From positions 945,694-1,009,693 of the forward strand of contig OZ245745.1 in assembly GCA_965227605.1 (NCBI GenBank): DNA of 64,000 nucleotides. The letters are read 5' to 3'. The DNA comes from Phycisphaerales bacterium (GTDB taxonomy: Bacteria; Planctomycetota; Phycisphaerae; Phycisphaerales; UBA1924). The position numbers and the translations under genes were made by a program. The notes beneath the pieces were generated by a model. The model made no database searches, had not been told where the DNA came from, and was given only the letters and a program-made list of their open reading frames with translations. Shown piece by piece: positions 1 to 64,000 of this stretch; the first letter of the stretch is position 1, and each line of letters starts with the position of its first letter.

Positions 1-1
1 C

Positions 2-1240
2 GCCGGCCTCCTCAAAACCCGCGAATCCGGCGGCCTCTACGACGCCTTCCGCCACCGCTGGGTCTTCCCCATCCGCGATCAGGTCGGACGTGTCGTCGCC
101 TTCGGCGGGCGCAAGCTCCGCGAAGAGGACGAACCCAAATACCTCAACTCGTCCGAAACCCCAATCTTCGACAAGTCCTCGACGTGCTACGGACTCCCCC
201 AGGCCACCAGCGCCATCCGCGAGTCCCGCCGCGCCGTCGTCGTCGAGGGCTACACCGACGTCATCGCCTGCCACCAGGCCGGCGAGCGCAACGTCGTCGC
301 CACCCTCGGCACCGCCCTCACCCCCAAGCACGCCCGCATCCTCCGCCGCCTCTGCGACGAGGTCGTCCTCGTCTTCGACGGGGACGACGCCGGCCAGCGC
401 GCCGCGGACCGCGCCCTCGAAATCTTCTTCGCCGAGCCCATCGACGTCCGCATCGCCGTCCTCCCGGGAGGCGCCGACCCCGCCGACCTCGTTTCGCAGG
501 AAGACGGCGCCGAGAAATGGCGCGACGCCATCGAGTCCGCCGCAGACGCCCTCGACTTCCGCTTCACCCGCATGGCCGCCCGCCTCGCCGCCATGACGCC
601 CACCGCCCGCCTCCGCGCTGTCGAAGAAGACATCGCCGCCCTCCGCGACCTCGGCCTCGCCAAGCTCTCCCCCATCCGCCGCAAGCACGTCGTCCGCCGC
701 CTCGCCCAGCTCGCCGGCGTCGACGAGGGCGCCGTCAGCCGCGCCTTCCAGTCCCTCCCCCCCCAACGCCGCACCACTGACGAGTCCGCCGCCCACGAAC
801 GCACCGAGCCCGCCGGCCCCGCTGAGCACCTCGCCGCCGCCCTCCTCGCTCACCCGCCGCTGCGCACCACCCTCCTCGAGGCCGACACATCCCGCCTCCT
901 CGCCGCGGCCGCATCGGACGCGCGGGCGCGCGCCATCGTTGAAGCTGCCCTCTCCACCGACCCCGACCGTGCGCTCAGAGACCTCGACAACCCCGACCAC
1001 CGCGCCGCCGCCGTCGCCTGGACCCGCGCCGCCGAACGCCTCTCAGAGGGCGACCCCGCCCGACTCAAAAAAATCGCCGAGGACTGCCTCGCCGCTCTCG
1101 CCCGCCTATCGTCCCCGCCCGCACAGAAATCAACCGACGCCGACACCGATCAAGACGCCGGCACCCTCGAACGCATCAACGCACTCCGCACCTTGGGCGG
1201 CAACCCAACCGCGCTCGCCGCCCCCGGTATCAACGACTAA
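2..1240 (+). CDS. dnaG: DNA primase DnaG, C-terminal part (5' end lies outside window)
   Basis: Translating in frame from nt 2 gives a TOPRIM motif ([16 protein letters not shown] ... [17 protein letters not shown]) continuous with ORF 572..1240. It is followed by rpoD, the classic dnaG-rpoD arrangement. Confidence 0.85.
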
Positions 1241-1320
1241 CCCCCGCGCCCAGCGCCCACCGGCGCTCGGCACGTTTCTCACCTCTCGTTCCCACGACAG
1301 CGCTCACTCCGGAGAACACC

Positions 1321-3192
<1,872 letters not shown>

Positions 3193-3220
3193 TTCCCCTG
3201 GCCAACTTCACCTGACCCGA

Positions 3221-3250
3221 AGCCCAGTCATTGCGATGGCTGGGCTTTTT
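3221..3250 (+). terminator. Rho-independent terminator after rpoD (14-bp stem AGCCCAGTCATTGC/GCGATGGCTGGGCT plus T-run)
   Basis: Near-perfect hairpin with 2 G-U pairs, followed by TTTTT, 30 nt after the rpoD stop. Its sequence is closely related to the hairpin at 15119..15149. Confidence 0.65.
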
Positions 3251-3323
3251 CAATCGTGATAGACACCGGCGCGCGAACCTCTATCCTGACTTCAGACTTC
3301 AACTCCAACCGCAGAAAGTACCC

Positions 3324-5771
3324 ATGCCCCTCCGCTACACCGCCAGAATCCTCAAGGTCCTCCAGCAGTACGAGGACGGTGAGGCCGACGTTTCGACTCT
3401 TTCCCGCGAGCTGGGCGTCCCGCGCGAGGACCTGCCAGTCCTGCGCGAGGCGATCGAGCAGCTCATCGAGGAAGGGCACCTGATCGCCACCGAGGAGGAC
3501 TGGGTGGCGCTGCCGCCTTTGGGCGATGAGATCGTCGGGGAGTTCCGCAAGAACCCGCGGGGGTTCGGGTTCATCGTGCCGGACCAGCCGCTGGCGCACG
3601 GGGATGTGTTCGTTCCGCCGGACGCCACCAGCGATGCGCTGACGGGTGATCGGGTGCGGGCGAAGGTCGTGACGAAGAAGCGTCGCGGCGAGATCGACCA
3701 CACGGGCGTGATCGTTGAGATCCTGGAGCGCAAGCAGTCGCACTTCACGGGCGAGCTGCAGAAGCAGGGCGGGACGTGGCTGGTCTACCCGGACGGGAAG
3801 TCGCTGACGGCGCCGATCAACATCGGCGACCCGACGATCAAGAACGCGCGGGCCGGCGACAAGGTGGTCTTCGAGATCCTGAGCTACCCCGAGGGGCACC
3901 ACCTGGGGGAGGGCGTGATCGTCGAGGTGCTGGGCGAGGCCGGGGCGCCGGACGTGGAGACGCAGGCGGTCATCGCGGCGTACAACCTTCCCGGTGAGTT
4001 CCCGGAGGAGTGCGTGCAGCAGGCGCGGGAGGCGGCGAAGGGGTTTGATGAGGATGTCGATCGGGCCGAGAAATCCGGCGGTTTCGAGGGGCGCGAGGAC
4101 TTGCGCGGCACACTGATTCTGACGATCGACCCGCCGGACGCGAAAGACTTTGACGACGCGCTGTCGCTTGAGAAGATCACGCTGAAGAACGGGCAGCCGG
4201 GGTATCGACTAGGCGTGCACATCGCGGACGTGTCGCACTTCATCCCGGTGGATTCACCGCTGGATGAGGAGGCGATGAAGCGGGGGAACTCGGTGTACCT
4301 GCCGCGCAAGGTGATCCCGATGCTGCCGGAGCTGCTCTCGAACGGCGTGTGCTCGTTGCGGGAGCGGGAGCCGCGGTACGCCAAGAGCGCGTTCATTGAT
4401 TACAACCAGAAGGGCGAGGTGCAGGCGCGGGCGTACGCCTCGACGGTGATCCACTCGGCGAAGCGGATGACGTATCTCGAGGCGCAGGCGATCATCGATG
4501 GTGATCTTGAGGAAGCAAAGAAGCACGCGCGGACGGATACGGAGCCGACGCCGGAGATCATCAAGAACCTGAAGGATCTGAACGCGCTGGCGAAGGCGAT
4601 TCATACGCGCCGGCGCAAGGCGGGGATGATCCATCTGGATCTGCCCGAGGTTGAACTGATCTACGACGACGAGGGGCGGGTGGTTGACGCCGAGCCGGAG
4701 GACGACGCCTGGACGCACACGCTGATCGAGATGTGCATGGTGGAGGCGAACGAGGCGGTGGCGGTGTTGTTCGAGCGGCTGGGCGTGCCGGCGATGCGGC
4801 GCACGCACCCGGACCCGGAGGTCGGGTCGTACGAGAACCTGCAGAAGTTTCTGAAGGCGGCGGGGTATTCGATCTCGAAGGAGCCGACGCGGCATGAGCT
4901 GCAGTCGCTGCTGGACTCGACGAAGGGGCGCCCCGAGGCGCCGGCGGTGCACTTTGCGGTGCTGCGCACGCTGACCAAGGCGGCGTACTCACCCGCGATG
5001 ATCGGGCACTTCGCGCTGGCGTCGGAGGCGTACTCGCACTTCACCAGCCCGATCCGGCGGTATTGCGATCTGACGATCCACCGCCAGCTCGCGGAATTCC
5101 TGCGCCTGACGGACAACGGGTCGGACGTACCGAACAATCATGAGGCGCTGTCAAAGCTCGGCGACCGGATGAACAAGTCGGGGGTGATGCCGGACGAGCA
5201 GGCGCTGTCGGAGATCGGGGCGCGGTGCAACCGCACGGAGGAGCAGGCGTCGGGCGCGGAGCGTGAGCTGCGGAACTTCTTGGTGATGCAGCTGCTGTCG
5301 GAGAAGATCGGCGAGGTGTTCCGCGGCGTGTGCACGGGCGTGACAAAGGCGGGCGTCTTCGTGCGGATCGACAAGTACCTCGTCGAGGGTTTGGTGAAGT
5401 CGGAGGATCTGCCGACGGGCGCCGACCAGCCCGGGCCCGGGCGATGGCGTCTGGACGATCGCACGGGGGCGCTTGTGGAAGAGCGAACGAAGCGGTCGTT
5501 CAGGCTCGGCGATCAGGTGCAGGTGACGGTGTCGCAGGTGAACCTGGCGGCGAAGCAGATGGAGCTGCTGATCCCGGAGGGCGAGGCGTCGAAGCGGGCG
5601 GGCGTGGGCAAGGCGCTGAAGCTCGGCTCCGAGGGCGGCGGGCTGGGGCACGCGGAGGGCGCGGGCTTCAGCGGGAAGACCGGCAAGCAGCGGCGCGACC
5701 AGCGCTCGAAGAGCCGCGACCGGCGGAAGAAGGATTACCGGCAGGAGCGGAAGGACGGGGGGAAGCGGTAG
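3324..5771 (+). CDS. rnr: Ribonuclease R (RNB-family 3'-5' exoribonuclease with S1 domain and basic C-terminal tail)
   Basis: RNB catalytic motif region (LTIDPPDAKDFDDALSLEK). C-terminal S1-like region (GEVFRGVCTGVTKAGVFVRID). Lys/Arg-rich tail. The start is moved to the ATG at 3324 (MPLRYT), because ORF 3231 begins inside the rpoD terminator. Confidence 0.9.
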   Translation: MPLRYTARILKVLQQYEDGEADVSTLSRELGVPREDLPVLREAIEQLIEEGHLIATEEDWVALPPLGDEIVGEFRKNPRGFGFIVPDQPLAHGDVFVPPDATSDALTGDRVRAKVVTKKRRGEIDHTGVIVEILERKQSHFTGELQKQGGTWLVYPDGKSLTAPINIGDPTIKNARAGDKVVFEILSYPEGHHLGEGVIVEVLGEAGAPDVETQAVIAAYNLPGEFPEECVQQAREAAKGFDEDVDRAEKSGGFEGREDLRGTLILTIDPPDAKDFDDALSLEKITLKNGQPGYRLGVHIADVSHFIPVDSPLDEEAMKRGNSVYLPRKVIPMLPELLSNGVCSLREREPRYAKSAFIDYNQKGEVQARAYASTVIHSAKRMTYLEAQAIIDGDLEEAKKHARTDTEPTPEIIKNLKDLNALAKAIHTRRRKAGMIHLDLPEVELIYDDEGRVVDAEPEDDAWTHTLIEMCMVEANEAVAVLFERLGVPAMRRTHPDPEVGSYENLQKFLKAAGYSISKEPTRHELQSLLDSTKGRPEAPAVHFAVLRTLTKAAYSPAMIGHFALASEAYSHFTSPIRRYCDLTIHRQLAEFLRLTDNGSDVPNNHEALSKLGDRMNKSGVMPDEQALSEIGARCNRTEEQASGAERELRNFLVMQLLSEKIGEVFRGVCTGVTKAGVFVRIDKYLVEGLVKSEDLPTGADQPGPGRWRLDDRTGALVEERTKRSFRLGDQVQVTVSQVNLAAKQMELLIPEGEASKRAGVGKALKLGSEGGGLGHAEGAGFSGKTGKQRRDQRSKSRDRRKKDYRQERKDGGKR

Positions 5772-5800
5772 GCTTCCGTGCAGCATTCGGGAGAGAGGCA

Positions 5801-7501
5801 ATGCGACGAGACGTGATGTGTGCTGTGGTGTCCGCGATGGTGTGCGCGAGCGCTGCGACGGCGGAAGAGTTCCGGATCGTCAGCCTCGATGAAACGCCGA
5901 CGCCGGAGCCCGGGCTGGTGGTGACGGACCACACGGCGTACGGCGGACCAGTGCTGGGGCTGTCCGGGGCGTCGTGCCAGGCGACGCTGGTGTTCCCGGG
6001 CATGTCGGGCTCGCGTCAGGCGGTTGTCTTTGGAGACGGGATCGCGCCGTTCGAGATCGCGATGCGCACGCGTGAGGGTGAGATGGGCGGGATGGATCCG
6101 GTGGGTGAGTACATCCACTCGCTTGATCCGGAGGCGCCTCTTACGACGGACTCGGGGCTGGTTGGGGCGATCGCCCGTATTGAGAACGCGCCGGATTTTT
6201 TCCGTCCCGCGGCGTTGCTGATTCATGATGCGCTCACGGGGGCGCGCGTTGAGGTGATGCGCCGCGGCGATATCCCGGTGAACGACACGCTCGAGGTGGA
6301 TGTGCAGACGGGTAATGACACGTTCTCGATCAACGGCGCCGGGCTGGCCGCGGCGTTTGTTGAGCTGGGGTTCGACGAGCAGCTCGAGGCGATCGTCAGT
6401 GGTGACGGTTCACCCGGCTCGCTGCGGGTGGTGGCGAAAGAGGGGGACGCGGCGGACGGCTCGGGCGCTTTTGACGACTTCTTCCCGCCGGCGATCAACG
6501 ACGCGGGGACGATCGCGTTCGCGGCGGAGCTGCAGGGCGCCGCGGGGGCGTTCGTGTTTCCGTGGGCCGTGTATCGGGAGGTCGGCGGGACGCTCGAAGA
6601 GGTGACGCGCGAGGGCGCGCTCGACCCGTTCGGGTTGGTGATCACGGATCTGGGTTTCACGACGCCGAGCCTGAACGCGGGCGGCGCGACGGCGTACTGG
6701 GCGCGTGTTGACCTGGGCGTCGACGGGATGCGGGTATCGCTTGTGTATGCCCCGGCGAGCGGGGCTCACACGCGGTTGGTGATTTCTGGCGATTCGGTCC
6801 CCGGGGTCGAGGGCGCGCTGTTTCGTTTGGTGAGCGGGCGGACGTACGCGATCAATGATGCCGGCCAGGTCGCGTTCAAGGGGCAGGTCAATCTGAACCC
6901 GGACGGCGCGCTGGATACGGTGAACGGGGTGTTCCGCGCCGACGGTGCGGGGGGCGCGATGCTCACGGTGGCGCTCGAGCGCGACCCGGCGCCAGGCGGC
7001 GGGACGCTGCGCACGATTTCAGATTACGCGCTGAACGCTTCGGGGCAGATCGCTTTTGAGGCGACGGTTGATATGCCGGACGGGTCGACGCCGCGCGCTG
7101 TTTTCTTCTACGACGACGATGAGGGGTTGCGCGAGATCGTGCGCGAGGGTGATGTGATTCTCGGCGGCGTGATCGAATTTCTGGAGTTCAGCGGGGCGGA
7201 TGTCGGCGTCAGGGTTGATGGTGTGCGCTCGGGGCTCAACGACAACGGTGAGGTGGCGTTCTGGTTCCGGCTTGATAGTTCGGAGGGGATCAGCGACCGC
7301 GAGGGTGTGGCGGTCTGGCCCGCGGGGGCGGTGAGTTGCCCGGCGGACCTCGACGGCGACGGGTCGGTCGGCGCGGGCGATCTCGCGGCGCTGCTGGCCT
7401 CGTGGGGTCAGGGCGGCACGGGCGATCTGGATTCGAGCGGCGAGACAGACGCGGCGGATCTGGCGGCGCTGCTCGCGGCGTGGGGCGCGTGCCCGGGCTG
7501 A
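5801..7501 (+). CDS. Secreted repeat protein with C-terminal dockerin-like domain
   Basis: Signal peptide MRRDVMCAVVSAMVCASAATA at the ATG at 5801. Tandem ~50-aa repeats ending in the motif N[DA][AS]G[TQE][IV]AF. C-terminal double EF-hand-like repeat DLDGDGSVGAGDLAALLASWG ... DLDSSGETDAADLAALLAAWG. The 5330..5800 part of the ORF overlaps rnr and is not coding. Confidence 0.6.
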   Translation: MRRDVMCAVVSAMVCASAATAEEFRIVSLDETPTPEPGLVVTDHTAYGGPVLGLSGASCQATLVFPGMSGSRQAVVFGDGIAPFEIAMRTREGEMGGMDPVGEYIHSLDPEAPLTTDSGLVGAIARIENAPDFFRPAALLIHDALTGARVEVMRRGDIPVNDTLEVDVQTGNDTFSINGAGLAAAFVELGFDEQLEAIVSGDGSPGSLRVVAKEGDAADGSGAFDDFFPPAINDAGTIAFAAELQGAAGAFVFPWAVYREVGGTLEEVTREGALDPFGLVITDLGFTTPSLNAGGATAYWARVDLGVDGMRVSLVYAPASGAHTRLVISGDSVPGVEGALFRLVSGRTYAINDAGQVAFKGQVNLNPDGALDTVNGVFRADGAGGAMLTVALERDPAPGGGTLRTISDYALNASGQIAFEATVDMPDGSTPRAVFFYDDDEGLREIVREGDVILGGVIEFLEFSGADVGVRVDGVRSGLNDNGEVAFWFRLDSSEGISDREGVAVWPAGAVSCPADLDGDGSVGAGDLAALLASWGQGGTGDLDSSGETDAADLAALLAAWGACPG

Positions 7502-7504
7502 GCG

Positions 7505-9550
7505 CTAGGCCCGCAGCTCGGCGCCGACGCCTTCTTTCAGCGCGCTGACGACGCTTTCGACCTGGGGGTCGACTTCTTCGTGGCGGAGGGTGCGGTTCGG
7601 GTCGCGGAACTTCATTCGGAACGTCACGGACTTCTGACCCTTGTCGAGGGGCTTGCCGCGGTAGACGCCGACGAAGTCGATGTGCTCGAGGAGCGCGGGG
7701 TCGGCGCTGCGGGTGAGGTGTTCGATCTCGCCCCAGGCGGTGGCTTCTTTCACGACGACGCTGAGGTCGCGTTCGATCGCGGGGAAGGCGGGGAGGTGCT
7801 CGGCTTTGCTCGCGGGCGGGTAGAGGTTGAGCAGGGCGTCCAAGTTCAGCTCGGCGGCGGCGAGGGGGACCTCGATGGGCCATTTTTTGCAGGCTTTTTT
7901 GTCGAGCAGGCCGAAGCAGCCGAGGACGTTTCCGTCGAGTGTGAGGCGCGCGAAGGCGTCTTCGCGGTAGGCGGTGCAGTAGGGGGCGTGGGGTTCGGCG
8001 GTGAGGTTGTGGCCTTCGCCGCCCAGGGTTTGGACGAGGGTGTCGATGGCGCCGCGGAGGGTGCGGGCGCCGGCCTGTTCGTCGGGGGCGTCGATGAGGA
8101 GCGTGACGTTGCGGTGCTCCATCGTTTCGCCCGACTCGGTTTCGGCGAAGACGGCGGCGGTCTCGAAGAGGCGGACGGCGCCGGGCTCGACGCCGGCGTT
8201 CTGGTTGACGAGGCGGCAATCGAGCAGGCTGGGCACGGCGGAGGGGCGGAGCGCGGGGGCTTCCTTGCGCCGGTTCTCGTCGACGGCCAGGGCGCGCAGG
8301 CCCGGCGGCATGAAGAGAGCGGCGTCGTCGCGCGTCGCGAAGCTGAAGGTGACGGTCTCGAAGAAGCCCATGCCGGTGAGGGCGTGGCCCAGGGCCTTGA
8401 GCGCGGACTCGCTGGTTTGCGGCGGCGCGGTGCGGGCGGGCATCTTCTCGTGGACGGGGATGGCGGCGAAGCCCTCGGCGCGGGCGACCTCTTCGATGAG
8501 GTCGATCTCGCGGGTCACGTCGTGACGGCGGTGGGGGGGCACGGCGCAGGTGAGCGCGCCCTCGGTGATCTGTGTTTCGAAGCCGAGACGGGTGAGGAGT
8601 TCGCCCATGCGCTCGGGGGTGAGTTCGATGCCGAGGATGGCGTTGCAGCGGGCGGCGCGGAGTGTGATGGTCGGCGCGCCCGCGAGCGGCGGGCCGACGG
8701 CGATGGCGCCTTCGACGAGCGTGCCGCCGGCGACCTCGACGATGAGCTGGGCGATGCGGTCCGCGGCGGCGTCGATCTGGGCGGGGTCGACGGTGCGCTC
8801 GAAGCGGTGGGAGGCGTCGGTGCGGAGGGTGTGGCGGCGGGCCGTCTCGCGGACGGTCGCGGGGTCCCAGGTGGCGGCTTCGAGGAGGACGTCGGTGGTG
8901 GCGTTGGTGACGCCGGAGTCGAGGCCGCCGATGACGCCGGCGAGGGAGCGGGCGCGCTCGGCATCAGCGACAACGACGTCGGCGGGATCGAGCTTGAGGT
9001 CGTGCTCGTCGAGGGTGGTGAGTTTCTCGCCCTTCTCGGCGGCGCGGATGACGAGGCGCTTCTCCGCGAGCGTGTTCAGATCGAAGACGTGCGAGGGTTG
9101 GCCCAGTTCCATGAGGGCGTAGTTGGTGACATCGACGACGTTGTTGATGGGGCGGAGGCCGATGGCTTCGAGGGCCTCGGCGAGCCACTTCGGGCTCGGG
9201 GCGACCTGCACGCCCTTGATGACGCGGGCGGTGAAGCGGGGGCAGAGGGCGTCGTCAACGAGCACCGACACGGCGGTTTCCTGCTCGACGGCTTTGCCGC
9301 TGGCGGCGGGGGCCTGGGGGATGACGAGCGTGCGCCCGGTGGCGGCGGCGATCTCGCGGGCGAGGCCGATGTGGGAGAGGGCGTCGCCGCGGTTGGAGGT
9401 GACCTCGACGTCGAGCTGGGTGTCGCCGGAGGGGAGTTCCACGCGTTCCTCGATGGGGAAACCGGCGTGGGTGAGAACCTGCTCGGCCTCGTCGGGCGAG
9501 CAGTCGGCGGGGTCGAGGTGCTTGTTGAGCCAGCGGACGGAGGTGATCAT
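7505..9550 (-). CDS. pheT: Phenylalanine--tRNA ligase beta subunit
   Basis: 681-aa ORF. The N-terminus MITSVRWLNKHLDP...SNRGDALSHIGLAREIAA matches the PheT B3/B4 and core domains by inspection. pheS is not adjacent. Confidence 0.85.
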   Translation of the reverse strand: MITSVRWLNKHLDPADCSPDEAEQVLTHAGFPIEERVELPSGDTQLDVEVTSNRGDALSHIGLAREIAAATGRTLVIPQAPAASGKAVEQETAVSVLVDDALCPRFTARVIKGVQVAPSPKWLAEALEAIGLRPINNVVDVTNYALMELGQPSHVFDLNTLAEKRLVIRAAEKGEKLTTLDEHDLKLDPADVVVADAERARSLAGVIGGLDSGVTNATTDVLLEAATWDPATVRETARRHTLRTDASHRFERTVDPAQIDAAADRIAQLIVEVAGGTLVEGAIAVGPPLAGAPTITLRAARCNAILGIELTPERMGELLTRLGFETQITEGALTCAVPPHRRHDVTREIDLIEEVARAEGFAAIPVHEKMPARTAPPQTSESALKALGHALTGMGFFETVTFSFATRDDAALFMPPGLRALAVDENRRKEAPALRPSAVPSLLDCRLVNQNAGVEPGAVRLFETAAVFAETESGETMEHRNVTLLIDAPDEQAGARTLRGAIDTLVQTLGGEGHNLTAEPHAPYCTAYREDAFARLTLDGNVLGCFGLLDKKACKKWPIEVPLAAAELNLDALLNLYPPASKAEHLPAFPAIERDLSVVVKEATAWGEIEHLTRSADPALLEHIDFVGVYRGKPLDKGQKSVTFRMKFRDPNRTLRHEEVDPQVESVVSALKEGVGAELRA

Positions 9551-9555
9551 GGGGG

Positions 9556-10985
9556 GAGGATAGCGAGAAATGCATCAGAAATGCTTCAGTAGGAACCATT
9601 TGCAAAAGCGATTCGAACCACAAGCTAAAACGCAAGGCGACAGTTAAAATTATTTAGTAGTCTTTGCAGCGTAGAGGTTTAAATAATATTGCACGCGTTC
9701 CACGATTTCATCGGCTTCGATAGAGTCATCCACTGCCTGAGTATTTTTTTCCGGTTTTAGCTGCATTCTTGTATAGACAGCTAGTAGTGGATCTGAAAAT
9801 GAGTAGCGTCCGCTAGCAGGGTCAAAGCGAACAAATGTACCTCGTTTGCTTGTTTGAAGTTCATTCAAATAATTGCTGAGGTTGCTTGCAGGATACTCTG
9901 GCGAATCTTTGTGTATAAGCTCAATTAGTTGGGCATGTGTTGCGCCTTCATCTGGCATCGAAGAAAGTGCTGTAAGAATTAAGCGTCCGTTATCATATTT
10001 TACTTCTCGATATCGGCGTATAGCTTTATCGTATCGTTTTTTGAGTGAATCTGATGATTCTCTTACGTATTCTCTGACGGCCTCGCTAAGGGAATCTTCT
10101 GAGACGGTGACTGTATCGTGCGCAGCGTGAGTGATTTCTGCGGCCCTGCATACGTTGAGAGCAATCTGGTGGCACACAGCGCCTAGGCCTGAAGAGTAAT
10201 CTATGATTCCTGAAATAACTTTGCTGGGCAAAATGATATTGAGGATTTTCTGACCTTGAGTTAGTATTTGGCCGAGTTCTTCATCGTCCATAAGGGGAAC
10301 ATGCACCTCACTAACTCTATTGGCAAGTTCTGGGTCATAATCAAGGATTTCTCGCGGGGAATCAGTTGCTCCAATGGCGATTACTTTTACTGTTGGATAA
10401 GCGCTGCTTTCGTCAACAAATACTTTTAGCGCTTGCGCTAGTTTTCCTTTGGCACCTCCAGATACTTTGTGAAAATCTTCAAGTACTAGGCACAAATCCT
10501 GTTCACCGAGCATCTGTGCTAGGCGCTGTGCAGTAAGTTGTGGTGGTACGAGTCTTTCGGCTGTTTCTGAGTTGCCGCTACTTATTCTGCTGTCGATAGT
10601 CGCACGGATAAAAGCATAGCTGGCTTGTACTGAAGCTGATTTACCTTGGCTATTTGATGCTGTTGCTGATGTTGTATAATATAAATTTAGCTGATCAAAA
10701 GCTTCAAGTAATACCTGTTCATATGTAGTGTCTTGTGTGCAGCGAACAGTCACATGGTTAGGGTACAGTTGGTGAAGCTTGTGGTAAATGAGCGAAGATT
10801 TGCCGGATCCCGACTGTCCGTATACTATCAATTGTTTTCCTGGGGTTTGTAGTGCATTGGTAATATCATTTTCTAAATCTGGTCGTTCGACAAAATTAAC
10901 TTTTGCATTTGTTCCTGGTGTAAAGACGTCATAGATAGAGTGAGGGGGTGTTGATGTAGGCATGGCTAAATATTGCAGCTTGCGC
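9556..10985. other. Low-GC (roughly 40%) compositional island, probable horizontally acquired insertion
   Basis: Abrupt drop in GC relative to flanking roughly 68% GC DNA. Carries a single gene (9650..10963). The island boundary lies inside the last codons of ruvB. Confidence 0.7.
9650..10963 (-). CDS. P-loop NTPase of unknown function (Walker A GQSGSGKS, Walker B LCLVLEDFH), foreign-composition gene
   Basis: 437-aa ORF. Walker A is LIVYGQSGSGKSSL (GxxGSGKS-type as in the FtsK/HerA/AAA-like classes). A hydrophobic-DE Walker B lies ~110 aa later. ~200-aa C-terminal domain with no recognisable motif. AT-rich codon usage unlike the neighbours. Confidence 0.7.
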   Translation of the reverse strand: MPTSTPPHSIYDVFTPGTNAKVNFVERPDLENDITNALQTPGKQLIVYGQSGSGKSSLIYHKLHQLYPNHVTVRCTQDTTYEQVLLEAFDQLNLYYTTSATASNSQGKSASVQASYAFIRATIDSRISSGNSETAERLVPPQLTAQRLAQMLGEQDLCLVLEDFHKVSGGAKGKLAQALKVFVDESSAYPTVKVIAIGATDSPREILDYDPELANRVSEVHVPLMDDEELGQILTQGQKILNIILPSKVISGIIDYSSGLGAVCHQIALNVCRAAEITHAAHDTVTVSEDSLSEAVREYVRESSDSLKKRYDKAIRRYREVKYDNGRLILTALSSMPDEGATHAQLIELIHKDSPEYPASNLSNYLNELQTSKRGTFVRFDPASGRYSFSDPLLAVYTRMQLKPEKNTQAVDDSIEADEIVERVQYYLNLYAAKTTK

Positions 10986-11958
10986 CGGCCTCCGTCAACT
11001 GCCGCCCACGCCGCGTCCGCGCCAGGAACCCAATTTGCAACAAAAACGGTTCCACCACGTCTTCCAGTGTGCCGGAGTCTTCGCCCATGGTGGCGGCGAT
11101 GGCTTCGAGGCCGACGGGGCCGCCGTCGTAGACGGTGGCGATGGCTTTGAGGTACTTGCGGTCGAGTTCGTCGAGGCCGAGGGGGTCGACGCCTTCTAAG
11201 GCGAGGGCTTCTTCGACGCAGGCGGTGGTGACGCGGCCGTCCATGCGTACCTGGGCGTAGTCGCGGACGCGCCTTAGGAGGCGGTTGGCGATGCGGGGGG
11301 TGCCGCGGGAGCGGGCGGCGATGAGGTCGAGGGCCGCGTCGTCGTCGATGGTCATGTCGAGGAGGCGGGCGGAGCGGGTGACGATGGTGAGGAGTTCTTC
11401 GGGTGAGTAGAAGGCGAGGTTGTGGGAGACGCCGAAGCGGGAGCGGAGGGGGGCGGAGACCATGCCCGCGCGGGTGGTGGCGCCGATGACGGTGAAGGGT
11501 TTGAGCTCGATGGAGACGGTGCGCCCGTGCATGCCTGAGTCGACGGTGATGTCGATGCGGTGGTCTTCCATGGCGGGGTAGATGAACTCTTCGACGGCGG
11601 GGGGCATGCGGTGGATCTCATCGATGAAGAGGAGGTCGGCGTTTTCGAGGCGTGTGAGGGCGCCGACGAGGTCGGCGCCGCGGGTGAGGGCGGGGCCGCT
11701 GGTGACGTGGGCGCGGGAGCCCATCTCGGCGGCGAGGACGTGGGCGAGTGTGGTCTTGCCGAGGCCGGGGGGCCCGTGGAGGAGGGTGTGCTCCATGGGT
11801 TCGGTGCGGGCGCGGGCGGCCTCGGCGGCGATGGAGAGGCGCTCGAGGAGCTCGGCCTGGCCCACGAAGTCGTCGAAGCGCTCGGGGCGGAGGGACCAGT
11901 TGACGCGTTCGTCGGTCTCGGAGACGGCGGCGGCGCTGATGATGCGTTCGGTGGCCAT
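10966..11958 (-). CDS. ruvB: Holliday junction branch migration helicase RuvB
   Basis: LLHGPPGLGKTTLAHVLAAEMG (Walker A) and LFIDEIHRMPPAVEEFIYPAMED (Walker B/sensor), typical RuvB. The start is set at MATERII (residue 24 of ORF 10966..12027). The last codons (ASCNI) are AT-rich and may derive from the adjacent insertion. Confidence 0.9.
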   Translation of the reverse strand: MATERIISAAAVSETDERVNWSLRPERFDDFVGQAELLERLSIAAEAARARTEPMEHTLLHGPPGLGKTTLAHVLAAEMGSRAHVTSGPALTRGADLVGALTRLENADLLFIDEIHRMPPAVEEFIYPAMEDHRIDITVDSGMHGRTVSIELKPFTVIGATTRAGMVSAPLRSRFGVSHNLAFYSPEELLTIVTRSARLLDMTIDDDAALDLIAARSRGTPRIANRLLRRVRDYAQVRMDGRVTTACVEEALALEGVDPLGLDELDRKYLKAIATVYDGGPVGLEAIAATMGEDSGTLEDVVEPFLLQIGFLARTRRGRQLTEAGASCNI

Positions 11959-12072
11959 GGTGTTGGATTGTATCGGGTGGGGGAGGGATGTTTGGGGAGT
12001 AGATGGGGTAGGTGGGGAGGCGGACACTGACAGCGAGCTGCCAGTGGCACCCTTGTGGGTTCGCTTGCTTTT

Positions 12073-12441
12073 TTAGTCCATCCAGACGTCGGTGACGGTG
12101 GCGCTGGCCATCTGGACGTAGAGGGTGCGGACGGTGCCGTTGGAGTTGTTGCGTGCGTGGAGGCGGTAGGAGCCGCCGACCATCTGGTAGCGGTACTTCC
12201 AGACTTCCTGGAGGGGGTCGTCGAGGGGTTCGACGTCGGTGGCGGGGCCGAGGACGGCTTCGAGCCAGTCGGCGGTGGTTTCGCCGGGCTTGATGCGGTC
12301 GATGGTTTTCTGGCCGACGAGTCGGGCGTCGGGGGGGAGGAAGCCGAAGCGTCGGTTGTTGGAGGATTTGCAGGCGGTGAGCGTCGCGCCGGCGATGGCG
12401 AGCGTGAGTGTGCAGGCGGTGATTTTGTAGGCGTGGCGCAT
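12073..12441 (-). CDS. Lipoprotein, BamE/SmpA-OmlA-like
   Basis: Signal peptide with lipobox LTAC. The mature region IKPGETTADWLEAVLGPAT...W.Y resembles the BamE fold pattern. Small (122 aa). Confidence 0.45.
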   Translation of the reverse strand: MRHAYKITACTLTLAIAGATLTACKSSNNRRFGFLPPDARLVGQKTIDRIKPGETTADWLEAVLGPATDVEPLDDPLQEVWKYRYQMVGGSYRLHARNNSNGTVRTLYVQMASATVTDVWMD

Positions 12442-12478
12442 CGTGACGATCTCCGGCGGGCGCGCAACACGCCCGTGG

Positions 12479-13057
12479 TCAATCGTCGGTTGGGGCGTCG
12501 GCGTTGCTGGAATCTTGCTGGAGCTGGGCGAAGAGGTGGTCGAGGCGGCGGAGGCGTTCGGCCTCGTGGCGCCAGGCGTTGGGGGCGGCGCTGGTGAGGG
12601 AGCGCGGGGCGGGTGGTTCGGCGGGGGCTTGGGCTTCGATGCGGTTGCTGACGCGGAGCGATGAGGTGTGGGGCGCGGGCGCGCCGGCGGCGCTCATGAG
12701 AGAGCGCGGGCCGCGGTTGAAGGTGGCGAGGAGGGAGTCGGACGGGGGGCCGATGGAGTAGATGGTTCCGGCGGGGGGGACGGCGAGGTCGCCGAAGCGG
12801 GTGGGGATGTACTCGGAGCGCTCGAAGAGAGCGTGGAGGGCGCCGTTGCGGCGCATGAGGACGCCTTCTGTTCCGGGGACGCGGTAGACGGTGTCGAAGG
12901 CGGCGGGCTGGCGGAGTTCGTGGTTGTACTGCTCGAGGGAGGTGGCGAGGGGGGAGACGTCTTCGTAGCCCTGTTCGATGCGCTCGAGGGCGGGGTCGCT
13001 TTGCGCGAGTGATGCGCTTGCGGCGAGGGCGGTCAGGATGAGTGCGGTGAAGCGCAT
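12479..13057 (-). CDS. Hypothetical secreted protein
   Basis: N-terminal signal peptide MRFTALILTALAASASLAQ. No recognisable motif. Same strand as tonB, directly downstream of it. Confidence 0.5.
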   Translation of the reverse strand: MRFTALILTALAASASLAQSDPALERIEQGYEDVSPLATSLEQYNHELRQPAAFDTVYRVPGTEGVLMRRNGALHALFERSEYIPTRFGDLAVPPAGTIYSIGPPSDSLLATFNRGPRSLMSAAGAPAPHTSSLRVSNRIEAQAPAEPPAPRSLTSAAPNAWRHEAERLRRLDHLFAQLQQDSSNADAPTDD

Positions 13058-13075
13058 GGCATGAGTATCGGCAGG

Positions 13076-13915
13076 TTAGAGGTGGACGATGATGCGCAGG
13101 CGGACCTTGACGGTTTCGTTCGGGGCGAGGGCGTCGATGCGCTGGCCGCGGGCGCGCCAGCGGTAGATGACGTCGAGGTAGGGGCGGTCGATGTCGGGGT
13201 TGCCGGAGGAAGCCAGTCGTTTGACAGCGTGAACGCCCCCGTCGGGGTTGAAAGCGATCTCGACGAAGAGGGGTTTGGGTCGTGCGGTGACGGCGGTGTA
13301 GGCGCTGAAGTCGGGGCCCTTGCGGGTGGTGAGGATTTCGAGGCCTTCGGCGGCGATGGGTTTGCCCCACTGGATTTTGATGGGCTCTTCGATGGAGAAG
13401 GCGTCGGACTCGCGCTCGGCGTTGCCGGGGTTGGGCGCGGGCTCGGGGGCGGGTTGGGCGGCGGCGGTTTCGGTTGGTTGGGGTTGTGGTTCGGGCTGGG
13501 GCTCTTCGGCGGGGACGTCGCTGGTGGTGAGGTCAATTTGCTGGAGGGCGCGGAGGGCGGCGCTAAGCGCGGTGGCGGCGGTTTGGCTGGCGGCTTCGGC
13601 GCGGCGGGTGAGCTGTTCGAAGGCGGCGCGGGTGGCGGGGCTGCCACCGCCGGTTTGCTGGGCGGCCTGCTCGAGGGTGGACTGGCGGGCCTGCTGTTCG
13701 ACGGGTTCCCGGAAGCCGATCCAGGTGATGGTGGGGGCGGCGGAGTCGCGGATGCCGAGGGGGGTGCGGTCGGCGGGTGGCGGGGGGATGGCGGCGGCTG
13801 AGGTGGTGTTTTCCCAAGCGATAGCGCCGACTGCCAGAGCGTGGAGAATCACGCTTAGCGCGGCTGCAACGGCGATTCTGGCCTCGAAACCGTGCTCGCG
13901 GTCGGGGTCCGGCAT
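13076..13915 (-). CDS. tonB: TonB family energy transducer
   Basis: N-terminal TM segment (IAVAAALSVILHALAVGAIAW). Central Pro/Glu/Gln-rich spacer (PEPQPQPTETAAAQPAPEPAPNPG). C-terminal ~90-aa TonB-C-like domain. Confidence 0.6.
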   Translation of the reverse strand: MPDPDREHGFEARIAVAAALSVILHALAVGAIAWENTTSAAAIPPPPADRTPLGIRDSAAPTITWIGFREPVEQQARQSTLEQAAQQTGGGSPATRAAFEQLTRRAEAASQTAATALSAALRALQQIDLTTSDVPAEEPQPEPQPQPTETAAAQPAPEPAPNPGNAERESDAFSIEEPIKIQWGKPIAAEGLEILTTRKGPDFSAYTAVTARPKPLFVEIAFNPDGGVHAVKRLASSGNPDIDRPYLDVIYRWRARGQRIDALAPNETVKVRLRIIVHL

Positions 13916-14031
13916 GTCCGGATGATAGGCTTGGGTGGAACAAACCGCAGCACGGACCCGTTGATGCTGTAGACGGACGAGACGAAACGACCGCGCGGAC
14001 GCCGCGCGACCACCCGAAAGGACCCTCCCAC

Positions 14032-15096
14032 ATGTTCAACACGATTCTTCCCGCCGCCGCTGTGATCTCGATGAGCGCGGCCGCCTTTGGCCAGACGCTC
14101 TCGCTGGGCGACGACATGCCCGCGATCGGCGAGGACGCCGTGTGGCTGCAGGGCAGCCCGGTGACGGACTGGGAGCCCGGGCAGGTGTATGTGATCGACT
14201 TCTGGGCGACGTGGTGCGGTCCCTGCATCAGCAGCATCCCGCACATCAACGAGCTGTCGAAGGAGTACGCCGACGAGGGCGTGAACGTGATCGGCATGGC
14301 CATCTGGCCCCGCCCCGGCATGACGCCCACGGGCGACTTTGTCGAGGAGAAGGGCGAGGACATGGGGTACCTGATCGCCGAGGACATCGACGGCAAGCTG
14401 GCCGAGCGCTACATGAGCGCGACCAACTCCAACGGCATCCCGACGATCATGATCGTGAACCGTGAAGGGCAGCTGGTCTGGAAGGGCCACCCGATGATGG
14501 GCTTCGACGAGGCGCTCGAGAGCGTGGTCGATGGGACGTTTGATATTCAGGACGCGATCCGGGCGCAGGAACTTGAGAAGCAGGCGGACGGGTTCCTGAT
14601 GGATGCGCAGAAGAGCGCCGGCGCGGGCGACTGGGACGGCGCGGTCAGCAAGCTCAAGAGCGTGGCGGCGATCGATGGCTACAACCAGGCGGCGTACTAC
14701 GGCATGGTGGCGTTCCAGGTGCAGGCGCAGGAAGGCCAGGGGAACAACCCCGAGGCGGCGTACGCGTACGGACGCGACCTGATGACTCGTTTCTCAGATG
14801 ACGAGATGATCTTCTCGTACATGGCGCAGTTCGTCGCTGAGGGTCCGATCGCCGAGGGTTCGCGCGACTTGGACTTTGCGTACAAGGCCGCAAAGCAGGG
14901 CGTGAAGAACGCCGGCGAGGGTGAGTTCTTCCCGTACGCGGCGCTGGGCAGCGTGTACCACGCGCAGGGCGCGTACGACAAGGCGATCGAGGTGCAGATG
15001 AAGGCGATCTCGATCGCGACCGCTGAGAACGAGCCCGAGGCGGTGAAGCAGCTCGAGGCGGCGCTTGACGAGTACAAGTCACACGCGACGAACTGA
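14032..15096 (+). CDS. Secreted thiol:disulfide oxidoreductase (TlpA/ResA-like thioredoxin fold) with C-terminal TPR-like helical domain
   Basis: Signal peptide. Thioredoxin active site FWATWCGPC. Alpha-helical repeat C-terminal half. Confidence 0.75.
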   Translation: MFNTILPAAAVISMSAAAFGQTLSLGDDMPAIGEDAVWLQGSPVTDWEPGQVYVIDFWATWCGPCISSIPHINELSKEYADEGVNVIGMAIWPRPGMTPTGDFVEEKGEDMGYLIAEDIDGKLAERYMSATNSNGIPTIMIVNREGQLVWKGHPMMGFDEALESVVDGTFDIQDAIRAQELEKQADGFLMDAQKSAGAGDWDGAVSKLKSVAAIDGYNQAAYYGMVAFQVQAQEGQGNNPEAAYAYGRDLMTRFSDDEMIFSYMAQFVAEGPIAEGSRDLDFAYKAAKQGVKNAGEGEFFPYAALGSVYHAQGAYDKAIEVQMKAISIATAENEPEAVKQLEAALDEYKSHATN

Positions 15097-15118
15097 TACG
15101 CACGCAAATGCGACATCA

Positions 15119-15149
15119 GAGCCCGGCCATTGCAATGGCTGGGCTTTTT
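15119..15149 (+). terminator. Rho-independent terminator (AGCCCGGCCATTGC/GCAATGGCTGGGCT plus T6)
   Basis: 14-bp stem with one G-U pair, followed by TTTTTT, 25 nt after the stop of 14032..15096. Sequence homolog of the rpoD terminator. Confidence 0.65.
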
Positions 15150-15161
15150 TCATGCGCGGGT

Positions 15162-15575
15162 TCAGTCTTCGGGGCGTCCGATGACGCCGACGTCTTTCAC
15201 GCCCGCGCCGGCGAGGGCGTCGAGGACTTGGAGCAGCGCGGCGCTGGGGGCCTCGGAGTCGGCGGCGACGAGGACGCGCTTGTCGCCCTGGGCGAGTTCG
15301 AGGACGCGGTCGGGGAGTTCGGCTTCGCTGACGGGCTCTGAGTTGACGCGGACGGAGCCGTCGGCGAGGACGGTGACGGCGACGACCTCGGCGCGGCTGG
15401 CGGGCTCGCCCGCGCTCACGGAGGGGAGGGTGATGTCGAGGGCGTCGGCGCGGACCATGAGGGCGACGGAGAAGATGAAGAAGGTGAGGAGGAGGAAGAC
15501 GACGTCGATGAGGGGCATGATCTCGAGGCGGGGCTCGCCCGGGTCGTCGTCCACGAGTCGTCTTCCGGCGGGCAT
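15162..15575 (-). CDS. exbD: Biopolymer transport protein ExbD/TolR
   Basis: 137 aa with ExbD topology (PLIDVVFLLLTFFIFSVALM TM followed by a periplasmic domain). Start taken at MPAGRR. ORF 15162..16352 is over-extended antisense to trpE. Confidence 0.75.
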   Translation of the reverse strand: MPAGRRLVDDDPGEPRLEIMPLIDVVFLLLTFFIFSVALMVRADALDITLPSVSAGEPASRAEVVAVTVLADGSVRVNSEPVSEAELPDRVLELAQGDKRVLVAADSEAPSAALLQVLDALAGAGVKDVGVIGRPED

Positions 15576-15614
15576 GGGCACACGATAGACGAGGGCGGCG
15601 GTAGGATCGCGCTC

Positions 15615-17189
15615 GTGCTGACGATCACGCGTGATGAGTTTGTGGAGCTGGCCCGGTCGGCGTCCGGGGAGCGGGCGGCGATCCCGGTGTGCGTGCGGCT
15701 TTTGAGCGATCAGCTGACGCCTGTGCTGGCCTACCGGCGGCTGGTGGCGGCGGACGAGCGGACGGCGCCGTCGTTTTTGCTGGAGTCGGTCGAGGGGGGG
15801 GAGACGCAGGGGCGGCATTCGATTCTTGGTGCGCGGCCGGCGGTGGAGGTGGTGGCGAAGGAGCGGCGCGTGAGCGTCGAGAACCACCGCACGGGGGAGC
15901 GCGAGACGCGGGATGTGGACGACCCGCTCGGGGTGGTGCGTGGTCTGACGGCGGGGGTGCGGTTTTTGAGGCCCGAGGGGTCGCGGCTGCCGGCGGCGCC
16001 GCTCGGGGGGTGGTTCGGCTACGCGGCGTACGACACGGTGCGGTACGCGGAGGGTGGGAAGCTGCCCTTCGCGAGCGCACCGGTGGATGACCGCGAGCTG
16101 CCTGATCTGCACTTTGCGCTGTACGACCGGGTGGCGGTGTTCGATCACGTTGAGAAAGTCGTGTACGCGGTGGTGGTGGCGACGGTCGAGCCCGGCGGGG
16201 ACGCTGGGACTGCTTTTGATGACGCGGCGCGCCGGGCGGAGTCGCTGGCGGCGGAGCTGGAAGCGCCCGGCGCGCCCTTGCCCAGCGGGCGTGTCGGGAG
16301 CGCGGCGGAGTACCCGGCGGAGATGGCATCGAACCTGACGCGCGGGGCGCACGCCGAGATGGTGGCGCGGGCGCAGGAGTACATCCGGGCGGGGGACATC
16401 TTCCAGGTGGTGCTCGGGCAGCGGTTTGAGAAGCGGAGCGCGGTGGATCCGTTTGAGACGTACAGAGCATTACGAGCGGTGAACCCGAGCCCGTACATGG
16501 TGTATCTGCAGGCGCGGGGGTGCATTCTGGCGGCGTCGAGCCCGGAGATTTTGTGCCGAGTGCGCAGCGGGGAGAACGGCGCGGTGGTGACGAACCGTCC
16601 GCTGGCGGGGACGCGTCGGCGCGGGTCGGACGCCAGTGAGGACGCGGCGCTTGAGGTTGAGCTTCTGGCTGATCCGAAGGAACGAGCTGAGCACGCGATG
16701 CTGGTTGATCTTGGGCGCAATGATGTGGGCAAGGTGGCACGGGCGGGGAGTGTGGCGACGCCGGCGCTCATGGAGATCGAGCGGTACAGCCACGTGATGC
16801 ACATCAGCTCGACGGTGACGGGGGCGTTGCGGGAGGGTCTGGATATGTGGGACGCGCTGCGGGCGGCGCTGCCTGTGGGGACGATCTCGGGGGCGCCGAA
16901 GATCCGAGCGATGCAGATCATCGACGAGTTGGAGCCGGTGCGGCGCGGGCCGTACGGCGGGGGTGTGGGGTACGCGTCGCTGGAGGGTGACATGGACATC
17001 GCGCTGACGCTGCGGACGATCGTGGTCCCGACGGCGATGCGCGAGGGGGGGGAGTGGGTGTATCACATCCAGGCGGCGGGGGGGATTGTGGCGGACTCGC
17101 AGGCCGGTCCGGAGTTTGAGGAGACGGTGAACAAGGCGGCGGCCTTGGCGCGGGCGGTGGAGCTGGCGGAGCGGGCGTTTTCGGTGTGA
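15615..17189 (+). CDS. trpE: Anthranilate synthase component I
   Basis: 524 aa. Chorismate-binding family motifs (LRTIVVPT...AGGGIVADSQ, GAPKIRAMQIIDELEP, RGPYGGGVGY). Confidence 0.9.
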   Translation: MLTITRDEFVELARSASGERAAIPVCVRLLSDQLTPVLAYRRLVAADERTAPSFLLESVEGGETQGRHSILGARPAVEVVAKERRVSVENHRTGERETRDVDDPLGVVRGLTAGVRFLRPEGSRLPAAPLGGWFGYAAYDTVRYAEGGKLPFASAPVDDRELPDLHFALYDRVAVFDHVEKVVYAVVVATVEPGGDAGTAFDDAARRAESLAAELEAPGAPLPSGRVGSAAEYPAEMASNLTRGAHAEMVARAQEYIRAGDIFQVVLGQRFEKRSAVDPFETYRALRAVNPSPYMVYLQARGCILAASSPEILCRVRSGENGAVVTNRPLAGTRRRGSDASEDAALEVELLADPKERAEHAMLVDLGRNDVGKVARAGSVATPALMEIERYSHVMHISSTVTGALREGLDMWDALRAALPVGTISGAPKIRAMQIIDELEPVRRGPYGGGVGYASLEGDMDIALTLRTIVVPTAMREGGEWVYHIQAAGGIVADSQAGPEFEETVNKAAALARAVELAERAFSV

Positions 17190-17219
17190 AACGCACCCTG
17201 GCGCGGGTATGATCGGGGC

Positions 17220-17564
17220 ATGAGCGACACCTCACTCCTGCCGATGCCCGCGACCGAAGAGAAGACCGAGCAGCCGTGGCTGTGGAACGTGGTGCTTCTC
17301 GATGATGACGAGCACTCGTATGAGTATGTGATCACGCTGGCGCAGGAGCTTTTCGCGCACCCTCTTGAGCGGGCGTTCCAGATCGCCCAGACGGTGGACA
17401 GCGAGGGGCGGGCGGTGTTGAAGACGACGCACCGGGAGCTGGCGGAATTGAAGCGGGAGCAGGTGATCGGGTTCGGGCGCGACTTGTTGGTGTCGTCCTC
17501 GACGGGGCCGATGCGGGTGGTGCTGGAGCCGGCGGAGTGTGATTCGGATGACGGCGAGGGGTGA
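17220..17564 (+). CDS. clpS: ATP-dependent Clp protease adaptor ClpS
   Basis: 114 aa. The core WNVVLLDDDEHSYEYVITLAQELF matches the ClpS signature (YxVxLxNDDxxxxxxVI). Confidence 0.85.
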   Translation: MSDTSLLPMPATEEKTEQPWLWNVVLLDDDEHSYEYVITLAQELFAHPLERAFQIAQTVDSEGRAVLKTTHRELAELKREQVIGFGRDLLVSSSTGPMRVVLEPAECDSDDGEG

Positions 17565-18473
17565 GTGACGCGGGCGCGGGTGGTCGTTGCTGAGCCGCTG
17601 CACCCGGCGGCGCTGGCGTGGCTGCGGGAGCGGGCGGAGGTTGTCGAGGGTGCATCAGACGAGGCGCTGCGCGGAGCCGATGGGCTGATCGTGCGGACGT
17701 ACACGCGGGTTGATTCGGCGCGGCTTGAGAAAGCGCCGGGCCTGCGGGTGGTTGGTCGCGCGGGGGTGGGGCTAGACAATGTTGATGTGGAGGCGTGCGC
17801 GGCGCGGTGTGTGCGGGTGGTGCATACGCCCGAGGCGAACACGGGGGCGGTGGTTGAGTATGTGCTTTCGGCGGTGCTGTCGGCGCTGCGGGCGATCGAG
17901 AGTGTGGGGGCGATGAGCGCAGAGGAGTGGGCGCGTGAGCGGGAGTCGGCGATCGCTGCGAAGGAATTGTCGGAGTGTGTGGTTGGGATCTGGGGGATGG
18001 GGCGGATCGGGAAAGCGGTGGCGGGGGCGTTTGGGCCGTTGGCGCGGGGGGTTGTGTACAACGATCTGCTTGAGATTCCTGAAGCCGATCGGTGCGGGGC
18101 GACGCCTGTTGCGGTGGATGAATTACTCGAACGCGCTGATGTGCTGACTCTTCATGTTGACGGGCGGGAAGCGAACCGAGGGCTGGTTGATGCGGCGGCG
18201 CTGGCGCAGATGAAGAAGGACGCCGTGCTGGTGAACGCAGCCCGGGGGATGGTGGTTGATTCGCACGCGCTGGCTGAGTTCCTGCGGGCGAACAGCGGGG
18301 CATGGGCGGTTTTGGATGTGCATGAAGTAGAGCCGATCGCGCAAGAGAATCCATTGTTGGGCTTGAAGAACGCGACGCTGACGGCGCACGTGGGCGCGGC
18401 GACGGCGCGGGCGAAAGAGGCGATGAGTTGGGTGGTGAAGGATGTGTGGAAAGAGCTTCAGGAGAAGGGGTAG
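17565..18473 (+). CDS. D-isomer-specific 2-hydroxyacid dehydrogenase family protein (NAD-binding)
   Basis: GxGxxG Rossmann (GIWGMGRIGKAV). Catalytic-domain motif VLVNAARGMVVD. The GTG start immediately follows the clpS stop, suggesting coupling. Confidence 0.75.
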   Translation: MTRARVVVAEPLHPAALAWLRERAEVVEGASDEALRGADGLIVRTYTRVDSARLEKAPGLRVVGRAGVGLDNVDVEACAARCVRVVHTPEANTGAVVEYVLSAVLSALRAIESVGAMSAEEWARERESAIAAKELSECVVGIWGMGRIGKAVAGAFGPLARGVVYNDLLEIPEADRCGATPVAVDELLERADVLTLHVDGREANRGLVDAAALAQMKKDAVLVNAARGMVVDSHALAEFLRANSGAWAVLDVHEVEPIAQENPLLGLKNATLTAHVGAATARAKEAMSWVVKDVWKELQEKG

Positions 18474-18520
18474 CCCCTCACCCCGGCCCTCTCGGCTGCT
18501 TTGGGTTTGGGGGAGAGGAA
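18473..18520. repeat. GC-rich palindromic intergenic repeat (core GCCCCTCACCCCGGCCCTCTC ... GGGAGAGG), copy 1
   Basis: Shares a 19/20-nt core with 44647..44684. Both copies sit in convergent intergenic gaps. Confidence 0.6.
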
Positions 18521-18537
18521 GGCAGAGGATGCACTGG

Positions 18538-19800
18538 TTAGGAGCAGGGGCCCCAGGTGGCGATGAGGATGGCGAGGTCGGCGGCGTTGGTGTCGCCGTC
18601 GCTGTTGAGGTCGGCGGGGCCGGCGGTTCCCCAGCTCGCTAAGAGCACGGCGAGGTCGGCGGCGTCGACGGTGTTGTTGCCGTCGAGGTCGCCCGCGCAT
18701 GGTGGGGGGTCGAGGTTGATGTCCCAGCCGATGAGGGAGAAGGCGAGGAGGTCGGCGTAGGTGGTGTAGCCGGGGTTGGCGCCTTGGCCCGGGCCGTTGG
18801 GGGAGGACGTGGTCGGGTCCATGACGCCGATGTTGGGTGTGATCTCGAGGAGTACGTCGTCCTTCCAGTGGCTGGCCTGGCGACCGTCGCCGAAGCGGCC
18901 GGTGGAGAAGCGGTAGGTGACATCGAGGGGCGCGGTGACGACGGCGTTGACCTGATCGAGGGCGGCCTCGACATCCTGGCGGGTTTCGCGGGCGACGGTT
19001 GCGTAATCGGCGAGGGTGGCGGGGTCGTTGGCGACGCCGCCGGTCCCGACGCGGAAGACGTCGAGGGCGGTGATGCTGTCGCCTGAGAAGCCGTCGGTGG
19101 AGCTGATGAAGCCGAGCATGTGGCCGATCTCGTGGACCATGACGTAGACGGTGTCGATGAAGCCTTCGGTGAGGCCATCGGAGGGGTCGTTGTCGAAATC
19201 GAAGTCGGTGTTGAAGACGATGGAGGCGTCGGCGAAGTCGGGGTCGGAGGTGTCGACGGGGAAGCCGAGGGCGCGGGCGCAGGCGGTGGTGAGTTCGATG
19301 CCGTCGAAGGAGGCGTCGGAGGTTGAGACGAAGCCGTCGTTGGTCTCGGCGTCGAGGTCCGGGTTGGGGAGGGCGTTGATCAATGTACTCTCGGCGGCGC
19401 CGGCGTCGGCGACGGCGGCGGCGCGGAAGTCGGCGTAGGGGACGTCGATGCGGTTGCTGGACGCGGCGCCGATGAAGCCCGCGTCCGAGACGAAGCCGAC
19501 GTCGATGAAGATGGTGACGTCGTCGCTGATCTGTGATTCCCAGACGTCGGCGGCGAGCTGGAGGGCGGCGACGAACTCGGCGTCGGCGGCGACGTCGGGG
19601 TCGAGGTTGTACTGGATGTCAAGACCGGCGCCGCGGGCGGGGTTTGCCCCGACACGGGTGAGCTCATTGCCCTGGAAGTGGTCGTGGATGAACTCGGCGA
19701 GATCGGGCGAGCAGCCGCTGGAACAGACGAAGGAGTCGTCAGCGAGAGCGGGGGCAGCTGCGAGCGCAGCGACAAGTGCGGCGGCGGTGCGGGTCGTCAT
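18538..19800 (-). CDS. Secreted zinc metallopeptidase-like protein (HEIGH motif) with C-terminal dockerin-like domain
   Basis: Signal peptide MTTRTAAALVAALAAAPALA. HExxH zinc site in VMVHEIGHMLGF. C-terminal DLDGNNTVDAADLAVLLASWG ... DLNSDGDTNAADLAILIATWG. Confidence 0.65.
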   Translation of the reverse strand: MTTRTAAALVAALAAAPALADDSFVCSSGCSPDLAEFIHDHFQGNELTRVGANPARGAGLDIQYNLDPDVAADAEFVAALQLAADVWESQISDDVTIFIDVGFVSDAGFIGAASSNRIDVPYADFRAAAVADAGAAESTLINALPNPDLDAETNDGFVSTSDASFDGIELTTACARALGFPVDTSDPDFADASIVFNTDFDFDNDPSDGLTEGFIDTVYVMVHEIGHMLGFISSTDGFSGDSITALDVFRVGTGGVANDPATLADYATVARETRQDVEAALDQVNAVVTAPLDVTYRFSTGRFGDGRQASHWKDDVLLEITPNIGVMDPTTSSPNGPGQGANPGYTTYADLLAFSLIGWDINLDPPPCAGDLDGNNTVDAADLAVLLASWGTAGPADLNSDGDTNAADLAILIATWGPCS

Positions 19801-19917
19801 GTCTGGTCCTCCACGATGGGGCGCGTCCGATAGGGAGCGCCGGCGACTCTGCCTTCAATCTACGCGAAAAACGGTGTCTGGCTGCATTTTTCTTTGATGT
19901 TGGCGTACGCTCATGGG

Positions 19918-20655
19918 ATGCCTGAGCTCTCGGTGAACATCGATCATGTGGCGACGCTGCGGAACGCGCGGATGGGTCACGAGCCAGACCCGCTGCGTGC
20001 GGCGCACGAGGTGGAGCTTGGCGGCGCGGACGGTGTGACGGTGCACCTGCGCGAGGACCGGCGGCACATCCGCGACGAGGACGTGCGCCGCCTTCGGGAC
20101 GCCGTGAACGTGCGGTTCAACCTGGAGATGGCGGCGACGGATGAGATGATGGCGATCGCGCTGGAGGTGAAGCCGCACTCGGTGATGCTGGTGCCGGAGG
20201 GGCGGCGGGAGGTGACGACCGAGGGCGGGCTGGATGTTGTGGGGCAGCGGGAATGGTTGCGTGAGGTGGTCGAGCGGTTCCGGGGGACGGGCTCGTTTGT
20301 GTCGGCTTTTATCGATGCGGAAGCCGCGCAGGTTGAGACGGCGGGGGAGCTAGGCTTTGATATCTGCGAGGTGCACACGGGGCCGTACGCGGCGCGGCAC
20401 CGGGAGTGCGGCGGGGATCTGCGGCAGGCGGCGCTGGCGGATGAGCTGGGGCGCGTGCGCGAGGCGGGGGAGCGGATCCGGGCGGCGGGGATGCGCTTCA
20501 ACGCGGGGCACGCGCTGAACTATCACAACGTGCGCCCCATCGCGGGGCTGGAGGGGGTGGAAGAGCTGCACATCGGGCACGCCGTGGTGTCGCGGGCGGT
20601 GTATACAGGGTTGCGGTGTGCGGTTCGGGAGATGCGGGATCTGATTGGGTATTGA
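19918..20655 (+). CDS. pdxJ: Pyridoxine 5'-phosphate synthase
   Basis: MPELSVNIDHVATLRNARMGHEPDPLRAAHEVELGGADGVTVHLREDRRHI matches the PdxJ N-terminus. Alternative upstream ATGs at 19894 and 19912. Confidence 0.85.
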   Translation: MPELSVNIDHVATLRNARMGHEPDPLRAAHEVELGGADGVTVHLREDRRHIRDEDVRRLRDAVNVRFNLEMAATDEMMAIALEVKPHSVMLVPEGRREVTTEGGLDVVGQREWLREVVERFRGTGSFVSAFIDAEAAQVETAGELGFDICEVHTGPYAARHRECGGDLRQAALADELGRVREAGERIRAAGMRFNAGHALNYHNVRPIAGLEGVEELHIGHAVVSRAVYTGLRCAVREMRDLIGY

Positions 20656-20808
20656 GTGGTTGCGCGCTGCTGATTGACGCCGGCATGTAATGTTTGGATT
20701 TTGTTTATTAGTCATACGGTCGTAAGCTATTGATATAAAGATATTTATTGGATGTTTAGGTTGTGTGAGTTTGGCTTGAAGGTTGGTTCTTGCTACACTT
20801 GCTGGACT

Positions 20809-22233
20809 ATGAGCAACGCAGCCGCCAAGACCGTTTCACGACGCCGGAGCCGACGCTCTGGGGGGTCGTCCAAGTCGCTTTCCTCCTTTGAAAATTACAC
20901 CGAAGCGCTGCGGTACCTGAAGTCGCTGACGAACGTGGAGACGACGCGGGCGCGCCGTTTGTCGTCGGAGATGCTGACGCTGGACCGGATGCGGGCGCTG
21001 CTCAAGAAGCTGGGGAACCCGCAGGACGAGTTCAAGAGCGTGCACGTCGCGGGGACGAAGGGGAAGGGCTCGACGTGCGTGATGCTGGAGACGGCGCTGC
21101 GGTCGTGCCGGTACACGGTGGGCTCGTTCACCAGCCCACACCTGATGGATGTGCGGGAGCGGATCCAGATCGATGGGCAGATGGTGTCGCACGCGGCGTT
21201 CACGGATCTGTTGCGGCAGGTGGTCGATGCGGCAGTGAAGCTGCCGGCGCGGATGGGGGCGCCCTCGTACTTCGAGGCACTTACGGCGATGGCGTTCCTG
21301 CGTTTCGCGGAGCAGGCGGTGGACCTTGCGGTGATCGAGACGGGGCTGGGCGGTCGCCTGGACTCGACGAACGTGATCACGCCGGAGGTATCGATCATCA
21401 CGGCGATCGGGTTGGATCACACGCAGCTTCTGGGCGAGACGGTGGAGGAGATCGCGCGGGAGAAAGCCGGCATCATGAAAAAGGGTGTGCCGACCATCAC
21501 GATCGATCAGTCCGAGGGTGTGGCGGCGGCGCTGGCGGAGGTCGCTGAGGAAGTTGGCGCCGAGCTGCGGGTGCTGGGGAAAGACATCGATTTCAGTTAT
21601 CGCTTTGAGGCGTCGCCCAAGCTGGGGCCGCACACCTGCGTGTGTCTGACGACGGAGCGGAGCTCGTTCGAGCACGTATCGGTGCCGCTGCCCGGCGAGC
21701 ATCAGGCGCTCAACTGCGGGCTGGCGCTGGCGGCTTTGGACCTGCTGCGCGAGCGCGGGTTCGAGCTGAAAGAGACGCCGATGATCGAGAGCCTAGAGGG
21801 GGTGGATCTGCCCGGGCGGATGGAGCAGGTGTCGACGGCGCCGCGGGTGCTGATCGATGGCGCCCACAACCCCGACAGCTTGAAGGCGCTGATGCGTTCG
21901 ATCGGGGCGCACGTGCCGTACGACTCGATGGTGGTGATCTTCGGGTGCGCTGAGGACAAGGACGTGGACGGGCTTTTGCGGGAGATCTCGCTGGGCGCGG
22001 ACAAGGTGGTCTTCACGCGGGCGAAGGGGAACCAGCGGGCCTGTGATCCCACGGAGCTGGCGAAACGGTTCGCTGAGGTGTCGGGGCGGATGAGCCAGAC
22101 GGCGGACTCGATCGCGGAGGCGGTGGAGACGGCGGAGCACGCGGTGGGCCGCGAGGATCTGATCTGCGTGACGGGGAGCTTCGTTCTGGCGGGCGAGGCG
22201 AAGAAGCATTTTTTGCGGGTCGCGGCGGGCTGA
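20809..22233 (+). CDS. folC: Bifunctional folylpolyglutamate synthase / dihydrofolate synthase
   Basis: Mur-ligase-type P-loop VHVAGTKGKGST and FolC-like downstream motifs. Start at ATG 20809 (MSNAAAKT) after an AT-rich upstream region. Confidence 0.8.
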   Translation: MSNAAAKTVSRRRSRRSGGSSKSLSSFENYTEALRYLKSLTNVETTRARRLSSEMLTLDRMRALLKKLGNPQDEFKSVHVAGTKGKGSTCVMLETALRSCRYTVGSFTSPHLMDVRERIQIDGQMVSHAAFTDLLRQVVDAAVKLPARMGAPSYFEALTAMAFLRFAEQAVDLAVIETGLGGRLDSTNVITPEVSIITAIGLDHTQLLGETVEEIAREKAGIMKKGVPTITIDQSEGVAAALAEVAEEVGAELRVLGKDIDFSYRFEASPKLGPHTCVCLTTERSSFEHVSVPLPGEHQALNCGLALAALDLLRERGFELKETPMIESLEGVDLPGRMEQVSTAPRVLIDGAHNPDSLKALMRSIGAHVPYDSMVVIFGCAEDKDVDGLLREISLGADKVVFTRAKGNQRACDPTELAKRFAEVSGRMSQTADSIAEAVETAEHAVGREDLICVTGSFVLAGEAKKHFLRVAAG

Positions 22234-22271
22234 GCGCGGACGGCTGAGGCGGTTGGGTACACTCCGGGGCT

Positions 22272-25238
22272 ATGGCTGAGACGGCATCTGGATCGGCGTC
22301 GGTTGGTTCTTCGCGCGACGAGCGGGCGGCGCGCCGGTACTCCGCGGCCCTCGCGAACGAGATCGAGCGCAAGTGGCAAGAGCGCTGGCAAGAGACGGGT
22401 GCGTTCGAGGCGCCGAACCCGTCGGGCGATCTGGCTGAGGGCTTCGGCGAGGTCGAGAGCGGTGCGAAGCTGTACGTGCTGGATATGTTCCCGTACCCCT
22501 CCGGGGTCGGTCTGCACGTCGGGCACCCGCTGGGGTACATCGCGACGGATATTTACGCGCGGTTCCACCGCATGGACGGGAAGAACGTGCTGCACGCGAT
22601 GGGGTACGACGCGTTCGGGTTGCCGGCGGAGCAGTACGCGGTGCAGACGGGGACGCACCCGCGGGTGCGCACGGAGGAGAACATCGCGAACATGCGCCGC
22701 CAGTTGCGGCGGCTCGGGCTCGGGCACGACGCGCGGCGGTCGGTGAGCACGACGGACGTTGATTTTTATCGCTGGACGCAGTGGATCTTTTTGCAGGTGT
22801 ACAACGCGTGGTTCGATGCGGAGGCGAACCGTGCACGGCCGATCTCGGAGCTTGTTGCGGAGTTCGAGAGCGGTGATCGCGCGCCGGTGAGCGAGGCGAA
22901 CCCGCACGACGCGTCGTGGGATTCCCTGAGCGACCGCGACCGTCGGCGCGTGGTGGACAGCTACCGCCTGGCGTACCTGGAAGAGGCGGCGGTGAACTGG
23001 TGCCCGCAGCTGGGGACGGTGCTGGCGAACGAGGAGGTCACGGCGGACGGGCGGAGCGAGCGCGGGAACTTCCCGGTGTACAAGCGTCCGCTCAAGCAGT
23101 GGATGATGCGGATTACGTCGTACGCGCAGCGGCTTTTGGATGATCTGGCGCAGGTGGACTGGCCCGAGGCGGTGAAGCTGATGCAGCGGAACTGGATCGG
23201 GCGGAGCGAGGGGGCGCTGGTTGATTTCGGAGTGACGACTTCGGCCGGCGAGGCGGAGATGATCCGCGTCTTCACGACGCGCCCGGACACGCTGTTCGGG
23301 GCGACGTACATGGTGCTGGCGCCGGAGCACCCGCTGGTGGATCGCATCGTGGCGAAGGACTGGCCCGCCAGCACACAGGCGGCGTGGAAGGGGCGGTTCC
23401 CGGGCGCGGGGGCGCTCGCGCCCAAGCAAGCAGTGGAGGCGTATCGGAGCTTCGCGGCGTCGCGGACGGATGTGCAGCGCCAGGCAGAGGAGAAGGACAA
23501 GACGGGGGTGTTTACCGGGGCGTTCGCGGTGAACCCGGTGAACGGGGAGCGCGTGCCGGTGTTTATCGCGGACTACGTGCTGATGGGGTACGGCACGGGG
23601 GCGATCATGGCGGTGCCGGCGCACGACGAACGTGACTTCGCGTTCGCGAAGCAGTTCGAGCTGTCCGTGATCCCGGTGTATGAGCCGGCGAGCGCGCCGG
23701 ACGGGAAAGACCTGGACGCGTTCCGCGCGAAGGTCGCCGCGGGCGAGGCGTGCTTCTCGGGTGAGGGCGCGGTGGTGAACTCCGGGCGGTTTGATGGGAT
23801 GGGCACGGCGGAGGCGAAGAAGGCCATCGTTGCGCAGCTGGAGAACGATCTGAGCGGGACGCACGCGGTGACGTTCAAGCTGCGGGACTGGCTGTTCTCG
23901 CGTCAGCGGTACTGGGGCGAGCCGTTCCCGATCGTGTACGACGCGGAGGGTTCGCCGCACGCCGTGCCGGAGTCGGAGCTGCCTGTTGAGCTGCCCGAGC
24001 TGGAGAACTTCCAGCCCGAATCATCGGATGACCCGGACGCGCCGCCGCGCCCGCCGCTGGGGCGGGCGAAGGAGTGGGCGACGGTTGAGCTCGATCTCGG
24101 CGACGGGGTGAAGAGGTACACGCGCGAGCTGAACACGATGCCGCAGTGGGCGGGGTCGTGCTGGTATTACCTGCGGTACCTGGATCCGAAGAACGAGGGC
24201 GCGTTTGTTGATCCGGCGGTCGAGCGGTATTGGATGGGTGATCGCGCGGGGGGCGTTGATCTGTACGTCGGCGGTGTGGAGCACGCGGTGCTGCACCTGC
24301 TCTACGCCCGGTTCTGGCACAAGGTGCTATTCGACCTCAACCACGTATCAACCGTCGAGCCTTTCCAGCGGCTGTACAACCAGGGGTACATCCAGGCGTT
24401 CGCGTACACGGACGAGCGCGGGGTGTATGTCGAGGCGGAAGAAGTTGTCGACGCCGACGGCAAGCGCGTCGGGCACGACCCTGGCGCCGAGGGGCCGTAC
24501 TTCTTTGAGGGGCGCGAGGTGTCGCGTGAGTACGGCAAGATGGGTAAGAGCCTGAAGAACGCCGTGGCGCCGGACGAGATCTGCGAGAGTTACGGCGCCG
24601 ACACGCTGCGGCTGTACGAGATGTACCTCGGGCCGCTGGACCAGTCGAAGCCGTGGAACACGGACGACATCATCGGCGTGCACCGGTTCCTGCAGCGGCT
24701 GTGGCGGAATCTCGTTGACGAGCAGACGGGCGCGCTGCGTGTGACGGACGAGGCGGCGGATGAGGAATCACGGCGCACGCTGCATAAAACGATCGCGGGT
24801 GTGCGCGAGGATATGGCTGTGCTGCGCTTCAACACGGCGATCGCCAAGCTGATCGAACTGAACAACGCGCTCACGAAGCTGGTGGCGAAGATCGGTTCGT
24901 GCCCGCGGGAGATCGCCGAGGCGCTGGCGCTGATGCTGGCCCCGCTGGCGCCGCATGTGGCGGAGGAGCTGTGGGAGCGGCTTGGTCACGAAGGCGGGCT
25001 GACGCGCGCGCCCTTCCCGGAAGCGGATGAGTCGCTGCTGGTGGCGGACACCGTGGAGATCGCGGTGCAGCTGGCGGGGAAGGTGAAGGCGCGGATTCAG
25101 GCGCCGGCGGACGCGGACGCCAAGGCGCTCGAAGCGTTCACGCTCGCTCACGAAGACGTGGCGGGTTTGCTCGAGGGCAAGACGGTGCGCAAGGTGATCG
25201 CGGTGCCCGGGCGGTTGGTGAACATCATCGTGAGCTGA
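22272..25238 (+). CDS. leuS: Leucine--tRNA ligase
   Basis: Class I HIGH motif ([16 protein letters not shown]) and KMSKS motif (KMGKSLKN). 988 aa. Confidence 0.95.
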
Positions 25239-25247
25239 GGATGCGGC

Positions 25248-26306
25248 TTAGCGTTGGGCGTTGCCCAAGCGGCCCTGGGTTTGTTTGTAGTCGCGCTCGG
25301 CGGCTTCGAGTTGGAACTCGATGCGTTTGATATCGCTCTGGATGCGCTGGAAGGCGCGGGAGCCGGGGTCTTCGGCGGCGAGCGAGGTGCGGAGGGCGCC
25401 GAGCTGAGTGCGCAGGTCGGGGATGAGCTTGCGGAGCTGCTGGACGCGGGCGAGATCGGCGCGGCGGATGCGGGTGAGGGCGTCTTTGCCCGCGTCGAGG
25501 CGGGCGAGGGCGGAGACGCTGCGCTGGGCGTCGCTGAGGGCCTGAGGTCGCCCGGCGGGCGGCATGGCGGGGGCGTCGGTGCGTTTGCGGAAGTTGGCGG
25601 TCCACGCGTTGGCGTCGGCTTGCGAGAGGGTGAGGGCGGCGGGCTCGGCGAGGCCGATGCGTCGGGCGCGGACGAGCCAGGCACCCTCGAGCCAGCGGGC
25701 ATCGGGCTGGGCGCCGACGTTGCGCAGGTCGGCGAAGGAGCGGGTCGGGACCTCGAGTTCGAGGCGCTGACCGCGGCGCAGGACGGTGATGTTGAGTGTC
25801 TCGCCCGGGTCGAGCGAGAGGATGACATGGCGGAGCGTGCTGACGCTCCCGGCGCGGGGGAGCCCGGCGAGGGTGACGCCCTGGGCTTCGACGGCGAGGT
25901 CGCCCGCTTCGAGGATGTCGTCGGCGGGGAAGCCGGGGACGGTGGCTTCGATGACGACACCCGGAACGGGGGCCGCGGCGGGCGGGTTGCCGAACTGCAC
26001 GCCTAGCCCGGCGCGGGGCGAGAGCAGGAAGCGCTGGCGGAGGGCCTCGCTGAGGCGGGAGCGCTGCTCGGGGGTGAGGGCGCTGGCGTCGATGTCTTTC
26101 TCGAAGGCGGCGGCGAGTTCTTCGGCGCGTTGGATGAGTTCGACGGTGGCGCGCTCGCGTTCGATGAGTTGCGGCGCGTCGAGCTGGGCGATGATGTCGC
26201 TCAGCGTTGGGGCGTCGCTCTCAGTCTGAGCGAAGGCGCTCGCGGCGCTCAGGAGGACGAGGGCTCCAGCGAGCTTCGCACAAGTTCGGAGTGCTCCGTG
26301 AGCCAT
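25248..26306 (-). CDS. Secreted PDZ-domain protein with C-terminal coiled coil
   Basis: Signal peptide MAHGALRTCAKLAGALVLLSAASAFAQ. PDZ-like segment GLGVQFGN...GVVIEATVPGFPADDILEAGDLAVEAQGVTL. Its start overlaps the 3' end of the upstream ORF by ~58 nt, so one of the two boundaries is uncertain. Confidence 0.5.
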   Translation of the reverse strand: MAHGALRTCAKLAGALVLLSAASAFAQTESDAPTLSDIIAQLDAPQLIERERATVELIQRAEELAAAFEKDIDASALTPEQRSRLSEALRQRFLLSPRAGLGVQFGNPPAAAPVPGVVIEATVPGFPADDILEAGDLAVEAQGVTLAGLPRAGSVSTLRHVILSLDPGETLNITVLRRGQRLELEVPTRSFADLRNVGAQPDARWLEGAWLVRARRIGLAEPAALTLSQADANAWTANFRKRTDAPAMPPAGRPQALSDAQRSVSALARLDAGKDALTRIRRADLARVQQLRKLIPDLRTQLGALRTSLAAEDPGSRAFQRIQSDIKRIEFQLEAAERDYKQTQGRLGNAQR

Positions 26307-27292
26307 GCGGCCTTTCTCTCGATCATCCTCAGGAAATCGGTCGCGTCGTGGCGACCGAAGGAGCCTGTCTCGGCGATGGGGCCGGCGGCCTCGGCGATGA
26401 GGGATTCGGCCATCAGCCAGGGGGCGACTTTGAGTTCCGAGTCGCTGAGTCGGCACCCCTCCACGCCATCATACCCGGAGAGGAACCAGGAGAGGCGCCT
26501 TAAATCAGGATCGTCGGCCCAGGCGTCGAGGTCGTCGCCGCCTCTGATAAGGCTGAATTGAAGGGCGCCGGAGGCGACGTCGGCGCAGCGTGCGTCGGTG
26601 TGGGCGGCGTCGTAGTCGAGTGCGGCGGCGACGTCGCCGTTCTTGAAGACAACGTTCCCGGGGTGCCAGTCGCCGTGGACGACCTGGCGGGGCCAGGCGG
26701 CGTAGCCGGCGGCCTCGACGCGCTCGATGGCGCTGCGGTAGAGGTCGAGCAGCGCTGCGCCGACGGCGCCCTGGTCTTCGGGGCGTTTGCTGATGCGCTG
26801 GAGGCGACGCACGACGCCGTCGGCGGCGTGGAAGCCGCGGGCGGGCGCCTCCGCGTCGGGTCGGAAGTCGGCGGTGAGGCGGTGGAGGATGGCGAGAGCG
26901 CGCCCGGCGGCGCGGGTTTCGCCCTCGGTCGCGGAGTAGGGATCGCCGGCGACGTACTCGAAGAGTTCGTAGAGGCGGTCGCTCAGCTGGAGGATGGAGT
27001 TGTTGTCGTCGCGCGTGCCGAGGAGGCGGGGCAGGGGGTAGCCGCGCGAGGCGAGGTGCAATTGCAGTTGGTGTGAGAAAGCGACGCGGGCCGGGTTGCT
27101 GCGGGCCTTGCCGCGGCGTTTGAAGAGGAGGACGCCTTTGGTGGTGCGGAGGAGAACTTTGGGGGCGTCGCCCGAGCCGCGTTTGACGGGGCGGATCTCT
27201 GAGATGACGCCGGTGTCGTAGTGGGAGAGGGCGATCGCGAGTTCGGCGGGGTCGAAGGCGGCGGGCGCGTTGTCGGCGGCGTGCTCGCTCAT
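26249..27292 (-). CDS. Phosphotransferase (APH/homoserine-kinase-II-like protein-kinase fold)
   Basis: Brenner/catalytic motif VVHGDWHPGNVVF and a DYD metal-binding motif. Start MSEHAAD, whose ATG overlaps the yicC stop (TGATG). Confidence 0.65.
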   Translation of the reverse strand: MSEHAADNAPAAFDPAELAIALSHYDTGVISEIRPVKRGSGDAPKVLLRTTKGVLLFKRRGKARSNPARVAFSHQLQLHLASRGYPLPRLLGTRDDNNSILQLSDRLYELFEYVAGDPYSATEGETRAAGRALAILHRLTADFRPDAEAPARGFHAADGVVRRLQRISKRPEDQGAVGAALLDLYRSAIERVEAAGYAAWPRQVVHGDWHPGNVVFKNGDVAAALDYDAAHTDARCADVASGALQFSLIRGGDDLDAWADDPDLRRLSWFLSGYDGVEGCRLSDSELKVAPWLMAESLIAEAAGPIAETGSFGRHDATDFLRMIERKAAWLTEHSELVRSSLEPSSS

Positions 27293-28182
27293 CACTCCAC
27301 GTTCTGGACCTGCTCTTTGATGCGGTCGATGGCGCCCTTGATCTCGACGATCTCGCGGGAGATGTCGGCGTCGTTGCACTTGCTGCCGATGGTGTTGGCC
27401 TCGCGGAGCATCTCCTGGGCGAGGAAGTCGAGGGTGCGCCCAACCGGCGCGTCGTCGGGGGAGCCGATGAGCTCACGGAACTGGGCGATGTGCCCGCTGA
27501 GACGCTGGAGTTCTTCGGCGATGTCGGAGCGTTCGGCGAAGACGGCGACTTCGCGTACGAGGTCGGCGGGTTCGACGGCGAGCTGGGCCTCTTCGAGCAT
27601 CTGTTCGAGGCGGGTGCTGAGGCGCTGGGCGTAGGCCTCGACGACGACTGGGGCGCGCTCGCTGATGCGGCCCAAGCGCTCGGCGATCACGTCGGCGAGC
27701 TGCTCGAGTTCGCTGAGGAGGATCGCGCCTTCCTTGCGCCGGCGCTCGATGAGCTGTTCGCTGGCGGTGTCAAGGAGGCGGTCGATGGCGCGGCGGGCGC
27801 GGGCGAGGCGCTGCTCGTCGTTGGTCGCGGGCTGGAGGACGCCGGGGAGACCCAGCAGGGAGCCGAGGTCGAAGGAGACGCTGCCGTTGGAGAGGCTGGG
27901 GGCGGAGCGGGCCTGCTCGATGTAGCGCTCGAGGGCCTCGTGGTTGATGGCCTGGGCGGCGTCGCCGGTGGTGTCGGAGCACTTGACGCTGAGGGTGACG
28001 GTGCCGCGGGTGAGGCGTTTGCGCAGGTTGGATTCGAGCTCTGCCTCGAGGCCCTGGAGGTCGTCGGGCAGGCGCAGGACGCTCTTGAAGTACTTGGCGT
28101 TGAGGCTGCGGAGTTCGACGAAGAACTGGGCGCCATCCTCGACGCCTGAGGCCTCGCCGAAGCCGGTCATGCTGCGGATCAT
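27292..28182 (-). CDS. yicC: YicC family stress-induced protein
   Basis: MIRSMTGFG N-terminus and length ~296 aa, typical of the YicC_N/DUF1732 family. Confidence 0.8.
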   Translation of the reverse strand: MIRSMTGFGEASGVEDGAQFFVELRSLNAKYFKSVLRLPDDLQGLEAELESNLRKRLTRGTVTLSVKCSDTTGDAAQAINHEALERYIEQARSAPSLSNGSVSFDLGSLLGLPGVLQPATNDEQRLARARRAIDRLLDTASEQLIERRRKEGAILLSELEQLADVIAERLGRISERAPVVVEAYAQRLSTRLEQMLEEAQLAVEPADLVREVAVFAERSDIAEELQRLSGHIAQFRELIGSPDDAPVGRTLDFLAQEMLREANTIGSKCNDADISREIVEIKGAIDRIKEQVQNVE

Positions 28183-28204
28183 GCTCGCTCCCCCACGGGC
28201 GAGG

Positions 28205-28639
28205 TCACTGGGGATCGTCCTCTGCGGTGGGCTCTTCGGAAGTGGGCTCGGGCGTGGTGTCGCCTTCGAGGGTCGGGGTTGAGTCGGCGGGGGAGGTGAC
28301 TGGGGCGTCCTCAACCGGAACGCCGGCGCCGGCGGGTTCTTCCGTGGTCTGAGCAGGGCCGGCGGCCGGGAGTGGGGTGGCCTCGGGCGGGCGGAGGGCG
28401 AAGTTCAGGCCGATGGCGATGCCCAGGAAGACGACGAAGACAACGATGGTGGAGATGGTGAGGGCGTCGCCGGTGCGGGCGCCGAAGGCGGATTGGCCGG
28501 AGCCCCCGCTGCCCGCGCCGAAGGCGCCGGAGAGGCCGCCGCCCTGCGGGCGCTGGATGAGCACGACGAGGATCATCGCGAGAGAGATGACGAGGAAGAG
28601 CACCACGAGAAGCGCGATGCCGATGCGGTCGTAGTCCAC
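28205..28639 (-). CDS. secG: Preprotein translocase subunit SecG
   Basis: Two TM helices flanking the Gly-rich loop VLIQRPQGGGLSGAFGAGSGG. Acidic, Pro-rich tail. Confidence 0.8.
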   Translation of the reverse strand: MDYDRIGIALLVVLFLVISLAMILVVLIQRPQGGGLSGAFGAGSGGSGQSAFGARTGDALTISTIVVFVVFLGIAIGLNFALRPPEATPLPAAGPAQTTEEPAGAGVPVEDAPVTSPADSTPTLEGDTTPEPTSEEPTAEDDPQ

Positions 28640-28657
28640 GGGTCGGTTCCTTCTGGG

Positions 28658-29440
<783 letters not shown>

Positions 29441-29512
29441 GGCGGGCTCCGGGAGGGGGTGAAATCGAGCCGAGCAGTATACCGCACTGGCTTTGCGAGC
29501 CGGGATTGGGGG

Positions 29513-29549
29513 TGAAAAAAAGCCCCGCCCGGTGGGAGCGGGCGGGGCG
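29513..29549 (-). terminator. Rho-independent terminator on minus strand (GCCCCGCCCGCTCCCACCGGGCGGGGC plus T8)
   Basis: Perfect GC hairpin followed by TTTTTTTT when read on the minus strand. Lies between mraZ and tpiA. Confidence 0.7.
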
Positions 29550-29920
29550 GTGGTCGTCCCGGCGTCGGTGGGGGACCGCCGGGGCTTGATCGCCCGCCCG
29601 GCTCCGAAAAGGGAGGGCGAGCCTGCGGGACTCGCGGGGGCGGAGCGCCTCCCGGTCGTCCCAAGTGTTCGGCGGGGCTGCTCACCCGGCCGAACGGTTC
29701 GGCGTGCGGCGCGTAAGCGCCCTTCGATGCGGCGGAGCGACCGATCCGTCGCGAGCGACGGGAAGGTCGCGGGCGCGTCCCTGCGCCCTGGCCAGCGCCG
29801 TCCGTGGACTAGCCGACCGATTCCCTTCGTTCTCCGCGGCACGCATCCGTTCCCCTCCGGTCGGCCGCCGTGCCGACGTTCGGGGGCTTCCCGAGAATCC
29901 CGCGTGCGCCCGCTAGGGCG

Positions 29921-30391
29921 TTACGCGCGTGAGTCGTTCTGCTGCGAGCGTTTGCGCTCGAGCTTCGCGGTGAGGCTCGGGAGCGCTTCCAGGCGTTCCC
30001 GCATGCTGCTGCGCCAGGCGGCGCGGTCCCGAATCTCCAGCCAGTCGCCCGCGCCCACCAAGGCCACTTCCGTCGGAAGGCCGACCAGCTCGAGGATGTC
30101 CTCCGGCAGACGCACCCGCCCCGCGGAGTCCATCTCCACGCGCCGCGCGAGCCCGAAGAGCGTCGTCAACAACTCCGCCTGATCCGGGTCGGGCGTCAGC
30201 GTCGAGGAGTACATCCGCGAGCGTTCCGTGAAGAACGTCTCCGTGTAGAGACGCAGCGAGCCGCCCGTCCAGGGCACCGCGTACCAGGCGTTCCCGTCGA
30301 CCTCCGGGCTCCAGCGCGAGCGGATGTCGGCCGGGACCGCGAGACGGTTCTTGGAGTCGATCGTGTGCTCGTAGCTGCCCGTGAAAAGCAC
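29921..30391 (-). CDS. mraZ: Transcriptional regulator MraZ
   Basis: MLFTGSYEHTIDSKNRLAVPADIR is the MraZ N-terminus. Two SpoVT/AbrB-like halves. Not followed by rsmH/ftsL/ftsI. Confidence 0.85.
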   Translation of the reverse strand: MLFTGSYEHTIDSKNRLAVPADIRSRWSPEVDGNAWYAVPWTGGSLRLYTETFFTERSRMYSSTLTPDPDQAELLTTLFGLARRVEMDSAGRVRLPEDILELVGLPTEVALVGAGDWLEIRDRAAWRSSMRERLEALPSLTAKLERKRSQQNDSRA

Positions 30392-30682
30392 TCATGCGTC
30401 CCCAAGCCCCCCGTTCGTGACGGTGATGGGAAACTAACCCACTCTCCCCCACAGTGCAACACAATTCATTCTTGCGGCCACATCTTGGCGGTTTTTTCTC
30501 CCAAATGATGATTCGATAATTATTTAGAGCACGCGAAAATTGTCCACGAGTTATCGACATGAAGCGTTTTCGTTCTCATCACGCGTGTGGGTAAGGGGAT
30601 GCATTCCTGTCGCAAATCGCTAGTCTGGAAACGAGAGAGCGCGAATCCCCGGTACGCGGGGTTCGTGGTGAGGAGAGAGAGC

Positions 30683-31207
30683 ATGAGCGTTGACGATCCG
30701 CTCGCGGGCCTTGAGCTCGGGATCTCGTCCGTGCGTCCGTTTGTGATGACCTCGGCGTTTGAGAACGACCGCTCGGCGATCCTTGTGGAGTGGTTGCAGC
30801 AGTGCGCGATGTCGCCGCCGATGGTGTGCGTCGCCGTGCGCAAGGGGCGTCCGATCGAGCCCATCATCCGGGACAGCCACGCGTTCGCGCTGTGCGAGAT
30901 CGCCGAGAGCGACCTCACGCTCGACCGCATGATCCGGCGCGCGTGCGAGCACGACGACGACATCCTGGAGTCACTGCCGTACGAGACGCTGCGCACGGGC
31001 TCGCCTTGCATCATGCGCGAGGGGCGGGTGTTCGACTGCGAGGTGATCCGCCACGTTGATTTCGAGGCGGACTACGAGCTGTACATCGCGCAGGTGCTCG
31101 AGGTGAAGCGCTACTCGGCCGAGGAGTGCGCGTCGAACCGCCACCCGCGCCACGCGCACCGACGGCGCGAGAGCGCGGTGACGGCCGAGGTGGCGACCGA
31201 GGCGTAG
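30683..31207 (+). CDS. Flavin reductase-like (FMN-binding split-barrel) domain protein
   Basis: ATG at 30683 preceded by GGAGAGAGAG. Flavin_Reduct-like core (ILVEWLQQCAMSPPMVCVAVRKG ... HAFALCEI). Confidence 0.55.
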   Translation: MSVDDPLAGLELGISSVRPFVMTSAFENDRSAILVEWLQQCAMSPPMVCVAVRKGRPIEPIIRDSHAFALCEIAESDLTLDRMIRRACEHDDDILESLPYETLRTGSPCIMREGRVFDCEVIRHVDFEADYELYIAQVLEVKRYSAEECASNRHPRHAHRRRESAVTAEVATEA

Positions 31208-31213
31208 GCGGGG

Positions 31214-32788
31214 TTATTGCTCCGAGGCTTCGGCGGAGCGCATCATCTGATCGAGCATCGTGCCGATGAGCGCGGTGGTCTCCGCATCGCCGCCGTTCTC
31301 TCCTGTGACCATCACCCGCGGCGTGATCTGCACGCCCTTCTCGCCGACGATCTTGAGCAGTTCGATCATCGCGGCGTTCCCGCGCCCGATCTGCTCGGCG
31401 ATCACGCGGAAGGCTTCGGCCTGGGCTTCGGCCTCGACGCGGATGCGCTCGGCCTGGGCCTGGGCGTCGATGATGCGTCGCTCCTTGTCGCGTTCGGCGA
31501 TCTGGACCTGGTACTGGGCGGTGGCGAGGCGCTTTTCTTCTTCGGCTTCCTGCTGGGTGCGGGTCAGCGCCTTGCGCTGCTCGGCGGCGCGCTGCTGCTC
31601 TTGGAAGGTGATCTGCTCCTGAGTGGCGATCTCGCGGTCGGTCTGTGTTTTAAGGAGCTCGCCGAGGGTGGCCTCGTTGCCGACGTCGCCGATGCGAACG
31701 GCGGTGACGCTGACGCCGAAGGGGCGCATCTGCTGGACAACCATGGCGAGCGATTGTGTTTCCTGCTGCGAGCGCTGCTGTACGTAGTCGAGGGCTTTGA
31801 CGCTCTCGGCGTTGTTGCGGAAGACGGATCGGACGACGGAGGTGAGGCGTTCCGTGAGGGGGGCTCCGTCGGTGCCGAAGTTGGCGACGACCAGCGGGGC
31901 GTCGCTCGGGCGGATCTCATACTCCACGCGCACATCGACGGGGAAAGTAAAGCCGTCGCTCGAGCGCACTTCGATCTCGCGCTGATCGGAGTTTGAGTTC
32001 AGGGACGCCGAGCCAGACCGCGAGCTTTCGGTGTAGCGCACAGTGCGCTGCGCTGTCGAGATGATCGTGACCTCGTAGGCCGAGGTGTTGAGGTAGTACT
32101 TGTCGGGCATATAGGGCGTGCTCCAGATGCCTCGCTCCCCGCGATCGACCAATTCGCCTGTGCCCGTGTCCGGCGGGAGCGCCCCGACGTTGGACTTGAT
32201 CACCGCGACGGTCGTCTTCTCGACATTCGTCAGCGAAACTTTCTCGACTTTGAAGAGCTTCGGGTTGAGGCGGTGCTTGCCCGGCTTGAGCACAGAGGTC
32301 TGAGGACCCTTGAAGCCTCCGCCGCTCGTCAGGAAGTGCTGGGCGTCGAGCATCATGCCGAACTCGCTCTCGTCCCACTCCGGCGCGAAGACGTGCCCGG
32401 TGGGCAGCGGGCGTCCGTCCGCGGCGGTGAGGAGGCCGACTTCGTTCTCGCCGATCTCAACGAGCTTGTGGATCTCGACGTCGAAGATCACGGGCCAGAG
32501 CCAGAAGTGCCAGCCGGGAGGCAGAGTGCTGGCCTGCGGGCCCATCTCGCCCTCGGTGGCGATGATCTTGCCCTCGGCGAGCTTTGAGCCCATGGCGTTC
32601 TTGATGACGACGCCGACCTCGTTCTCGCCCACGAAGCGGATGGAGCTGAGCGCGAAGAAGACAAAGAGCACAGCGAGAGCGCCGACGCCGACCAGGGCGC
32701 GCAGGCCGGCGCCCTTCACCTTCGGGAGGGTGGTCAGGATGGCGATGGCGGCGAAGAGGCCGAGGACGAGGAGGGCGGTAGAGGCCAT
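31214..32788 (-). CDS. SPFH/band-7 flotillin-like membrane protein
   Basis: N-terminal TM helices, SPFH domain, then a long EA-rich coiled coil (EQRKALTRTQQEAEEEKRLATAQYQVQIAERDKERR). Confidence 0.75.
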   Translation of the reverse strand: MASTALLVLGLFAAIAILTTLPKVKGAGLRALVGVGALAVLFVFFALSSIRFVGENEVGVVIKNAMGSKLAEGKIIATEGEMGPQASTLPPGWHFWLWPVIFDVEIHKLVEIGENEVGLLTAADGRPLPTGHVFAPEWDESEFGMMLDAQHFLTSGGGFKGPQTSVLKPGKHRLNPKLFKVEKVSLTNVEKTTVAVIKSNVGALPPDTGTGELVDRGERGIWSTPYMPDKYYLNTSAYEVTIISTAQRTVRYTESSRSGSASLNSNSDQREIEVRSSDGFTFPVDVRVEYEIRPSDAPLVVANFGTDGAPLTERLTSVVRSVFRNNAESVKALDYVQQRSQQETQSLAMVVQQMRPFGVSVTAVRIGDVGNEATLGELLKTQTDREIATQEQITFQEQQRAAEQRKALTRTQQEAEEEKRLATAQYQVQIAERDKERRIIDAQAQAERIRVEAEAQAEAFRVIAEQIGRGNAAMIELLKIVGEKGVQITPRVMVTGENGGDAETTALIGTMLDQMMRSAEASEQ

Positions 32789-32918
32789 GACTTCTGCTTC
32801 CTTTCGTGACGGCGCGGGAAGACGCCGGTCCCGTTTGTAGGGACGACGCGCCTCGCGGTGTCGCGTGGGGCGTGTCCAAAAAGTATCAGATACGACAGGT
32901 CAGCCGGCTGTTGTGGGA

Positions 32919-34154
32919 TCAGCCCCAGGCGGCCAGCAGTATGGCGAGATCGCCCGCGTCGGTGATGGTGTCGCCGTTGAGATCGGCCGCGGGTGTTCCC
33001 CACGCGGCGAGGAGGACGGCGAGGTCGCCCGCGCCGACGGATCCGTCGCCGTCGAAGTCGGCGGGGTCGGAGGCGTCGCAGAGGTTGAGGAGGGCGACGT
33101 TCTGCGAGGGGGTGCCGCTGGCTTTGTCGAAGCGCCCGGCAACGGCGAGGGCGCTGGTGGCGGGGTCGATGGCGATGGCTCGTGCCTCGGGGGCGCCGCC
33201 GTCGAGGGAGAGGCCGCCGGCGAGGATGGTCCACGCGGCGCCGTCCCAGGCGGCGATCGCGCCGGCTTCGCTTGGGCCGAAGTCGCCGGCGGCGAGGAGG
33301 GTGTCGCCTGAGCCGAGGTCGGCGATAAAGAGGTTGTAGACGGGGCCGCCGGGTCCGCTGGCGAGGGTTTGCCAGCCGGCGCCGGAGTTGACGGCGACGT
33401 TGGAAGTGAATTCGCCCGCGGCGTAGAGCGCGGGGCCGGCGCCGAGGTCCGCGGTCAGCACGGAGCGCACCGGGGCGTCGAAGCCGCCGGCGATGTCGTT
33501 CCAGCTGCCGGCGTCGAAGCGGGCAATGTTCTGGAGCTTGTCGCCACCGACGGCGAAGTCGAGATCTCCCGCGGCGACGAGGGCGCCTGTGGGATCGACG
33601 GCGAGATCGAAGACCTCACCGATGAGGCCCTGGCCGACCTGGTTCCATGCGGCGCCGTCCCAGCTCGCGACGGCGCGGGCGCTGTCGCCGCCGGTGAGCC
33701 AGAAGCCCCCGCCGGCGTAGAGGGTGTTGTCGAGAACGAGGAGGGCGTTGGCGGGGCGGTTAAAGCCGGCGCCGGCGGGCCCCCACGACCCGCCGAGCCG
33801 GCGTGCGACCATCGAAGGGAGTTCGGAGCCGATCTGCGTGAAGGCGCCGGCGATCCAGAGCGAGCCGTCGAAGAAGACCGTGTCGATGACGCGGGCGTTG
33901 ACGTCGGCGGCGAGCGAGGACCACGCGGCGCCGTCCCACTGCGCGACGCGCGAGGCGGGCGCTCCGGCGATGGAGGTGAAGACGCCGACGGCGACGAGCA
34001 CGTCGCCCGAGCCGAGGTCGGCGGTGGTGAGCGCGAGCACTTCGGCGGAGGCGCCGGGGTCGGCGACGCCGGTTTCCCAGGTGGGGTCGCAGTCACCGCC
34101 GGCCATCGCGGCGTAGCTCATGAACATGGTGGCGATAAACGACGAGCGGTCCAT
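32919..34154 (-). CDS. Repeat (WDGAAW-motif, propeller-like) protein with C-terminal dockerin-like domain
   Basis: Repeated [VA]xWDGAAWxxL units. C-terminal FDGDGSVGAGDLAVLLAAWG ... DLNGDTITDAGDLAILLAAWG. The N-terminus has no convincing signal peptide, so the start is uncertain. Confidence 0.5.
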   Translation of the reverse strand: MDRSSFIATMFMSYAAMAGGDCDPTWETGVADPGASAEVLALTTADLGSGDVLVAVGVFTSIAGAPASRVAQWDGAAWSSLAADVNARVIDTVFFDGSLWIAGAFTQIGSELPSMVARRLGGSWGPAGAGFNRPANALLVLDNTLYAGGGFWLTGGDSARAVASWDGAAWNQVGQGLIGEVFDLAVDPTGALVAAGDLDFAVGGDKLQNIARFDAGSWNDIAGGFDAPVRSVLTADLGAGPALYAAGEFTSNVAVNSGAGWQTLASGPGGPVYNLFIADLGSGDTLLAAGDFGPSEAGAIAAWDGAAWTILAGGLSLDGGAPEARAIAIDPATSALAVAGRFDKASGTPSQNVALLNLCDASDPADFDGDGSVGAGDLAVLLAAWGTPAADLNGDTITDAGDLAILLAAWG

Positions 34155-34211
34155 GACGCGAGGATACCGCGCGGGGGGCTGATCCGGCGAAGAAAATCCG
34201 ATTCACCGGCG

Positions 34212-36191
34212 TCAGGCGGGGGCGATGATTGGGGGCCAGTCGCGGACGGGCATGCCTTTGCGCGTGTCGCCTTTCGTTTTCGGCGTCGCGTCGAAAGCAA
34301 GGCGTCCCGGGCGTTTGTGGAGATCGCGTCCGGGGTCGCAGTTGGCGGTCCAGTGAAAGAGAGCGCTGTCGGCGTCGTGAACATCCACCTCTTCGCCGAC
34401 GAGGATCGTGAACCTGGGCGCGGGGGCGTCGTGCTCGAGCAGTCGCTCGATGACGGCGCTGTCGTTGTTCTCGGACGAGACGAAGAGCCAGCCGAAACCG
34501 AGTTCTTCAGGCAGCGCGGCGTCGCGCACGCCGGGGAGGGCGCGGATCTGATCGAGGAGCTGTGGCGCCGTCGCGCGTGTGGGGCGCTCGATGTCAGCGT
34601 TCTCTCCGCCGAGGGCGTCGGCTTCTTCGGGCCACGGGCGGGTGGCGTCGAAGCCGATCTTGGTCCCGGCGCCGAGCGCGGGGGCGGCGTGGTCGAGGAT
34701 GTCGAGCGGGCCCTTCACGAGTTCGATGTCGCGGTCGGGGTCGCAGTGCTCGCTGGCCGCGCGGAGGACGGCGAACTCGTCGTGAACATCGACGTCGTGA
34801 TCAACGACGAAGACGCACTTGGTCCAGGCCATCTGCCCGGCGCCCCAGACGCTGGCCATCATGCGCCGCGCCTGCAGCGGGTATTCCTTCTCAATCTGCA
34901 TGACCGCGCAGTTGTGGAAGGCGCCGAACATGGGGAGGTCGTAGTCGCGCACGTCGGGGGTGATCGTGCGTAGCAGCGGCAGGAACAAACGCTCCACACC
35001 CTTGCCCATCCAGTAATCCTCCTGCGGCGGCAGGCCGACGACGGTCGCGGGGAAGATCGGATCCTTGCGCATAGTGACGGCCGTCACTTCAAGGATCGGG
35101 TACCGGTCCGGCAGGGAGTAGAACCCGGTGTGATCGCCGAAGGGGCCCTCGAAGACTCCGCCGGGGCCGAGCGGGACAGCGTTGTGCGCGCGGGGGTCGT
35201 AGCCGGGGGGGCCGGCTTCGTTGCTGACGTAGCCCTCGATGATGATCTCGGCGTTGGCCGGCGCGCTGAGGGGGACGGTTGTGCAGGGGACCATTGGGAT
35301 GCCCTTGCCGTTTAGGAAGCCGGCGAAGAGGAGTTCGGAGATTCCCGGCGGGAGCGGGGCGATGGCGCTGAAGGGGAGGACGCTTTCGCCGCCCAGGGCG
35401 ATGGCGACGGGCATCTTCTTGCCGAGCTTTCTCCATGAGCGCCAGTGGCGGGCGCCGTCGTGATGCATGTGCCAGTGCATGGCGAGGCGGCGGCGCCCGA
35501 GGAGCTGGACGCGGTACATGCCGATGTTGTGGGACGCGGGTTTTTTTACTCCCGTGTCGTCGGCGTGGATGGTGTGGATGCCGGCGAAGGTGATGTAGCG
35601 GCCTTGGTAGTTGGCGTCGTTGATGAGATCGAGCTCTGGGATGCCGTGGTTAATGTCGGCGGGGTAGCCGACGGCGGCGAGGTCGCCGTCGAGGGGCCAG
35701 CACTTGATGATGGGGAGCTGGGTGAGATCGACGTTCTCGGCGAGGGTGACGGTTTCCTGGCAGGGGGCGCGGGAAACCGTGCGCGGCGGGATGCGGAAGA
35801 GGGGGGCGAACTTCTTAAACGCGGCCCAGAGTTCGCGGAGGGAGCGCGGGGGTTCTGGTTTGGTGAGTTCGGCGATGCGGTCGGCGAGGGCGTCCAGACC
35901 GTTGGTCGCGCCGATGGCCATTTCCAGGCGCGTGTAGCTGCCGAGGGCGTTGATGAGGACAGGGATGTCGGAGCCGGCGACGTTTTCGAAGAGGAGGGCC
36001 TTGCCGCCCAGGCGACAGCGGCGGGGGTCGTTTCGGAAGGAGGAGGCGGATGGTTCGCCGGGCGCTTTGCGTTTGGACTCGGCGTCGGCGCGGGCGGCGA
36101 TCTCGAGGAGGGGGCTGACGCGCTCGGGCACGCGCTCGAGCTGGCCCGCTGAGTCGAGGGCGCTGACGAACTCACGGAGCGAGGGGTACAT
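34212..36191 (-). CDS. UbiD-family (4-hydroxybenzoate/menaquinone-pathway) decarboxylase with C-terminal extension
   Basis: The N-terminus MYPSLREFVSALDSAGQL is typical of UbiD. Central conserved region matches the UbiD family. Start set at residue 85 of ORF 34212..36443. Confidence 0.7.
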   Translation of the reverse strand: MYPSLREFVSALDSAGQLERVPERVSPLLEIAARADAESKRKAPGEPSASSFRNDPRRCRLGGKALLFENVAGSDIPVLINALGSYTRLEMAIGATNGLDALADRIAELTKPEPPRSLRELWAAFKKFAPLFRIPPRTVSRAPCQETVTLAENVDLTQLPIIKCWPLDGDLAAVGYPADINHGIPELDLINDANYQGRYITFAGIHTIHADDTGVKKPASHNIGMYRVQLLGRRRLAMHWHMHHDGARHWRSWRKLGKKMPVAIALGGESVLPFSAIAPLPPGISELLFAGFLNGKGIPMVPCTTVPLSAPANAEIIIEGYVSNEAGPPGYDPRAHNAVPLGPGGVFEGPFGDHTGFYSLPDRYPILEVTAVTMRKDPIFPATVVGLPPQEDYWMGKGVERLFLPLLRTITPDVRDYDLPMFGAFHNCAVMQIEKEYPLQARRMMASVWGAGQMAWTKCVFVVDHDVDVHDEFAVLRAASEHCDPDRDIELVKGPLDILDHAAPALGAGTKIGFDATRPWPEEADALGGENADIERPTRATAPQLLDQIRALPGVRDAALPEELGFGWLFVSSENNDSAVIERLLEHDAPAPRFTILVGEEVDVHDADSALFHWTANCDPGRDLHKRPGRLAFDATPKTKGDTRKGMPVRDWPPIIAPA

Positions 36192-36228
36192 TGGTTTCGA
36201 TGGTAGAACGCTTGACGGGAGCGCGTCT

Positions 36229-37215
36229 GTGAACGCAGTGCTTGATCTTGATCGTGTCGAGAAGACGTACGGGCGGAAGGTGCGGGCGCTGCGCGGGGTG
36301 TCGCTGAGCGTTGAGCCGGGGCAGATCTTCGGGTTGCTCGGGCCGAACGGGGCGGGGAAGTCGACGCTGGTGAAGATCCTGCTGGGGATCGTGCGCCCGA
36401 CGAACTGCCATGGGACGATGCTTGGCGAGGCGGTGGGGCACAAGGCGACACTGGCGCGGGTGGGGTATTTGCCTGAGCACGTGCGCTTCCCGGAGCATCT
36501 GACGGGGACGCAGGCGCTGCACTACATCGGGCGGCTGCTGAACATGCCGAGGGGTGAGCGGAAGAAGCGGGCGGACGAGTTGCTGGAGCATGTCGGGTTG
36601 GAGAAGCGTGCGAACTCGCGTGTGGGGGGGTACTCGAAGGGGATGAAGCAGCGGCTGGGGATCGCCCAGGCGTTAATCGGTGATCCGGAGTTGGTGTTTC
36701 TCGACGAGCCTACGGACGGCGTGGACCCGATGGGGCGGCGGCACATCCGCGAGATGCTCATCCAGATGCGGGATAAGGGGAAGACGGTGGTGGTGAACTC
36801 GCATCTTTTAGGCGAGGTGGAGCTGGTGACGGACCGGGTGGCGATTCTGGTGAACGGGTTGGTGCGCAGGTTCGGTGCGATTGATGATCTGGCCGCGGGG
36901 CAGATCGGGTACACGGCAGAGTTCGAGGCGCACGCCACGCTTTCGAGCGCGGAGCTGATGGGCGGGTTGGTGAAAGAGACGGAGTCGGGGCTGCGGATGG
37001 CGGCAGGGGGCGAGCGGGTGGATGTTTCTGACGGGCGGATCAATGTGGAGACGCGGGACGCGAACGTGGTGCAGCCGGTGGTGGACGCGCTGCGGACGAG
37101 GGGGGTGGTGGTGCGATCGCTGAACTACGCGCGACCCTCGCTTGAGGATCTGTTCGTGGCGGCGGTGGAGGAATCGAACGCGACGGATGTAGCGGATGAA
37201 AAGGAGCGCCGGTGA
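36229..37215 (+). CDS. ABC transporter ATP-binding protein
   Basis: Walker A GPNGAGKST, signature YSKGMKQRLGIAQAL and Walker B LVFLDEPTDGVD. GTG start at 36229 or 36238. Confidence 0.85.
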   Translation: MNAVLDLDRVEKTYGRKVRALRGVSLSVEPGQIFGLLGPNGAGKSTLVKILLGIVRPTNCHGTMLGEAVGHKATLARVGYLPEHVRFPEHLTGTQALHYIGRLLNMPRGERKKRADELLEHVGLEKRANSRVGGYSKGMKQRLGIAQALIGDPELVFLDEPTDGVDPMGRRHIREMLIQMRDKGKTVVVNSHLLGEVELVTDRVAILVNGLVRRFGAIDDLAAGQIGYTAEFEAHATLSSAELMGGLVKETESGLRMAAGGERVDVSDGRINVETRDANVVQPVVDALRTRGVVVRSLNYARPSLEDLFVAAVEESNATDVADEKERR

Positions 37216-38384
37216 TGCTGACACAGACGATGGCGCTCTTTATTGATTCGTATCGGGAGCTGAGCGCGAAGAAGATTTTCTGGATCTCGATGGCGATCTC
37301 GGGGTTGATCGTGCTGGTGATCGCGGCGGTGGGGATCTCGGACGAGGGCAACCTGACGGTGCTGTGGTTTGAGACGTCGCTCCCGCTGGGCGATTTCATC
37401 GAGCGCGATGTGTTTTACAAGACCGTCTTCAGCACCCTGGGTTTCCGGATCTGGCTCGCGTGGGGCGCGACGATCCTGGCGCTTGCTTCGACGGCGGGCG
37501 TGTTTCCTGAGTTTCTTTCCAGCGGGTCGATCGATCTCACGCTTTCGAAGCCCATCGGGCGTGCGCGTCTGTTCTTGACCAAGTACGTCGCTTCGCTGCT
37601 CTTTGTTGCGCTGCAGGTGGGTGTGTTCAGCGTGATGGCGTTTCTCGTGATCGGCATCCGCGGGAGCGCGTGGGAGCCCGCGATCTTCTACTCGGTCCCG
37701 CTGGTGACGATTTTCTACAGCTACCTGTTTTGTGTGTGCGCGCTCTTTGGCGTCCTGACGCGCTCGGCGATCACGTCGTTGATCGCCACAGGCGTTTTCT
37801 GGTTTGTGGTGTTCGTAATCGGATCTGCGGAGACCACGCTTCTGTATTTCCGCACGTCTAACGATGTGCGTGTGCACAGCTACCAGACGAGCATCGCGTC
37901 GCTCGAGCGTCGTCAGTCGCGGCCGCTTGATGAGTCAGCGAGTTCGCTTGAGCGCGTGCAGAATTACCGCGACGAGACGGTTGCGGAACTGCGACTGCGC
38001 AACGCGAGGGCGAACCTGGAGTCGGCGCAGGCGGACGCCGAGGGCTTTGCGCTGTATCACCGCATCGCGTTCGGCGTCAAGACGTTGCTGCCGAAGACCA
38101 GCGAGACGCTCGACATGTTGGAGTACCGGCTGATCTCGATGTCGGACATGGATGGTGTGAGGTTCGCCGGCGACGAGTCTGATCCGCGCACTCTCTCCCC
38201 GCGTCTGACGGACGAGGGGGAACTTGATGACGAGCTGGTCGATGCGCAGGACACGCTTACGGCGCTGGAAACCGAAAACCGCCTGCGCTCGCGCTCGGCG
38301 TGGTGGATTCTCGGGACATCGCTGCTGTTTGAGGTTGGGGTTCTGGGGATCGCGGTGTGGCGGTTCCGGCGGCGGGATTTCTAA
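37212..38384 (+). CDS. ABC-2 type transporter permease with long hydrophilic C-terminal extension
   Basis: Overlaps the ATPase stop (ATGA). About 6 TM segments, followed by a ~160-aa charged coiled-coil tail and a final TM. Confidence 0.65.
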   Translation: MMLTQTMALFIDSYRELSAKKIFWISMAISGLIVLVIAAVGISDEGNLTVLWFETSLPLGDFIERDVFYKTVFSTLGFRIWLAWGATILALASTAGVFPEFLSSGSIDLTLSKPIGRARLFLTKYVASLLFVALQVGVFSVMAFLVIGIRGSAWEPAIFYSVPLVTIFYSYLFCVCALFGVLTRSAITSLIATGVFWFVVFVIGSAETTLLYFRTSNDVRVHSYQTSIASLERRQSRPLDESASSLERVQNYRDETVAELRLRNARANLESAQADAEGFALYHRIAFGVKTLLPKTSETLDMLEYRLISMSDMDGVRFAGDESDPRTLSPRLTDEGELDDELVDAQDTLTALETENRLRSRSAWWILGTSLLFEVGVLGIAVWRFRRRDF

Positions 38385-39218
38385 CTAGGCGCCCAGTTCT
38401 CGGCCTCGGTTGCGGGCGGCGGTGATGGCGTTGATCACGGCCTGCATGACGTTGTGGTCGTCGAGGGTGTTGGTCGCGGCGGCTGTTGTGCCGCCCTTGC
38501 TGGTGACGGCGGAGCGGAGGTCGGCGGGCGCTGTCTCGCGCTGGTTCTCAAGGAGGGCGGCGGCGCCGGTGATGACGGCGCGGACGGTTCGGTCGGCGTC
38601 GTTGGGGTCGATGCCGACTTCGATAGCGGCTTTGGTCATGGCCTCGGCGAGGTAGAAGAGGTAGGCGGGGCCGGAGCCGGCGACGGCGGTGAAGGCGTCG
38701 AAGAGTGATTCGTCGATGTCGATCACGTCGCTGACGGAAGTCATGAGGGCGCGGGCGAGGGCGTCGTCGCCTGGTTGCGCGCCGGCGCTCTGGGTGATGG
38801 CGCTGATTCCCTTGCCGATCTGGGCGGGGGTGTTGGGCATGACGCGGACGACGCGGGCCCAGTCGCCGAGGAGGCTGCGGACGCGTGCCCCTGTGGCGCC
38901 GGCGAGGATGCTAATGACGACGCGTGAGGATTCGCCCGCGGTGCGGGCGACGTCGGGCGCGGCTTCGGGGAGGATCTGGGGTTTGACGGCGAGGAGGATC
39001 TGGGTGTTTTCGCTGATGTGAGAGGCGAGGTCGGTGAAGCTGGGGGCGGTGTGGACGCCGGCTTTTGTGAAGACGGTTCGCTTGACCTCGTCGGGGTCGG
39101 CGACGACGATGTTTTGGCTCTCGATCGCCCCGGCGCGGATGGCGGCGAGGAGGATGGCTTGTGCCATGTTCCCGGCGGCGAGGACGGCGAGCTTCGCTGG
39201 CGTTTCGGCGTTGCTCAT
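38385..39218 (-). CDS. proC: Pyrroline-5-carboxylate reductase
   Basis: N-terminal Rossmann KLAVLAAGNMAQAIL and the ProC C-terminal dimerisation domain (GSGPAYLFYLAEAM). Only the last 278 codons of ORF 38385..40862 are real. Confidence 0.85.
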   Translation of the reverse strand: MSNAETPAKLAVLAAGNMAQAILLAAIRAGAIESQNIVVADPDEVKRTVFTKAGVHTAPSFTDLASHISENTQILLAVKPQILPEAAPDVARTAGESSRVVISILAGATGARVRSLLGDWARVVRVMPNTPAQIGKGISAITQSAGAQPGDDALARALMTSVSDVIDIDESLFDAFTAVAGSGPAYLFYLAEAMTKAAIEVGIDPNDADRTVRAVITGAAALLENQRETAPADLRSAVTSKGGTTAAATNTLDDHNVMQAVINAITAARNRGRELGA

Positions 39219-39229
39219 GAAAGGCTCCA

Positions 39230-40099
39230 GTGACCGACGGCGCAGCGGCAGAGATCGAAGAGACGGCGGAAAGCGCCCCGGTTTCGCGCGATCCGTGGGA
39301 GGTGGTGAAGATCGCGCGGCACCCGGAGCGGCCGCAGACGAGAGACTACATCGACCTGATCTTCCGTGATTTTTGCGAGCTGCACGGGGACCGTCGGTTC
39401 GGCGACGATCACGCGATCGTGTGCGGGTTTGCGCGGCTTCGTTCGATGAAGGTGATGCTGATCGGCCAGCACAAGGGGCGCGACACGAAGGAGCGGATCG
39501 CGTGCAACTTCGGGTGCGCGCACCCGGAGGGGTATCGCAAGGCGCTGGCGAAGATGCGTCTGGCGGAGAAGTACGGCGTGCCGATCGTGACGCTGGTGGA
39601 TACACCCGGCGCGTACCCGGGGCTGGGCGCGGAGCAGCGGGGGCAGGCGGAGGCGATCGCGGTGAACCTGCGTGAGATGTCGCGCTTGAAGACGCCGATC
39701 GTGAGTGTGGTGATCGGGGAGGGGGGCTCGGGTGGGGCGCTGGGGATCGCGGTGGCGGATCGCGTGGCGATGATGGAGAACTCGTGGTACTCGGTGATCT
39801 CGCCTGAGGGGTGCGCGGCGATCCTTTGGAAAGTGGCGAACGAGGAAACGAACACCGCGGCGGCGACGGCGCTGAACCTGCGGGCCGAGGACAACCTGAA
39901 GCACGGGATTGTCGATGATGTGATTGAGGAGCCCGAGGGCGGGGCGCACACGGATCACAAGGCGGCGGCGGAGAATCTGGAGAAGTGGCTGGTGGATCGG
40001 GTGCGCCGGCTGCAGCGGACGAAGCGGGAGACGCTGCCGGAGCGGCGTTACAAGCGGTTCCGGGGGTTGGGCTCGTACGCGGAAGCGCCTTCGGAGTAA
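39230..40099 (+). CDS. accA: Acetyl-CoA carboxylase carboxyltransferase subunit alpha
   Basis: [27 protein letters not shown] ... [23 protein letters not shown] ... GEGGSGGAL aligns with AccA throughout. GTG start only 11 nt from the divergent proC start. Confidence 0.85.
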
Positions 40100-40215
40100 G
40101 CGTTTCGGGCTTGCGGGCGGGGCTGGGTGGGAGTACAGTTCTCGGCCCTTGCCGCCCGGCGCGTGTGTCGTGATTGGGCGTATTTCGTGCTGTGGCAAGG
40201 CCTTGGAGGCCGTTC

Positions 40216-41094
40216 GTGGCCAAGCGCAAGACCACTTCGAAGAAGAAGACGGCGAAAAAGCCCGCAGGCAAAAAGGCGCCTGCGCGGAAGAAGAGCGCGT
40301 CCAAGAAGAAGACGACCAAGAAGGTCGCGACCAAGAAGGTCGCGAGCAAGAAGACCGGCGCGAAGAAATCGACGAGCCGGAAAAAGGCTGCTTCCAAGAA
40401 AGCGCCTGCGAAGAAGAAGGCAGCTTCGAAGAAGAAGGCTTCGACGACGAAGCGTACGACTACCAAGAAGAGCGCGAAGAAGCCGAGTTCGAAGAAAACG
40501 ACCAGCAAGAAATCACCTGCCAAGAAGACCAGTGCTGCTGGGAAGAAGGCGCCGGCGAAGAAGGGCGGCGCGTCGTCCAAGAAGGCTGATGACGCGAAGC
40601 TGAAAGAGGCACGGGCTGCGGCGTCACGGTTGGCGGCGCTGGCGGGGCTGCCTTCCGTGCAGTCGAACCAGATGGCCGAGCCTGCGGCGGAGAAGAAGAA
40701 GCGTCGTTTAACGAAATCGCCTCTCACGGCGGCGGCGCTGGAGAAGTTCCGCGAGCTGCTGCTTGAGAAGCGGCGCGAGGTGGCGGGGGACGTTTCGGCG
40801 ATCGAGGGCGAGGCGCTGAACCCGTCGCGCTCGGGGTCGCTTTCGTCGCTGCCGCAGCACATGGCGGATCAGGGGTCGGACGAGTTCGAGCAGACGCTGT
40901 CGCTCGGGATCGCGGCGACGCAGCGGAAGCTGCTGATTGAGATTGAGGCGGCGCTCGACCGGATTGATAACGGGGTCTATGGGATCTGCGAGATGACGGG
41001 GCGGGCGATCGCGAAGGCGCGGCTGGAGGCGACGCCGTGGTGTCGGTACAGCCTCGAGGGCGCGCAGATGGCGGACCGCGGGCTGACCCCGTGA
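40216..41094 (+). CDS. Fusion protein: histone-H1-like Lys/Ala-rich N-terminal domain + DksA/TraR-family C-terminal domain (degenerate 2-Cys zinc finger)
   Basis: ~130 aa of KKxxxKK repeats ([25 protein letters not shown]...). Then a coiled coil and [30 protein letters not shown], which resembles the DksA/TraR C4 finger with two Cys replaced. Probable GTG start at 40216, preceded by GGAGG. Confidence 0.65.
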
Positions 41095-41744
41095 GCGAGA
41101 CGGCGGCGGGACCGTCCCCGGCGCGGAGCGCGGGCGCGTGGGCCACGCTGCTCGGGGTGACGCTCTTCGGCGCGCTGATTGATCTGTTCAGTAAGTCGCT
41201 CGCGTTTGCGAGGATCGCGGACGCGCCGGTGCTGGTGTCGCGGGAGGCGGTGCTGGCGCACCCGCCCGAGCAGCTGAACGCGGCGCTGATCCCGGCGCAT
41301 GAGCCGGTGATGGTGATCCCGTATGTGCTCGAGTTTCGGTTGGTGCTGAACCCGGGCGCCGTGTTCGGGGTTGGCCCAGGGAAGCGGTGGTTCTTTGTGG
41401 GGTTCACGCTGCTGGCGGTGTGCGCGGCGCTGTGGATGTTCGCGAAGTGGACGACGGCGAAGGATCGGTGGTCGCACGCGGCGCTGGGGCTGGTTCTGGC
41501 GGGCGGCTTGGGGAACCTGTACGACCGGCTGGTGCACGGGTGCGTGCGGGATTTTCTGCACCCGCTGCCGAATGTTCAGTTGCCCTTCGGGATCACGTGG
41601 CCCGGCGGGGAGACTGAGGTGTGGCCGTGGGTGAGCAACGTGGCCGACGCGTGGCTTTTGATTGGGATCGGTATTTTGTTGGTGCGGGCGTGGGGCGGGG
41701 AGAAGAACGGCGGAGGTCAGCCCGCTGCAGAGGCGTCGGCCTGA
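41091..41744 (+). CDS. lspA: Lipoprotein signal peptidase (signal peptidase II)
   Basis: LspA motifs NPGAVFGVG, LGNLYDRL and VRDFLH. The GTG start overlaps the upstream stop (GTGA). Confidence 0.8.
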   Translation: MSETAAGPSPARSAGAWATLLGVTLFGALIDLFSKSLAFARIADAPVLVSREAVLAHPPEQLNAALIPAHEPVMVIPYVLEFRLVLNPGAVFGVGPGKRWFFVGFTLLAVCAALWMFAKWTTAKDRWSHAALGLVLAGGLGNLYDRLVHGCVRDFLHPLPNVQLPFGITWPGGETEVWPWVSNVADAWLLIGIGILLVRAWGGEKNGGGQPAAEASA

Positions 41745-42703
41745 GAGCGGATGCGTTCCCTGAGGGTGTCGAGCATGTCTCGGACCTCGGTGGCCATCCG
41801 CGAGTTGGGGAAGGCGTCGATGATCTGCTCGCCGACCTGGAGCGCTTCGCCCCAGGATTTGTCCTGCACGAGGAGCTTGAAGCGGACGCCGAGGTTGTCG
41901 CGGGCCTTTCCGATGACGCCGCGGGCGACCTCCTGGAACTGGGCGGCCTCGTCCTCGTCCAGGTAGTGGTCGAGTTCCTTGAGGAGGGTCATGGCCTGCT
42001 CGGTGTCTTCGCGCTGGGCGGCGTGGAGGAAGCGGCGCTCGAGATCGAGCTTGTAGCGGTTGTGGGCCTGATCGACTTTCTGGCGCAGGTTCTCGGTGCG
42101 GGGTGAGTCGGGGAAGAGGCGCTGGATGCGGGCGGCTTCCTCGGTGGCGGCGACCCACTCCTTGGATTCGATCTTGGATTCGAGGATGGAGAGGGCTTTG
42201 GAGACGCCTTCTTCGTAGGTCTCGGCGCGCCCGCGGTCGATGCGGACGCGGAACTCTTCGGCTTCCTGGCGGTAGCCGAAGCGCTCGGCGAGTTCCTTGA
42301 CGAGGATCATCGCGGCTTCCCAGTCGTGGTCGATGATGTCCTGCTCGATGGCCTTGCAGAGGAGGTCGCGTTCCTGCTTGCGGTGGATGACGCGCTTGGC
42401 GGCTTCGGAGAGGCCGCCCTCGTTGACCATCTCGTGGATGGCCTCGCTCATCTCGTGGACCTGGTCGGCGAGGTCGACCATGGAGCCGTCGTTCCCATCG
42501 GAGGTTCGCAGGCCGATGGGGGCGAGGGCGAGCGAGACGATGAGGCCGAGGAAGGCTTCGCCCCGGAACTGGGGGAGCATGACCATGACGACGAGGCAGC
42601 CGGCGACGAGGAGCAGGTAGAAGACGAGGAACTCCCAAGCCGGGGGCTGGATGCCGCCCTTGGTCGGGCGGGTGGTCTGGCGTCGGTCCAGGGTGTCGTT
42701 CAT
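41717..42703 (-). CDS. Hypothetical membrane protein with helical-repeat cytoplasmic domain
   Basis: One or two N-terminal TM helices (AWEFLVFYLLLVAGCLVVMVMLP), followed by an alpha-helical repeat region. No catalytic motif. Confidence 0.45.
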   Translation of the reverse strand: MNDTLDRRQTTRPTKGGIQPPAWEFLVFYLLLVAGCLVVMVMLPQFRGEAFLGLIVSLALAPIGLRTSDGNDGSMVDLADQVHEMSEAIHEMVNEGGLSEAAKRVIHRKQERDLLCKAIEQDIIDHDWEAAMILVKELAERFGYRQEAEEFRVRIDRGRAETYEEGVSKALSILESKIESKEWVAATEEAARIQRLFPDSPRTENLRQKVDQAHNRYKLDLERRFLHAAQREDTEQAMTLLKELDHYLDEDEAAQFQEVARGVIGKARDNLGVRFKLLVQDKSWGEALQVGEQIIDAFPNSRMATEVRDMLDTLRERIRSQADASAAG

Positions 42704-42744
42704 CGCCTGCTCCGTCGTGGCGGTTGGGGGAGGTTCTTGCCCCA

Positions 42745-43110
42745 TCATGTGCCGGGGGTGGGCTCTCCGCAATTGCGGCTGACCGGGGCGACGCAGAGGA
42801 AGCGGAGGCCCTGGCTCCCGGCCTGGAACTGGTGCTCGGCGTCCGCGGGGACGTAGAGGACGTCTCCGGGCCTGACGGGGTGGTCGCTGCCGCTGAGGTG
42901 GGCCTCGCCTGAGCCGTCCAGGATGAAGACCTCGTGCTCGTAGTCGTGGGAGTGGCGGGGGGTGTGGCCGCCCGGGGCGACCTTGAACTGGCGGGTAGCG
43001 AAGGTGGGGGCGCCGTCGTCGCGCCCGGCCATGACGCGCATGGCGACGCCCTCAGCGCCGTCCATGTCGACGGGGGTCATCTCCACGTCGTCGATGTTGC
43101 GGATAACCAT
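42745..43110 (-). CDS. Cupin domain protein
   Basis: 121 aa. Cupin motifs G(x)5HxH (PGGHTPRHSHDYEHEVFILDG) and PGDVLYVPADAEHQF. Confidence 0.7.
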   Translation of the reverse strand: MVIRNIDDVEMTPVDMDGAEGVAMRVMAGRDDGAPTFATRQFKVAPGGHTPRHSHDYEHEVFILDGSGEAHLSGSDHPVRPGDVLYVPADAEHQFQAGSQGLRFLCVAPVSRNCGEPTPGT

Positions 43111-43149
43111 CGGAGCGCTCCTTCGCGGGGGATCGCATCGTAGTTTAGC

Positions 43150-43830
43150 ATGGGATTCATGGCTGAATCTGCGCAAACGTCTTCGTTGAGCGAGTTGATC
43201 GAGGGGTACACGCTGGGGCCCTTTGCGACGAACTGTTACGTGGTTCGGGTGGCGGGGGGCGACGCCTGCTGGTTCGTGGACGCCAGCTGGGGGGCGGCGG
43301 CGCTGGTGGAGCGAGTGAAGGAACTCGGGTTGCGGCCGGAGAAGCTGCTGCTGACGCACGCGCACCCGGACCACATCGCGGGGGTGCCGGAGGTGAAAGG
43401 GGCGATGCCCGATCTGCCCGTGGCGATCCACGGGGCGGAGCGGGAGTGGCTGACGGACGCGACGAAGAACCTGAGCACGGCGCTCGGGGGCGAGGCGATC
43501 ACGGTCGGCGCGGCGGATGAGATTCTGGAAGACGGGCAAGCACTTTCGTTGGGTGAGACGGAGTGGGAGGTCTTGCACACGCCCGGGCACTCGCCGGGGG
43601 GTGTGTCGCTGTATTGCGCCGGGCTCGGCGTGGTGATCGCGGGGGACACGCTGTTCGCCGGGTCGATCGGGCGGTTTGATTTTCCGTCGAGCGACGAGGG
43701 CGCGCTCTTCGCGTCGATCCGCGAGAAGCTCTATGCGTTGCCCGACGAGACGGTGGTGCTGCCGGGGCACGGGGCGGCGACAACGGTCGGGCGGGAGAAG
43801 GCCTCGAACCCGTTTGTGCGCCCGCTATGA
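43150..43830 (+). CDS. MBL-fold metallo-hydrolase (glyoxalase II-like)
   Basis: HxHxDH motif (LLTHAHPDHIAG) plus downstream His/Asp ligands (HTPGHSPGG). Confidence 0.75.
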   Translation: MGFMAESAQTSSLSELIEGYTLGPFATNCYVVRVAGGDACWFVDASWGAAALVERVKELGLRPEKLLLTHAHPDHIAGVPEVKGAMPDLPVAIHGAEREWLTDATKNLSTALGGEAITVGAADEILEDGQALSLGETEWEVLHTPGHSPGGVSLYCAGLGVVIAGDTLFAGSIGRFDFPSSDEGALFASIREKLYALPDETVVLPGHGAATTVGREKASNPFVRPL

Positions 43831-44615
43831 AGACGCCGACGGACCGGTTCGCGCGGTTGCCGTCGTCGCTGGCGAAGCTGGCGAAGACGGTGCGGTTTGG
43901 AGATGTGCCGGCGCTCCTGGCGCACCCGGACTGGGAGACTCCCGCGCCGGTTGTGCTGTGGATGCACGGGCGCACGGTGCACAAGGAGCTGGACCCGGGG
44001 CGGTATCTGCGCTGGGTTCGGGCGGGGATCGCGGCGTGCGCGGTTGATCTGCCGGGGCACGGGGAGCGGTTCGATGCGGACATGCACAGCCCGGAGAACA
44101 CGCTGCATGTGGTGAAGCAGATGGTGGGGGAGATCGACGGGATTGTTGCGGCGCTGAGCGGGGATGGGTTTGGCGGCGTGTTCGATGCGGAACGGATGGG
44201 AATCGGCGGGATGAGCGCGGGCGGGATGGCGACGCTGCGCCGGCTTGGTGAGGCGCACCCGTTTGCGTGCGCGGCGGTGGAATCGACGGCGGGTGATTTC
44301 TCAAAGATGCCGAGTTATGTGGGGCGGTACCCGCAGGAATTGATCGATGAGCTGGATCCGATGAAGCGCATGGACGATCGGCGGGCGGTTCCGCTGCTGG
44401 CGCTGCATTCGGAGAAGGATGAGTGGGTTCCGGTTGAGGCGATACGGAATTTCATCGAGGGGTTATGTCCAAAGTATGAGGAAGCTGGCGAAGAGCTGAC
44501 ACTGCGGACGTGGCCTGAAACGGGGGCGCCGTATGAGCACGCGGGGTTCGGGAAGGTGGCGGCGGAGGCGAAGGATGCGCAGGTTGAGTTCTTCGAGCGG
44601 CACTTGTTGAAATAA
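43827..44615 (+). CDS. Alpha/beta hydrolase (dienelactone hydrolase / S9 peptidase-like)
   Basis: Nucleophile elbow GGMSAGG. Catalytic Asp/His candidates downstream. Overlaps the previous gene by 4 nt. Confidence 0.6.
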   Translation: MKTPTDRFARLPSSLAKLAKTVRFGDVPALLAHPDWETPAPVVLWMHGRTVHKELDPGRYLRWVRAGIAACAVDLPGHGERFDADMHSPENTLHVVKQMVGEIDGIVAALSGDGFGGVFDAERMGIGGMSAGGMATLRRLGEAHPFACAAVESTAGDFSKMPSYVGRYPQELIDELDPMKRMDDRRAVPLLALHSEKDEWVPVEAIRNFIEGLCPKYEEAGEELTLRTWPETGAPYEHAGFGKVAAEAKDAQVEFFERHLLK

Positions 44616-44619
44616 GGAT

Positions 44620-44640
44620 GCGAGCTGCGCTCGCGTTTTT
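44620..44640 (+). terminator. Rho-independent terminator (GCGAGC-TGC-GCTCGC plus T5)
   Basis: 6-bp GC stem with a 3-nt loop, followed by TTTTT, 5 nt after the stop of 43827..44615. Confidence 0.5.
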
Positions 44641-44646
44641 CTCTTT

Positions 44647-44684
44647 GCCCTCACCCCGGCCCTCTCCCCGGGGGAGAGGGAGGG
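44647..44684. repeat. GC-rich palindromic intergenic repeat (GCCCTCACCCCGGCCCTCTCCCCGGGGGAGAGGGAGGGG), copy 2
   Basis: Same core as 18473..18493. Forms a 9-10-bp hairpin CCTCTCCCC/GGGGAGAGG. Confidence 0.6.
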
Positions 44685-44696
44685 GAATTGGAAGCG

Positions 44697-45152
44697 CTAC
44701 GAGACCGGACTGAGCCAGTCGGGGAGCGGGGTCGGGCGGCCGGTGCGGTCGACGCAGGCGATGGTTGTGGTCGCTTCGGCGCAGAGGTCGGTGGCGGCGC
44801 CTTTCTCGTTGACGCGGAGGACTTCGTAGGCGTGGTCGATGCGGGCGCGGCCGCCGCCGGTGACGGTTGTTCTTATTTCGAGGTGGTCGTCGTAGCGGGC
44901 GGGGAGGCGGTAGCGGAGGGCGAGCTTGGTGACGACGAGGAGGACGCCGGCGCCTTCGAGCTGGGCGTAGGTGACGCCGGCTTCGCGGAGGAGTTCGGTG
45001 CGCCCGAGTTCGAGCCACGGCGCGTAGGAGGCGTGGTGGGCGACGCCCATGGGGTCGCACTCGGTGTAGCGCACGCGCAGGCGGTGGACGCCGGCGGTTG
45101 GGATCGCGCTCTTGGGGGCGATGGCGTTGGTGTCGGCGGGCTGGGGGGGCAT
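44697..45152 (-). CDS. Acyl-CoA thioesterase, 4HBT/YbgC-like hotdog fold
   Basis: HRLRVRYTECDPMGVAHHASY is a typical YbgC/4HBT N-terminal catalytic motif. 151 aa. Confidence 0.7.
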   Translation of the reverse strand: MPPQPADTNAIAPKSAIPTAGVHRLRVRYTECDPMGVAHHASYAPWLELGRTELLREAGVTYAQLEGAGVLLVVTKLALRYRLPARYDDHLEIRTTVTGGGRARIDHAYEVLRVNEKGAATDLCAEATTTIACVDRTGRPTPLPDWLSPVS

Positions 45153-45862
45153 CAGAAGTCGAAGTTGAAGCCGGCGTAGAGGCCGGCGATGGCGCCGTCG
45201 AACTCGAAGCCGTCGTCGTCGAGGTCGGTGCGGAGGAAGCGGTAACCGAACTGGGCGCCGAGCCAGGGCTCGGGCTGCCAGAGGACGCGGGCGGCGATGG
45301 ACCAGGCGGCGCTGTCGAGGCCGGCGCCGATGTCGGCGTTGATGTCGAAGGAGAAATCGTTGGGCAGCGTGACAGTGATGGTCGCGGCGGCGAGGGCTTC
45401 GACCCAGACGCTGTCTTCGCTGACGGTCATGCCGGCGTCGGGGATCTCGATGCGGAAGTCGGTGGCGCGGAGGCCGCCGCCGACGTCGAGGCGGAGGGAG
45501 ACTTCGTCGGAGAGCTCGCGCGACCAGACGCGTTTGGTGACGAGGCCCTCGAAGCTGGCGTAGTCGGCCTCGGAGTCGATGCCGTCGGTGGAGAAGACGA
45601 AGCCGGAGAGGTGGATGGTCCAGTCGTCGTTGGTGAAGGTGGCGCGGAGGGCGGGGGTGAGTTCGTTCTCGTCGAGATTGAAGTCATCGACTTCGAAGGA
45701 GCCGACGCCGGGGAGGGTGAGGTCGTCCTGGAGGGCGGGGCGCCAGAGGAGGAGTTCGGCGGAGGCGGACCATTTGTTGGTGGGGGGAGTGGGGTCGTCC
45801 TCGGGTTGGGCGAGGGCGAGGGTTGGGGTGAGGAGGAGGATGGTTGGGGTGAGGCGGGGCAT
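45152..45862 (-). CDS. Outer-membrane beta-barrel protein (signal peptide, C-terminal aromatic residue)
   Basis: Signal peptide MPRLTPTILLLTPTLALAQ. Alternating hydrophobic beta-strand pattern. Ends ...GLYAGFNFDF. Stop overlaps the start of the thioesterase gene. Confidence 0.55.
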   Translation of the reverse strand: MPRLTPTILLLTPTLALAQPEDDPTPPTNKWSASAELLLWRPALQDDLTLPGVGSFEVDDFNLDENELTPALRATFTNDDWTIHLSGFVFSTDGIDSEADYASFEGLVTKRVWSRELSDEVSLRLDVGGGLRATDFRIEIPDAGMTVSEDSVWVEALAAATITVTLPNDFSFDINADIGAGLDSAAWSIAARVLWQPEPWLGAQFGYRFLRTDLDDDGFEFDGAIAGLYAGFNFDF

Positions 45863-45910
45863 GTGGGGGAGGGTAGCGGGGTGGGGGGAGGCACGATGCG
45901 CCCTTCGGGC

Positions 45911-45950
45911 GGATCGTGGCACCCGGAATAGTGGATCGTGGCGTCCGGAT
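45911..45950. promoter_or_regulatory. Tandem direct repeat GGATCGTGGC(A/G)(C/T)CCGGA x2 (23-nt register) in divergent promoter region
   Basis: Two 17-nt copies with 2 mismatches, 6 nt apart. ~50-90 nt upstream of the OMP gene start and ~100 nt upstream of the REC gene. Candidate operator. Confidence 0.4.
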
Positions 45951-46043
45951 TTTCGTGACTGCCGAAATGGCGGGTTGGGCTTGGTGGTTGGTGGGTGTGA
46001 CAGCGTTTGTGGGTTGGATTTGGGGGTCGGGTGAGGGTGGGGG

Positions 46044-46598
46044 GTGGTCCGGGCTTTGCCATCTGATGAGGCGATGGTCGAGATCGAACCGCCCCATTCT
46101 GGTTCCGATTCCGGCGGCGCTCGCCGTGGGGGTCGGCTGAACCTTCTGCTGACCGACGGCGGGTGGCGCGAGGAGTCGTGGGCGGATCGTCTGCCGCGGC
46201 TTCTCGAGCCGATGGGCGTGCGTGCGGTGCGGGCGGGGTGCGGTCGTGAGGCCGCGGAGACCCTGCGGAAGACGCCCGTGCACGCTGCGGTGCTCGATCT
46301 GAGCTTGCCCTTGGACGCCCGCGTGCGTCGGGCGGCGGACGCGTCGAACCGCCTGGCGGTGCGTCTGAACGAGGGGGGCGTACGGCTTCTGGAGTATCTG
46401 GCCCGGCTGGAGCAGCGGCCGCCTTTGGTCGTGGTGCGTCAGCCGCGGAGCCAGCGGGAGGACCAGCGGGTGCTGGCCCTGGCGATGAAGCTGGGGGCGT
46501 TCGCGGTGGTGGACCGCCCGGTGGACCTTGAGGCGATGCTCCAGATCCTGTCGCGATTACTTGAGCGGCACTACCGCGGGCGTTGGCCCGGCGTTTGA
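46044..46598 (+). CDS. Single-domain response-regulator receiver (REC)-like protein
   Basis: CheY-like pattern: LNLLLTDGG (acidic pocket, partly degenerate), AAVLDLSLP (phospho-acceptor Asp position), conserved Lys in ALAMKLGAFAVVDRP. Start may be the ATG at 46074. Confidence 0.5.
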   Translation: MVRALPSDEAMVEIEPPHSGSDSGGARRGGRLNLLLTDGGWREESWADRLPRLLEPMGVRAVRAGCGREAAETLRKTPVHAAVLDLSLPLDARVRRAADASNRLAVRLNEGGVRLLEYLARLEQRPPLVVVRQPRSQREDQRVLALAMKLGAFAVVDRPVDLEAMLQILSRLLERHYRGRWPGV

Positions 46599-46680
46599 TT
46601 ACACACTGAACCACTCACACCACTTCAACCCCGGGGAGACCCGGGCCTGAACGATTCTGAGAACGAAGGAGACACTGAAC

Positions 46681-47007
46681 ATGGCGACGGCGACGAAATC
46701 GAAGAAGAAGATCACCACCAAGGTCCGCCCGCTGGGCGACAAGGTGCTCGTGCAGCGCGACGAGTCGGCGGAGGTGACCGAGTCGGGCATCTACCTGCCC
46801 GAGCAGGCCAAGGACAAGCCTAAGTCGGGCGTGATCGTGGCGGTGGGCGACGGCGCCCTCTCGACCGAGACGGGCGAGCGCACGCCCATGACCGTCAAGA
46901 AGGGCGATCGCGTGATCTTCGCCAGCTACGCCGGCACCGAGGTGAAGCTGGGTGACGACGAGCTGCTGATCATGAGCGAGGATGAAATCCTCGCGATTGT
47001 GGACTAA
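46681..47007 (+). CDS. groES: Co-chaperonin GroES
   Basis: 108 aa. VRPLGDKVLVQR ... GIYLPEQAKDKPKSGVIVAVGDG ... VKKGDRVIFASYAGTEVK is canonical GroES. RBS GAAGGAG. Confidence 0.95.
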   Translation: MATATKSKKKITTKVRPLGDKVLVQRDESAEVTESGIYLPEQAKDKPKSGVIVAVGDGALSTETGERTPMTVKKGDRVIFASYAGTEVKLGDDELLIMSEDEILAIVD

Positions 47008-47029
47008 TTACCAACCAAGCGGAGGCCAT

Positions 47030-47410
47030 ATGAGCACAGTCACAGAACATCATTCAATCACGGTTCCCATCTTTTCACGTCGATGGGGCCACGATGATAA
47101 CTGGACTTTCACAATGACCGACGAAGGGTGGGTAATCCAACTGGGTGCTCACACAGCACATGTCATCATTGAGCCCAAGGACGAAGTTCGTCCCAGCGAA
47201 ACGCTCTCAAAGTGGGCTAGAAATGACATGGTGACGCTTCCTGCTGGAACAACTGGATTTCTCGAGCATGTGTGGAGCCGTGCTCAGGAAGAAACGTTGT
47301 CTCGCGAACAGGTCAAGGCTGCGATCGAAGACATCGCGGAGTGGATTAACGCCACATCGAAGAGCAGGCCCAAGCGTGAAGAGGGTTTGTTTCACGAGTA
47401 CTTCGGTTAA
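47030..47410 (+). CDS. Hypothetical protein (126 aa), first gene of intra-groESL cassette
   Basis: ATG at 47030 preceded by GGAGG. No recognisable motif. Confidence 0.5.
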
Positions 47411-47412
47411 AC

Positions 47413-47616
47413 ATGACTTCCGACCAGCTCCGACAAGCGCTCGGCGAGCTCAACTCTGAGCGGGACGCCGAGTTTCATTTCGAGGGCGCTCCCCCGTGTC
47501 TGGTGCCTGGGGCGATCCTGATCCCTGACGAGGCGGACCATCTGGTCAAGGTTTCGGACGGGAAGCACGTCTACCTGATCGACGCGGAGCGCGTCGCCTG
47601 GGTCAAGATCGGGTAG
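47413..47616 (+). CDS. Hypothetical small protein (67 aa), second gene of intra-groESL cassette
   Basis: ATG 3 nt after the previous stop, suggesting coupled translation. No recognisable motif. Confidence 0.4.
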
Positions 47617-47698
47617 CCGCAAGATCGGTTGAGCGCACTTCGACACAAACACCAACACGCACATCAACGCACGACGAAACGATAAGGAACGAACGAAC

Positions 47699-49333
<1,635 letters not shown>

Positions 49334-49383
49334 GTCGAGAGCACAAAAAGTTCGGCCGCCTTTAACCGGGCGGTCGGGCATTC

Positions 49384-50217
49384 ATGGTCGTCCTTGACAA
49401 TCAGCGGGCGTTGAACGCAAGGCATCGTCGTGGCTATTGCTATCTTTGTGGCAAGCCATTTGAGCGCGAAGACATCACAAAGGACCATGCGCCTCCGATC
49501 AATCTCTTTGATCAAAATGATCGACAAAACGTTGTAATACTACCAGCTCATTTTAAATGTAACCAAGCAGCGTCATTCGACGATGAACGATCGATACAAT
49601 TACTAACTCCATATCTATGGGGTAACTCGATATCAAAAGATCGGCTACGCTTGAACTATCGCGCAGTTCACGACGAAAACACTCAACGGAATATAGGTGG
49701 AATCCGGGGAGCCGAACTTTACAGAGCTATATACCGTTGGATTCAAGGCTTTCATTGTCTGTTGTACGATGAATTTTTGCCACCACATCCAGTGACGAAG
49801 CATGCCATATCTTGCCCTCTGTATAGAGGTGTTGAACAAGAAGACGAGATGAAGATGCACGGACCTCAGCCTGCTCACCGTGTAATGGTTCGGCAATTAC
49901 GTATCAACAGACTGGCGTCGCGAGTGGATCGGATTGAAGCGTACAACGGTAAATTGAAGTATGAGTGCTGCTGGGTACGTATGGATGATGGGAGCCCAGC
50001 ATGTCTCTGGGGTATGCAAATATATGATTGGGAGAAGCTGACTCCTCAAGAATTTTTTCCTAAGCACGGCTGTGTCGGTTTTTATTTATCGTCTAATGGT
50101 AAGCCTGTGCGGGCAGAATGGTCTACGAGCGTGGAATACGATCATTCGTTGGATGATCTTTTACCCTTCGACTCTGCAGAGTCCCCTGCGACAGCGCCCC
50201 AGAATCCGACAGACTAA
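49384..50217 (+). CDS. HNH (His-Me finger) nuclease-domain protein with ~190-aa C-terminal domain of unknown function
   Basis: The N-terminus CYLCGKPFEREDITKDHAPPINLF ... ILPAHFKCNQ fits the CxxC / DH / H..CN HNH pattern. The rest is Cys/Trp-rich and unassignable. Confidence 0.6.
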   Translation: MVVLDNQRALNARHRRGYCYLCGKPFEREDITKDHAPPINLFDQNDRQNVVILPAHFKCNQAASFDDERSIQLLTPYLWGNSISKDRLRLNYRAVHDENTQRNIGGIRGAELYRAIYRWIQGFHCLLYDEFLPPHPVTKHAISCPLYRGVEQEDEMKMHGPQPAHRVMVRQLRINRLASRVDRIEAYNGKLKYECCWVRMDDGSPACLWGMQIYDWEKLTPQEFFPKHGCVGFYLSSNGKPVRAEWSTSVEYDHSLDDLLPFDSAESPATAPQNPTD

Positions 50218-50367
50218 GTGTAGTGCTGGTTGTGAATCTATTAGCGATTTGAAGGACTTTCCTGACAGCCGCTTCATTGTCGTCTACTTCTGAACTGCCG
50301 CAAACCCTTCAAGCGACTCTTCCAACGCATTGGCAAACTTCACGGCCTTCACGCTTACCCACAGCAC

Positions 50368-50399
50368 GAAAAAACCGGCCCCAATCACTCGGGGCCGGT
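50368..50399 (-). terminator. Rho-independent terminator for the PEP-CTERM gene (minus strand: CCGGCCCCGAGTGATTGGGGCCGG plus T7)
   Basis: 8-bp GC stem, followed by TTTTTTT on the minus strand, 20 nt after the stop of 50421..51167. Confidence 0.65.
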
Positions 50400-50420
50400 C
50401 GGGACAAGATTTCGTAATGA

Positions 50421-51167
50421 TCAGCGTCGGCGGCGGAACGCCCCCAGCCCTCCGGCCAGCAGGAGCGCTGCGCTGGGGGAAGGCACGATCTCGATGTCCT
50501 GGCTGAAGGTGAGGAAGCGGTTGGCTTCGGAGTCGATCCAGTCGATCGAGGCGAATGTGCCTGTGAAGATGTTCGAGACGATGGTCGGGTCGCCGGTGAG
50601 GTTTGGAACGGACGTCACCTCATCGACATCGCCAAGGATCGTGAACTGGCCGGCGAAGATCAGCCAAAGGCCTGTGTCGGGGTCCTGCATACCGTTCGGG
50701 CCGCCGGCGTGCCCGGGGTAGATGGTGGGGAGGCCCTTGTTTTCGGGCACGCCGGACCATGAGCCGTCCACGCCGTCACTGACGAACTCGAGGTCGGGGT
50801 TGGCCGAGGTCGTGGATGGGGCGGTGATCGGCCCGACGCTCACATAGCTGTCCCACTCGGAGGAGGGCACGGCCGGGAAGACGGCCGGGTTGATGTTTTG
50901 GGAGCTGTCGCCGCCGAACGGGTCCTGGTAGAGCTGCAGGCCGTTGCGCGTTCTGACGCTGTCGGTACCCGCGAACATGGTGAGCAGCGTGTTTTCCGGG
51001 TCATCGAAGGCGATGTAGAGGCGGGTGACGGTGGCGGCTTGGCCGATGGCGGCGGTCGCGGCGGCGTTCCAGGAGTCATCGGTGAGGAACACGCCGCCGC
51101 GGAAGTCGGCGGGGGCGGCGAGCGCGGGGAGCAACGCGACGGCGAGTGCGCATGGATAGCGTTTCAT
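50421..51167 (-). CDS. PEP-CTERM sorting-domain secreted protein
   Basis: Signal peptide MKRYPCALAVALLPALAAPA. The C-terminus VPSPSAALLLAGGLGAFRRRR is a PEP-like motif, then a TM helix, then an Arg cluster. Confidence 0.75.
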   Translation of the reverse strand: MKRYPCALAVALLPALAAPADFRGGVFLTDDSWNAAATAAIGQAATVTRLYIAFDDPENTLLTMFAGTDSVRTRNGLQLYQDPFGGDSSQNINPAVFPAVPSSEWDSYVSVGPITAPSTTSANPDLEFVSDGVDGSWSGVPENKGLPTIYPGHAGGPNGMQDPDTGLWLIFAGQFTILGDVDEVTSVPNLTGDPTIVSNIFTGTFASIDWIDSEANRFLTFSQDIEIVPSPSAALLLAGGLGAFRRRR

Positions 51168-51294
51168 GGGTTCTTCCCTCTCTGTGGGCGCCGTGAGGTT
51201 TGACGTGTTTCAGGGCGCGGTTGCGTTCGATACGGGTCGCAGCTGGTTACGGTTGCAGGGCTGGGGAACCTTTACAAGAGAGAAACAGGCGCGA

Positions 51295-51825
51295 TCAACG
51301 CGGTTTTTTGCGTGAGACAGCCTTCTTCTTTGTGGTTTTCTTCTTCGTGGTCGCCTTCTTCCGCGCCGGGCGCGGGGCTTCGAGCGAGCTCTCGTACGCC
51401 TTGATGAATTTCTTGACGGTCATCCGCTTGACGGTTTTGGCGATGACGTCGAGCGGGACGTCTTCCAGCTTCTTGAAGCGGACGCAGCTTTTGCCCATGT
51501 CGAGCTTGTGGCCGGTGTTCTTCCACGCCTCCTGGAAGCGTTCGACCTCGCCCTCGTCGCAGTAGAGGCAGAAGAGGTAGAGGGCCATGTGGTTCTTCTG
51601 GCTGGCGAGGCTGAGGAAGGGGAGGGGCTGTTTGGGGTTGCAGTGGTAGCCGGCGGGGTAGACGGAGTGGGGGATGGCGTAGCCGATCATGCCGTACTGG
51701 ATGACCTCCCTGACCTGGGGGTCGAGGTTGTCCTTGATGGCCTTGCGGATGGCTTTGATGGCTTTGCGGCGGTCGTCTGGGAGCTCTTTGAGGTACTCGC
51801 TGACGGTGGGGGCGGCGCTTTGCAT
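51295..51825 (-). CDS. DUF1801 (YdhG-like) domain protein with Lys-rich C-terminal tail
   Basis: YdhG/DUF1801-like core (QYGMIGYAIPHSVYPAGYHCNPKQPLPFLSLASQKNHMALYL). C-terminal KKATTKKKTTKKKAVSRKKPR. Confidence 0.55.
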   Translation of the reverse strand: MQSAAPTVSEYLKELPDDRRKAIKAIRKAIKDNLDPQVREVIQYGMIGYAIPHSVYPAGYHCNPKQPLPFLSLASQKNHMALYLFCLYCDEGEVERFQEAWKNTGHKLDMGKSCVRFKKLEDVPLDVIAKTVKRMTVKKFIKAYESSLEAPRPARKKATTKKKTTKKKAVSRKKPR

Positions 51826-52054
51826 GGAGGATCCTCCGGGGTGAGGGTACCGGCTAAGGGGTCATTGGCGGCACTTAGAGAATTTTGATAGGTATTTGAT
51901 TGGATAACTCGTGATTCGCAGCGGAAAATCTTTGGACGGTGGGGGGATATGGCAGTACGCTATGGGCTGACTCAGGAGGTGCATGCGCTCCGGGGGGACG
52001 GCCAAACGTGGCTGCCGAGGCGTGTGCTGAACACCAGAAAGAGAGAAACACGCA

Positions 52055-52762
52055 ATGAGCATCAAGACACTCGCCGGCCTTGCCGGCGTTGCTGCGTTCG
52101 CCGCTACGGCGACGGCGCAGTTCACGGCTTCCCAGTTCGCCCCGCGCGATCTGGACGAGCCCACCACGTCGCGCGGCGCTGCCGGCGACACGGCCTCGAC
52201 CGCGTTGACGGTCTTCGGTCCGACGATGTCGGGCTTCCTGGCCGGTCCGATCGATCACACGATCGGCTCTACCGAAACCTTCCCCGTCAACACCGCTGTT
52301 GATGTCACGTCGAGCGTTGTCGATAACGGCGACGGCACTCGCACGCTGACCATCAACTGGATGTCGAACAACGGCGCGGCTCTCTTCGGGCCCAACGCGT
52401 TTGGCACCGAGCCCATCACCACGCTCGGTTTCGAGCTTGGCGAGAACAACGCCGGTATGAACACCGTCGATCCCACCATGTACGCGGGCATCGCTGATCC
52501 GGACACGGAGCCGGACGGCGTGTTCGAGGCTGGCTTCGAGCTCCTCGACGCCAGCGGCGGCTCGCTCTTCTCGGGCAACTTCTTCGTCACTGACACCGGC
52601 ACCGGTTTCAGCGGCGTGACCTTCATCGGGGCCGGCGGCGCCGACCTCGGTAACTTCAACATCGGTGGCGGCACCGCGACCATCACCTACTTCATCCCGG
52701 CGCCCGGCGCCGCGGCGCTCTTCGGTCTCGGCGGTCTCGCCGCTGCCCGTCGTCGTCGCTAA
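52055..52762 (+). CDS. PEP-CTERM sorting-domain secreted protein
   Basis: Signal peptide. The C-terminus IPAPGAAALFGLGGLAAARRRR is a PEP-like motif, then a TM helix, then an Arg cluster. Unrelated N-terminal domain, Gly/Thr-rich. Confidence 0.75.
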   Translation: MSIKTLAGLAGVAAFAATATAQFTASQFAPRDLDEPTTSRGAAGDTASTALTVFGPTMSGFLAGPIDHTIGSTETFPVNTAVDVTSSVVDNGDGTRTLTINWMSNNGAALFGPNAFGTEPITTLGFELGENNAGMNTVDPTMYAGIADPDTEPDGVFEAGFELLDASGGSLFSGNFFVTDTGTGFSGVTFIGAGGADLGNFNIGGGTATITYFIPAPGAAALFGLGGLAAARRRR

Positions 52763-52830
52763 TCACCCGTTACTCACACACTCTCGTTTCTCGTTCGTAG
52801 AGACGCACTTCCTGCACGTTGCTCACCGCA

Positions 52831-52869
52831 CGACCCCTCAGGCCCCCCCTGGGGGGTCGTGTTCTTTTT
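52831..52869 (+). terminator. Rho-independent terminator (CGACCCCTCAGGCCCCCCCTGGGGGGTCG plus T5)
   Basis: GC hairpin followed by TTCTTTTT, ~70 nt after the stop of 52055..52762. Confidence 0.55.
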
Positions 52870-52948
52870 GGAGGCAGACGGCCGGTTGAATAACGCGGCA
52901 TCAGGCTCGGTTGATCCTCACGCCACACCGCTTGAAAGGAACCAAGCC

Positions 52949-53368
52949 ATGCGCACGACCGCTCGCCTCACAGGTTTCGTCGCTGTTTTCGCAGCAGTCT
53001 TTGCGTTCTTCGCAGCGCCCGCATTTGCCGCGGAGACGCTACATGAAGGGACGTGGACGAAGAAAAACTACAAAGCGTCGGGGACATGGAGCATCGTCGA
53101 AGAGGACGATGGTTCTCGTTTCGTCGTGCTTTCCGATGATTTCAAAACGAGGAACGCGCCTGACCTCAAGCTGTTCCTGTCGCCGCGGACCGTGGAGGAT
53201 CTCGAGAACGGGAACGCGACCTCCGGGTCGTTCTTCATCGCGGAGCTTAAGAAGAACAAGGGCGGGCAGCGGTACAAGCTTGATGACAGCGTTGATCTGA
53301 GCGAGTTCGAGTCGATCATCATCCACTGCGAGAAGTACACGAAGCTGTGGAGCGCCGCGGCGCTTTGA
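52949..53368 (+). CDS. DM13-domain secreted protein
   Basis: Signal peptide. ~140 aa. The pattern GTWS...FVVLSDDFKT...DLKLFLS...YKLDDSVDLSEFESIIIHCEKYTKLWSAAAL resembles the DM13 domain. Confidence 0.5.
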   Translation: MRTTARLTGFVAVFAAVFAFFAAPAFAAETLHEGTWTKKNYKASGTWSIVEEDDGSRFVVLSDDFKTRNAPDLKLFLSPRTVEDLENGNATSGSFFIAELKKNKGGQRYKLDDSVDLSEFESIIIHCEKYTKLWSAAAL

Positions 53369-53415
53369 GGCCCGTCTGATCGGAGCGTAGCCGCTGCGGG
53401 TATCGTGCCCGCTTC

Positions 53416-54936
53416 ATGAGCGACGCCCGCCCTCCTGACAATCTCAGCGACCGTCTTTTTCGGCAGCGTCCGGACCGCACGGCCCGGGCGCTGCTTGTGT
53501 TCCATGTGGTCGCTTGGACGCTTGTGCCGTGGGCGGTGAACGACGCGCTCCCGCTGGACACGATCGAGGCGCTGGCGTGGGGTCGGGAGTGGGAGCTGGG
53601 GTACAGCAAGCACCCGCCGTTGTCGGCCTGGGCGGCGGAGATCGCTGGTTGGTTCGCGGGGGGGGCGGACGTTGGGCTGTACGCGCTGAGCGCGTTGTGC
53701 ACGGCGGTCGGGCTGGCGGTCGTGTGGCGGTTGACGCGTGAGTTGCTGGGATCACAACGGGCTCTCCTGGCGCTGGTGCTGAGCGAGGGCGTGATTTATC
53801 ACGGGTTTACATCGCCTGAGTTCAATGTGAATGTGCTGCAGATCCCGCTGTGGGCCGGGGCGATGCTCGGGTACTGGAGAGGGCTGCGCACCGGGCGGCT
53901 TGGGTGGTGGGCGCTTTTGGGTGTGTGCATGGGGTTGGCCCTGCTGAGCAAATATTTGGCAGGGGCGCTGCTGGTCGCGATGGCGGTGGACACGCTGAAG
54001 CGCGAGCGGCGCGTGCTGGCGACAGCCGGGCCGTATGTGGCGGGGGCGCTGTGCATCGCGCTCTTCGCGCCGCACGCATCGTGGACGGTGGAGAACGAGT
54101 TTGTATCGCTGACTTACGGCGTGCGCCGCGCGGGGGGTGGTGAGCACGAGTGGTTGAATCATGCGGTCTACCCGGCGAAGTTTCTCGTCGCGCAGCTGGC
54201 GGCGATCGGGGCGTTGGTGTGGCTGCTCTTGGTATGGAAGCCGGCGCGGCGCGCAGCGGGCGATGAAGAGGCGCGTCCGAGATTGTTCCTTCTGACGATG
54301 ACGTTGGGTCCGATTGGGGCGCTTGTCGTGTTGTCGCTGGCGACTGGGTTCGAACTGCGTTCGATGTGGGCGACGCCGATGCTGCTGACGCTTGGGCCCT
54401 GCGCGATGGCGTGCCTGAGCGTGCGTTTCCCTGAGATCAAGAAGATCGACGGCCTGGTGTGGGCGTGTGTGATCGTGATGGCGCCGGTGCTGGCGTACGC
54501 GGGGACAAGCGCGCTGACGATGCGGTTCCGCGACAAACCCAAGCGGGTGAATTATCCGGGGGCGGCGATCGGCGCTGAGGTGACTCGCCTGTGGCGCGAA
54601 CGCGTGAGCGGTCCCCTGCCGATCGTGGTGGGCACGGAGTGGGACGCGGGCCTGATCGGGTGGTACAGCCCGGACCGCCCGAGCGTCTATATCCACGGGG
54701 ATCCGGTGCACGCGCAGTGGTTGGATGATGACGACGTGCATGAAGGCGGCGGTCTGATCGTGTGGGTGAAATCAACGCAGGCGGATGAGGCGGCGGACGA
54801 GTGGGCGGCGATGCCATTCGAGAGAGCTCGTTTCGGTGGTGAAGCACTCGGGGATGTAGTGGTCGGGTACCCCAGTGCGCCCGATAAGGCGGGTGTACGT
54901 TTCGGTGTGTGGTTCGTTCCTCCCGCGGGCGGGTAG
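53416..54936 (+). CDS. GT-C family glycosyltransferase (ArnT / PMT / GT39-GT83-like, integral membrane)
   Basis: Multiple TM helices. N-terminal loop with conserved acidic residues (DTIEALAWGREWELGYSKHPPL) typical of ArnT/PMT-type enzymes. Periplasmic C-terminal domain. Confidence 0.65.
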   Translation: MSDARPPDNLSDRLFRQRPDRTARALLVFHVVAWTLVPWAVNDALPLDTIEALAWGREWELGYSKHPPLSAWAAEIAGWFAGGADVGLYALSALCTAVGLAVVWRLTRELLGSQRALLALVLSEGVIYHGFTSPEFNVNVLQIPLWAGAMLGYWRGLRTGRLGWWALLGVCMGLALLSKYLAGALLVAMAVDTLKRERRVLATAGPYVAGALCIALFAPHASWTVENEFVSLTYGVRRAGGGEHEWLNHAVYPAKFLVAQLAAIGALVWLLLVWKPARRAAGDEEARPRLFLLTMTLGPIGALVVLSLATGFELRSMWATPMLLTLGPCAMACLSVRFPEIKKIDGLVWACVIVMAPVLAYAGTSALTMRFRDKPKRVNYPGAAIGAEVTRLWRERVSGPLPIVVGTEWDAGLIGWYSPDRPSVYIHGDPVHAQWLDDDDVHEGGGLIVWVKSTQADEAADEWAAMPFERARFGGEALGDVVVGYPSAPDKAGVRFGVWFVPPAGG

Positions 54937-54951
54937 GCGTACACTCTGCGG

Positions 54952-55956
54952 ATGGCGGGAACGACGACGATCACGCTGGTGGCGCCGGTGTACAACGAGC
55001 GCGAAAACGTCGCGGAGTTCGTGGCGCGGGCGTCGGCAGCGCTCGGGCAGTGCGAAGGCACGGCGTGGAACATCGTGCTGGTCGACGACGGCAGCGCCGA
55101 CGACACCGCGGAGCGCGTGCTGGCGCTGCGCGAGACGGAGCCGCGCCTGGGGCTCGTGCGCCTGTCGCGGAACTTCGGGCATCAGGCGGCGCTGAGCGCC
55201 GGGCTGGATGCGGCGGCGGGCGACGCGGTGATCCTGATCGACGCGGATCTTCAGGACCCGCCCGAGGTGATCCCGGAGCTGTACGAAGCATGGAAGAGCG
55301 GTGCGGAGGTCGTGCTGGCCCAGCGGCGCTCGCGCGAGGACCGCGGGGCTCGCGGGCTGGGCTTCCGCGCGTTCCACGCGTTCTTCCGGTTCGTGACCGA
55401 CTTCCCGATCCCGTCCGATACCGGCATCTTCGGTCTGCTCGACCGTCGCGCCGCCGATCAGCTCAGGAGGCTGAGCGAACGCAACCGTTTTCTACCGGGG
55501 TTGCGTTCGTGGATCGGCTTCGAGACGGCGACGGTTTTCTACGACCGCGCCGGTCGGGCCGCGGGCGAGCCCAAGCAGACGCTGCGTCGCCTGATCCGCT
55601 ACGCGATGGACGGCGTTCTGAGCTTTTCATACAAGCCGCTGCGGCTGATGACGTACGCCGGGGCGCTCGTCAGCCTCGCCGGGTTCTCGCTTGCGATCTA
55701 CTTTGTGACGAAGCGCCTGCTGGGCATCGAGACGGCGGATACCGGCTTCACCACGCTGGTCACGCTGATCCTCGGCCTCGGCGGCGTGCAGCTTCTGTCG
55801 CTTGGGTTGGTCGGCGAGTACATCGCACGTATCTACGACGAGGTGAAGAACCGCCCGCTGTACATCGTGAGCCGGACGCACGGGCTTGAGGAAGACTCGC
55901 CCGAGCCGACGGTGCTGGCGCGGGGCCCGAAGGCGTCGGTCGAATCGGGCGCATGA
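54952..55956 (+). CDS. GT2 family polyprenyl-phosphate glycosyltransferase (ArnC / DPM1-like)
   Basis: The N-terminus ITLVAPVYNEREN ... IVLVDDGSADDT ... ILIDADLQDPPE is a GT-A fold with a DxD motif. Two C-terminal TM helices. Confidence 0.75.
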   Translation: MAGTTTITLVAPVYNERENVAEFVARASAALGQCEGTAWNIVLVDDGSADDTAERVLALRETEPRLGLVRLSRNFGHQAALSAGLDAAAGDAVILIDADLQDPPEVIPELYEAWKSGAEVVLAQRRSREDRGARGLGFRAFHAFFRFVTDFPIPSDTGIFGLLDRRAADQLRRLSERNRFLPGLRSWIGFETATVFYDRAGRAAGEPKQTLRRLIRYAMDGVLSFSYKPLRLMTYAGALVSLAGFSLAIYFVTKRLLGIETADTGFTTLVTLILGLGGVQLLSLGLVGEYIARIYDEVKNRPLYIVSRTHGLEEDSPEPTVLARGPKASVESGA

Positions 55957-56038
55957 AAAAGCGCCCGCGTGGGCGGGCGCGTTGTATGGCTTTCAGACAC
56001 GACGCGCCTTCGGCGGATCGTGGCGCCCGGATTGTGAG

Positions 56039-56731
56039 TTACTCGGCGGCGCCGGAAACGACCGTGATGAGTTCAACATCGAAGACGAGCATCGCGTTGG
56101 GCGGGATGCCGGGGCGGCCCTGGCGTCCGTACGCGAGGTCGCCGGGGATGATGAGCTTGCGCTTCTCGCCCTCGCTCATCATGCCGACGCCTTCGGTCCA
56201 GCCGCGGATTACCTGGTTGAGCCCGAAGGTGGCGGTCTGCCCGCGATCGACGGAGCTGTCGAACTTGTTCCCGTCGAGGAAGTAGCCGGTGTAGTGGACC
56301 TCGACGCGGGAGGTGGGGCCGCCGGGCGTAGCGCCCGTGCCGGGCTCGATGATGTAGTACATCAGGCCCGAATCGGTGGTCTGCATCTGCTGATCTTTGA
56401 TCTCCCAGCCCGGGAAGCGCTCGAACGATTCAGTTTTCAGAATCGTGCCGTTGGTCGTGTTGACGGTCACTTCGTGACGCGAGGCGTTGGTGTACACCGA
56501 CACGATGGCTTGGGGGGGATCGGCCTGGATCATCAACTGAGCCGAGGAGGCCTCCCCGCCGGTTTCTTCCTCGGCGATCGCGACGCACTCTGCGAGAGAT
56601 CGCTCGCTCGAAGCGATCTTCTTGCACATCTCGGCGGGCTCGGGGGGCAGGGTGGTCAGGTCCATCTGGGCTCCGGTGGCGGCGGTGACGCCGAGCGTGA
56701 GGGCGGCGGAAAGCAGGGTGGTGAATCGCAT
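56039..56731 (-). CDS. FKBP-type peptidyl-prolyl cis-trans isomerase (secreted)
   Basis: Signal peptide MRFTTLLSAALTLGVTAATGA. FKBP core (VEVHYTGYFLDGNKFDSSVDRGQTATFGLNQVIRGWTEGVGMMSEGEKRKLIIPGDLAYG). Confidence 0.85.
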   Translation of the reverse strand: MRFTTLLSAALTLGVTAATGAQMDLTTLPPEPAEMCKKIASSERSLAECVAIAEEETGGEASSAQLMIQADPPQAIVSVYTNASRHEVTVNTTNGTILKTESFERFPGWEIKDQQMQTTDSGLMYYIIEPGTGATPGGPTSRVEVHYTGYFLDGNKFDSSVDRGQTATFGLNQVIRGWTEGVGMMSEGEKRKLIIPGDLAYGRQGRPGIPPNAMLVFDVELITVVSGAAE

Positions 56732-56833
56732 GGGAATCTCGTCCTCTCTGTGCGTGGGTTCTGGTTCGTGGGCAGGACAGGCTAGCGGACCCACCCGCCC
56801 CCGGCGCGTACACTCCGGGGAAGGAGGCGTGCG

Positions 56834-57298
56834 ATGACTCTGACGGTCTACCTGGGCGGTGAGATCCATTCGGATTGGCGAGATTCCATCATTTCCGGCG
56901 CGAAACAGGGCGGGCTGGACGTTGAGTTCACCTCCCCGGTGCTCGATCACAGCGCCAGCGATGACTGCGGGCCGGCGATTCTGGGGGCGCAGGACGACCC
57001 CTTCTGGCACGACCACACCAGCGCCAAGATCAACGCCATCCGCACGCGCACGGCGATCGAGGACGCAGATGTCGTGGTCATCCGCTTCGGCGAAAAGTAC
57101 AAGCAGTGGAACTCGGCGTTCGACGCGGGGCAGGCGGCGGCGCTGGGCACGCCGTTGATCACCCTGCACCCGCCGGAGCACCGCCACGCGCTCAAGGAGA
57201 TCGACGCGGCGGCGCTGGCGACGTGCGAACGCCCGGAGCAGGTGGTGGAGATTCTGCGGTATGTGCAGCGCGGGGAGCTGGCGGGGGTGAAGGCGTGA
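56834..57298 (+). CDS. YtoQ family protein (nucleoside 2-deoxyribosyltransferase-like fold)
   Basis: The N-terminus MTLTVYLGGEIHSDWRDSII and a length of ~150 aa fit the YtoQ family. Confidence 0.55.
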   Translation: MTLTVYLGGEIHSDWRDSIISGAKQGGLDVEFTSPVLDHSASDDCGPAILGAQDDPFWHDHTSAKINAIRTRTAIEDADVVVIRFGEKYKQWNSAFDAGQAAALGTPLITLHPPEHRHALKEIDAAALATCERPEQVVEILRYVQRGELAGVKA

Positions 57299-58260
57299 AG
57301 TTCTTTGTCGCGATGGTTGTGATGATGTCGTTGTCGTACGCGACTGTCGCGGAGGGACCATCTGTTGGGGTGCAACGGAGGGTGATGTCGAACCACACGC
57401 CGAATCAGGTTGTGGCGGTGTGGCGCGCTTGGCGTGGGCACGGGGCGAGTCTGAGAGCGAGTTTGCGGTCTGGTCTGGATCCTGATGTCACGCTGGAGAT
57501 TGAGACGCTCCTCGAAGAGTGGGAGATCCGATGTGAACCATCGCTCAGAGCGATGCATGCGTATCTGAGCGATGTGATGCTGGATAAGAGTTGGAGCCTC
57601 GTGGTAGATGTGGGCATGCGGGGCAGAGACGAACTGATTGAGAAGACAGAACGTGCGCTACACGGTGCAGGGCCTGTGCCTGACGTTCACTACTTCGCCG
57701 CGTTCGACCCGCGTTTCGATGAAAACCCCCTCGTTGAGATGAACGAAGGCGTGACACGCGAGTACTCGACCGACGGCTCGGGCGCCTCAGACGGGCTTAA
57801 GATCAGCCTGACGGCGCCGCTGAGCTGGTTGCCCGGGCACGCGCGGGGCGGCGGGATGGCGATGCGTCTGGTCAGCGAAGCTGGCGTCGGGCTGGCGTCT
57901 CTTTCGCTTGTCGTTGTTCCGCTTGCCGATGACGAAGCCACTCCTGGCCTCGTGGCGTTGATCGAGAAAATAACGTCTGATCCTGTTCGTGTTGCAGACA
58001 TGACCTTGCTGGGTGAGCCGGCGAAGGCGTGTGTGTTTTCTGACGAATCAACGGGGCGACGTGGCGCTTCAAGGTCGTTCAACAAGCACGTCCTGTGCGT
58101 GCTTGATCGGCGTGTCGTGAAGTTTGAATTCAGCGTCGCTGATCGCGCCCGTTCAGCGGAGCAGCTTCTTTCGATCGATGAACTCGAAACGGAACTCGAA
58201 CGTCTCGAACCGCTCTTCGACGAAATAGTCAAGCGGGCGAGCGTGGCGTCGGAGCCATAA
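57295..58260 (+). CDS. Hypothetical secreted protein
   Basis: GTG start overlapping the ytoQ-like stop (GTGA). N-terminal hydrophobic signal (VKFFVAMVVMMSLSYATVA). No recognisable motif. Confidence 0.4.
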   Translation: MKFFVAMVVMMSLSYATVAEGPSVGVQRRVMSNHTPNQVVAVWRAWRGHGASLRASLRSGLDPDVTLEIETLLEEWEIRCEPSLRAMHAYLSDVMLDKSWSLVVDVGMRGRDELIEKTERALHGAGPVPDVHYFAAFDPRFDENPLVEMNEGVTREYSTDGSGASDGLKISLTAPLSWLPGHARGGGMAMRLVSEAGVGLASLSLVVVPLADDEATPGLVALIEKITSDPVRVADMTLLGEPAKACVFSDESTGRRGASRSFNKHVLCVLDRRVVKFEFSVADRARSAEQLLSIDELETELERLEPLFDEIVKRASVASEP

Positions 58261-58714
58261 AGCCCGCCGCGGTGAGCACGGCGCGGAGGCCCTCGTCGTC
58301 GGATTCGTCGAAGGCGGCGACCTCGTGCGAGTCCACGTCGAGCATCGCCCACACGCCGCCGTCGTCGTTGACGAGGGGGATGACGATCTCTGATTTGTCC
58401 AGCGGGTCGCACTCGACGTAGTTGTCGCCGAGATCGGCGACGTCTTTCACGATCTGGGTGAGGCCGGTCTTGTACGCCGCGCCGCCGACGCCGTGCAGCG
58501 CGATGGGCGAGCAGGCGGGCTTGTCGCGCCGCGGGCCGAGGATGAGGCGCTCGTTCTCGGGGCGCGTTTCGTCGGCGAAGTAGAAGCCAACCCAATCGAT
58601 CCCCTGCTCGTGAAACGCGTCCCACAACGCGTCGGCGACGCGCTGCATGCGCGATTCGACGTCTCCGGAGAGGACACGGACGGATTCGACAACGGGCTGG
58701 TAATCTCGCTTCAT
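58229..58714 (-). CDS. GAF-domain free methionine-(R)-sulfoxide reductase (fRMsr/YebR-like)
   Basis: WVGFYF ... ILGPRRDKPACSPIALHGVGGAAYKTG ... YVECDPLDKSEIVIPLV matches the YebR pattern, including three Cys. 161 aa. Confidence 0.65.
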   Translation of the reverse strand: MKRDYQPVVESVRVLSGDVESRMQRVADALWDAFHEQGIDWVGFYFADETRPENERLILGPRRDKPACSPIALHGVGGAAYKTGLTQIVKDVADLGDNYVECDPLDKSEIVIPLVNDDGGVWAMLDVDSHEVAAFDESDDEGLRAVLTAAGFMAPTPRSPA

Positions 58715-59564
58715 GGGCGGAAGTGTAGACCAGCGGGTGGCGTCGGCGGTGGGGAGCGCGGTGGTCTCGTCGCGGTCGCTGGCGGGCGGGTGCGTGGGGG
58801 ATGTTTCGCTCGCGACACTCGCTGACGGGCGCGAGGTGGTGGTGAAAGCCGGGAGCGGGGCGAAGCTGGATATCGAGGGGTGGATGCTGCGTTGTCTAAG
58901 CGATCGGTCGGGCCTGCCCGTGCCGGGGGTGTTCATCAGCGAGGCGGACCTGCTGGTGATGGAGCGTGTGGAGGGGGAGACGGGGTGTCGCCCGGAAGCC
59001 GAGGCGCACGCGGCGGGGTTGCTTGCTGACTTACATGGCGTGACTGGCGACGCCTTCGGTCTCGAACGCGACACGTTGATCGGTGGGTTGGACCAACCGA
59101 ACACGCCGAGCCGATCGTGGATCGAGTTCTTCTGCGAGCATCGGCTTGTGCATATGGCGCGGCAGTGTGTGAGCGCTGGGCAGGCGGGTGAGAATCTGCT
59201 GAGGCGCGTGCGGGCGCTGGGTGAGCGGCTGCCCGATCTGATCGATGAGCCTGAGGCGCCGGCGCTTCTCCACGGCGATCTGTGGGGCGGGAATATCCTG
59301 AGCGCGGGCGATCGCGTGACGGGCTTCATCGACCCGGCGGTCTACTACGGGCACCCCGAGATCGAGCTGGCGTTCACCACGCTCTTCTCGACGTTCACGC
59401 CGGCGTTTTACGACGCGTATGGCGAACGCCGCCCGATCCGCGACGGGTTTTTCGAGCAGCGCCGCGACCTCTACAACCTCTACCCGCTGCTGGTGCACAC
59501 GCGTCTTTTTGGCGGGTCGTACCTGGGGCAGGCCGAGCGGACGCTGAGGCGCTTCGGGGTCTAA
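58713..59564 (+). CDS. Fructosamine/ketosamine-3-kinase family protein
   Basis: LLHGDLWGGNIL catalytic loop and IDPAVYYGHPEIELAF (FN3K/YniA signature). 283 aa. Its ATG overlaps the divergent fRMsr start codon. Confidence 0.75.
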   Translation: MGGSVDQRVASAVGSAVVSSRSLAGGCVGDVSLATLADGREVVVKAGSGAKLDIEGWMLRCLSDRSGLPVPGVFISEADLLVMERVEGETGCRPEAEAHAAGLLADLHGVTGDAFGLERDTLIGGLDQPNTPSRSWIEFFCEHRLVHMARQCVSAGQAGENLLRRVRALGERLPDLIDEPEAPALLHGDLWGGNILSAGDRVTGFIDPAVYYGHPEIELAFTTLFSTFTPAFYDAYGERRPIRDGFFEQRRDLYNLYPLLVHTRLFGGSYLGQAERTLRRFGV

Positions 59565-59573
59565 GCTGAGGTC

Positions 59574-60812
59574 ATGCAGCAGCGGGTGGTCATCGTGGGC
59601 GCGGGGATGATCGGGGCGGCGGTCGCGTTCGAGCTGTCGCGCCGCGGCGTCGGCGTGATCGTGCTTGACGCGAACGAGCCGGCGCGGGGGTGCTCGTTCG
59701 GGAACTCCGGCCTGATCGCGCCGGGGCATGCGCCGATGGCGGCGCCGGGGGTGTGCGAGCGGTATCTCGCGGAGCGCGACAACCCGGCTTCCGCGGGGCG
59801 GTTCGCGCCGATCGACGACCCGGCGCTCGAGCGCTGGATCGGAGCGTTCCGTGCGGCGTGCTCGCCCGGGGTGTACGCGCGGGGGATGGACGCGCTGAGC
59901 GGATTGGCTCACTTGGTGATGCCGGTGTTTCGTGAGTGGACGGAAGAACTCGGCAACAGCTACGACTTGCGCGAGAACGGGGCGCTCCTTGTCGCGTGCT
60001 CCGGAGCGACGTTTGATGCGCTCCGCGCCGAAGCCGACGAGTTGCGCGCTCGCGGCCTCCCTGCGGAGATTCTCAACGCTGACGAAACCCACGAGCGCGT
60101 GCCGGGGTTGACCGACGCTGTGCTCGGCGGTTTGTTCCACTCCGACTGGGCGACGATCGAGCCCTACCGCTTCGCGACGGCGGTGATGCGGGCAGCGCAG
60201 GAGCGCGGCGCCGAGGTCCGCAACAGCGCTCGCGTGGCGCGTGTCGATGAGGGCTTTGTTGAACTCGATTCCGGCGAGCGCGTCGAGGGCGACGCGGTGG
60301 TGATCGCGACCGGCGCCGACGCGCGTGAGCTGCTGGCGCCGTTGGGGGTCGATCTGCCGATGGCGTCGGCTCTCGGCTGGCATGCTGATCTGCGCTTGAA
60401 AAACGCAGTCGAGGCGGGTGTGGTGATCGCCGACCGTGAGGTGATCCTGACGCCGATGGAGGATCGTCTGCGTCTTTCCGGCTTGCTTGAGATCACGATG
60501 CGACCGAAGCGCGACGTGAATCGCGGGCGCATCGAGCAGCTTCTGCATGGGCCCGAGGGTGTGCTGCGTGGCATCACCGGCGAGGTCGTCAGCGAGTGGG
60601 TCGGGCGACGCCCGTGCCTGCCTGACGGGCTGCCCGCCATCGGCCTGGTTCCCGGACGCAAAAACGTCTACACCGCCACCGGCCATGCGCGCATGGGCCT
60701 GTCGCTCGGCCCGGCCACGGGGCGGCTGCTGGCGGAGATGATCTGCGGTGAAACGCCGAGTGCTCCGGTTGAGGCGTTCACACCGGCGCGGTTCGCGGCG
60801 CAGCGGGTGTAA
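59574..60812 (+). CDS. FAD-dependent oxidoreductase (D-amino-acid dehydrogenase DadA-like)
   Basis: N-terminal dinucleotide fold VVIVGAGMIGAAVAFEL. DAO-family length (412 aa) and C-terminal G-x-G-H motif region. Confidence 0.75.
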   Translation: MQQRVVIVGAGMIGAAVAFELSRRGVGVIVLDANEPARGCSFGNSGLIAPGHAPMAAPGVCERYLAERDNPASAGRFAPIDDPALERWIGAFRAACSPGVYARGMDALSGLAHLVMPVFREWTEELGNSYDLRENGALLVACSGATFDALRAEADELRARGLPAEILNADETHERVPGLTDAVLGGLFHSDWATIEPYRFATAVMRAAQERGAEVRNSARVARVDEGFVELDSGERVEGDAVVIATGADARELLAPLGVDLPMASALGWHADLRLKNAVEAGVVIADREVILTPMEDRLRLSGLLEITMRPKRDVNRGRIEQLLHGPEGVLRGITGEVVSEWVGRRPCLPDGLPAIGLVPGRKNVYTATGHARMGLSLGPATGRLLAEMICGETPSAPVEAFTPARFAAQRV

Positions 60813-60818
60813 GCGGAT

Positions 60819-61520
60819 TTACACGACCACCATCACTTCGCTCAGCGGTTTACGCTCTAGGGCTTTTCTGGGCACCTGGCACTCGTCCGCGGGGTAGCCG
60901 ACGGGGACGAGGAGGAAGGGGCGTTCGTTGGCGGGGCGGCCCAGGACCTCCTTGAGGAAGCCCATGGGGCTCGGGGTGTGGGTGAGGCTGGCGAGGCCGG
61001 CGTGGTGGATGGCGCTCAGCAGCATTCCCGCGGCGAGACCCACCGACTCGGTGTTGTAGTAGACCTGCGAGCCGTCGTCGCACTTGGCGAGCTTGAAGAC
61101 GACGATGAGCCACGGGGCGATTTCGAGGAACTCCTTGGTGGGGTCGGTGCCGAGGGGGGCGAGGTCGCGGAGCCATTCTTCGCTGGCGCGGCGTTCGTAG
61201 AACTCGCGTTCCTCTTCTTCGGCGGCGTGGCGGATCTTGCGTTTGACCTCGGCGTCCTGCACGCAGACGAAGCGCCAGGGCTGCTTGTTGGCGCCGGAGG
61301 GGGCGGTGGTGGCGGCGCGGACGATCCACTCGATGGTTTCGCGGGAGACGGGGCGGTCGGCGTACTCCCGGATGGTGCGCCGGCGGCGCATGACATCGTA
61401 GAAAGCGCGGGCGGCGAGCTCGGGCTCTTGCTCGGGCTCGTAGCGGTCGGTGAGGGGGACGTAGTCGGGCGCGGGCATGTCGAGCCCGCGCGGCATGGAG
61501 TCGTGGTTGGGATCAGCCAT
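60819..61520 (-). CDS. Nitroreductase-family protein
   Basis: RRTIREYADRPVSRETIEWIVRAATTAPSGANKQPWRFVCVQD is a typical nitroreductase FMN-binding N-terminus. Confidence 0.7.
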   Translation of the reverse strand: MADPNHDSMPRGLDMPAPDYVPLTDRYEPEQEPELAARAFYDVMRRRRTIREYADRPVSRETIEWIVRAATTAPSGANKQPWRFVCVQDAEVKRKIRHAAEEEEREFYERRASEEWLRDLAPLGTDPTKEFLEIAPWLIVVFKLAKCDDGSQVYYNTESVGLAAGMLLSAIHHAGLASLTHTPSPMGFLKEVLGRPANERPFLLVPVGYPADECQVPRKALERKPLSEVMVVV

Positions 61521-62280
61521 CGTCTTCGGTTCCATCCTCGGGCACGGGGGCGCGGGCGGCCTGCTCTGAACGCACAACAGCCTCCGCCAGATCTTTCATG
61601 GAGGTGAACATCCAATGCGGCCTGATATTCCCGGGAGTTTCGGGCGTGGCGCCCCCCGGCTTGCCCTGCCGGCGGTCGATCCAGCAGGTGGCGATGCCGA
61701 GGCCCGAGGCCGGGGCGATGTCGTGGTGCAGGCTCTGGGCGACGTGCAGGTGCTCCTGCGGTTTGGCGCCCAGTTCGGCGACGGTCTCCAGCGTGCGCCG
61801 GAACATCTTGACGTTGGGCTTGTAGGCGCCGACGTCCTCGGCGGTGACGAGGCCGTCGAGTTCGACTCCCAGGCGCGGGGCGGCGTCTGCGAAGCTCGCG
61901 CGGTCTACGTTCGAGACGACGATCAGCTTCGCGCGGGTCTGGAGCTCGGCGAGAGCCGCGGGGGTGTCGTCGAAGGCCGGCCAATCGGCGACGGAGTTTG
62001 CGAGAGCTTCGGCGTCGTCCTTTGTGGATTCCGCGTCGAGGTCATCGGCGATGCGGGCCATCACGCCGCGGAGGATGTCGCTGTAGAGGGCGCTGGGGTT
62101 GGCGGTTTCCTCGGCGCTCTCGGCGCGGGCGAAGGCGGCGAGGAGCGCGTCGTTGTTCGCATCTACTTCGGCTCGCTTGGCCCACGGGCGGAGGACGTTC
62201 AGGATGCCGGTTTCCCAGTCGATCAGGGTGCCGAAGCAGTCGAAGGTGATCGCTTTGTATTCGTGCAGCGGGCGCTTCAT
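61513..62280 (-). CDS. HAD superfamily hydrolase (haloacid dehalogenase type II-like)
   Basis: Motif I ITFDCFGTLIDWE (DxFGTL). HAD motif II/III region (VSNVD ... GAYKPN). Overlaps both neighbouring genes. Confidence 0.75.
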   Translation of the reverse strand: MKRPLHEYKAITFDCFGTLIDWETGILNVLRPWAKRAEVDANNDALLAAFARAESAEETANPSALYSDILRGVMARIADDLDAESTKDDAEALANSVADWPAFDDTPAALAELQTRAKLIVVSNVDRASFADAAPRLGVELDGLVTAEDVGAYKPNVKMFRRTLETVAELGAKPQEHLHVAQSLHHDIAPASGLGIATCWIDRRQGKPGGATPETPGNIRPHWMFTSMKDLAEAVVRSEQAARAPVPEDGTEDDG

Positions 62281-62723
62281 GCGCCATCCTCCGCGAGGGA
62301 GGTGCGCATCTTGATCTCGCCAGAGAGGGTGCGGTGCACGGGGCACTTGTCGGCGATTTCGAGCAGGCGGTTGCGCTGCTCGCTCGAAAGGTCATCGCCA
62401 AGGAGCGTCAGCTCGCACTCGATGACGTGGACGTAGCCCTCGCCGCTCTCGCAGTCTTCGCAATCCTTGGCGTGGACGCGCTCTTGTTTAAGCGCGACAG
62501 AGACGCCGTCGAGCGGCCACTCTTTGCGGTCGGCGTACATGCGGAGGGTGATCGCTTTGCAGGCGCCGAGGGAAGCGAGGAGAAGCTCGTAGGGGTTGGC
62601 GCCTTTGTCGGCGCCGCCGAGTGAGGATGGCTCGTCGGCGGTGAGGTGGTGGCGACCGCCCGCGGCGATGGCGGTGGTGTAGGGCGTCCGCCCGATAGTC
62701 GTGATGACGCTCGCGCCTTCCAT
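62277..62723 (-). CDS. OsmC/Ohr family peroxiredoxin-like protein
   Basis: GANPYELLLASLGACKAITLRMYA ... DKCPVHRTL carries the two conserved Cys of the OsmC family. Confidence 0.75.
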   Translation of the reverse strand: MEGASVITTIGRTPYTTAIAAGGRHHLTADEPSSLGGADKGANPYELLLASLGACKAITLRMYADRKEWPLDGVSVALKQERVHAKDCEDCESGEGYVHVIECELTLLGDDLSSEQRNRLLEIADKCPVHRTLSGEIKMRTSLAEDGA

Positions 62724-62852
62724 CCCGCCAGCATAACCGGACGCCGATCGGGCCCCGCGTTCGGCGCGGGGCGGTCCGGTGGTAGGCTTGCGGGGCTGGG
62801 CGCGGGAGGTCATGCAGGCGTGGGGAGCGAGGAGCCGACAAGCCGGAAGCCG

Positions 62853-63845
62853 CGGACGGGCGTGTTCTACGCGTTCCTCGGGCTGTGGTACGCGGCGTGG
62901 GCGGGGATCGTATTCGCCGGCGGGCACGTGCAGACGGCGCTGGATCACTGGCCCATCGCGGTGGCGATGGCCATCGGCTCGTACTTCGCGGGGTCGACGC
63001 CGATGGGCGGTGGGACGATCGGCTTCCCGGTGCTGGTGCTGATCCTGGGCGAGAGCGCGGCGCTGGGGCGGGACTTCAGCCTGGCGGTGCAGTCGATTGG
63101 GATGACGTCGGCGGCGGTGTTCATCCTCGCGAGCCGTCGCCCTCTGGAGCGCACGCTGCTCTTGTGGACGCTGGTGGGCGTGACGATCGCGACGCCGCTG
63201 GGGGCTGCGTTCGTCGCCGGGCGCGTTGGGGACGTGTGGATCAAGATGATCTTCGCGGTGATCTGGTGCAGTTTCGGGATTCTGCACTTCATCAAGATGC
63301 GCGAGATCGTGAGCGCCCACGGTGTGACGCGGACGACGACCGCGTTCGATCGTGAGATCGGGCTGGTGGTGGGCGTGATCGGCGGGCTGCTGGCGGCGGT
63401 GGTGGGTGTGGGCGTGGATATGGTTTTGTACGCCGTGCTGGTGCTGCTGTACCGGGCGGATCTGAAGGCAGCGATCCCGACGTCGGTGGTGGCGATGGCG
63501 TACGCGAGCGTGGTGGGTGTGGTTTCACACGGGGCGCTGGGGAGGCTGGACCCGGCGGTCTTCGGGCACTGGATCGCGGCGGCGCCGGTGGTGGCGCTGG
63601 GCGCGCCGCTGGGGGCGCTGGTGGTGCACTACCTGCCGCGGGCGCCGACGCTGGTGGTGGTGTCAGGGCTGTGCGTGTTGCAGTACGTGTGGATGCTGGC
63701 GCGGACGAAGCCGACGGGGGCGGTGCTGGTCTTCGCGGTGGTTGGCGTTGTGGTCTTCAACGCGCTGTTTCATGTGATGTACGTGCGCGGGAAGCGACTG
63801 CACGACGCGCGGGGGGAGATGGGGTTGGAGGAGCTAGCGTCCTAG
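62853..63845 (+). CDS. TauE/SafE (DUF81) family sulfite-exporter-like membrane protein
   Basis: 8 predicted TM helices. Gly-rich motifs [15 protein letters not shown] and the repeat [12 protein letters not shown] are typical of TauE/SafE. Start uncertain (GTG ~62853; the ORF extends to 62646). Confidence 0.65.
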
Positions 63846-64000
63846 CAGACGCGCGGCTTCGTCCACGTCTTTATCACCGCGTCCTGAGCAGTTGATAACA
63901 AGCGTTTGGTCGTCGCGCATCGTGCCGGCGATTTTGATAGCCGCGGAGACGGCGTGGGCGGTTTCGAGGGCGGGGATGATGCCTTCAAGCTCAGCGAGCG
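63834..64000 (-). CDS. trpB: Tryptophan synthase beta chain, C-terminal fragment (gene continues beyond window)
   Basis: Minus-strand translation ...[54 protein letters not shown] matches the TrpB C-terminus ([22 protein letters not shown]). Confidence 0.8.

What the first reader, a model, noticed from the sequence alone, without database searches (positions are those of the whole stretch)
49340..50420. AT-rich island directly 3' of groEL encoding an HNH-nuclease-domain protein
Immediately after the groEL stop the GC drops to roughly 45% for ~1 kb. The single ORF (277 aa) starts with a textbook His-Me finger (CYLCGKPFEREDITKDHAPPINLF ... ILPAHFKCNQ). A Cys/Trp-rich ~190-aa domain of unknown function follows. 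A standalone HNH nuclease fused to an unknown domain, on foreign-composition DNA, is a typical architecture for defence or abortive-infection effectors, or for homing endonucleases. Together with the intra-groESL cassette, this gives two separate foreign insertions bracketing groEL.
Basis: partly seen in the sequence, partly recalled or inferred. Interest (0 to 1): 0.66.

Follow-up and report, generated by a model that had tools for sequence, protein, structure and literature searches.

The report
Foreign stand-alone HNH nuclease after groEL
Right after the chaperonin gene groEL, this planctomycete carries a horizontally acquired gene from an undescribed protein family: a DNA-cutting HNH module fused to a domain with no known relative, probably a self-contained anti-phage nuclease.

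Summary
ORF 49384-50217 (+, 277 aa) lies in a ~1 kb island of 42-48% GC (GC3 44%) in a 66% GC genome, 50 nt after the groEL stop.

It is not an orphan. A full HMMER scan finds about 460 clusters of ~265-aa proteins with the same two-domain build. None has a Pfam, NCBIfam or PADLOC assignment.

Across the family:
- purifying selection is strong (dN/dS 0.07-0.23);
- the gene moves as a bare ORF with no conserved partner;
- it is absent from the phage, viral and plasmid collections searched;
- it often sits beside toxin-antitoxin, Abi, TIR, HEPN, PifA, Shedu, restriction-modification and integrase genes.

Most likely it is a new single-gene defence-type nuclease, gated or targeted by its C-terminal domain. 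Function is inferred, not shown.

Only one of the two genes between groES and groEL is foreign. A third foreign island after ruvB encodes a PADLOC candidate defence NTPase.

The parts
49350..49379 (+). Strong 12-bp GC hairpin 16 nt after the groEL stop. It has no U-tract on the + strand and a T-run on the - strand. It is probably the native groEL terminator stem. The HNH ATG follows 4 nt after it.
   Evidence: RNA fold -29.7 kcal/mol, z -3.05. The terminator scan flags it on the - strand only. Relatives have a hairpin plus T-rich tail after groEL.
49384..50217 (+). 277-aa ORF: an intact member of an undescribed family combining an HNH nuclease with a novel domain.
   Evidence: GC 0.47, GC3 0.44.
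49426..49572 (+). N-terminal ββα-metal (HNH) nuclease module, residues ~15-63. Zn ligands are C19, C22, H56 and C59. The catalytic pair is D34-H35, and N60 is the metal ligand.
49573..50175 (+). C-terminal ~200-aa α/β domain (residues ~64-264) with no detectable relative. Signature elements are D67, R118-G-F-H124-x-x-L-Y128, P145, D182, Y193-E-C195-x-W197, C207, Y214-x-W216, C230-x-G232-x-Y234, P241 and P261-F262.
   Evidence: conservation. (pLDDT mostly above 85). (no sequence or fold match). (the domain is found only in this architecture).
50218..50372 (.). Low-GC non-coding 3' tail of the island. No ORF, no RNA family, and no attC-like structure.
   Evidence: (fold z -1.1).
50363..50400 (-). 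Intrinsic terminator (12-bp stem plus T-run) of the convergent native gene 50421..51167. It marks the right edge of the island. It resembles the left hairpin (GCAC-A5...GGSCGGTCGGG).
   Evidence: (repeat D13). The similarity of the two flanks is only z 2.7.
47030..47410 (+). Second foreign single-gene island, 22 nt after the groES stop. It encodes a 126-aa protein of Pfam PF21648, 'integron cassette protein'.
   Evidence: Pfam E 2.1e-14. GC 0.51. No homologue in relatives' groESL loci.
9650..10963 (-). Third foreign single-gene island, 2 nt after the ruvB stop. It encodes a 437-aa STAND-type NTPase matching PADLOC candidate defence system PDC-S59.
   Evidence: GC 0.43, GC3 0.33. Pfam AAA_16 and nSTAND1. 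PADLOC PDC-S59 E 6e-32 over 17-401/428. Junction sequences.

Best explanation
The ORF is an intact, horizontally acquired copy of an uncharacterised bacterial protein family of about 460 clusters at 50% identity and a fixed length of about 265 aa.

Shown:
- The protein has an N-terminal HNH/ββα-metal nuclease with a CCHC zinc knuckle and D-H...N catalytic residues.
- This module is packed against a ~200-aa α/β domain that has no detectable sequence or fold relative and occurs only in this fusion.
- The family is under strong purifying selection.
- The gene moves between genomes as little more than the ORF itself.
- It has no conserved partner gene.
- It is repeatedly found in small accessory patches next to toxin-antitoxin, Abi, TIR, HEPN, PifA, Shedu, restriction-modification and integrase genes.

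Inferred:
- It is a self-contained anti-mobile-element (phage or plasmid) nuclease.
- The C-terminal domain recognises a non-self feature and thereby targets or unlocks the HNH site. The feature is most plausibly modified or otherwise foreign nucleic acid, as in Type IV restriction. Alternatively it is a phage product that relieves autoinhibition, as in fused toxin-antitoxin sensors.
- This would explain why a lone nuclease can be dropped into unrelated hosts without an immunity gene.
- In this genome the gene sits between the groEL terminator hairpin and the terminator of the convergent gene, with no promoter-like site. It is presumably expressed only by read-through from the heat-shock groESL operon.
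For: Foreignness:
- GC 0.42-0.48 against 0.62-0.74 in the flanks.
- GC3 0.44 against about 0.88 in native genes.
- Absent from the groESL loci of the nearest genomes, L001 and L002, which share the flanking response-regulator gene, groES, the 67-aa ORF and groEL.

Real family:
- 464 representatives at E<=1e-3 and 80 at E<=1e-30; those listed that are full-length are ~250-320 aa.
- 122 and 175 hits with the full-length and C-terminal-only profiles. All listed full-length hits share this length and build, apart from a few with an added N-terminal DUF2934; all are annotated 'hypothetical'.
- Shorter hits are truncations.

Active-site integrity:
- H35, H56 and D67 are invariant; C19, C22, D34, C59 and N60 are invariant or at least 90% conserved, and all are present in the window copy.

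Structure:
- pLDDT 90.5, pTM 0.89.

Selection:
- dN/dS 0.07-0.23 in 13 pairs.

Mobility as a bare ORF:
- Nucleotide homology between copies ends within a few nt of the start and stop codons.
- Only 2 of 15 pairs at 70-85% protein identity share any neighbouring ORF, and an 87% pair shares none.
- L081 and L124 carry the gene on opposite sides of the same host gene block.

No partner:
- No neighbour cluster recurs in more than 3 of 68 distinct contexts.
- The window copy has no adjacent ORF at all.

Defence and mobile-element neighbourhood:
- AbiJ immediately upstream, HicB, PIN/RHH, PhdYeFM, HicA, SIR2_2 with DUF4062, a conjugation (T4SS) region with Methylase_S and AAA_15, and transposases.
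- A random sample of 148 ORFs within 2.5 kb of family genes hits PifA (1e-90), Type IIG restriction-modification (1e-95), bSEFIR, MADS mad2/3/8, SduA, SAVED-HNH and about 10 PDC candidates.
- The same sample hits Pfam TIR_2, HEPN_AbiU2, SLFN_AlbA_2, KAP_NTPase and Phage_integrase.
- A control of 148 groEL-neighbour ORFs gives mostly generic kinase, dCTPase, QueC and Fic hits.

Same window:
- Another low-GC single-gene island encodes PADLOC candidate PDC-S59.
Against: - No assay exists: nuclease activity and phage protection are untested.
- PADLOC 2.0 does not recognise the window protein or three of four other members tested. The fourth gives only a weak match limited to the HNH region (PDC-M01B, E 1e-4).
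- The defence-neighbour comparison is qualitative. The tool reports families, not per-ORF counts, and ORFs came from a crude caller. The groEL control is housekeeping by design, so it cannot separate a defence patch from an ordinary accessory patch.
- Two of eleven annotated contexts (L173, L175) show only hypothetical neighbours.
- The C-terminal domain resembles no known modified-DNA reader or ligand sensor.
- The middle Asn of the classical H-N-H motif is not conserved in the family.
- Pfam HNH scores are below threshold.
- Expression in this genome is unproven. The hairpin before the ATG may terminate groEL transcripts.
Confidence: 0.5

Rival explanations
1. A free-standing homing endonuclease, that is, a selfish gene. 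The HNH cuts a site in or near a conserved gene (here groEL or its terminator). Repair then copies the ORF into the cut allele. The C-terminal domain is its DNA-recognition module.
For: - Homology between copies is confined almost exactly to the ORF, and the gene relocates often.
- It lies directly 3' of a highly conserved gene.
- An N-terminal HNH with a C-terminal extension is the layout of phage Mob-type endonucleases (own knowledge).
- Weak PHROG hits to phage HNH endonucleases.
Against: - No copy in IMG/VR viral contigs, GenBank phages, plasmids or BFVD.
- No recurring neighbour or target gene in 68 contexts.
- Neighbours are variable accessory and defence genes rather than conserved targets.
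- No NUMOD or HTH-type DNA-binding modules.
- dN/dS is uniformly low.
- The other two islands in the window have the same 'just after a conserved gene' placement but encode no nuclease, so that placement does not need homing.
Confidence: 0.15
2. A ligand-activated effector of a signalling defence pathway, working like CBASS Cap5. The C-terminal domain binds a nucleotide second messenger made by an enzyme encoded elsewhere and switches on the HNH.
For: - The domain order is the same: HNH, then a regulatory α/β domain.
- Being harmless without its signal would explain why it tolerates solitary transfer.
Against: - There is no SAVED, CARF or other sensor match in Pfam or PADLOC.
- The predicted topology is mainly antiparallel β-meanders, unlike Rossmann-like CARF/SAVED (own knowledge of SAVED).
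- No cyclase or other conserved neighbour was found in 68 contexts or in the window.
Confidence: 0.1
3. A toxin-type nuclease (toxin-antitoxin, abortive-infection or interbacterial). Its cognate immunity or antitoxin is small and too divergent to be recognised, or has been lost here, leaving a silent or decaying copy.
For: - Some members have a small overlapping or adjacent ORF: a 69-aa ORF upstream in L087, L088 and L165; a 97-aa ORF downstream in L084; HTH_3 upstream in L176.
- Toxin-antitoxin genes are frequent nearby.
Against: - These small ORFs are unrelated to each other and have no Pfam match.
- The window copy has no adjacent ORF, yet keeps every invariant residue.
- There is no secretion or toxin-delivery domain.
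Confidence: 0.08
4. A non-defence cellular role, such as DNA repair or recombination, nucleic-acid processing or regulation. Alternatively it is a functionless passenger in this particular genome.
For: - Many flanking genes are ordinary metabolic genes.
- In the window it sits in a housekeeping neighbourhood behind a strong hairpin, with no promoter-like site.
- Function has never been tested.
Against: - Distribution is patchy across phyla and position is unstable.
- The window copy has the most extreme gene-minus-flank GC difference seen in the family: about -19 points, against a family mean of -2.6.
- The nearest relatives lack the gene.
- These are not the marks of a core function.
Confidence: 0.15

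Closest known systems
Cap5, the HNH-SAVED effector of CBASS (PDB 7RWK, 7RWM; PMC8568899, PMC12141522)
   Different: The similarity is weak (rmsd 12-15 Å) and probably carried by the HNH part. There is no SAVED signature. There is no adjacent CD-NTase. The protein is about 90 aa shorter.
Minimal D-H...N type HNH endonucleases, e.g. the HNH endonuclease of PDB 4H9D; T4 endonuclease VII / Cas9-HNH type active site
   Same: CxxC...DH...xxCN motif with a zinc knuckle and D-H/N catalytic residues. It is the best sequence match in the PDB (E 4.6e-4).
   Different: The second zinc pair is HxxC instead of CxxC. The middle Asn is not conserved in the family. A 200-aa extra domain is always attached.
Type IV (modification-dependent) HNH restriction enzymes such as EcoKMcrA (PDB 6GHC)
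   Different: The domain order is reversed (HNH first). The second domain has no similarity to any known modified-base reader. Modification dependence is untested.
Free-standing HNH homing endonucleases of phages (Mob family, I-HmuI-like; own knowledge)
   Same: N-terminal HNH with a C-terminal extension. The mobile unit is roughly the ORF. It is inserted between genes next to a conserved gene.
   Different: Not found in any phage or viral collection. No NUMOD or IENR modules. No recurrent target neighbourhood.
Integron gene cassettes carrying compact defence genes (bioRxiv 10.1101/2024.07.02.601686)
   Same: A promoterless single ORF, co-oriented with and dependent on an upstream promoter. 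The neighbouring island after groES encodes a Pfam 'integron cassette protein'.
   Different: No attC-like site after the ORF here or in 75 other family loci. No integron array context was seen.

Membership tests
HNH / His-Me finger nuclease superfamily | ββα-metal fold | tested here: met
HNH / His-Me finger nuclease superfamily | Catalytic His on the first strand (D-H) and an Asn/His metal ligand on the helix | tested here: met
   H35 is invariant. D34 and N60 are at least 90% conserved across 104 sequences.
HNH / His-Me finger nuclease superfamily | Structural zinc site (CxxC...CxxC) | tested here: met
   A variant form, C19-x2-C22 ... H56-x2-C59, conserved family-wide. Metal content is not testable here.
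HNH / His-Me finger nuclease superfamily | Score above the Pfam HNH or HNH_5 gathering threshold | tested here: not met
   16.8 and 17.4 bits against cut-offs of 21.4 and 27.5. Only 16 of 44 members give even weak HNH_5 hits. This is a divergent branch, not a Pfam-defined member.
HNH / His-Me finger nuclease superfamily | Metal-dependent nuclease activity | not testable with these tools
   Needs biochemistry.
CBASS Cap5 (HNH-SAVED effector) | C-terminal SAVED (fused CARF-like) domain | tested here: not met
CBASS Cap5 (HNH-SAVED effector) | Adjacent CD-NTase cyclase gene | tested here: not met
   None in the window neighbourhood. No conserved neighbour in 68 contexts. None in the 11 Pfam-annotated contexts.
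Type IV modification-dependent restriction enzyme (McrA-like) | Nuclease fused to a recognisable modified-base reader (SRA, EVE/PUA, YTH, McrB-N etc.) | tested here: not met
   No such fold or profile match for residues 64-264.
Type IV modification-dependent restriction enzyme (McrA-like) | Solitary gene without a cognate methyltransferase or immunity gene | tested here: met
   The window copy has no adjacent ORF. The family has no conserved neighbour.
Type IV modification-dependent restriction enzyme (McrA-like) | Cleavage dependent on DNA modification | not testable with these tools
   Needs in vitro assays on modified and unmodified DNA.
Free-standing homing endonuclease | Mobile unit limited to the ORF, inserted between genes | tested here: met
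   Homology ends within a few nt of the start and stop codons. Contexts differ even at 87% protein identity.
Free-standing homing endonuclease | Recurrent insertion next to the same conserved target gene; residence in phage or other mobile genomes | tested here: not met
   No recurrent neighbour. No phage, viral or plasmid copies.
Integron gene cassette | attC recombination site 3' of the ORF | tested here: not met
   A consensus-based scan found none in the window islands or after 75 family genes. The 3' tail folds no better than shuffles. This was a crude test: the IntegronFinder covariance model was not available.
Integron gene cassette | Integron integrase (IntI) and attI nearby | not tested
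   Only part of the window's proteins were scanned. The genome outside the window is not available.
Known or candidate defence systems in PADLOC-DB 2.0 | Match to a PADLOC profile | tested here: not met
   No hit at E<=1 for the window protein. Three of four other members also give none. One member has a weak match limited to the HNH region, PDC-M01B at E 1e-4.
Toxin-antitoxin / immunity-paired nuclease toxin | Conserved adjacent antitoxin or immunity gene | tested here: not met
   There is none in the window.

The most novel reading that the evidence does not exclude
This is a new class of single-polypeptide immune nuclease. A previously unseen α/β domain, possibly holding a second metal site (Cys3-His: H124, C195, C207, C230), senses foreign nucleic acid or a phage product and gates an HNH active site. 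The gene spreads as a naked ORF that lands immediately 3' of highly expressed conserved genes. Here that gene is groEL, so the nuclease would be made by read-through of a stress-induced operon. The other two foreign islands in the window (after ruvB and after groES) would reflect the same unrecognised insertion route.
Probability: 0.3. Interest if true: 0.7.

Novelty: new variant of a known kind. Interest (0 to 1): 0.5.

Why it matters
If the inference holds, this adds a compact (~265 aa) partner-less nuclease family with a new sensor or targeting fold to the list of bacterial immune genes. It is small enough to test directly by expression, phage challenge and an H35A control. It could also be a source of a new nucleic-acid recognition domain.

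The family occurs in several phyla: Planctomycetota, Proteobacteria and Binatia. It has escaped Pfam, NCBIfam and PADLOC.

The window also raises a mechanistic question. Three unrelated foreign genes each sit as a bare ORF, co-oriented and 2-50 nt after a conserved housekeeping gene (ruvB, groES, groEL). None has a recognisable mobile-element signature.

Tried and rejected
- Single-sequence AlphaFold was useless (pLDDT 33).
- The word-indexed protein search found only the query itself. An exact look-up of its contig returned nothing.
- afdb50 Foldseek was unavailable, so the C-terminal fold was compared only with PDB and BFVD.
- Integron-cassette idea: rejected for lack of attC-like sites or structure.
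- Phage or plasmid origin: no hits in IMG/VR, GenBank phages, PLSDB or BFVD.
- Conserved partner gene: none. Immediate small neighbours have no Pfam match.
- Conserved non-coding ends (inverted repeats or att sites) shared by family loci: none.
- Flanking direct repeats: present in a few loci (L166, L081, L149). In the window the two terminator-like hairpins share GCAC-A5...GGSCGGTCGGG. The window signal is weak (z 2.7) and the pattern is not general. I therefore do not claim a target-site duplication.
- Other domain architectures for the C-terminal domain: none found; short hits are truncations.
- Rfam and tRNA scans of the island and the window: nothing.
- σ70-like promoter scan: none in 46400-51400.
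Full report
**1. The observation**

- The window has 66% GC. groES (46681-47007) and groEL (47699-49333) are on the + strand.
- Fifty nucleotides after the groEL stop, ORF 49384-50217 (+, 277 aa) begins. It carries exactly the quoted motifs.
- GC in 300-nt windows falls to 0.417-0.483 between 49350 and 50249 and returns to at least 0.59 by 50250-50549.
- The ORF has GC 0.47 and GC3 0.44. Native genes in the window have GC3 0.76-0.94.
- Only four stretches of the 64 kb drop below 54% GC, so the island is real.

**2. Host and synteny**

- The closest groEL loci among 185,579 species representatives are a Planctomycetota MAG (L001, 80% aa) and a Phycisphaeraceae MAG (L002, 79%).
- Both share the order: response-regulator-like gene, groES, a 67-aa ORF, groEL.
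- Neither has a homologue of the 277-aa ORF or of the ORF at 47030-47410.
- So the 67-aa ORF (47413-47616) is native. Only 47030-47410 is foreign inside the operon (GC ~0.51; Pfam PF21648 'integron cassette protein', E 2e-14).
- In L001 and L002, groEL is followed by a hairpin with a T-rich tail.
- In the window the equivalent position holds a 12-bp hairpin (49350-49379; -29.7 kcal/mol, z -3.05). It has no U-tract on the + strand, and the ATG follows 4 nt later.
- No σ70-like promoter is found anywhere in 46400-51400.
- The island ends at the intrinsic terminator (50400-50373, - strand) of the convergent native gene 50421-51167.
- The two hairpins share flanking motifs (GCAC-A5...GGSCGGTCGGG). 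As a flanking direct repeat this reaches only z 2.7. I do not claim a target-site duplication.

**3. The protein is not an orphan**

- The word-indexed search of 5.8 billion proteins returned only the protein itself, on a 2.76-Mb contig.
- A full HMMER pass over 1.84 billion 50%-identity representatives found 464 relatives at E<=1e-3, 246 at E<=1e-10 and 80 at E<=1e-30. Those listed that are full-length are ~250-320 aa and match end to end. The best has 41% identity.
- Profile searches gave 122 hits (full length) and 175 hits (C-terminal domain only). All are labelled 'hypothetical' and have no Pfam domain, apart from an occasional extra N-terminal DUF2934.
- Shorter hits are truncated or frameshifted copies.
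- The C-terminal domain was never seen in another architecture.
- Named sources include Phycisphaerae, Proteobacteria, Burkholderiales and Candidatus Binatia.

**4. Anatomy**

- In the 104-sequence alignment, the invariant residues are H35, H56, D67, F123, H124, Y128, D182, C195, G232 and Y234.
- Residues at least 90% conserved include C19, C22, D34, C59, N60, R118, W197, C207, W216, C230, P241 and P261-F262. The window copy keeps all of them.
- AlphaFold2 with this alignment gives pLDDT 90.5 and pTM 0.89.
- The model has a ββα unit (β31-35, β52-56, α57-62) followed by α64-79, β91-97, β102-108, α112-128, β140-143, β148-152, β155-159, α163-177, β182-186, β191-199, β205-213 and β230-235.
- The N-terminal part reads as a D-H...N type HNH site with a C-C-H-C zinc knuckle.
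- Support for the HNH reading:
  - PDB 4h9d, E 4.6e-4;
  - PHROG HNH families, E ~1e-4;
- Pfam HNH models score below threshold, so this is a divergent branch.
- For the C-terminal ~200 residues there is no significant match by any method tried:
  - PDB profile search;
  - Foldseek against PDB, best E 0.23;
  - Foldseek against BFVD;
- AFDB could not be searched.
- H124, C195, C207 and C230 could form a second metal site.

**5. Evolutionary behaviour**

- Family genes range from 39 to 68% GC. On average they are 2.6 points below their flanks. The window copy, at about -19 points, lies beyond the largest deficit found among the family loci (-14).
- dN/dS is 0.07-0.23 in 13 pairs.
- Nucleotide homology between copies at 74-85% identity stops within a few bases of the start and stop codons.
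- Among pairs with at least 1.5 kb of comparable flank, all 14 pairs at 95% protein identity or more share neighbours. Only 2 of 15 pairs at 70-85% do, and an 87% pair shares none.
- L081 and L124 carry the gene on opposite sides of the same host gene block.
- No conserved non-coding ends are shared.
- No attC-like sites were found in 75 loci or in the window.
- No tRNA and no Rfam element were found.
- There are no copies in IMG/VR, GenBank phages, PLSDB plasmids or BFVD.

**6. Neighbourhoods**

- No neighbouring ORF family recurs in more than 3 of 68 distinct contexts. Immediate small neighbours have no Pfam match.
- Nine of eleven Pfam-annotated contexts contain defence, toxin-antitoxin or mobile-element markers. 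Examples:
  - AbiJ 7 nt upstream;
  - HicB;
  - PIN/RHH;
  - PhdYeFM;
  - HicA/PHD;
  - SIR2_2 with DUF4062;
  - RHS/Imm26;
  - a T4SS region with Methylase_S and AAA_15;
  - transposases.
- The remaining two contexts show only hypothetical genes.
- A random sample of 148 ORFs within 2.5 kb of family genes in 58 loci hit these PADLOC models: PifA (1e-90), Type IIG restriction-modification (1e-95), bSEFIR (1e-66), mad2 (two ORFs), mad3, mad8, SduA, SAVED-HNH, and about ten PDC candidates.
- The same sample hit Pfam TIR_2 (two ORFs), HEPN_AbiU2 (two), SLFN_AlbA_2 (two), Phage_integrase (two) and KAP_NTPase.
- An equally sized control of groEL neighbours gave mainly one kinase matching many PD-T4-6 models, plus generic dCTPase, QueC, Fic and helicase hits.
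- This comparison is qualitative. The tool reports by family, not by ORF.

**7. Interpretation**

- Shown: an intact, selected, horizontally mobile HNH-type protein with a novel obligate C-terminal domain. It is foreign to this genome and lies in a position with no promoter or partner of its own.
- Inferred, about 0.5: a self-contained anti-phage or anti-plasmid nuclease.
- The reasoning is that a nuclease able to move alone between phyla must be harmless to naive hosts. That fits two mechanisms:
  - specificity for non-self nucleic acid, as in Type IV restriction;
  - autoinhibition relieved by an invader cue.
- Rivals and approximate weights:
  - free-standing homing endonuclease, about 0.15;
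  - Cap5-like effector of a trans-encoded signalling system, about 0.10;
  - toxin with an unrecognised antitoxin, about 0.08;
  - non-defence role or silent passenger, about 0.15.
- Expression by read-through from groESL is an inference from the anatomy.

**8. The wider window**

- A third low-GC single-gene island (9650-10963, - strand; GC 0.43, GC3 0.33) lies 2 nt after the ruvB stop and before pheT.
- It encodes a STAND-type NTPase matching PADLOC candidate PDC-S59 (E 6e-32, near full length).
- So three unrelated foreign ORFs each sit co-oriented and 2, 22 or 50 nt after a conserved housekeeping gene (ruvB, groES, groEL).
- Integron cassettes are known stores of compact defence genes (bioRxiv 10.1101/2024.07.02.601686). 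I found no attC sites, so the insertion route remains unexplained.

**9. Verdict**

- The gene is a divergent HNH nuclease fused to a new domain: a new variant of a known kind, and a credible but untested single-gene defence candidate.

Noticed in passing
window 9650-10963 (-): A third low-GC (43%, GC3 33%) single-gene island lies 2 nt after the ruvB stop and before pheT. It encodes a 437-aa STAND-type NTPase (AAA_16, nSTAND1) that matches PADLOC candidate single-gene defence system PDC-S59 (E 6e-32).
   Followed up: partly
window 47030-47410 (+): The foreign (GC ~51%) 126-aa ORF 22 nt after the groES stop belongs to Pfam PF21648, 'integron cassette protein'. It ends 2 nt before the next ATG. 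Relatives L001 and L002 lack it. No attC-like site is present.
   Followed up: partly
window 47413-47616 (+); L001 5699-5899; L002 5458-5667: A 67-aa ORF of unknown function is conserved (53-58% aa) between groES and groEL in this lineage. The groESL operon here natively has three genes.
   Followed up: partly
window 10961-10968, 47005-47032, 49331-49386: All three foreign ORFs are co-oriented with, and start 2, 22 and 50 nt after, the stop codon of a conserved housekeeping gene (ruvB, groES, groEL). No integrase, transposase, tRNA or repeat signature was found. The insertion route is unexplained.
   Followed up: partly
window 49341-49381 and 50364-50406: The two terminator-like hairpins bounding the HNH island share GCAC-A5 before the stem and GGSCGGTCGGG at its 3' side. 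These are the only exact occurrences of the latter motif in the 64-kb window. As a flanking repeat the alignment reaches only z 2.7.
   Followed up: yes
L091 9807-9860 and L164 1083-1136: A 54-nt non-coding segment (85% identical) lies upstream of the family gene in one metagenomic contig and downstream of the 92%-identical gene in another. This hints at a repeat or att-like sequence bordering that subfamily's mobile unit.
   Followed up: partly
L081 10001-15773 and L124 2576-8747: Two related host genomes share a block of about 8 genes, but the HNH-family gene sits at opposite ends of it. This is direct evidence that the gene relocates.
   Followed up: partly
window 50421-51167 (-) and 52055-52762 (+): Two native secreted-looking proteins end in similar tails resembling a PEP-CTERM sorting signal (...PSPSAALLLAGGLGAFRRRR and ...PAPGAAALFGLGGLAAARRRR). 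Neither has a significant Pfam match over the rest of the protein.
   Followed up: no
proteins P0227, P0229, P0255, P0259 (family members): A subset of family members carries an extra N-terminal DUF2934 segment. One (P0255) appears fused or frameshifted to a short-chain dehydrogenase.
   Followed up: no
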